IMG/VR virus record: IMGVR_UViG_3300017747_002313
DNA: 20,000 nt
Strand: one strand, 5' to 3'
Source of the DNA: an uncultured virus (IMG/VR IMGVR_UViG_3300017747_002313)
Taxonomy: Duplodnaviria; Heunggongvirae; Uroviricota; Caudoviricetes; Crassvirales
Below the pieces are notes generated by a model, which saw only the letters and a program-made list of their open reading frames with translations, made no database searches and had not been told where the DNA came from. This document shows, one piece after another, positions 1-20,000 of the stretch (position 1 is its first letter; every line of letters begins with the position of its first letter). Made by a program: the position numbers and the translations under genes.

Positions 1-1118
1 ATAAACAAGCTATATAACCCTGATTTAGTCTGACCGTTCGCTGATCTAATTTTAGGATTAGAGTCCATGTATAACTTCTTAAAGTTGTTACCACCCTTCT
101 CTAGTGCGTTTGATGTAGAACCCATCATACACTTACCAATTACCTTAGATCCTAGTCGAAGACATGTCTTTGTTACACGCCAGTTGTTCAATATGTTATC
201 AGGCTTGAGCCATTTTCCAGATTCATCATGCACCAATAGTAAAAGCTTTTCACCATCGTATGAGTTGTCAGCTGTATTCTTCCAGTCAATAGTTGTGTCA
301 AGACCTTCAATATCGTCAGTCTTTTCCTCGTTCATACTCTTCTTAGTAATCTTTGAAGCTGGAACCCTGAACGAAAGCTCTGTCTTTGGATTATCCATAC
401 CATCCTGAACAGGCTTAAAGAAGAATGGGTAGTTCCTAACTATTGGAACAACCTTATCTGTAAACATCTTCTTGGCATCAGGACCAGTCTTAGAAAGTAT
501 ACCAAGCCTAGAGTCCTTAGATATTGTACCTAAGTTAGACACCTCACCAGAACTCATGAACGAGAATCCACTACGACGGTTCTTAAGGTAACACATACCA
601 AAAGAACGTTCGTCAGCCTTGCATGCCTCCCAATAGATGTAGAATATTCTGTTGGATTCACGGAAGTCAGGAAGACCGATATCTATCTTAGACCACTGAA
701 GATACATGTAGTGAGTACCTGTCATGTAAGTGGGCTCACCATCATTCATAAACCAGTACCCAAACTCACGTCTGTCAAACTCATTCTCGATGTAGTCAAC
801 CCACTGTGATTTAAATACATTATCACGTCTTGACCACTCGAACGAAGACTTTATTTTCTGAAGTTCTTTCGGGTACTCATGTGGCATCCATCTGTTTTCT
901 CCAACCTCCAAATCTTTCGGCGTCCTAGGAAGTGCGATATTAAGACCATTAATGTAATATATGTCGCCAATAGTACCATCTTTCGAAATAATAATTAAGT
1001 CATAGTCACGATCATATCCATACTGCCAAGACTTAGCAGCGTTCTTTGTCGAACGAGCAGTCTTGTTTACGTGATCGTTGTTTATTTTATATAGATCATA
1101 TTTACTATTTCTTCGCAT
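1..1118 (-). CDS. terL: Phage terminase large subunit (N-terminal ATPase part; runs off the window, missing from the ORF track)
   Basis: Manual translation from ATG at 1118: MRRNSKYDLYKINNDH...; Walker A-like GMCYLKNRRSGFSFMSSGE, Walker B LLLVHDESGKW and motif III-like MGSTSN. Confidence 0.9.
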   Translation of the reverse strand, partial: MRRNSKYDLYKINNDHVNKTARSTKNAAKSWQYGYDRDYDLIIISKDGTIGDIYYINGLNIALPRTPKDLEVGENRWMPHEYPKELQKIKSSFEWSRRDNVFKSQWVDYIENEFDRREFGYWFMNDGEPTYMTGTHYMYLQWSKIDIGLPDFRESNRIFYIYWEACKADERSFGMCYLKNRRSGFSFMSSGEVSNLGTISKDSRLGILSKTGPDAKKMFTDKVVPIVRNYPFFFKPVQDGMDNPKTELSFRVPASKITKKSMNEEKTDDIEGLDTTIDWKNTADNSYDGEKLLLLVHDESGKWLKPDNILNNWRVTKTCLRLGSKVIGKCMMGSTSNALEKGGNNFKKLYMDSNPKIRSANGQTKSGLYSLF

Positions 1119-1404
1119 TGCTTCTTGCCCTTCCCTCTGCAAATCCTCCGCTACCAGATAACACAACTGGCATAGAACCAATAGTCTCTTTCGCACGCTC
1201 TGCATCTATACGCTCAAGTATAGATAGCGCATCCTCAAATGCAAGCCTCTTAGCAGCAGCGGCATTCTTCATCTTATCCACTGACAAGTCGTCGTCAATA
1301 GAGTAGTTTACAATTTGCTGTTCGAGTACCTTAATAAGCTCGTCAACAGACTTCTCTGCTGCACGTAGTACTCTGTCCTTCTTATCTCTTAGATTTTCAA
1401 GCAT
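1105..1404 (-). CDS. Conserved phage helical protein, possible terminase small subunit
   Basis: 99 aa, helical, overlaps the terL start; DKMKNAAAAKRLAFEDALSIL segment. The function is inferred from position only. Confidence 0.55.
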   Translation of the reverse strand: MLENLRDKKDRVLRAAEKSVDELIKVLEQQIVNYSIDDDLSVDKMKNAAAAKRLAFEDALSILERIDAERAKETIGSMPVVLSGSGGFAEGRARSNAKK

Positions 1405-1955
1405 AGACTACTTAATTTCATTCGGTATAACTTAGTATCATCGATGTTGAACTCGTACTCAGATTCAGGCTTGAATGAGACAACGTCTCCAACCTTAACA
1501 TCCTCTCCTTCTGGTATATACTCAACAACACCCTTAAGCTCTGACTCTACGTTTATAGTAGATATAGTTCCATCCTCATTCTCATGAAGCATTGGACGTA
1601 CAAAGCAATAAGGACGTGGAGCACTCCATTCTACAGAGAATTCTTTCTTGTACAAGTACAACTGATCTGGCTCTATCATGAAGATATCATCTCTAAAGTA
1701 GTTCCAACTTGAACGCTCGTTACCCTTCATATCGTAATACAACCTAAATACATTGTGGTGAACTACAACAAGATCTCCATTAGATATTTCTCCTTTATAA
1801 CCGATAGGGGTAGCAACAACTACCCCTATTCGATTTGTGTATCTGTGGTCCTCTTGAGATGAGGACATAATGAAATCCTTTCCATTCAAGTTCTTGGATG
1901 CATTATATCGTACACCTTGATGAGGACGCACAATAAAGTAGTGTGGTGACTTCAT
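1389..1955 (-). CDS. Protein with two tandem GroES-like (Cpn10) domains
   Basis: Two GroES-like patterns: YFIVRP...GVVVATP...ISNGDLVVV and YCFVRP...KGVVEY...VKVGDVVSFKPESEYEFNIDDTKLYRMKLSSL. Confidence 0.7.
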   Translation of the reverse strand: MKSPHYFIVRPHQGVRYNASKNLNGKDFIMSSSQEDHRYTNRIGVVVATPIGYKGEISNGDLVVVHHNVFRLYYDMKGNERSSWNYFRDDIFMIEPDQLYLYKKEFSVEWSAPRPYCFVRPMLHENEDGTISTINVESELKGVVEYIPEGEDVKVGDVVSFKPESEYEFNIDDTKLYRMKLSSLCLKI

Positions 1956-2173
1956 TAGAAGTTTATATTATACTCGATAGATACTGGAACTGTTTGACCT
2001 ATAGACTTCCACTTGACAGCTTCTCCATCCTTCTCAACCCATATATCGTAAATTCCTTCATCAGTTCTCATGATGTCAAAAACGGTATACTCACCACCCA
2101 TAACAGGCTTTCCAACTTGGAAATGCATGGCGTTTAAAAGATCTGTCCCTATGGAAATCTTGCGAATTATCAT
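1955..2173 (-). CDS. Hypothetical phage protein
   Basis: 72 aa ORF, translationally coupled to both neighbours. Confidence 0.75.
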   Translation of the reverse strand: MIIRKISIGTDLLNAMHFQVGKPVMGGEYTVFDIMRTDEGIYDIWVEKDGEAVKWKSIGQTVPVSIEYNINF

Positions 2174-2415
2174 GATATCTCGCCAGTCTGCATATTAATG
2201 CGACCCTCACCGTACTTGTCGTGAATCTCCTTCTGAACTACTGCTAGTTCGTTGTGAGCTACGTCAAGGTTAATAAGTGTAGTCTGCTTGTCTGTCTTAA
2301 GACGTTCCTCTGTGATCGTGATATCAGCTAGGTGTTCTCTTAGCTGATAGTAATTTGTTCTCGCAGCAACGAACTTTTCTAGTTCTTCAGCTGTTAATAC
2401 TTTTTTCTTAGCCAT
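2170..2415 (-). CDS. Hypothetical coiled-coil phage protein
   Basis: Likely start is ATG 2415 (MAKKKVLT...), downstream of the promoter at 2437-2444; heptad-rich, ends KYGEGRINMQTGEIS. Confidence 0.7.
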   Translation of the reverse strand: MAKKKVLTAEELEKFVAARTNYYQLREHLADITITEERLKTDKQTTLINLDVAHNELAVVQKEIHDKYGEGRINMQTGEIS

Positions 2416-2431
2416 TTTATTTAATTTAATT

Positions 2432-2460
2432 TGTCGCAAATATAGTCAATAATTGCGACA
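2432..2460 (-). promoter_or_regulatory. Bacteroidota-type -7 promoter box (TATATTTG) inside an 8-bp inverted repeat
   Basis: Minus-strand TATATTTG at 2437-2444; TGTCGCAA (2432-2439) pairs with TTGCGACA (2453-2460). Confidence 0.65.
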
Positions 2461-2463
2461 GAA

Positions 2464-2898
2464 TTATATATCGTAAGTAGTAATTTCTATATATAGACCT
2501 GCTAATAAACTATTAGCTAATGTTCCAGAGTTATGTGTCTTAAATAAGACAGAATTATCGTTAACTACAGAGAACTCATAAGTAACTTCCTCAGCAGTAC
2601 CAACACCTACAATACATGCAGCGTTAACTGAATCAAATGATCCATTAGATGTAAACGTGTATTGTCCAACATTAGTATAAGACCAAGTACCAGCAATAGT
2701 ATTTCCAGGAACAACTGTAGCCACAGGAGCAGTAAGTCCTGTCTGCGTTAAGAACGCACGGTAAACTTTAGATGATCTACCTAAATCAGCAACTGACTGA
2801 ACAGTAACGTTTTTAGTCTCACCAGTATTTGCATCTGATGTTAGCATCTTATCTCCTGGGTTAGGAGTCTCTGTCTGATAGTTATTAATTTTTCCCAT
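2464..2898 (-). CDS. Putative virion structural protein
   Basis: 144 aa, T/S/G/V-rich beta-type sequence (KVYRAFLTQTGLTAP...YIEITTY) in the late region. Confidence 0.6.
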   Translation of the reverse strand: MGKINNYQTETPNPGDKMLTSDANTGETKNVTVQSVADLGRSSKVYRAFLTQTGLTAPVATVVPGNTIAGTWSYTNVGQYTFTSNGSFDSVNAACIVGVGTAEEVTYEFSVVNDNSVLFKTHNSGTLANSLLAGLYIEITTYDI

Positions 2899-2910
2899 AA
2901 CGCAAATTAT

Positions 2911-2940
2911 TATTTACAAAGATAGTGTTTTTTGTAAATA
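2911..2940 (-). promoter_or_regulatory. Bacteroidota-type -7 promoter box (TATCTTTG) inside a perfect 10-bp inverted repeat
   Basis: Minus-strand TATCTTTG at 2917-2924; TATTTACAAA (2911-2920) pairs with TTTGTAAATA (2931-2940). Confidence 0.65.
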
Positions 2941-3081
2941 TTATCTTCCCTGACCCTTGTACGCCTTCTTGTAGTTCTTACTACTCTTAAGCTTAGATGT
3001 CTTTGTCTTAGAATGAATGCCAGGTCTTTCTACGTGTACCTTAGCAACTCTAGTTGATTCCTGAGATTTAATCTTAGCCAT
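2941..3081 (-). CDS. Small basic peptide ending YKGQGR (46 aa; not in the ORF track)
   Basis: MAKIKSQESTRVAKVHVERPGIHSKTKTSKLKSSKNYKKAYKGQGR; its ATG overlaps the amidase stop (TAATG). Confidence 0.75.
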   Translation of the reverse strand: MAKIKSQESTRVAKVHVERPGIHSKTKTSKLKSSKNYKKAYKGQGR

Positions 3082-3755
3082 TACAGTGATTTTAACATTT
3101 CAATCATTCGTGGACATGGGTAGATGTCCGACTTATCTTTACGGTAAGAGTTGTGGCTGTACACACCTGGCGCTGCCGACAGTGCGTTCTTAGAAACTCT
3201 CCACATGTCTTCCTCCTTATACTCTATTGGAATGTTCCATAAGTTCTTCCAGTAAACAAGAAGATCTCTAACAGCCTCTATCTGTGCGTCAGTATACCTG
3301 TGGTAGTACTTGTGACCTTTATAAGGAACAGCTAACTCACATACCTGATCAGCAGGAACTAATCGATCTACATAGTTATAGTACTTACCATTCTTATTTG
3401 TAAGTGGACCCCAGTTACATATCTCAATACCTATAGCGATAGGATCTAGTGATCGGTACGGAAGACCGTTAGCTCTGAATACATCAGGCTTAATTCCTAG
3501 GTGATATGCCCAAAACTTAGATGCAAACGCCTGACAGATCTCTCCATCGTATGTGTCTCTAGAAAGACCTTTACCAGAGATAGTAATACACGTCGCAATA
3601 CGACCTCTATCGTCGTTGTCCCACATCTTGATCGTTGCTGGACCTGATGAGTTACCTGCTGTGTGGTGAAGTACTATCTGAAGCTTTTTAGTAGATTCCT
3701 TAATGTACTGGCTTTCTTTTAACGGAACTTGCTTGATTTTTTTTATATCTAACAT
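3081..3755 (-). CDS. Endolysin, N-acetylmuramoyl-L-alanine amidase (Amidase_2 type)
   Basis: IVLHHTAG, AIGIEICN, YTDAQIEAVRDLL and YSHNSYRKDKSDIYP Zn-amidase motifs; lies next to holin- and spanin-like genes. Confidence 0.9.
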   Translation of the reverse strand: MLDIKKIKQVPLKESQYIKESTKKLQIVLHHTAGNSSGPATIKMWDNDDRGRIATCITISGKGLSRDTYDGEICQAFASKFWAYHLGIKPDVFRANGLPYRSLDPIAIGIEICNWGPLTNKNGKYYNYVDRLVPADQVCELAVPYKGHKYYHRYTDAQIEAVRDLLVYWKNLWNIPIEYKEEDMWRVSKNALSAAPGVYSHNSYRKDKSDIYPCPRMIEMLKSL

Positions 3756-3756
3756 A

Positions 3757-4233
3757 CTACTGGAATTTAAATAAAAAAATAGCTAGAACCAAAAGAGCAG
3801 CAAGAATAACCCATACCCAAGGATTCGACTTATTCTCCTGACGAACTACTGTTCGTTCTGTCTTTTTATCTTGCTTATGTTGTTTAGTCTGAAACTTTAG
3901 TGCTAACTTAAGACTGTCGTTCTGAAGCTTCATCATCTTCTCCATATGCTTGAACATATCTTCAAAGTACTTACGCTCCTGCTTTGACATACTTGACTTA
4001 ATAGTATTTGTCACAGTATAAGGAAAGCTATCTTTTACTAAGTGCCTAACCTCAAAATTGTTAGTCTCTTTATTATATATAGTATCGTATTCGTAATGGT
4101 ACTTCCATACAGTGTCTGACTTAATAACAGCACCTTTAGATTTAGCAATAGCTATATGCTTTTCTGCCTTCATCAAGTGCTTTTCTGCACTGCAAGAGTA
4201 CAGTAAGAATAGTACTATAAATAACCTATACAT
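3757..4233 (-). CDS. Lipoprotein with C-terminal transmembrane helix; unimolecular spanin-like
   Basis: From ATG 4233: MYRLFIVLFLLYSC (lipobox Cys); C-terminus PWVWVILAALLVLAIFLFKFQ; lies between holin and endolysin. Confidence 0.65.
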   Translation of the reverse strand: MYRLFIVLFLLYSCSAEKHLMKAEKHIAIAKSKGAVIKSDTVWKYHYEYDTIYNKETNNFEVRHLVKDSFPYTVTNTIKSSMSKQERKYFEDMFKHMEKMMKLQNDSLKLALKFQTKQHKQDKKTERTVVRQENKSNPWVWVILAALLVLAIFLFKFQ

Positions 4234-4726
4234 TGTTCTTTGCTCCACCTATAAATTCAATAACTCCATTTATTGCGTCTCTAAGTATAACAACAGTCTC
4301 TTTTACTGACTTAAGTATGTTATTACCTGAGATGTCAAACCAGTTCTCGTTTATTGACGAAAGTTCAATAATACAGAATATAATAAGTAGAATATTTGTA
4401 AATATCGCCTTTGTAACTACTATATACTCAATAGATAGGTACTGCATAAATCCTTTTGTAAATGGAGTTAGCATGTAGAAATCTAAAGGAAATACAGCTA
4501 GTGCAAACAATAAGTATCCACTACCTTTAAGAATGTATCCCTTTCTAAGCATCTTAGATGCAAACACATCCATAAATTTACGTCCTTCTTTTTTAGATTG
4601 TATCTTAAGTGATATTAACTTAACTATCGTATCTACACCCATAGCTCCCATTAGAAGTATAATAGACAACTCAATAGGAGAAATAAAACCTATGAATAGT
4701 GTAAATATGGTAGCTAGTTTTTTCAT
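4226..4726 (-). CDS. Holin (multi-TM, phage holin 4-like)
   Basis: Several hydrophobic segments, D-T-I-V then basic loop, FCIIELSSINENW motif; first gene of the lysis cassette. Confidence 0.75.
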   Translation of the reverse strand: MKKLATIFTLFIGFISPIELSIILLMGAMGVDTIVKLISLKIQSKKEGRKFMDVFASKMLRKGYILKGSGYLLFALAVFPLDFYMLTPFTKGFMQYLSIEYIVVTKAIFTNILLIIFCIIELSSINENWFDISGNNILKSVKETVVILRDAINGVIEFIGGAKNNV

Positions 4727-4944
4727 TCTTCAAATGAATCTGGATTTGGCTTAGGTTCGTAAGGAATCAAAGGTAGTTCTTTCACCCACATTAAATCAGG
4801 AGTAATACATTGGTCTATTTCTTCAACTGAGATAATCCAATTATCGTTCAAGTCCTGAATAGGATTGAAATACGAATCATCGTCATATAACTGACCTAAT
4901 AATTCGTCTTTTTGTACTTCTGTTAATAGCCCTACTTGTATCAT
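4723..4944 (-). CDS. Conserved hypothetical phage protein
   Basis: 73 aa acidic protein (YFNPIQDLNDNWIISVEE...WVKELPLIPYEPKP), coupled to the holin start. Confidence 0.75.
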   Translation of the reverse strand: MIQVGLLTEVQKDELLGQLYDDDSYFNPIQDLNDNWIISVEEIDQCITPDLMWVKELPLIPYEPKPNPDSFEE

Positions 4945-5672
4945 ATTTGTCTAAAATTATTTAAAATATCTTTAAATGTTTCGTGAGAGTAAGCACCTTT
5001 TGCTTTGTTAGTCCATACACATACGAAATGTACATTACCTTGTACATATCCTAATTCATTGTCAATTCTATCTAAAGATAATAAATAAGGACTTGAAGTC
5101 ATTTCTCTTTTTTCATTATATGTTTTAGGACAAAGCATATCCATATTTGTGTAAGCACATTTAAAATTTTGACCTTCTAATAATTCCTGTAAATATTCAA
5201 CTGATACTTCAAACGGATAATTTCTTGATTTTGCATTTGTTCTCCATCTTCCGTACAAAGCATTATGAATATCTTTAGTTCCTCCTTTATTACAATTTCT
5301 TAGTTTTCTAACTCCTGTCTCCCATGCTTTTTTACTTCCAGAACCTTTACCAGTTAGTCTTTCTATTTTATTCCTATCTAATAGGAATCTTACCTTTTCA
5401 GCTCCTATTTTGTACTTTTTAGTTAAATCTAACTGTGTTGCACCATTTATGTAGTCATTACACAAGTCATCTTCATAAGGAAATCTATTTTGTTTTATAG
5501 CAGAGTAAAGCTCTGTTTTACCCAAAACATCAATGCCATGCATTTTCATTGTTCTTCTAACTCTATCCGTTGTAGCGTTTAAATCTTTAGCAATTTCATG
5601 CGTTGTCTTTTTACCATATTGCTCACGGATGTAATCTACATCTAGTGGCTTTAAACTATTCCATCTTCCCAT
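4941..5672 (-). CDS. HNH/His-Me-finger homing endonuclease-like protein with N-terminal HTH-like repeats
   Basis: C-terminal QNFKCAYT...LSLDRIDNELGYVQGNVHFVCVWTNKAK; N-terminal HTH-like THEIAKDLNATTDRVRR; likely start ATG 5672 after its own promoter. Confidence 0.75.
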   Translation of the reverse strand: MGRWNSLKPLDVDYIREQYGKKTTHEIAKDLNATTDRVRRTMKMHGIDVLGKTELYSAIKQNRFPYEDDLCNDYINGATQLDLTKKYKIGAEKVRFLLDRNKIERLTGKGSGSKKAWETGVRKLRNCNKGGTKDIHNALYGRWRTNAKSRNYPFEVSVEYLQELLEGQNFKCAYTNMDMLCPKTYNEKREMTSSPYLLSLDRIDNELGYVQGNVHFVCVWTNKAKGAYSHETFKDILNNFRQI

Positions 5673-5676
5673 GATA

Positions 5677-5708
5677 CAAATATACAACAATACAATCATT
5701 TTATCAAG
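5677..5708 (-). promoter_or_regulatory. Full Bacteroidota sigma-70-type promoter for the HNH gene
   Basis: Minus strand CTTG (5705-5708), 20-nt spacer, TATATTTG (5677-5684), then ATG at 5672. Confidence 0.65.
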
Positions 5709-6516
5709 GGATTTGGCGATTTAAAGTTGTTTGAAATGCTTGTACTGCTGTGTATAAGTTAGCTGCATCTGTATCGGTTAAACGATCTGATATATATTGA
5801 AGTCCAAGCTGATAATTATTATACCAAATTGGTGAACCATTGTCACTCCTTGCACCTAAAAAGAAAACTGTATTTGGTAATAAATTAGTAACTTTAGTTG
5901 ATTTTGTAGCTATTAAAACTCCATTAGAATAAACCTTACCACTTGTATCAGAAATTCTTGAAAAGTTAATTAATCCTGTTGTTGGTGTAAGCGTGTAAGA
6001 AAATACAACTCCATTTCCGTCAGTTGAAAAGAATTTACCAGATACATTATGATACATATCATAAAAATTAGTAACATCTCTAGCACCATAAATTTTATTT
6101 CCTGATGCATCTTGAGTTCTTGAATACAAACCAAAAGATAAATTATCAAAAACTAAATTAGTAGATGGGTTGAATTTTGTATCAGCATAAGCATTAGTTC
6201 CATTTGGTTGTGCTCCGTTAGCTGAGTGAGTCCATCCACCATTAAACACTAATCTAAATGCAGCATCAGTATCTCTTGGGTTTTTAAGATTGAATTTATG
6301 CTGACTTGCTGTTCCTCCAACAAACGGATATAATGCTCTCATTTTAGTCCATATACCATAACTTTTCAAGTCAGTTACAAGCGTGTTAATAGCACTCTGC
6401 TGTGTAGGGTTGGTAATAGCTGCTGCTGTAATAAATTCCTGTGCGTCTGGATCGATAGGTGTGCCGCCAGACGAAGATATATTCTTTGCAAATGGACTAT
6501 ATCCGTATCCGTACAT
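5704..6516 (-). CDS. Virion/tail-associated protein, lectin (ConA/LamG)-like
   Basis: DPDAQEFITAAAIT...GIWTKMRALYPFVGGTASQHKFNLKNP followed by a beta-sandwich-like region (KVYSNGVL, FFLGAR). Confidence 0.65.
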   Translation of the reverse strand: MYGYGYSPFAKNISSSGGTPIDPDAQEFITAAAITNPTQQSAINTLVTDLKSYGIWTKMRALYPFVGGTASQHKFNLKNPRDTDAAFRLVFNGGWTHSANGAQPNGTNAYADTKFNPSTNLVFDNLSFGLYSRTQDASGNKIYGARDVTNFYDMYHNVSGKFFSTDGNGVVFSYTLTPTTGLINFSRISDTSGKVYSNGVLIATKSTKVTNLLPNTVFFLGARSDNGSPIWYNNYQLGLQYISDRLTDTDAANLYTAVQAFQTTLNRQIP

Positions 6517-6809
6517 TACTTAAGAATTAAGGCAACTGAACCAGATGCGATTTCAATTGTAAAGAACGGCTTATTAATATCCATTGGTGTTATAATAGCA
6601 CCTGCCTTAACTGCTACAGTTGGATCTGCTATATGATCATCAGTTACAGTTGCAACTATACCATTAGAGTCTTTACTCTCAATAGTGCTAAATACAGTGT
6701 CCTCTAGTGTTACTATTGCGTACACAAATGAACCAGTAAATCCATTATTATCGTTAAGGATAAATGATCCTCCTCGTGCTGTTAATATCTCTGCGTATGA
6801 ATTTGCCAT
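6516..6809 (-). CDS. Hypothetical (probable structural) protein
   Basis: 97 aa beta-rich ORF, coupled by a TAATG overlap. Confidence 0.65.
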   Translation of the reverse strand: MANSYAEILTARGGSFILNDNNGFTGSFVYAIVTLEDTVFSTIESKDSNGIVATVTDDHIADPTVAVKAGAIITPMDINKPFFTIEIASGSVALILK

Positions 6810-6815
6810 CTTTAT

Positions 6816-7070
6816 CTATTTTAAACCTTTTCTTGCTCTGTTCTTACTCCTGTGCTCCGCTACAACACCGCCTTTTTTTGTATGGCTGGCATCTCTTACG
6901 TCACCTTTTTTTAATCCTAACTTACGACGGCCTTTATTGGCTTCTACTCGTAACTCTAATCCTTTCTCAGTCTTGTTATACTTAGACTGCTGCTTGAGGC
7001 GTTTCTGATTCGCCTCTGGGTTCTCTGCGTAGTACTTCGCTGTCTTCCCTTTTGTAGTTGAACTTTTCAT
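6816..7070 (-). CDS. Small basic protein with HNH-like tail
   Basis: KGDVRDASHTKKGG...HRSKNRARKG resembles minimal phage HNH-type proteins. Confidence 0.55.
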   Translation of the reverse strand: MKSSTTKGKTAKYYAENPEANQKRLKQQSKYNKTEKGLELRVEANKGRRKLGLKKGDVRDASHTKKGGVVAEHRSKNRARKGLK

Positions 7071-7218
7071 TCAAAAATTCTTTTCTTTTATCACATCCGC
7101 ACTCCTCAATAATACCAAGCTCAACAGCCTTCTTAACAGCATACTTAATGCCTGTTACCTCGGTGATGAACTCAACAGTATCACCAAGACCCTGCTGACG
7201 TTTGATCTTTTGGATCAT
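6982..7218 (-). CDS. Conserved phage protein (GLGDTV...CGC motif)
   Basis: GLGDTVEFITEVTGIK...ECGCDKRKEFLN; start overlaps the upstream stop (ATGA). Confidence 0.7.
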   Translation of the reverse strand: MIQKIKRQQGLGDTVEFITEVTGIKYAVKKAVELGIIEECGCDKRKEFLNEKFNYKREDSEVLRREPRGESETPQAAV

Positions 7219-7388
7219 CGCTTTTTCTTCATCTGAACAGCAGACATAAGAGACATCTTAATCATAGCTTCTTTAGCTTCTTCCTGCATGTCCTTCATGT
7301 CCTCCTTGCTTTTCTTAGCACGGATCAACTTATCGATGTATGTGTCATACGACACCATCGGCTTATTGTATGGATACTTATTTTTCAT
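7215..7388 (-). CDS. Hypothetical Met/Lys-rich protein (57 aa; not in the ORF track)
   Basis: MKNKYPYNKPMVSYDTYIDKLIRAKKSKEDMKDMQEEAKEAMIKMSLMSAVQMKKKR; directly after TATATTTG at 7393-7400. Confidence 0.7.
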   Translation of the reverse strand: MKNKYPYNKPMVSYDTYIDKLIRAKKSKEDMKDMQEEAKEAMIKMSLMSAVQMKKKR

Positions 7389-7392
7389 ATTG

Positions 7393-7400
7393 CAAATATA
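7393..7400 (-). promoter_or_regulatory. -7 promoter box TATATTTG
   Basis: Matches TAnnTTTG, 4 nt upstream of ATG 7388. Confidence 0.6.
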
Positions 7401-7415
7401 GGTATTTTTAAATAA

Positions 7416-7481
7416 TTACACTTCAGGTTTTTCATCAAACCAATACCACCCATCTACTAGGTACTCGTAGTTGTCATTTTG
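7416..7481 (-). pseudogene. Start-less 3' gene remnant (QNDNYEYLVDGWYWFDEKPEV*)
   Basis: In-frame TAA immediately upstream and no start codon; resembles the Y-x-Y-P-V-D-G-W-x-W-F-D C-terminus I recall from small phage tail-associated proteins. Confidence 0.45.
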
Positions 7482-7502
7482 TTATTCGTTTTTTATTTTG
7501 CA

Positions 7503-7673
7503 TCACTCCGTTTCTATATTTTCAATAAAAGTATTGCTATCGTATAAGTAGCCTATTTGAACAGTCTCATCTACCTCAATGCAGAGCAAATTAGTCATAT
7601 TTGACGGGTCTTCAATTGATATTGTTATGTTGATTACAATACCATTTTCTATAATAGCATATTTTTTTTCCAT
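7503..7673 (-). CDS. Small protein downstream of the tail fibre (possible assembly chaperone)
   Basis: From ATG 7673 (TAATG overlap): MEKKYAIIENGIVINITI...VQIGYLYDSNTF, a pattern that typically follows glycine-rich fibre genes. Confidence 0.65.
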   Translation of the reverse strand: MEKKYAIIENGIVINITISIEDPSNMTNLLCIEVDETVQIGYLYDSNTFIENIETE

Positions 7674-8764
7674 TAGAAGTAAGTTATCATTATACAATAT
7701 CCATTACCACCATTACCACCTGCACCTGAGTTAGCTCCATTGGTAGAAGCGCCTCCGCCGCCGCCGCCACAACAAACAGCTCCATTACCTCCTCTTCCGC
7801 CTGCAATAGTTCCTGCTGTATCTCCTGAAGCTCCACCTGTTCCGCCAATTGACATAAGAACAAAATTAGCATTTGTTGTTGTAAATGTTCCATTAGTTCC
7901 TGCCGCACCTGCTGCTGAACCTCCTAAGTTTAAGTATATGTTATTGAAAGTCATATCTCTATTCTGCAATGATTGACCTGCGTTTCTTACGTTTGCTGCA
8001 TCAATTCCACCTCCAAATGTCCCGCCCGTAAGTGGTCTCATATTAAATAAAGCATTACCTGTAAATCCATTTGAATTAGAAGTTCCTGTACCATATTGTC
8101 CCGAGGCATAAATTCCATAAATAGCTTGACCTGGTACTGTGTTACCACCATTTGCTGTAGCAGTTCCACCTGCACCACCTGTGCCACCTGCGCATATAAT
8201 TTTAGCAGTTCCTTGCGTTCCATTTCCACCTATCAAACAAATTCCACCGCTTTGTCCTGCTGAGCCATTTGTATTATCAACTGTTACTGTTGCTGCACCT
8301 GTTCCACCTGAACCAATCCATATGTTTTCAGTAGCAGCAAATACCGATGCATCAAGTTTATTAATAAAAACAGTTCCTGTTCCTGCTCCACCTCCACCAT
8401 AACGAGCTGATGCCGCAGCGCCTCTACGACCTGAACCACCGCCACCACCTGCTCCAAATAAATATACTTCTACTTGCATTGCATTAGCAGGTTTTGTCCA
8501 AACACCATTTGATGTAAATACTTGAATGTTTATTGGAGTACTTGAACCACCACCTGAATACTGCGGAATATTCAAAGTAGAGCCTACTAAAGTAGCCGCT
8601 CCGCTTGTCCCCGTTGTTGTTAAAGTGAGCGTGTTTTGTTTAGTATTAAGACCTGTATCTAAATAGTCTTTCACAGCTTTCTGAGACGGAACTACAATAT
8701 CACTATTAAGTGATAGGGTAGGATCTGTATCTATAGGGGTTCCTTTTGTAAATCCTTGGCTCAT
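7673..8764 (-). CDS. Glycine-rich tail fibre / receptor-binding protein
   Basis: [30 protein letters not shown]...GGGGGG...[14 protein letters not shown] glycine-rich domain; N-terminal [10 protein letters not shown] anchor motif. Confidence 0.8.
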   Translation of the reverse strand: [363 protein letters not shown]

Positions 8765-8765
8765 A

Positions 8766-10019
8766 TTATCTGCTTATTTCTTCCCAGTCCATTGATGCAA
8801 GAACATTACCACCGCCACCACCAACATCAGAAGCAACCACAATAGTAAGTTCAAATGGAGTTGATGTTAATGCATTTCTTTCAAGCTGTGTTTTAAAAAG
8901 TGCTTCTTTAAGAATATCAACTTGAGTTGATCCTTGGTTTGTTGCACTAAAGAAACCACTTGCTAATATCCTTCCTCCTGTAAGTGAAGTTCCTGTTATA
9001 TTATAATCTACAGAAGAACCACCAGGAGCAGCAACCCAAGTACCTCCTGAAGTGGTTCCTGATGCTATAACTTGCCAGTTATAATGACCTGAAGTAGTTG
9101 CTATTACAGAAATTGCAGTACATATTATTATAGCATCTAAACGATTAGGTGATGTTTTAAGTCGTATACTTACTATAGGGTAAAATGTTCCTGCTACTGC
9201 TAAGTTTCTTGGAGTTGTTACAGGTATTCCAATAGCTTGTTGCAATCCGTTAAGTTGATATCCTCCTTCAGATAAAACCGTAGAGCATATCTGCTTTAAT
9301 GTACTTGCCCCACTTGTAGCTCCTGTATTTGTTATCTCATACCTTAGTGGTAATGATGCCGTTGTAATGTATGTACTAGTAATAATGTTAGCGTGATGAA
9401 ACTTATGGCATACATAGAAGTTTCCGTTTACAATAAATCCTATCCTAACCGTACCTACGCCTAACCACTCCAAGTCCATAAATAGGATCTGTGCCTTTGT
9501 TAAGTCAAGTGTAACACCACTAGGACCTGTCCCATCCATCTTGTCTACATTCCAACTTGCCTGTGCAACTGGAGTGTTTACTACTGCTCCTGATACAGAA
9601 CTTCTCTCAACAAAACTTACAGTACTATTGTTAAGTTCTAAATAGTATCCGTTATTTGATCCATAGTAACCAACTCTCTGTCTGAGGTTAGTCTTAGCGG
9701 CACTCATTACAAATGTTGAAAGTACAAGCAAGCTTTTACCAGGCTGATAAGAAAATACCTTGGTAGTCTCTCTTATAACCTGAGAGCCTGATGCAGCCGT
9801 TACAGCAAGATCAACAAGCCCTTGATCAGAATTAAATGTAGCAGTACCACTTGTAGCAGTAGCTGTAGACCAAAGTTCGTTATCATCAAACCTATGGCTA
9901 GAGTCAAACAAGGTAAATGGTTCACTGACTCTTAGCCTACCAAATGAATCTATGTTAGGAGTATTTGCAAATGAAATCTCACTGCTAATAATATTATATG
10001 AAGCGTATCCCTGTGCCAT
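8766..10019 (-). CDS. Virion structural / tail protein
   Basis: 417 aa, T/S/G-rich; DSFGRLRVSEPFTLFDS, YQPGKS and DLEWLGVGTVRIGF motifs. Confidence 0.7.
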   Translation of the reverse strand: MAQGYASYNIISSEISFANTPNIDSFGRLRVSEPFTLFDSSHRFDDNELWSTATATSGTATFNSDQGLVDLAVTAASGSQVIRETTKVFSYQPGKSLLVLSTFVMSAAKTNLRQRVGYYGSNNGYYLELNNSTVSFVERSSVSGAVVNTPVAQASWNVDKMDGTGPSGVTLDLTKAQILFMDLEWLGVGTVRIGFIVNGNFYVCHKFHHANIITSTYITTASLPLRYEITNTGATSGASTLKQICSTVLSEGGYQLNGLQQAIGIPVTTPRNLAVAGTFYPIVSIRLKTSPNRLDAIIICTAISVIATTSGHYNWQVIASGTTSGGTWVAAPGGSSVDYNITGTSLTGGRILASGFFSATNQGSTQVDILKEALFKTQLERNALTSTPFELTIVVASDVGGGGGNVLASMDWEEISR

Positions 10020-10020
10020 A

Positions 10021-10350
10021 TTAACTTATTTCAGATCCATAAAGTGAGAATGACAAATTGGTATTTGAGGCATATACTTTTACTTTATCTGTTGCTGCCA
10101 AAGTTACTCCAATTGTAGCAATAAAAGTATCATTAGCACCAATAGGTAAATCATAGTAAATATAATCCTTATTAGCAGTAGCACCACCGCCAACAGCTAT
10201 TGATATCCTAAATGTAGATAGAACTGCTGATCTGTTACATACTATAACAGAACTAGCTACAGCTGATGTAGCTGCGGGGACTGTGTACAGAGCTGTCTCT
10301 GTTGTTGCTGAAGGACTTACCTGTCCTAGTGTTTTGTATACTGTTGGCAT
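10021..10350 (-). CDS. Putative tail-associated structural protein
   Basis: YKTLGQVSPSATTETALYTVPA...SVIVCN...LSFSLYGSEIS, beta-rich, in the tail cluster. Confidence 0.7.
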   Translation of the reverse strand: MPTVYKTLGQVSPSATTETALYTVPAATSAVASSVIVCNRSAVLSTFRISIAVGGGATANKDYIYYDLPIGANDTFIATIGVTLAATDKVKVYASNTNLSFSLYGSEIS

Positions 10351-10351
10351 A

Positions 10352-10555
10352 TTATCCTCCCATTAATAAAAAATTCATTTCAAATCCAACAGAACTTGTT
10401 GGTGATGGAGGAACAGACCATGTGCCGTCTCCTCTTAGATATGTAGTACTGTCAGCAGTCCCACTACCTAGGTTAAATGTAGGTACCTTGTCCTCCTTAG
10501 AGAACGGTATTATCTTGCCTAGGACCCTCTTTAATGGACGTGGAAATATACTCAT
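10352..10555 (-). CDS. Small tail-fibre-motif protein
   Basis: Contains GTADSTTYLRGDGTW, a repeat unit seen in phage fibres; ends FLLMGG. Confidence 0.6.
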   Translation of the reverse strand: MSIFPRPLKRVLGKIIPFSKEDKVPTFNLGSGTADSTTYLRGDGTWSVPPSPTSSVGFEMNFLLMGG

Positions 10556-10560
10556 GCTAG

Positions 10561-10592
10561 TTGCAAAGGTAGCAAATTTAATCTAAATTTGC
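10561..10592. promoter_or_regulatory. Overlapping divergent promoters around a 9-bp palindrome
   Basis: Minus TACCTTTG (10564-10571); plus TTG (10561-10563), 20 nt, TAAATTTG (10584-10591); GCAAATTTA-atc-TAAATTTGC (10572-10592). Confidence 0.65.
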
Positions 10593-10598
10593 CTACAT

Positions 10599-11186
10599 AT
10601 GAGAACAAGCAAGGATAAGAAAAAAGATAAGTACGTTATAAAAATTAGACCTAGACCACTCCAGAAAGTAATCGTTAGAGAATACCCAGCACATAACTAC
10701 ATGAAGTACTGGCGTGTGATCAGGTACTGGGCATGTCGTTACTATAAAGTGACAATGATAGAGCTTGAGATACTTTTCTTCCTGCACGACGAGATGCTGT
10801 TCAACCAGACTACGTTCAACTCATACGACAACATCTTCAGGTGGGACACATACAGGATGGCTAGACTAAAAGAAAAAGGGCTCATCAGAACATTCCGTGA
10901 ACCCACTAAGAACCAATCTAGATTGTACGAGCTCAGCTTCAAAGCCAAGAAGATGATAAACTCTATCTATAAGAAGCTAAACGGCGAAGAACCAATCCCT
11001 GTAAAACCAAGTAGAAACCCTATGTTTAATAAGAAAGCAGGATTCACAGACAAGGTCTTCGCCATAGCCGTTAAAAATTTTAACGAGGAGTTTAAAGAAT
11101 CAAGGCAACGTCTCGATACTGAATTATACGGTACGTCTGATCTCCACTCCGATAGTCATGACCCTGAACAGCATCATACGCTATAA
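10599..11186 (+). CDS. Winged-helix (MarR-like) DNA-binding protein, putative regulator
   Basis: VTMIELEILFFL...MARLKEKGLIRTFR...RLYELSFKAKKMI fits a MarR-type wHTH; has its own promoter. Confidence 0.6.
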   Translation: MRTSKDKKKDKYVIKIRPRPLQKVIVREYPAHNYMKYWRVIRYWACRYYKVTMIELEILFFLHDEMLFNQTTFNSYDNIFRWDTYRMARLKEKGLIRTFREPTKNQSRLYELSFKAKKMINSIYKKLNGEEPIPVKPSRNPMFNKKAGFTDKVFAIAVKNFNEEFKESRQRLDTELYGTSDLHSDSHDPEQHHTL

Positions 11187-11355
11187 CGTCACCCTTCTTA
11201 ATGTGCTCGTCAACTAATGAGCTGACCTCAACTACATCAGCCTCCTGATATCTCTGCTTCACAGTCTCTGAGCCAGTTAACAACAACCCACTCGCAGTCT
11301 GCTTCTGCTCTATCTCCCTAGGCTTAACTACAATAAAACTATTTAACGCTTTCAT
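11092..11355 (-). CDS. groES: Co-chaperonin GroES (Cpn10), phage-encoded
   Basis: MKALNSFIVVKP...KQTASGLLL (mobile loop)...IKKGDVIAY...YRIIQYRDVALIL. Confidence 0.9.
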   Translation of the reverse strand: MKALNSFIVVKPREIEQKQTASGLLLTGSETVKQRYQEADVVEVSSLVDEHIKKGDVIAYDAVQGHDYRSGDQTYRIIQYRDVALIL

Positions 11356-12937
11356 TCTCTCTTACATTTGTGATTATCGCATTCGTACTAAGGATCGTAG
11401 TAGCAACAGATACAGCGTTCTTAAGTGCGTTCTTCGTCACCTTCGCTGGATCTATAATACCCATCTTCACCATATCGCCTGTCTTCTTCTCCTTCACATT
11501 ATACCCAACACCTACACTACCATCGTCAAAGAACTTCTCGTAGTCAAGAACCTCGTTGCCATCAACACCTGCGTTCTCACAGATCTTATGGAACGGCTGC
11601 TCACATGCCTGTGACATAATATCCAACGCAACAGACGGAGCTCCATTCAACATCGCCTTAGATGCTACAAACGCAACTGCGTTCACTAGCCCTACGCCTC
11701 CACCTGGCAGTACACCATCCTCAATCGCTGCCTTCACCGCAAGCACTGCATCGTCAACACGGTCCCTCAACTCCTTCTGCTCGATATCTGAACTCGCTCC
11801 GACGTAGATCATTCCTACACCTCCTGAGATTGACGCAATACGCTCGTCCATGAACTTGATCTCTTCCTCAGAAGTAATCTCCCACTTACTAAGCTTAAGC
11901 TCCTTCACATACGCCTCTAGATCTTCATCAGTGCCGTCAGGTCTTACGATAACAGTGCTGTCCTGACCTACGATGATCTTCTTCGCTCGACCCAATCCTG
12001 AAACTGTACACAACGCTAAGTTGTCACCAGTAGACTCTGAGTAGTAGTGAGCACCAAGAGATCGTGATATATCAGTCATCATCTCGTCCTTACGATACCC
12101 GAAGTTTGGTGGAATAATGTTACACACCTTGATTTTGCCCTGAACAACGTTCATGTTAAGTGTAGCTGCAACCTGAGCTGACAACTGACCTACAATAAGC
12201 AATGGCTTTCCTTCCTTCAGCACATGAGCCAGTACGTTCTCGATGTTCGATAGATTATTAATCTCATGATCTGTAAGTAACACATACGCATCCTCCATCA
12301 CGCACTCCATCTTCTTGTGATCGTTCACGTAGTACTTAGATGTCCACCCTCTAGCTACACGTATACCCTTAATAACCTCAGAGTATGTCTTCGTTGTCTT
12401 AGAGTTCTCTACAATAACATGACTAACCTGCGAGTACACATCAGCGATCAACTTACCTACAACTGGATCGTTGTTTGCAGAGATCGTCGCTACATCAAGC
12501 AGCCTCTTACCACTCACCTTCTTAGACATACGCCCAAGCTCCTTCACTACATCGTCTGCAATAGACTGTATCTGTCTCAATACCTCAGTCTTGCTGTGCT
12601 TCTCTACATCAAAGTAGTCCTCGAACGCATCGATAATAGCCTTGGTAAGCACAATACTAGTCGTAGTGCCATCACCTGCCGACGACGCTGTCTTCGATGC
12701 TGCCTCCCTTACCAGCTGAACAGCTAAGTTCTCCACTGGATCGTACAAATTGATTGATCGTGCGACGGTCACACCGTCCTTCGTAACGGTAACACCTCCT
12801 ATGTGGTGCTCGGACTCTATTAAGACCGTCTGCCCTGATGGGCCTAAAGTGGATGAAACTGCTGCTGATATCTTGTCGATGCCGTTTTTCAGTTTCTTAC
12901 GTCCATTTTCATCTAAAAATATCTGTTTTACTACCAT
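11339..12937 (-). CDS. groEL: Chaperonin GroEL (Cpn60), phage-encoded
   Basis: TLGPSG, VTKDGVTVA, AGDGTTTS, DVATISANND, GVLPGGGV, GIIDPAKVTKNAL; 532 aa with no GGM tail. Confidence 0.96.
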   Translation of the reverse strand: MVVKQIFLDENGRKKLKNGIDKISAAVSSTLGPSGQTVLIESEHHIGGVTVTKDGVTVARSINLYDPVENLAVQLVREAASKTASSAGDGTTTSIVLTKAIIDAFEDYFDVEKHSKTEVLRQIQSIADDVVKELGRMSKKVSGKRLLDVATISANNDPVVGKLIADVYSQVSHVIVENSKTTKTYSEVIKGIRVARGWTSKYYVNDHKKMECVMEDAYVLLTDHEINNLSNIENVLAHVLKEGKPLLIVGQLSAQVAATLNMNVVQGKIKVCNIIPPNFGYRKDEMMTDISRSLGAHYYSESTGDNLALCTVSGLGRAKKIIVGQDSTVIVRPDGTDEDLEAYVKELKLSKWEITSEEEIKFMDERIASISGGVGMIYVGASSDIEQKELRDRVDDAVLAVKAAIEDGVLPGGGVGLVNAVAFVASKAMLNGAPSVALDIMSQACEQPFHKICENAGVDGNEVLDYEKFFDDGSVGVGYNVKEKKTGDMVKMGIIDPAKVTKNALKNAVSVATTILSTNAIITNVRENESVK

Positions 12938-12954
12938 ATTTGATTAAATTTTGT

Positions 12955-12962
12955 CAAATATA
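12955..12962 (-). promoter_or_regulatory. -7 promoter box TATATTTG upstream of groEL
   Basis: Matches TAnnTTTG, 17 nt upstream of the groEL ATG. Confidence 0.6.
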
Positions 12963-12991
12963 CGGTAAAAATTGTAAAAATACCATAAGAT

Positions 12992-13020
12992 AATAAAAAA
13001 AGCCGTCTGTTAGGACGGCC
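12992..13020 (-). terminator. Rho-independent terminator
   Basis: Minus strand GGCCGTCC-TAAC-AGACGGCT followed by a T-run, just after the 13044 stop. Confidence 0.8.
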
Positions 13021-13043
13021 TTCGTTATGTAGAGTGGTGGTTG

Positions 13044-13391
13044 TTATAATACCCTGCACATAATCATGCTTCTATCAGTGTTCTTGTAGAACATCATTCT
13101 TACATTCTGATCGTACTCATTCTTGTAGAACCATACGTTAACCTCTGCACCTGATTTCTTGTCTGTGAATTTTTCGTCAGGATTTGCAGCATTCATTCCA
13201 TATGCATCTAACCAGTTGTAAACAATACCATTCATATCAAAGCTGCTTCCTTTAAATGATACTAGGTTAGTGTCACCTTTTACATAATACCACTCAAAGT
13301 CTGGAGCTGAGCTGTGGTTCTTGTAAGTCTCTTGTGCTGTGGCGATGAAGCTAAACGCTAACATGATTGCCGATAAAATTGCTTTCTTCAT
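13044..13391 (-). CDS. Secreted/periplasmic protein with Sec signal peptide (moron-like)
   Basis: MKKAILSAIMLAFSFIATA|QET signal peptide; has its own promoter and terminator. Confidence 0.75.
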   Translation of the reverse strand: MKKAILSAIMLAFSFIATAQETYKNHSSAPDFEWYYVKGDTNLVSFKGSSFDMNGIVYNWLDAYGMNAANPDEKFTDKKSGAEVNVWFYKNEYDQNVRMMFYKNTDRSMIMCRVL

Positions 13392-13418
13392 AGTTGTTAT
13401 TTAATTGAGTTTCTATTT

Positions 13419-13449
13419 CAAATGTAGTCAAAAAAAAATACCCACCAAA
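13419..13449 (-). promoter_or_regulatory. Full Bacteroidota promoter
   Basis: Minus TTTG (13446-13449), 19 nt, TACATTTG (13419-13426). Confidence 0.65.
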
Positions 13450-13468
13450 TTTTTTGGCAGGTATTTTT
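13430..13468 (-). terminator. Intrinsic terminator (possibly bidirectional)
   Basis: AAAAATACC-CACCAAA / TTTGGCA-GGTATTTTT imperfect hairpin with flanking A/T runs, after the 13487 stop. Confidence 0.6.
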
Positions 13469-13486
13469 CAAAAAAAAATATATTTA

Positions 13487-14434
13487 TCACTTATATCGCA
13501 TCTTTCCAGCTTGCATTCTTCCTTTCATACCAGGTTTTTTCTCAACTTGTTCAGCCATTTTTTCTTTAGTGAAGTACTTAGTTTTTCCTACCTGCTCCTT
13601 CTTTTCGAACTTCTGTGCTTTACGAGTGTCTCTTATAGCACTACCAACTTTTACACCAGTCTCTTTTCTAGCAGCTCTAAGATCACTACGCATAGTTTTA
13701 TATCCAGCTTTTTTCTCTTTAGAAAATGCACCTGCAACAACTCTAGGTCCTTGGTTTTCGTCAGCTAATGCCTTAGTACGAGTGTACGCTCCAGCTAACT
13801 TCTCTTCTCTTCGGAATTTAGCTACTTCGATCTGACCCTTGATGTTCAAATCAGTCTTAGTAAGTTTATTCTTTTGAATAGGACCACTAACTCTAGGGTT
13901 CTTTTTTATTTGTCGACGTTTACCAGCAGGTGCTTCAATAGCTTTGTTAACCATCTCAGGCTTCTTTTTTTGAATAAGTGTAGGGCTAGGTGTAGATTGA
14001 GTAAGCTTTCTTGTTGGTAACTTACCTACCTCTCCCTTTTCAGGTGTCTTAACTTGATTTTTAGGGGTAAAGTTAACTGGAGTTTGATAGAATTTTTTAT
14101 CTCTCTCTGGATGAGCAAAATCACCTTGAAAACTATTAACCCCATCTTTATTCATTGGATTATTAGGATCGTATCTAACTTCTTTATACTTAAGCTTACC
14201 TCCTTTAGCTAAATTTTGTTTATTAAACTCTTCTAATTGAGATGGATTCATTTTAACTATACCCTTAGAGTACCTACCCCCACCTGGAACATAATCATCA
14301 GTTTTAGTTCCTCTTAAGAATTCTTTCTCAATTTCATTATAACCAGCGTATTTATCTTTTTTTTTCTCTGGTTCACCTGGAGCCTTTGTAGTGGTATTAA
14401 CGGTCATTCGACCTGTTCTCATTTTTGTTGCCAT
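13487..14434 (-). CDS. Highly basic Lys-rich hypothetical protein
   Basis: 315 aa, K/R/P/T-rich, low complexity; preceded by TAACTTTG (14463-14470). Confidence 0.75.
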   Translation of the reverse strand: MATKMRTGRMTVNTTTKAPGEPEKKKDKYAGYNEIEKEFLRGTKTDDYVPGGGRYSKGIVKMNPSQLEEFNKQNLAKGGKLKYKEVRYDPNNPMNKDGVNSFQGDFAHPERDKKFYQTPVNFTPKNQVKTPEKGEVGKLPTRKLTQSTPSPTLIQKKKPEMVNKAIEAPAGKRRQIKKNPRVSGPIQKNKLTKTDLNIKGQIEVAKFRREEKLAGAYTRTKALADENQGPRVVAGAFSKEKKAGYKTMRSDLRAARKETGVKVGSAIRDTRKAQKFEKKEQVGKTKYFTKEKMAEQVEKKPGMKGRMQAGKMRYK

Positions 14435-14454
14435 GACATGTTTTTAAAAAGTAA

Positions 14455-14751
14455 TTACTCGACAAAGTTAGTAAATTCAAATGAATTACAAACAGAGTTC
14501 TCGCACGCAGTTATTTCTACAAACCTACTCATGCGAAACGCTGGCTCCTGATACCGACCAAGAAGCTGCTGATATATCTCCTCGTTGCGAACCTCCTCCA
14601 ATAAAACACCAGTGACAATCCCATCGTTCTCCAATACCTGCCGAACAGTATACTCCTCACCCTTCTTCACCCACTGTGGGTACACCATACACACGAACTC
14701 TATCTGGTCCGCCTTGATCGAGTCATCTATGCACAGCAGCTTACTCCTCAT
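14455..14751 (-). CDS. Hypothetical phage protein
   Basis: 98 aa; LCIDD...WVKKGEEYTVRQV...GVLLEEVRN...FRMSRFVE pattern typical of small phage SH3-like proteins. Confidence 0.7.
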   Translation of the reverse strand: MRSKLLCIDDSIKADQIEFVCMVYPQWVKKGEEYTVRQVLENDGIVTGVLLEEVRNEEIYQQLLGRYQEPAFRMSRFVEITACENSVCNSFEFTNFVE

Positions 14752-14839
14752 TGTTCATCATTATATACCTCTTACCATCGGTAAGCCAACGCAGCACATA
14801 GTTCGTCTGACGCCTCTTAGACCTCTGAATGTACGAAAA

Positions 14840-15160
14840 TGTTGACTTGTGTCGAGAAATGTCGGTCCAGTGTCGAGAAAATGTCGACTCAAAAACACGT
14901 AAGTTATTGATCCTGTGCATATTATCCATTTTTAGTGTCGAGATGTCGACTTTACTGCAAAAAAAATATTTTTTTTATTTTTTCCTACTACTACTACTAT
15001 ATATATACTAATTTTTTTTTATTTATAATTGGTAAAAAAGTCAACATCTTAACACTAAAAACACTAAAACCCTTACTACGACTGGGCTGTAGGAGTTTTG
15101 CATGTAACATCAACTCAGCACAAACCGACACTAAATCGGGCTTTTCAACAAATTCTAACA
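14840..15160. repeat. Dyad-symmetric phased-hexamer element, copy A (origin- or pac-like)
   Basis: TGTYGR hexamers at 14840, 14850, 14860, 14871, 14882, 14936, 14944; AT-rich core; reverse hexamers at 15041, 15049, 15115, 15125, 15145, 15155. Confidence 0.8.
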
Positions 15161-15334
15161 TCTTTTTTCGGGGGTCGCATATTCGGGGGTAGTGGGTAAT
15201 ATACCCATTTCACGTGACCACCCATCAAACGAAAACCGATCAAAATCGAGGTGGGGGGTATGCATTTTGGATAAATGCATTGAACTTTTTAGCTTTTTGT
15301 TGAGGGGGTGCATGTGGGTAGGTAGGTAGCACTC

Positions 15335-15421
15335 TACGCGCGCGCGCACATGTGTATGTATATAGATGGCTGTGGCTGTAGGTATATAGATAGACCTACC
15401 AACATACATACATACATATGT
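15335..15421. repeat. Alternating purine-pyrimidine tracts
   Basis: TACGCGCGCGCGCACATGTGTATGTATATA (15335-15364) and ACATACATACATACATATGT (15402-15421). Confidence 0.8.
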
Positions 15422-15742
15422 TGCGGCACATCATTCGATCAACCATTCTATTTAACATAATGTAAATTATAGGACAAGCATACCTAACACCATGCAAGAC
15501 GATCAATAGATCAACCAATCGGCATGCAGTCCGTTCGTTCGGTGATCATAGGCGCATATCATTAGACGTTGAATAACATCCCTAACCAACCAAACTATTG
15601 AAAATCTAGCAAAATCCGACGTAATATCCGCGTAACTATCTGAAGATCAGTAGATAGATATGTATAAAAGCAAATTGTAACGTGTATTTTTATTTAGAAT
15701 GAGTATAAATAAGCTATAAAATGAAAAATAGTTATGCGAAAG

Positions 15743-15774
15743 TTTGCATAATCCAATCAACTGCCGTACATTTG
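15743..15774 (+). promoter_or_regulatory. Consensus Bacteroidota promoter driving the early region
   Basis: TTTG (15743-15746), 20 nt, TACATTTG (15767-15774). Confidence 0.8.
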
Positions 15775-15779
15775 TTTCA

Positions 15780-16094
15780 ACAAGATGAGGGAACGACCTC
15801 AGATAAAGCTTAAGAGTAATTAAAAGGGGGTGACAAAGCCAACCACTGAACAAAGCTTAACAACACACATACGATCTTTGAAATAACGAAATCAGCAACA
15901 GTTTACTTCTTATCTAATAGAGCGCAAGTGATCGAACGGTAACAGAGGGATGAGTTGATTAGGACAATGGGCACAGCACCTAGTCGGGGTGTTGAGAATG
16001 CTGAAATAATAGACGGATCGCGGACAGTTGTCGCGGCGATCACACACGGTGCAGTCAGAATGACTGATTAATGGTAGCGATAACCACTGCACCA
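15780..16094 (+). ncRNA. Structured ~310-nt leader RNA with a boxA-like site and a terminal tRNA-like mini-domain
   Basis: No credible plus-strand ORF; hairpins TGAGG/CCTCA, CAGCACC/GGTGTTG, GTGATCG/CGATCAC, GGTGCAGT/ACTGCACC; GATCTTTGAAA at 15873-15883. Confidence 0.5.
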
Positions 16095-16117
16095 CTAACC
16101 AAATAAAAACAAACACC

Positions 16118-16240
16118 ATGAGAACAGTAGAAAGATTAATTGAAGTAGCTTTCATTAGCTTATTTGTAGCGGCATTTATTTTTGTCGCAGTTATGGCCTG
16201 CACAGGGCATGTATATGCGAGCCATACGGGATTAGGATAG
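16118..16240 (+). CDS. Small single-TM early protein (40 aa)
   Basis: MRTVERLIEVAFISLFVAAFIFVAVMACTGHVYASHTGLG, after leader TAACCAAATAAAAACAAACACC. Confidence 0.65.
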   Translation: MRTVERLIEVAFISLFVAAFIFVAVMACTGHVYASHTGLG

Positions 16241-16262
16241 TAGATTAATAAACCAAATTACC

Positions 16263-16448
16263 ATGAAAAGATATAGAATTGAACAGACGTTTGCACCAAG
16301 TGATGAATTAGATTACGTAGGTCAAAAAAGATACGTTATAGTTGATAATTTAGATAACTGCATTTTCAGTTGTGAACACATTAGCTATAGAGAAGCAAGT
16401 AGAGAATTAAAGGATTTAAACGAAGACAACCTAAAATTCGAACAGTAA
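16263..16448 (+). CDS. Small early hypothetical protein (61 aa)
   Basis: ORF track; leader AAACCAAATTACC. Confidence 0.7.
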   Translation: MKRYRIEQTFAPSDELDYVGQKRYVIVDNLDNCIFSCEHISYREASRELKDLNEDNLKFEQ

Positions 16449-16471
16449 AGTAATCATATAAAACAATTACC

Positions 16472-16627
16472 ATGAAATTCAATTTAATAATTCTAAGCAA
16501 AATCAATAGCGATTATTACAGTATGCAGGCTTTAGATAGAGAAGGTAACATTGTATATAAAGCTACAATACCAAGTGTAGATGCATGTAAGGTAATAATG
16601 AAATATAAGAACGTCAAGATTGTATAA
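16472..16627 (+). CDS. Small early hypothetical protein (51 aa)
   Basis: MKFNLIILSKINSDYYSMQALDREG...; leader TAAAACAATTACC. Confidence 0.65.
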   Translation: MKFNLIILSKINSDYYSMQALDREGNIVYKATIPSVDACKVIMKYKNVKIV

Positions 16628-16668
16628 TTCTTGACTGGCTAAAATTTAAACCAAATAAACCAAACACC

Positions 16669-16773
16669 ATGAGCAAGATCATTAAAATAGAGGGAGCATA
16701 TGAGATCATAGGCTTTTTCGTAGAGGGACAATTGATTAGAACAACTAAAAGAAGAGTAACTAATTGGAAATAA
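16669..16773 (+). CDS. Small early hypothetical protein (34 aa)
   Basis: MSKIIKIEGAYEIIGFFVEGQLIRTTKRRVTNWK; leader AAACCAAATAAACCAAACACC. Confidence 0.65.
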   Translation: MSKIIKIEGAYEIIGFFVEGQLIRTTKRRVTNWK

Positions 16774-16798
16774 TATTAACATTTAAAAACTAGAAATC

Positions 16799-16963
16799 AT
16801 GAAAATCGAAAAAATAATTCAAGAGTATAAGTTTATTAAGTTAGTTAAAACAGAAATGATAATGGGGGGAAATTATGCCGTAATTAATGGCGATAGAGCA
16901 AAAACAGGTCTAACATTAGATGCGGCTTATGATCTATTTAAATTATTAAAAAAACTAGGTTAA
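16799..16963 (+). CDS. Small early hypothetical protein (54 aa)
   Basis: MKIEKIIQEYKFIKLVKTEMIMGGNYAVING...LLKKLG; its stop codon lies in ribozyme stem I. Confidence 0.65.
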   Translation: MKIEKIIQEYKFIKLVKTEMIMGGNYAVINGDRAKTGLTLDAAYDLFKLLKKLG

Positions 16964-17036
16964 CTGACGAGTCTTAGATAGACGAAAGCAATTAAATGAA
17001 CGGATGTTCAGCCATGCGAATGGTTTGCTATTAACC
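16958..17036 (+). ncRNA. Hammerhead ribozyme (type I) with branched stem III
   Basis: Stem I GGTTAA/TTAACC, core CTGACGA, stem II GTCT/AGAC, GAAA, stem III AGCAA/TTGCT, NUH triplet CUA; predicted cut after 17030. Confidence 0.88.
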
Positions 17037-17052
17037 AAATAAAACAATTACC

Positions 17053-17223
17053 ATGAATAAATTAATCGGATTACTTATGGCTAATGGTATTAGCTATAAG
17101 AAGTTACCAAATAACCAATTCCAGGTAACAAGAGACGTTGTAAGTTATGATCTTAGAAATGATTTACACAAAATAGGATTTAACATCCATTTGTTAGACG
17201 TTACTGCAATTATTCACAAGTAA
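17053..17223 (+). CDS. Small early hypothetical protein (56 aa)
   Basis: MNKLIGLLMANGISYKKLPNNQFQV...; leader TTAACCAAATAAAACAATTACC. Confidence 0.65.
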   Translation: MNKLIGLLMANGISYKKLPNNQFQVTRDVVSYDLRNDLHKIGFNIHLLDVTAIIHK

Positions 17224-17234
17224 AACCAATCACC

Positions 17235-17348
17235 ATGCAAGCAAACGAATTTCACGATCTCAATGATCGCATGACTATTTTACGCATGAAAGCATTGCGT
17301 ATCACATTGGCAGACGGAATGTGTACATATCTGTTAGCATTTAATTAA
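17235..17348 (+). CDS. Small early hypothetical protein (37 aa)
   Basis: MQANEFHDLNDRMTILRMKALRITLADGMCTYLLAFN; leader AAAACCAATCACC. Confidence 0.6.
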   Translation: MQANEFHDLNDRMTILRMKALRITLADGMCTYLLAFN

Positions 17349-17371
17349 TAACCAAATAAAAAATAGAAACC

Positions 17372-17584
17372 ATGAGAAAGAATTTTAATTTAAACGACGA
17401 AGAATTCATCATCTGTATGAGTTACATTCTTCAACAAAAGAATAACTACATCTCTGAGTTAGAGATAGCATTAAAAAACAACAGCAATGAATGCTTGACT
17501 GAATACTATCAGAGAGAGATAGACAAAATCAACGATTTCGAAGATAGGTTATCATTGAAATTCAACATTAAAATTAACCAGTAA
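17372..17584 (+). CDS. Small early hypothetical protein (70 aa)
   Basis: ORF track; leader TAACCAAATAAAAAATAGAAACC. Confidence 0.7.
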   Translation: MRKNFNLNDEEFIICMSYILQQKNNYISELEIALKNNSNECLTEYYQREIDKINDFEDRLSLKFNIKINQ

Positions 17585-17595
17585 AACAAATCACC

Positions 17596-17760
17596 ATGCA
17601 AGAAATAATTAATCAAGCAATCAACGATATGTTTGTCGGGGTTGCGCAGGATAATGGATTGTCAACGGGGGACATCAGTCCCCTTGATGATATGATCATT
17701 GATGATATAAAGGAACAGTTGCAAGAGGTATTGCAACGATTTGTAGAACAAAACAGATAG
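17596..17760 (+). CDS. Small acidic early protein (54 aa)
   Basis: MQEIINQAINDMFVGVAQDNGLSTGDISPLDDMIIDDIKEQLQEVLQRFVEQNR; leader AAAACAAATCACC. Confidence 0.7.
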   Translation: MQEIINQAINDMFVGVAQDNGLSTGDISPLDDMIIDDIKEQLQEVLQRFVEQNR

Positions 17761-17762
17761 CC

Positions 17763-17981
17763 ATGTACGGAAGAGTAACAGATCAGAAGCTTAAAAGCTA
17801 CGGAAAGATAGTAGAGTATTGGCCTAACAAGTTGAATAGGTACATGCGTCACGTTAGATTCCAAGGCAGCGAGAAGACGTACACCATGAGCAAGGACGCG
17901 ATCCAGGATTTAAATGACTTGGAGATGATCGAGCAATGGGAGTCTATAGATAGACAGATGTTAAACCAAATAAACAAGTAA
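17763..17981 (+). CDS. Small early hypothetical protein (72 aa)
   Basis: ORF track; starts 2 nt after the previous stop. Confidence 0.65.
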   Translation: MYGRVTDQKLKSYGKIVEYWPNKLNRYMRHVRFQGSEKTYTMSKDAIQDLNDLEMIEQWESIDRQMLNQINK

Positions 17982-17983
17982 CC

Positions 17984-18097
17984 ATGAAAGCAAAAACATT
18001 TTTACCCTTGTTCACAGGGTTCTACGGATCAATATGGGATGACGTAGATTTTTACGGAGAGGACGAAATCAGCCAGTATAGTATTAACGAAAATTAG
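17984..18097 (+). CDS. 37-aa ORF, possibly a truncated gene
   Basis: MKAKTFLPLFTGFYGSIWDDVDFYGEDEISQYSINEN; leader AAACCAAATAAACAAGTAACC. Confidence 0.55.
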   Translation: MKAKTFLPLFTGFYGSIWDDVDFYGEDEISQYSINEN

Positions 18098-18102
18098 GAG
18101 TC

Positions 18103-18180
18103 ATGGAAGTAGTTATCTTTGTAGTAGAATGCTGGTTGATCGGAGTAATCGATGTGCTAATTGAGGAAGAACGTAAGTGA
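18103..18180 (+). CDS. Possible 25-aa hydrophobic peptide
   Basis: MEVVIFVVECWLIGVIDVLIEEERK exactly fills the gap between two ORFs. Confidence 0.35.
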   Translation: MEVVIFVVECWLIGVIDVLIEEERK

Positions 18181-18181
18181 T

Positions 18182-18379
18182 ATGTGGCAAGCAGTCGTCA
18201 GACCTGTTGGCATTCCAGAGGAGTGGGTGATAGGTGTGCTGTATGGGGAGACGCATGAGGAGAGGTACAGCGAGATCGTAGCGTACATGTTAGAGATGGG
18301 TATCCAAGAATTCGAGGTGATGCACTATGCACCATTGAGGTGCACAGCTGTAGCGATTGAGGATATCTTCCTGAATTAG
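18182..18379 (+). CDS. Small hypothetical protein (65 aa)
   Basis: From ATG 18182: MWQAVVRPVGIPEEWVIG...EDIFLN; ends immediately before repeat element B. Confidence 0.6.
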   Translation: MWQAVVRPVGIPEEWVIGVLYGETHEERYSEIVAYMLEMGIQEFEVMHYAPLRCTAVAIEDIFLN

Positions 18380-18694
18380 TGTCAAGATTTGTTAAAATCT
18401 GTTAAATCGTGCTGACAAATGTTGTGTTGATGTTGCCCGCAAAACTATGTCTAGCCCTTTGTTTATCTAGCTTTCAGCTTTCTTAGTGTTAAGATGTTAC
18501 TCTTTACTCTAATTAATTAGAAAAAAAAATAATAGAGTATATATAAAGGGATATGGGGCGTGGAGATAAAAAAAATAAAAAAAATCTGCGTCATGTCAGC
18601 ACATCAGCACTAAAATAGGTTAGTCTATTGGTAGTCAGTCAGTTACGCATTTTTGTGTCAGCACTGAGTCAACATTTTGCAACATTTGTTGACA
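18380..18694. repeat. Dyad-symmetric phased-hexamer element, copy B (inverted relative to copy A)
   Basis: Hexamers at 18380, 18390, 18400, 18410, 18420, 18431, 18487, 18495; AT-rich core; reverse hexamers at 18596, 18604, 18658, 18669, 18679, 18689. Confidence 0.8.
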
Positions 18695-18698
18695 GAGA

Positions 18699-18730
18699 TT
18701 TGCAAAGTTTATAAGAATTGCATAGATTTG
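18699..18730 (+). promoter_or_regulatory. Consensus Bacteroidota promoter
   Basis: TTTG (18699-18702), 20 nt, TAGATTTG (18723-18730). Confidence 0.8.
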
Positions 18731-18864
18731 CATCAACAGTACCACGAGGCTTACCATTAGAACAGCTCACTTCTGTGGTCGTTTCTCTACGTAAACGAAT
18801 ACATAAGTTATGGTAGATTACCAGACCTCTCTTCAGCAGACGTGCTGAATGACGTTTGGGACAT

Positions 18865-18949
18865 GGTCAGGTGTCTTAATATGGTAATGGTTACGAGAAG
18901 CCATCTGTTAAAGATGGGGACAAAGCAGGTTCGAATCCTGTCCTGACTA
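18865..18949 (+). tRNA. Atypical tRNA / tRNA-like RNA (anticodon ambiguous: UUA by geometry, Asn GUU-like by sequence)
   Basis: Acceptor GGTCAGG/CCTGACT; D-stem TCTT/GAGA with a 17-nt loop; anticodon stem CCATC/GATGG with loop TGTTAAA; T-arm GCAGG-TTCGAAT-CCTGT; no encoded CCA. Confidence 0.7.
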
Positions 18950-18990
18950 CAAAACATGTTCATGGTAGACATGTTTTATTTGGTTTCATG

Positions 18991-19017
18991 GGAGGGGGTG
19001 GTTCCCCTCCTTTGTTT
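18991..19017 (+). terminator. Terminator-like hairpin after the tRNA-like RNA
   Basis: GGAGGGG-GTGGTT-CCCCTCC followed by TTTGTTT. Confidence 0.65.
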
Positions 19018-19041
19018 AACTTAATTTAAATTCAATTAACT

Positions 19042-19197
19042 ATGTGGTACAGTCCTTTATTTTTAATCGTAACGTTTTACGCGATCATCGTTTCAGCGTT
19101 ATGGAATCCATTGCACAGGTATACTGTATGGATATTATTCATTTGTTTATTTATTAATCTAATCGGAACGTTATGGTTTATCATCGAAATAATTTGA
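19042..19197 (+). CDS. Small two-TM membrane protein (51 aa; not in the ORF track)
   Basis: MWYSPLFLIVTFYAIIVSALWNPLHRYTVWILFICLFINLIGTLWFIIEII; A/T-rich leader; overlaps the next gene. Confidence 0.55.
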   Translation: MWYSPLFLIVTFYAIIVSALWNPLHRYTVWILFICLFINLIGTLWFIIEII

Positions 19198-19670
19198 TAG
19201 TCGCTGTAGGGCTAATATCATTTGTGCTCTTATCCTATAAGAGTAAGGAGACAATAGTAGTAACGAAGATCGTTGAGGGGAAGAAAGCCGTTGTTCACAA
19301 TCATCCTTCTTTCAGCCCTGAAGTTTTTTATAGCTACGTGAAGCAGTGCGGCATTAAGTTTCCGCACATCGCGTTCGCTCAGGCGATCTTGGAGAGTGGT
19401 CACTTTACATCTAATCGATTCAGGCGGACCAACAATGCGTTCGGCATGAAGGTCGCTAGGCAGAGACCTACGACATGCAGTCGTGAGCATACGGGCCATG
19501 CGTACTACGACGACTGGCGTTTGTCTGTCCAGGACTATGCGCTGTATCAGGCGGCGTACATGCGGAAGGTTAGGTCTGAGGACGAGTACTACGATAGGTT
19601 GGACGGTAGCTATGCAGGAGATCCGACTTACGTTGAAAAGGTACGACGCATTGCAGAAAAATATAAGTGA
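19173..19670 (+). CDS. GH73 glucosaminidase-type peptidoglycan hydrolase with N-terminal membrane anchor
   Basis: AQAILESG (catalytic Glu), NNAFGMK and YAGDPTYVEKV motifs; N-terminal LIVAVGLISFVLLSY. Confidence 0.85.
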   Translation: MVYHRNNLIVAVGLISFVLLSYKSKETIVVTKIVEGKKAVVHNHPSFSPEVFYSYVKQCGIKFPHIAFAQAILESGHFTSNRFRRTNNAFGMKVARQRPTTCSREHTGHAYYDDWRLSVQDYALYQAAYMRKVRSEDEYYDRLDGSYAGDPTYVEKVRRIAEKYK

Positions 19671-19671
19671 T

Positions 19672-19887
19672 ATGGAAGACAGAAAGAAAGCACTAACGGA
19701 AATGATGTCTGACGATGAAAAGTCAGGGTTGTACATGGGTGAACAAAGCCCAGTAGAATGGCTGTTCTATAAGCTATGGGACGAGCCGAAAGATAAGTTT
19801 AGGTGGCATTCGTTGCTGAAGAAAGCTAAAGAGAAAGAAGAAAAACTAAAAGATTTTGAAACATGGAAGGAATGGAAAAACAGTTAA
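19672..19887 (+). CDS. Hypothetical protein, PVEWL...AKE family
   Basis: From ATG 19672: MEDRKKAL...QSPVEWLFYKLW...LLKKAKEKE...FETWKEWKNS. Confidence 0.7.
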   Translation: MEDRKKALTEMMSDDEKSGLYMGEQSPVEWLFYKLWDEPKDKFRWHSLLKKAKEKEEKLKDFETWKEWKNS

Positions 19888-20000
19888 CCCCAGTTGAATG
19901 GCTAGTAAAAGAATTTAGTGATATTCTTGGACCTATGGTGGTAAATAATATGCAAGATGTATTGTTTGAGGATGCTATAGTAAGAGCCAAAGAAATGGAG
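19872..20000 (+). CDS. Hypothetical protein, PVEWL...AKEME family (partial)
   Basis: MEKQLTPVEWLVKEFSDILG...AIVRAKEME; runs off the window. Confidence 0.7.
   Translation, partial: MEKQLTPVEWLVKEFSDILGPMVVNNMQDVLFEDAIVRAKEME

Follow-up and report, generated by a model that had tools for sequence, protein, structure and literature searches.

Two inverted elements, A and B, in the window (the whole 20,000-nucleotide stretch of viral DNA analyzed here) probably represent a SaPI-type replication origin present in two copies, both old and maintained separately; the phage's own primase-helicase would be the reader. The source genome is complete (65.4 kb) and belongs to an uncultured lake Bacteroidota podovirus with terminase, portal, and capsid genes. 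SaPI origins, as described in two sources (PMC9371898; bioRxiv 10.64898/2026.10.17.759575), span ~300 bp and have an AT-rich centre flanked by iterons in opposite orientations, which the C-terminal winged helix of Rep recognizes. Support for such a function at the level of sequence is shown by inward-facing phased iterons, an A/T core, IHF-like sites, conservation, the domains of the enzyme, and co-variation. The two-copy layout is most likely a new arrangement of an origin type already known, rather than a switch that flips DNA. It provides a concrete, testable candidate origin for widespread uncultured GroEL-bearing Bacteroidota podoviruses, names a first DNA site that a BT4734-type primase-helicase might target, and distinguishes this candidate from another conserved motif, the probable marker of the genome ends.

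A (14840–15160) and the reverse complement of B (18380–18694) gave a local alignment score of 180.5, a value reached by none of 1000 dinucleotide shuffles, which averaged 42.9 and peaked at 85.5, and none of 1000 controls shuffled within 10-nt blocks, whose highest score was 118. Among 320-nt windows free of overlap with A or B, the top score was 69.5, and A against B in direct orientation gave 45.5. The collinear inverted pair reported in the preliminary description is thus real relative to shuffled controls, and its four shared blocks were all found where it had placed them. Global identity is ~62%; what has been retained is the spacing and short words, not the sequence. In three close relatives A is 98–99% and B 95–97% identical, and the element layout together with this conservation supports the suggestion that selection acts on a protein-DNA architecture. 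No RNA gene accounts for the elements (Rfam, 0 matches to E 1; ARAGORN, 0). The two lie 3.5 kb apart and do bracket genes with the repeated leader (11 ACCATG starts), but the statement that they enclose the entire early array went slightly too far, as small plus-strand genes run ~9 kb past B before the replication genes. Coordinates are given in Table 1; the two promoters carry TTTG-N-TAnnTTTG, which we take to be a Bacteroidota-type promoter consensus.

Table 1. Features of the elements and their surroundings (window coordinates).
Feature	Position	Strand	Description
Element A (copy 1)	14839..15161	+	SaPI-type origin-like, late-gene side of strand switch; alignment, anatomy, conservation
A outer left iteron array	14839..14888	+	Five 8-mers RTGTYGRN at 14839, 14849, 14859, 14870, 14881; 10–11 bp spacing
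A IHF-like site	14900..14912	-	Lies between outer and inner iterons; differs from WATCAANNNNTTR at one position
A inner left tandem iteron pair	14935..14950	+	
A A/T-rich core	14951..15039	.	86% A+T, T tracts and TATATATA; putative unwinding element
A right arm	15040..15161	-	Inverted iterons at 15040, 15048 (inner pair), 15103, 15114, 15124, 15154
T motif	15180..15314	+	Single-copy switch motif with G6-T run, separate from A; candidate terminus/packaging signal
Putative promoter	15743..15774	+	Bacteroidota-type, ahead of early gene array
Variable cassette	16100..18379	+	Small early genes with repeated leader; gene content differs among close relatives
Element B (copy 2)	18379..18694	-	Inverted relative to A
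B arm matching A right arm	18379..18501	+	Iterons at 18379, 18409, 18424, 18430; inner pair 18486, 18494
B A/T-rich core	18500..18590	.	75% A+T over span
B arm matching A left arm	18587..18685	-	Iterons at 18587, 18595, 18603, 18657, 18668, 18678
B degenerate IHF-like site	18633..18645		Two mismatches; in B arm matching A left arm
Putative promoter	18699..18730	+	Bacteroidota-type, just past B
GroEL gene	11339..12937	-	Anchor for relative search

Each element also aligns with its own reverse complement (scores of 101.5 for A and 76 for B), a feature overlooked in the preliminary description, and is a near-palindrome in which helically phased 8-bp iterons face inward over an A/T-rich core. Each spans ~300 bp, and its AT-rich centre is flanked on either side by two or more iterons that oppose those of the other arm. 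Across the family, iteron-class words over 45 elements number 331 inward vs. 48 outward, and spacings over 46 elements peak at 8, 10–11, 20–21, 31–32, 42, and 53–54 bp. Exact copies of the IHF consensus, WATCAANNNNTTR in the form printed in PMC11724364, occur 22 times, compared with a shuffle mean of 2.3 and maximum of 7, and IHF-like sites are positioned in the element arms. The sites in A and B themselves are imperfect (Table 1). In the mechanism that we propose, each arm would be bound at its iterons by the C-terminal domains of one primase-helicase hexamer and bent by a host protein of the IHF/HU type; the A/T core would melt, and two forks would start. The near-symmetry of each element would make it usable in either orientation.

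The presumed reader is a 795-aa protein encoded outside the window (genome positions 8605–10992), with both copies lying ~10–14 kb upstream of its gene. Its domain order is a BT4734-type primase (PF08800, E 3.5e-19), PriCT, an SF3 ATPase with recognizable Walker A, Walker B, and motif C, and a small D5-like C-terminal domain; DUF5906 is present in 22 of 23 aligned homologues. For residues 690–795, run as a protein fragment, the nearest relatives by language-model feature score (0.96) are PF03288 Pox_D5 clusters, and from that score the tail is predicted to be a winged helix. Sequence searches of the PDB with the protein and with an alignment profile gave no match. No full primase-helicase was found in cultured phages among 50,697 records, the single full-length match being metagenomic. 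The resemblance to SaPI/PICI origins with PriRep5 of Staphylococcus aureus comprises the ~300-bp span with opposed iterons flanking an AT-rich centre, and an enzyme in which primase and SF3 helicase are fused and followed by a small DNA-binding domain at the C-terminus, putative in the phage. Unlike those systems, the present case is a 65-kb virion-encoding podovirus whose primase is of the BT4734 type, whose iterons are degenerate 8-mers accompanied by IHF-like sites, and whose element occurs twice; its genome is complete, without an integrase match, and is not an integrating, helper-dependent island. The SaPI origin lies directly downstream of rep, whereas the elements in this phage family lie at a distance from the enzyme gene, as here, or ahead of it, with copy 2 at the gene start in 9 of 19 two-copy relatives, a physical link that favors the enzyme as reader.

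The iterons change together with the enzyme tail in one lineage of two genomes, G023 and G014. TGTACA/TGAACA words number 7 in each of the two G023 copies and 5 in the second copy of G014, compared with 1 in the first G014 copy and 0–2 in 45 other elements. The same two genomes have the most diverged tails (mean identity 0.28–0.29 vs. 0.36–0.45), and their enzyme core identity, 0.59, is within range; in this lineage iteron and tail have been exchanged naturally, which could be used to test specificity. Counting against co-variation, G025 and G026 have near-identical tails yet differ in their preferred words. Word spectra are shared more between copies from the same genome (0.41) than from different genomes (0.17; P 5e-5, 19 genomes), also inside one 8-genome clade (P 4e-4 and 1.5e-4), although re-duplication or gene conversion could be an alternative source of such sharing.

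Relatives were sampled through the GroEL anchor, giving 30 related records, and were searched with a DNA profile built on the element core, an earlier iterated profile having drifted into the GroEL start; a regex-only architecture scan recovered both source-genome copies and missed or under-ranked several relatives. Paired elements were found in 19 of the 30 records, the remaining 11 showing one copy. Eight of the 19 pairs are inverted (the source and seven others) and 11 direct, single copies occur on either side of the strand switch and T motif, and the element can lie <0.2 kb or >11 kb from the switch, or anywhere between. Element orientation and copy number are free in this family, and the census shows a candidate origin that appears to have been copied, moved, flipped, or lost while remaining matched to its enzyme. 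The proposal that A and B are recombination sites inverting the ~3.2-kb early cassette draws on the inverted orientation of those eight pairs. We regard it as most improbable, given the direct pairs, the low A/B identity, and a T motif that was never reversed in the 26 records where it was found. The recombinase that was not visible in the window is also not found genome-wide, with no match to the tyrosine and serine families PF00589 and PF00239, and no A–B joint is present among the joints listed for the contigs of four runs, which drop rare forms. Inversion and paired packaging are not supported, because orientation and copy number are free, no recombinase was found, and no inverted cassette was seen.

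A second copy was not found by self-search in the single-copy records tested (G007 and G021 partial), and these relatives suggest that one copy may be enough. This bears on a bipartite origin, in which one enzyme would bind both copies, both would be needed in this clade, and one would fire; if the termini lie between the copies, the halves would meet only after the genome ends join. In satellite phage P4, the alpha protein binds ori and crr and loops them. The P4 genome likewise has two iteron regions at a separation of a few kb, ori and crr being ~4.5 kb apart with type-1 repeats in both orientations at each (NC_001609), much as A and B are closely spaced and both conserved, and the T motif lies between the copies in all 17 two-copy records where it was found. 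However, P4 crr, whose annotation makes it a cis requirement, consists of a 120-bp tandem repeat and does not resemble ori, whereas A and B share one layout, each with the full two arms; many relatives have a single copy, which may be found to the left or right of the T motif, and profile comparison of the primase-helicase with alpha aligned Walker A alone (probability 0.3, not significant). We therefore consider a bipartite origin unlikely.

Somewhat less likely still is a regulatory operator, whose iterons would bind the primase-helicase or a DnaA-type helix-turn-helix protein of the phage to switch transcription, while one copy or both would not initiate replication. In the 9 two-copy records noted above, the centre of copy 2 is no more than ~120 bp from the start of the primase-helicase gene, which it overlaps or abuts; in G001 it adjoins a gene with a sub-threshold match to the PF08299 DnaA helix-turn-helix, and in the source genome a promoter follows B. 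Repression, however, needs no 85–100-bp A/T core with arms on both sides, and the promoter is not conserved, the corresponding place having no −7 box in 5 of 7 other inverted-pair genomes. Gundel and phi46:3, moreover, have annotated DnaA-like proteins yet no element match. These two and the other cultured virion relatives (Elemovirus; Pachyviridae Gundel and phi46:3; Maribacter phage Panino) share terminase (32–42% identical), portal (27–48%), and capsid (22–52%) with the source phage and lack the full SF3 primase-helicase; on elemoF, Panino, phi46:3, and Gundel, used as controls, the element profile gave no match better than E 0.96, but these blanks carry little weight because the same profile missed G023 within the family.

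The T motif, 135 bp and single-copy between A and B, was found in 26 of the 30 records, on the same strand in each, with no hits in a reversed-sequence control. Run on the cultured relatives, its profile gave E 3.6e-5 for elemoF, E 0.01 for phi46:3, E 0.19 and 2 for Panino, and nothing for Gundel. It is a better terminus candidate than A or B and probably marks the genome ends. That terminase recognizes A and B themselves as a pair of packaging or terminus signals is, in our judgment, very unlikely. A does lie ~20 bp from the T motif, and GroEL-bearing loci end within 10 kb more often on the switch side (62 of 86) than on the other (28 of 86), but the variable early cassette would likewise break assemblies, the elements range in copy number and in distance from the switch as described above, the switch is marked by a different motif, and elemoF has retained the T motif together with a terminase of 42% identity but shows no element. 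We did not retain the pile-up of contig ends near the switch as evidence of ends, since it is indistinguishable from assembly breaks in the cassette, nor an apparent long end repeat in G002, which is an overlap of two variants (74–89%). Cumulative GC skew, named in the preliminary description as a check, proved uninformative on the origin, its minimum tracking the strand switch even where the sole element is 2–5 kb away.

Twin origins, the option in the preliminary description that anatomy, IHF-like sites, proximity to the enzyme gene, and conservation favor, would then flank the probable genome ends, and it is plausible that one copy lies near each end of the linear virion DNA. A more specific and rather doubtful version has one helicase-loaded origin per virion DNA end. 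With divided labour, one origin would fire on incoming DNA and the end-proximal one would serve end duplication or concatemer replication; with joint action, the pair would work only once end joining brings the copies within a few kb. If true, a lytic podovirus would couple circularisation of its genome to initiation through a self-loading primase-helicase of satellite type, and would do so without a recognized separate DNA polymerase (no match in the genome to PF00476 DNA polymerase A, the one polymerase family searched). T7 has a primary and end-proximal origins, which are promoter-driven. Like T7, ICP1 may have more than one origin per genome, as its read profiles suggest a second one late in infection (PMC7145576); neither set is known to consist of duplicated helicase-iteron modules. 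In Gundel, a 322-bp terminal repeat was predicted by PhageTerm (PMC8776804). A C6 run ~55 nt inside its left end, in the opposite sense relative to the early genes, was not counted as support; the repeat itself sits at a divergent strand switch before the early small genes.

Elements A and B, which bracket the strand switch and the early-gene cassette in inverted orientation, share all four sequence blocks reported in the preliminary description, each where it had been placed. When A was aligned with the reverse complement of B, the score (180.5) exceeded that of every shuffled control, with maxima of 85.5 among 1000 dinucleotide shuffles and 118 among 1000 shuffles inside 10-nt blocks. In three close relatives A is 98–99% and B 95–97% identical, compared with 78–93% for neighboring non-coding stretches (excepting the T motif, a separate motif at the switch, at 93–95%) and 94–97% for three genes. 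The A/B pair is a real feature under selection. Each element is a near-palindrome of opposed 8-mers, and B follows a plan identical to that of A on the opposite strand. Iteron-class words point inward 331 times vs. 48 times outward in the first 45 complete elements extracted, and their spacing (46 elements) peaks at 8, 10–11, 20–21, 31–32, 42, and 53–54 bp, showing that the iterons are helically phased. The IHF consensus WATCAANNNNTTR (excerpt of PMC11724364) has 22 occurrences, spread over 19 of 45 elements (100 local shuffles: mean 2.3, maximum 7), and the two IHF-like sites in the window carry one and two mismatches to it; IHF or HU might bend the element.

Features of the window and their coordinates
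Feature	Position	Description
GroEL and two GroES-like genes	1389-1955, 11092-11355, 11339-12937 (GroEL)	
Solitary plus-strand gene	10599-11186	195 aa, inside late region
Element A	14839-15161 (+)	
A, five 8-mers	14839-14888	spaced 10-11 bp, pointing right
A, tandem pair	14935-14950	pointing right
A, core		86% A+T, between the two tandem pairs
A, tandem pair plus four further 8-mers	15040-15055 (pair)	pointing left
T motif	15180-15314	135 bp, G6-T run, directly right of A
Purine-pyrimidine alternating tract	15335-15420	right after T motif
Repeated leader	16095-17995	ahead of each early gene
Element B	18379-18694 (-)	
tRNA-like stretch	18880-18955	with T-loop motif

The elements occur across the family. 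Our census covered 30 records, comprising this genome (G000), 28 contigs of 43–89 kb, and part of MW202828.1, the remainder of which gave no match; G018 lacks its last 153 nt, and G029, near-identical to L002, was left out. The 298-position profile had 0 matches on reversed sequence. Two copies are present in 19 records, and one is seen in 11. Weak copies were those of G013 (E 0.017 and 0.002), G019 copy 1 (E 0.044), and G026 copy 1 (E 0.003); visual inspection and a profile made for the lineage revealed the G023 pair and G014 copy 2. Five records (G001, G002, G004, G005, and G006) were recruited by a 16-mer pattern search, which biases the set toward the inverted clade; the 24 chosen by GroEL alone comprised 3 inverted, 11 direct, and 10 single. 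A quick primase-helicase tree (27 rows, with G006, G007, and G021 omitted and G014 still labeled single) required three changes for the inverted and four for the direct state. Given these changes and the census split, orientation and copy number are labile. In G002 and G022, contig ends overlap over kilobases at only 65–89% identity, which suggests chimeric joins of two variants.

Copy number and arrangement of the element in 30 records
Arrangement	Records
Two copies, inverted (8)	G000, G001, G002, G003, G004, G006, G013, G017
Two copies, direct (11)	G014, G016, G018, G019, G023, G024, G025, G026, G027, G028, W01
One copy, left of switch	G005, G020 (E 0.66)
One copy, right of switch	G008-G012, G015, G021, G022
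One copy, cut by contig end	G007

The probable reader of the elements is a 795-aa protein encoded at genome positions 8605–10992 and analyzed via a near-identical copy, P0001. It contains a BT4734-like primase domain (E 3.5e-19), a weak PriCT match, and SF3-type Walker A, Walker B, and motif C. DUF5906 was found in 22 of 23 aligned members, P0001 itself being without a match. For the last 106 residues the nearest clusters were Pox_D5 (score 0.96), a lead from model features with no alignment; a profile of this tail retrieved 346 representatives, and 14 of the 16 longer ones scanned had primase or DUF5906 domains. PDB sequence searches gave no match, and P4 alpha showed no significant similarity. 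Polymerase PF00476 had no match in this genome; DNA synthesis may fall to the primase domain itself or to a host enzyme.

Copy 2 is centered no more than about 120 bp from the start of the primase-helicase gene, and in many cases overlaps it, in 9 of the 19 records with two copies; in eight it follows a gene with an acidic PF tail of the single-strand-binding-protein type (by eye). A switch to the words TGTACA/TGAACA has occurred in G023 and G014, whose four elements contain 7, 7, 5, and 1 of them, against 0–2 in the other 45; these two genomes have the most diverged enzyme tails but not the most diverged ATPase core. Word-spectrum sharing between copies is 0.41 within vs. 0.17 between genomes (P 5e-5; P 4e-4 and 1.5e-4 in two eight-genome sets, both drawn from a single supported clade), although this could also stem from re-duplication, and a counter-case to enzyme-matched words is G025/G026, with near-identical tails and different favored words. 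Four cultured phages (elemoF, Panino, phi46:3, and Gundel), whose terminase, portal, and capsid are homologous but which lack the full enzyme, gave no match better than E 0.96, a weak control because the same profile missed G023 too.

SaPI origins, in the excerpts of PMC9371898 and bioRxiv 10.64898/2026.10.17.759575, span ~300 bp, with opposed iterons flanking an AT-rich region; a self-loading helicase binds them through its C-terminal winged helix. The element shares the opposed-iteron layout but differs in position and copy number, and therefore falls outside the SaPI module; judged from sequence, it is a predicted SaPI-ori-like origin, a variant layout of a known origin type. We consider it likely that the SF3 primase-helicase loads at each copy and that replication starts there. 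The two copies might divide labor. For ICP1, a probable second origin is reported (excerpt of PMC7145576). PMC5862659, in an excerpt with a single mention of the BT4734-like family, raises the idea that primases of this kind recognize origins through their C-terminal winged helices. Full-text searches, which covered few subscription journals, found no paper on origins in these phages or on an origin used by a BT4734-type enzyme. The preliminary description had also entertained sites for cassette inversion and paired packaging signals, neither of which gained support; recombinases PF00589 and PF00239 had no match in this genome. GC skew offered no evidence for an origin, its minimum tracking the switch and not the element.

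The T-motif profile, built from 16 records, matched 26 of 30 on a constant strand, once per genome except for a variant overlap in G002, and had 0 matches in reversed genomes. The motif lies between the copies in all 17 two-copy records with a match. It was also weakly detected in elemoF and phi46:3; at the elemoF strand switch it is present (E 3.6e-5) and the iteron element absent. In Gundel, whose terminase is 32% identical, a terminal repeat of 322 bp is predicted at a divergent switch ahead of early genes (PMC8776804; termini were considered from excerpts of this paper and PMC11590407), but the T-motif profile does not match it. The motif is a candidate terminus or packaging signal, and we infer that the virion ends may lie near it; one copy of the element might lie near each end. 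The purine-pyrimidine tract after the motif (also L026, a relative's record, 6170–6750) extends over several hundred bases in G002 and other relatives, and contigs frequently break there. By eye, the phi46:3 switch (L239, 21850–22060) shows other short repeats in opposed orientation, next to A/T-rich sequence.

The 65,576-nt record closes into a circle via a 123-nt overlap, the window being its final 20 kb. Its GroEL, GroES, terminase, portal, and capsid proteins resemble those of Bacteroidota podoviruses. One GroES-like gene (188 aa) lies just upstream of the terminase region. The 195-aa plus-strand gene occupies the same site beside GroES in many relatives, and its counterpart in MW202828.1 carries a repressor annotation. 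The tRNA-like stretch, where contig depth is very high, received no ARAGORN or Rfam call, folds no better than shuffles, and is probably a degenerate tRNA. Gene content of the A–B cassette differs among relatives, and contigs from four runs skip between its repeated leaders, which suggests that recombination at the leaders adds and removes cassette genes.
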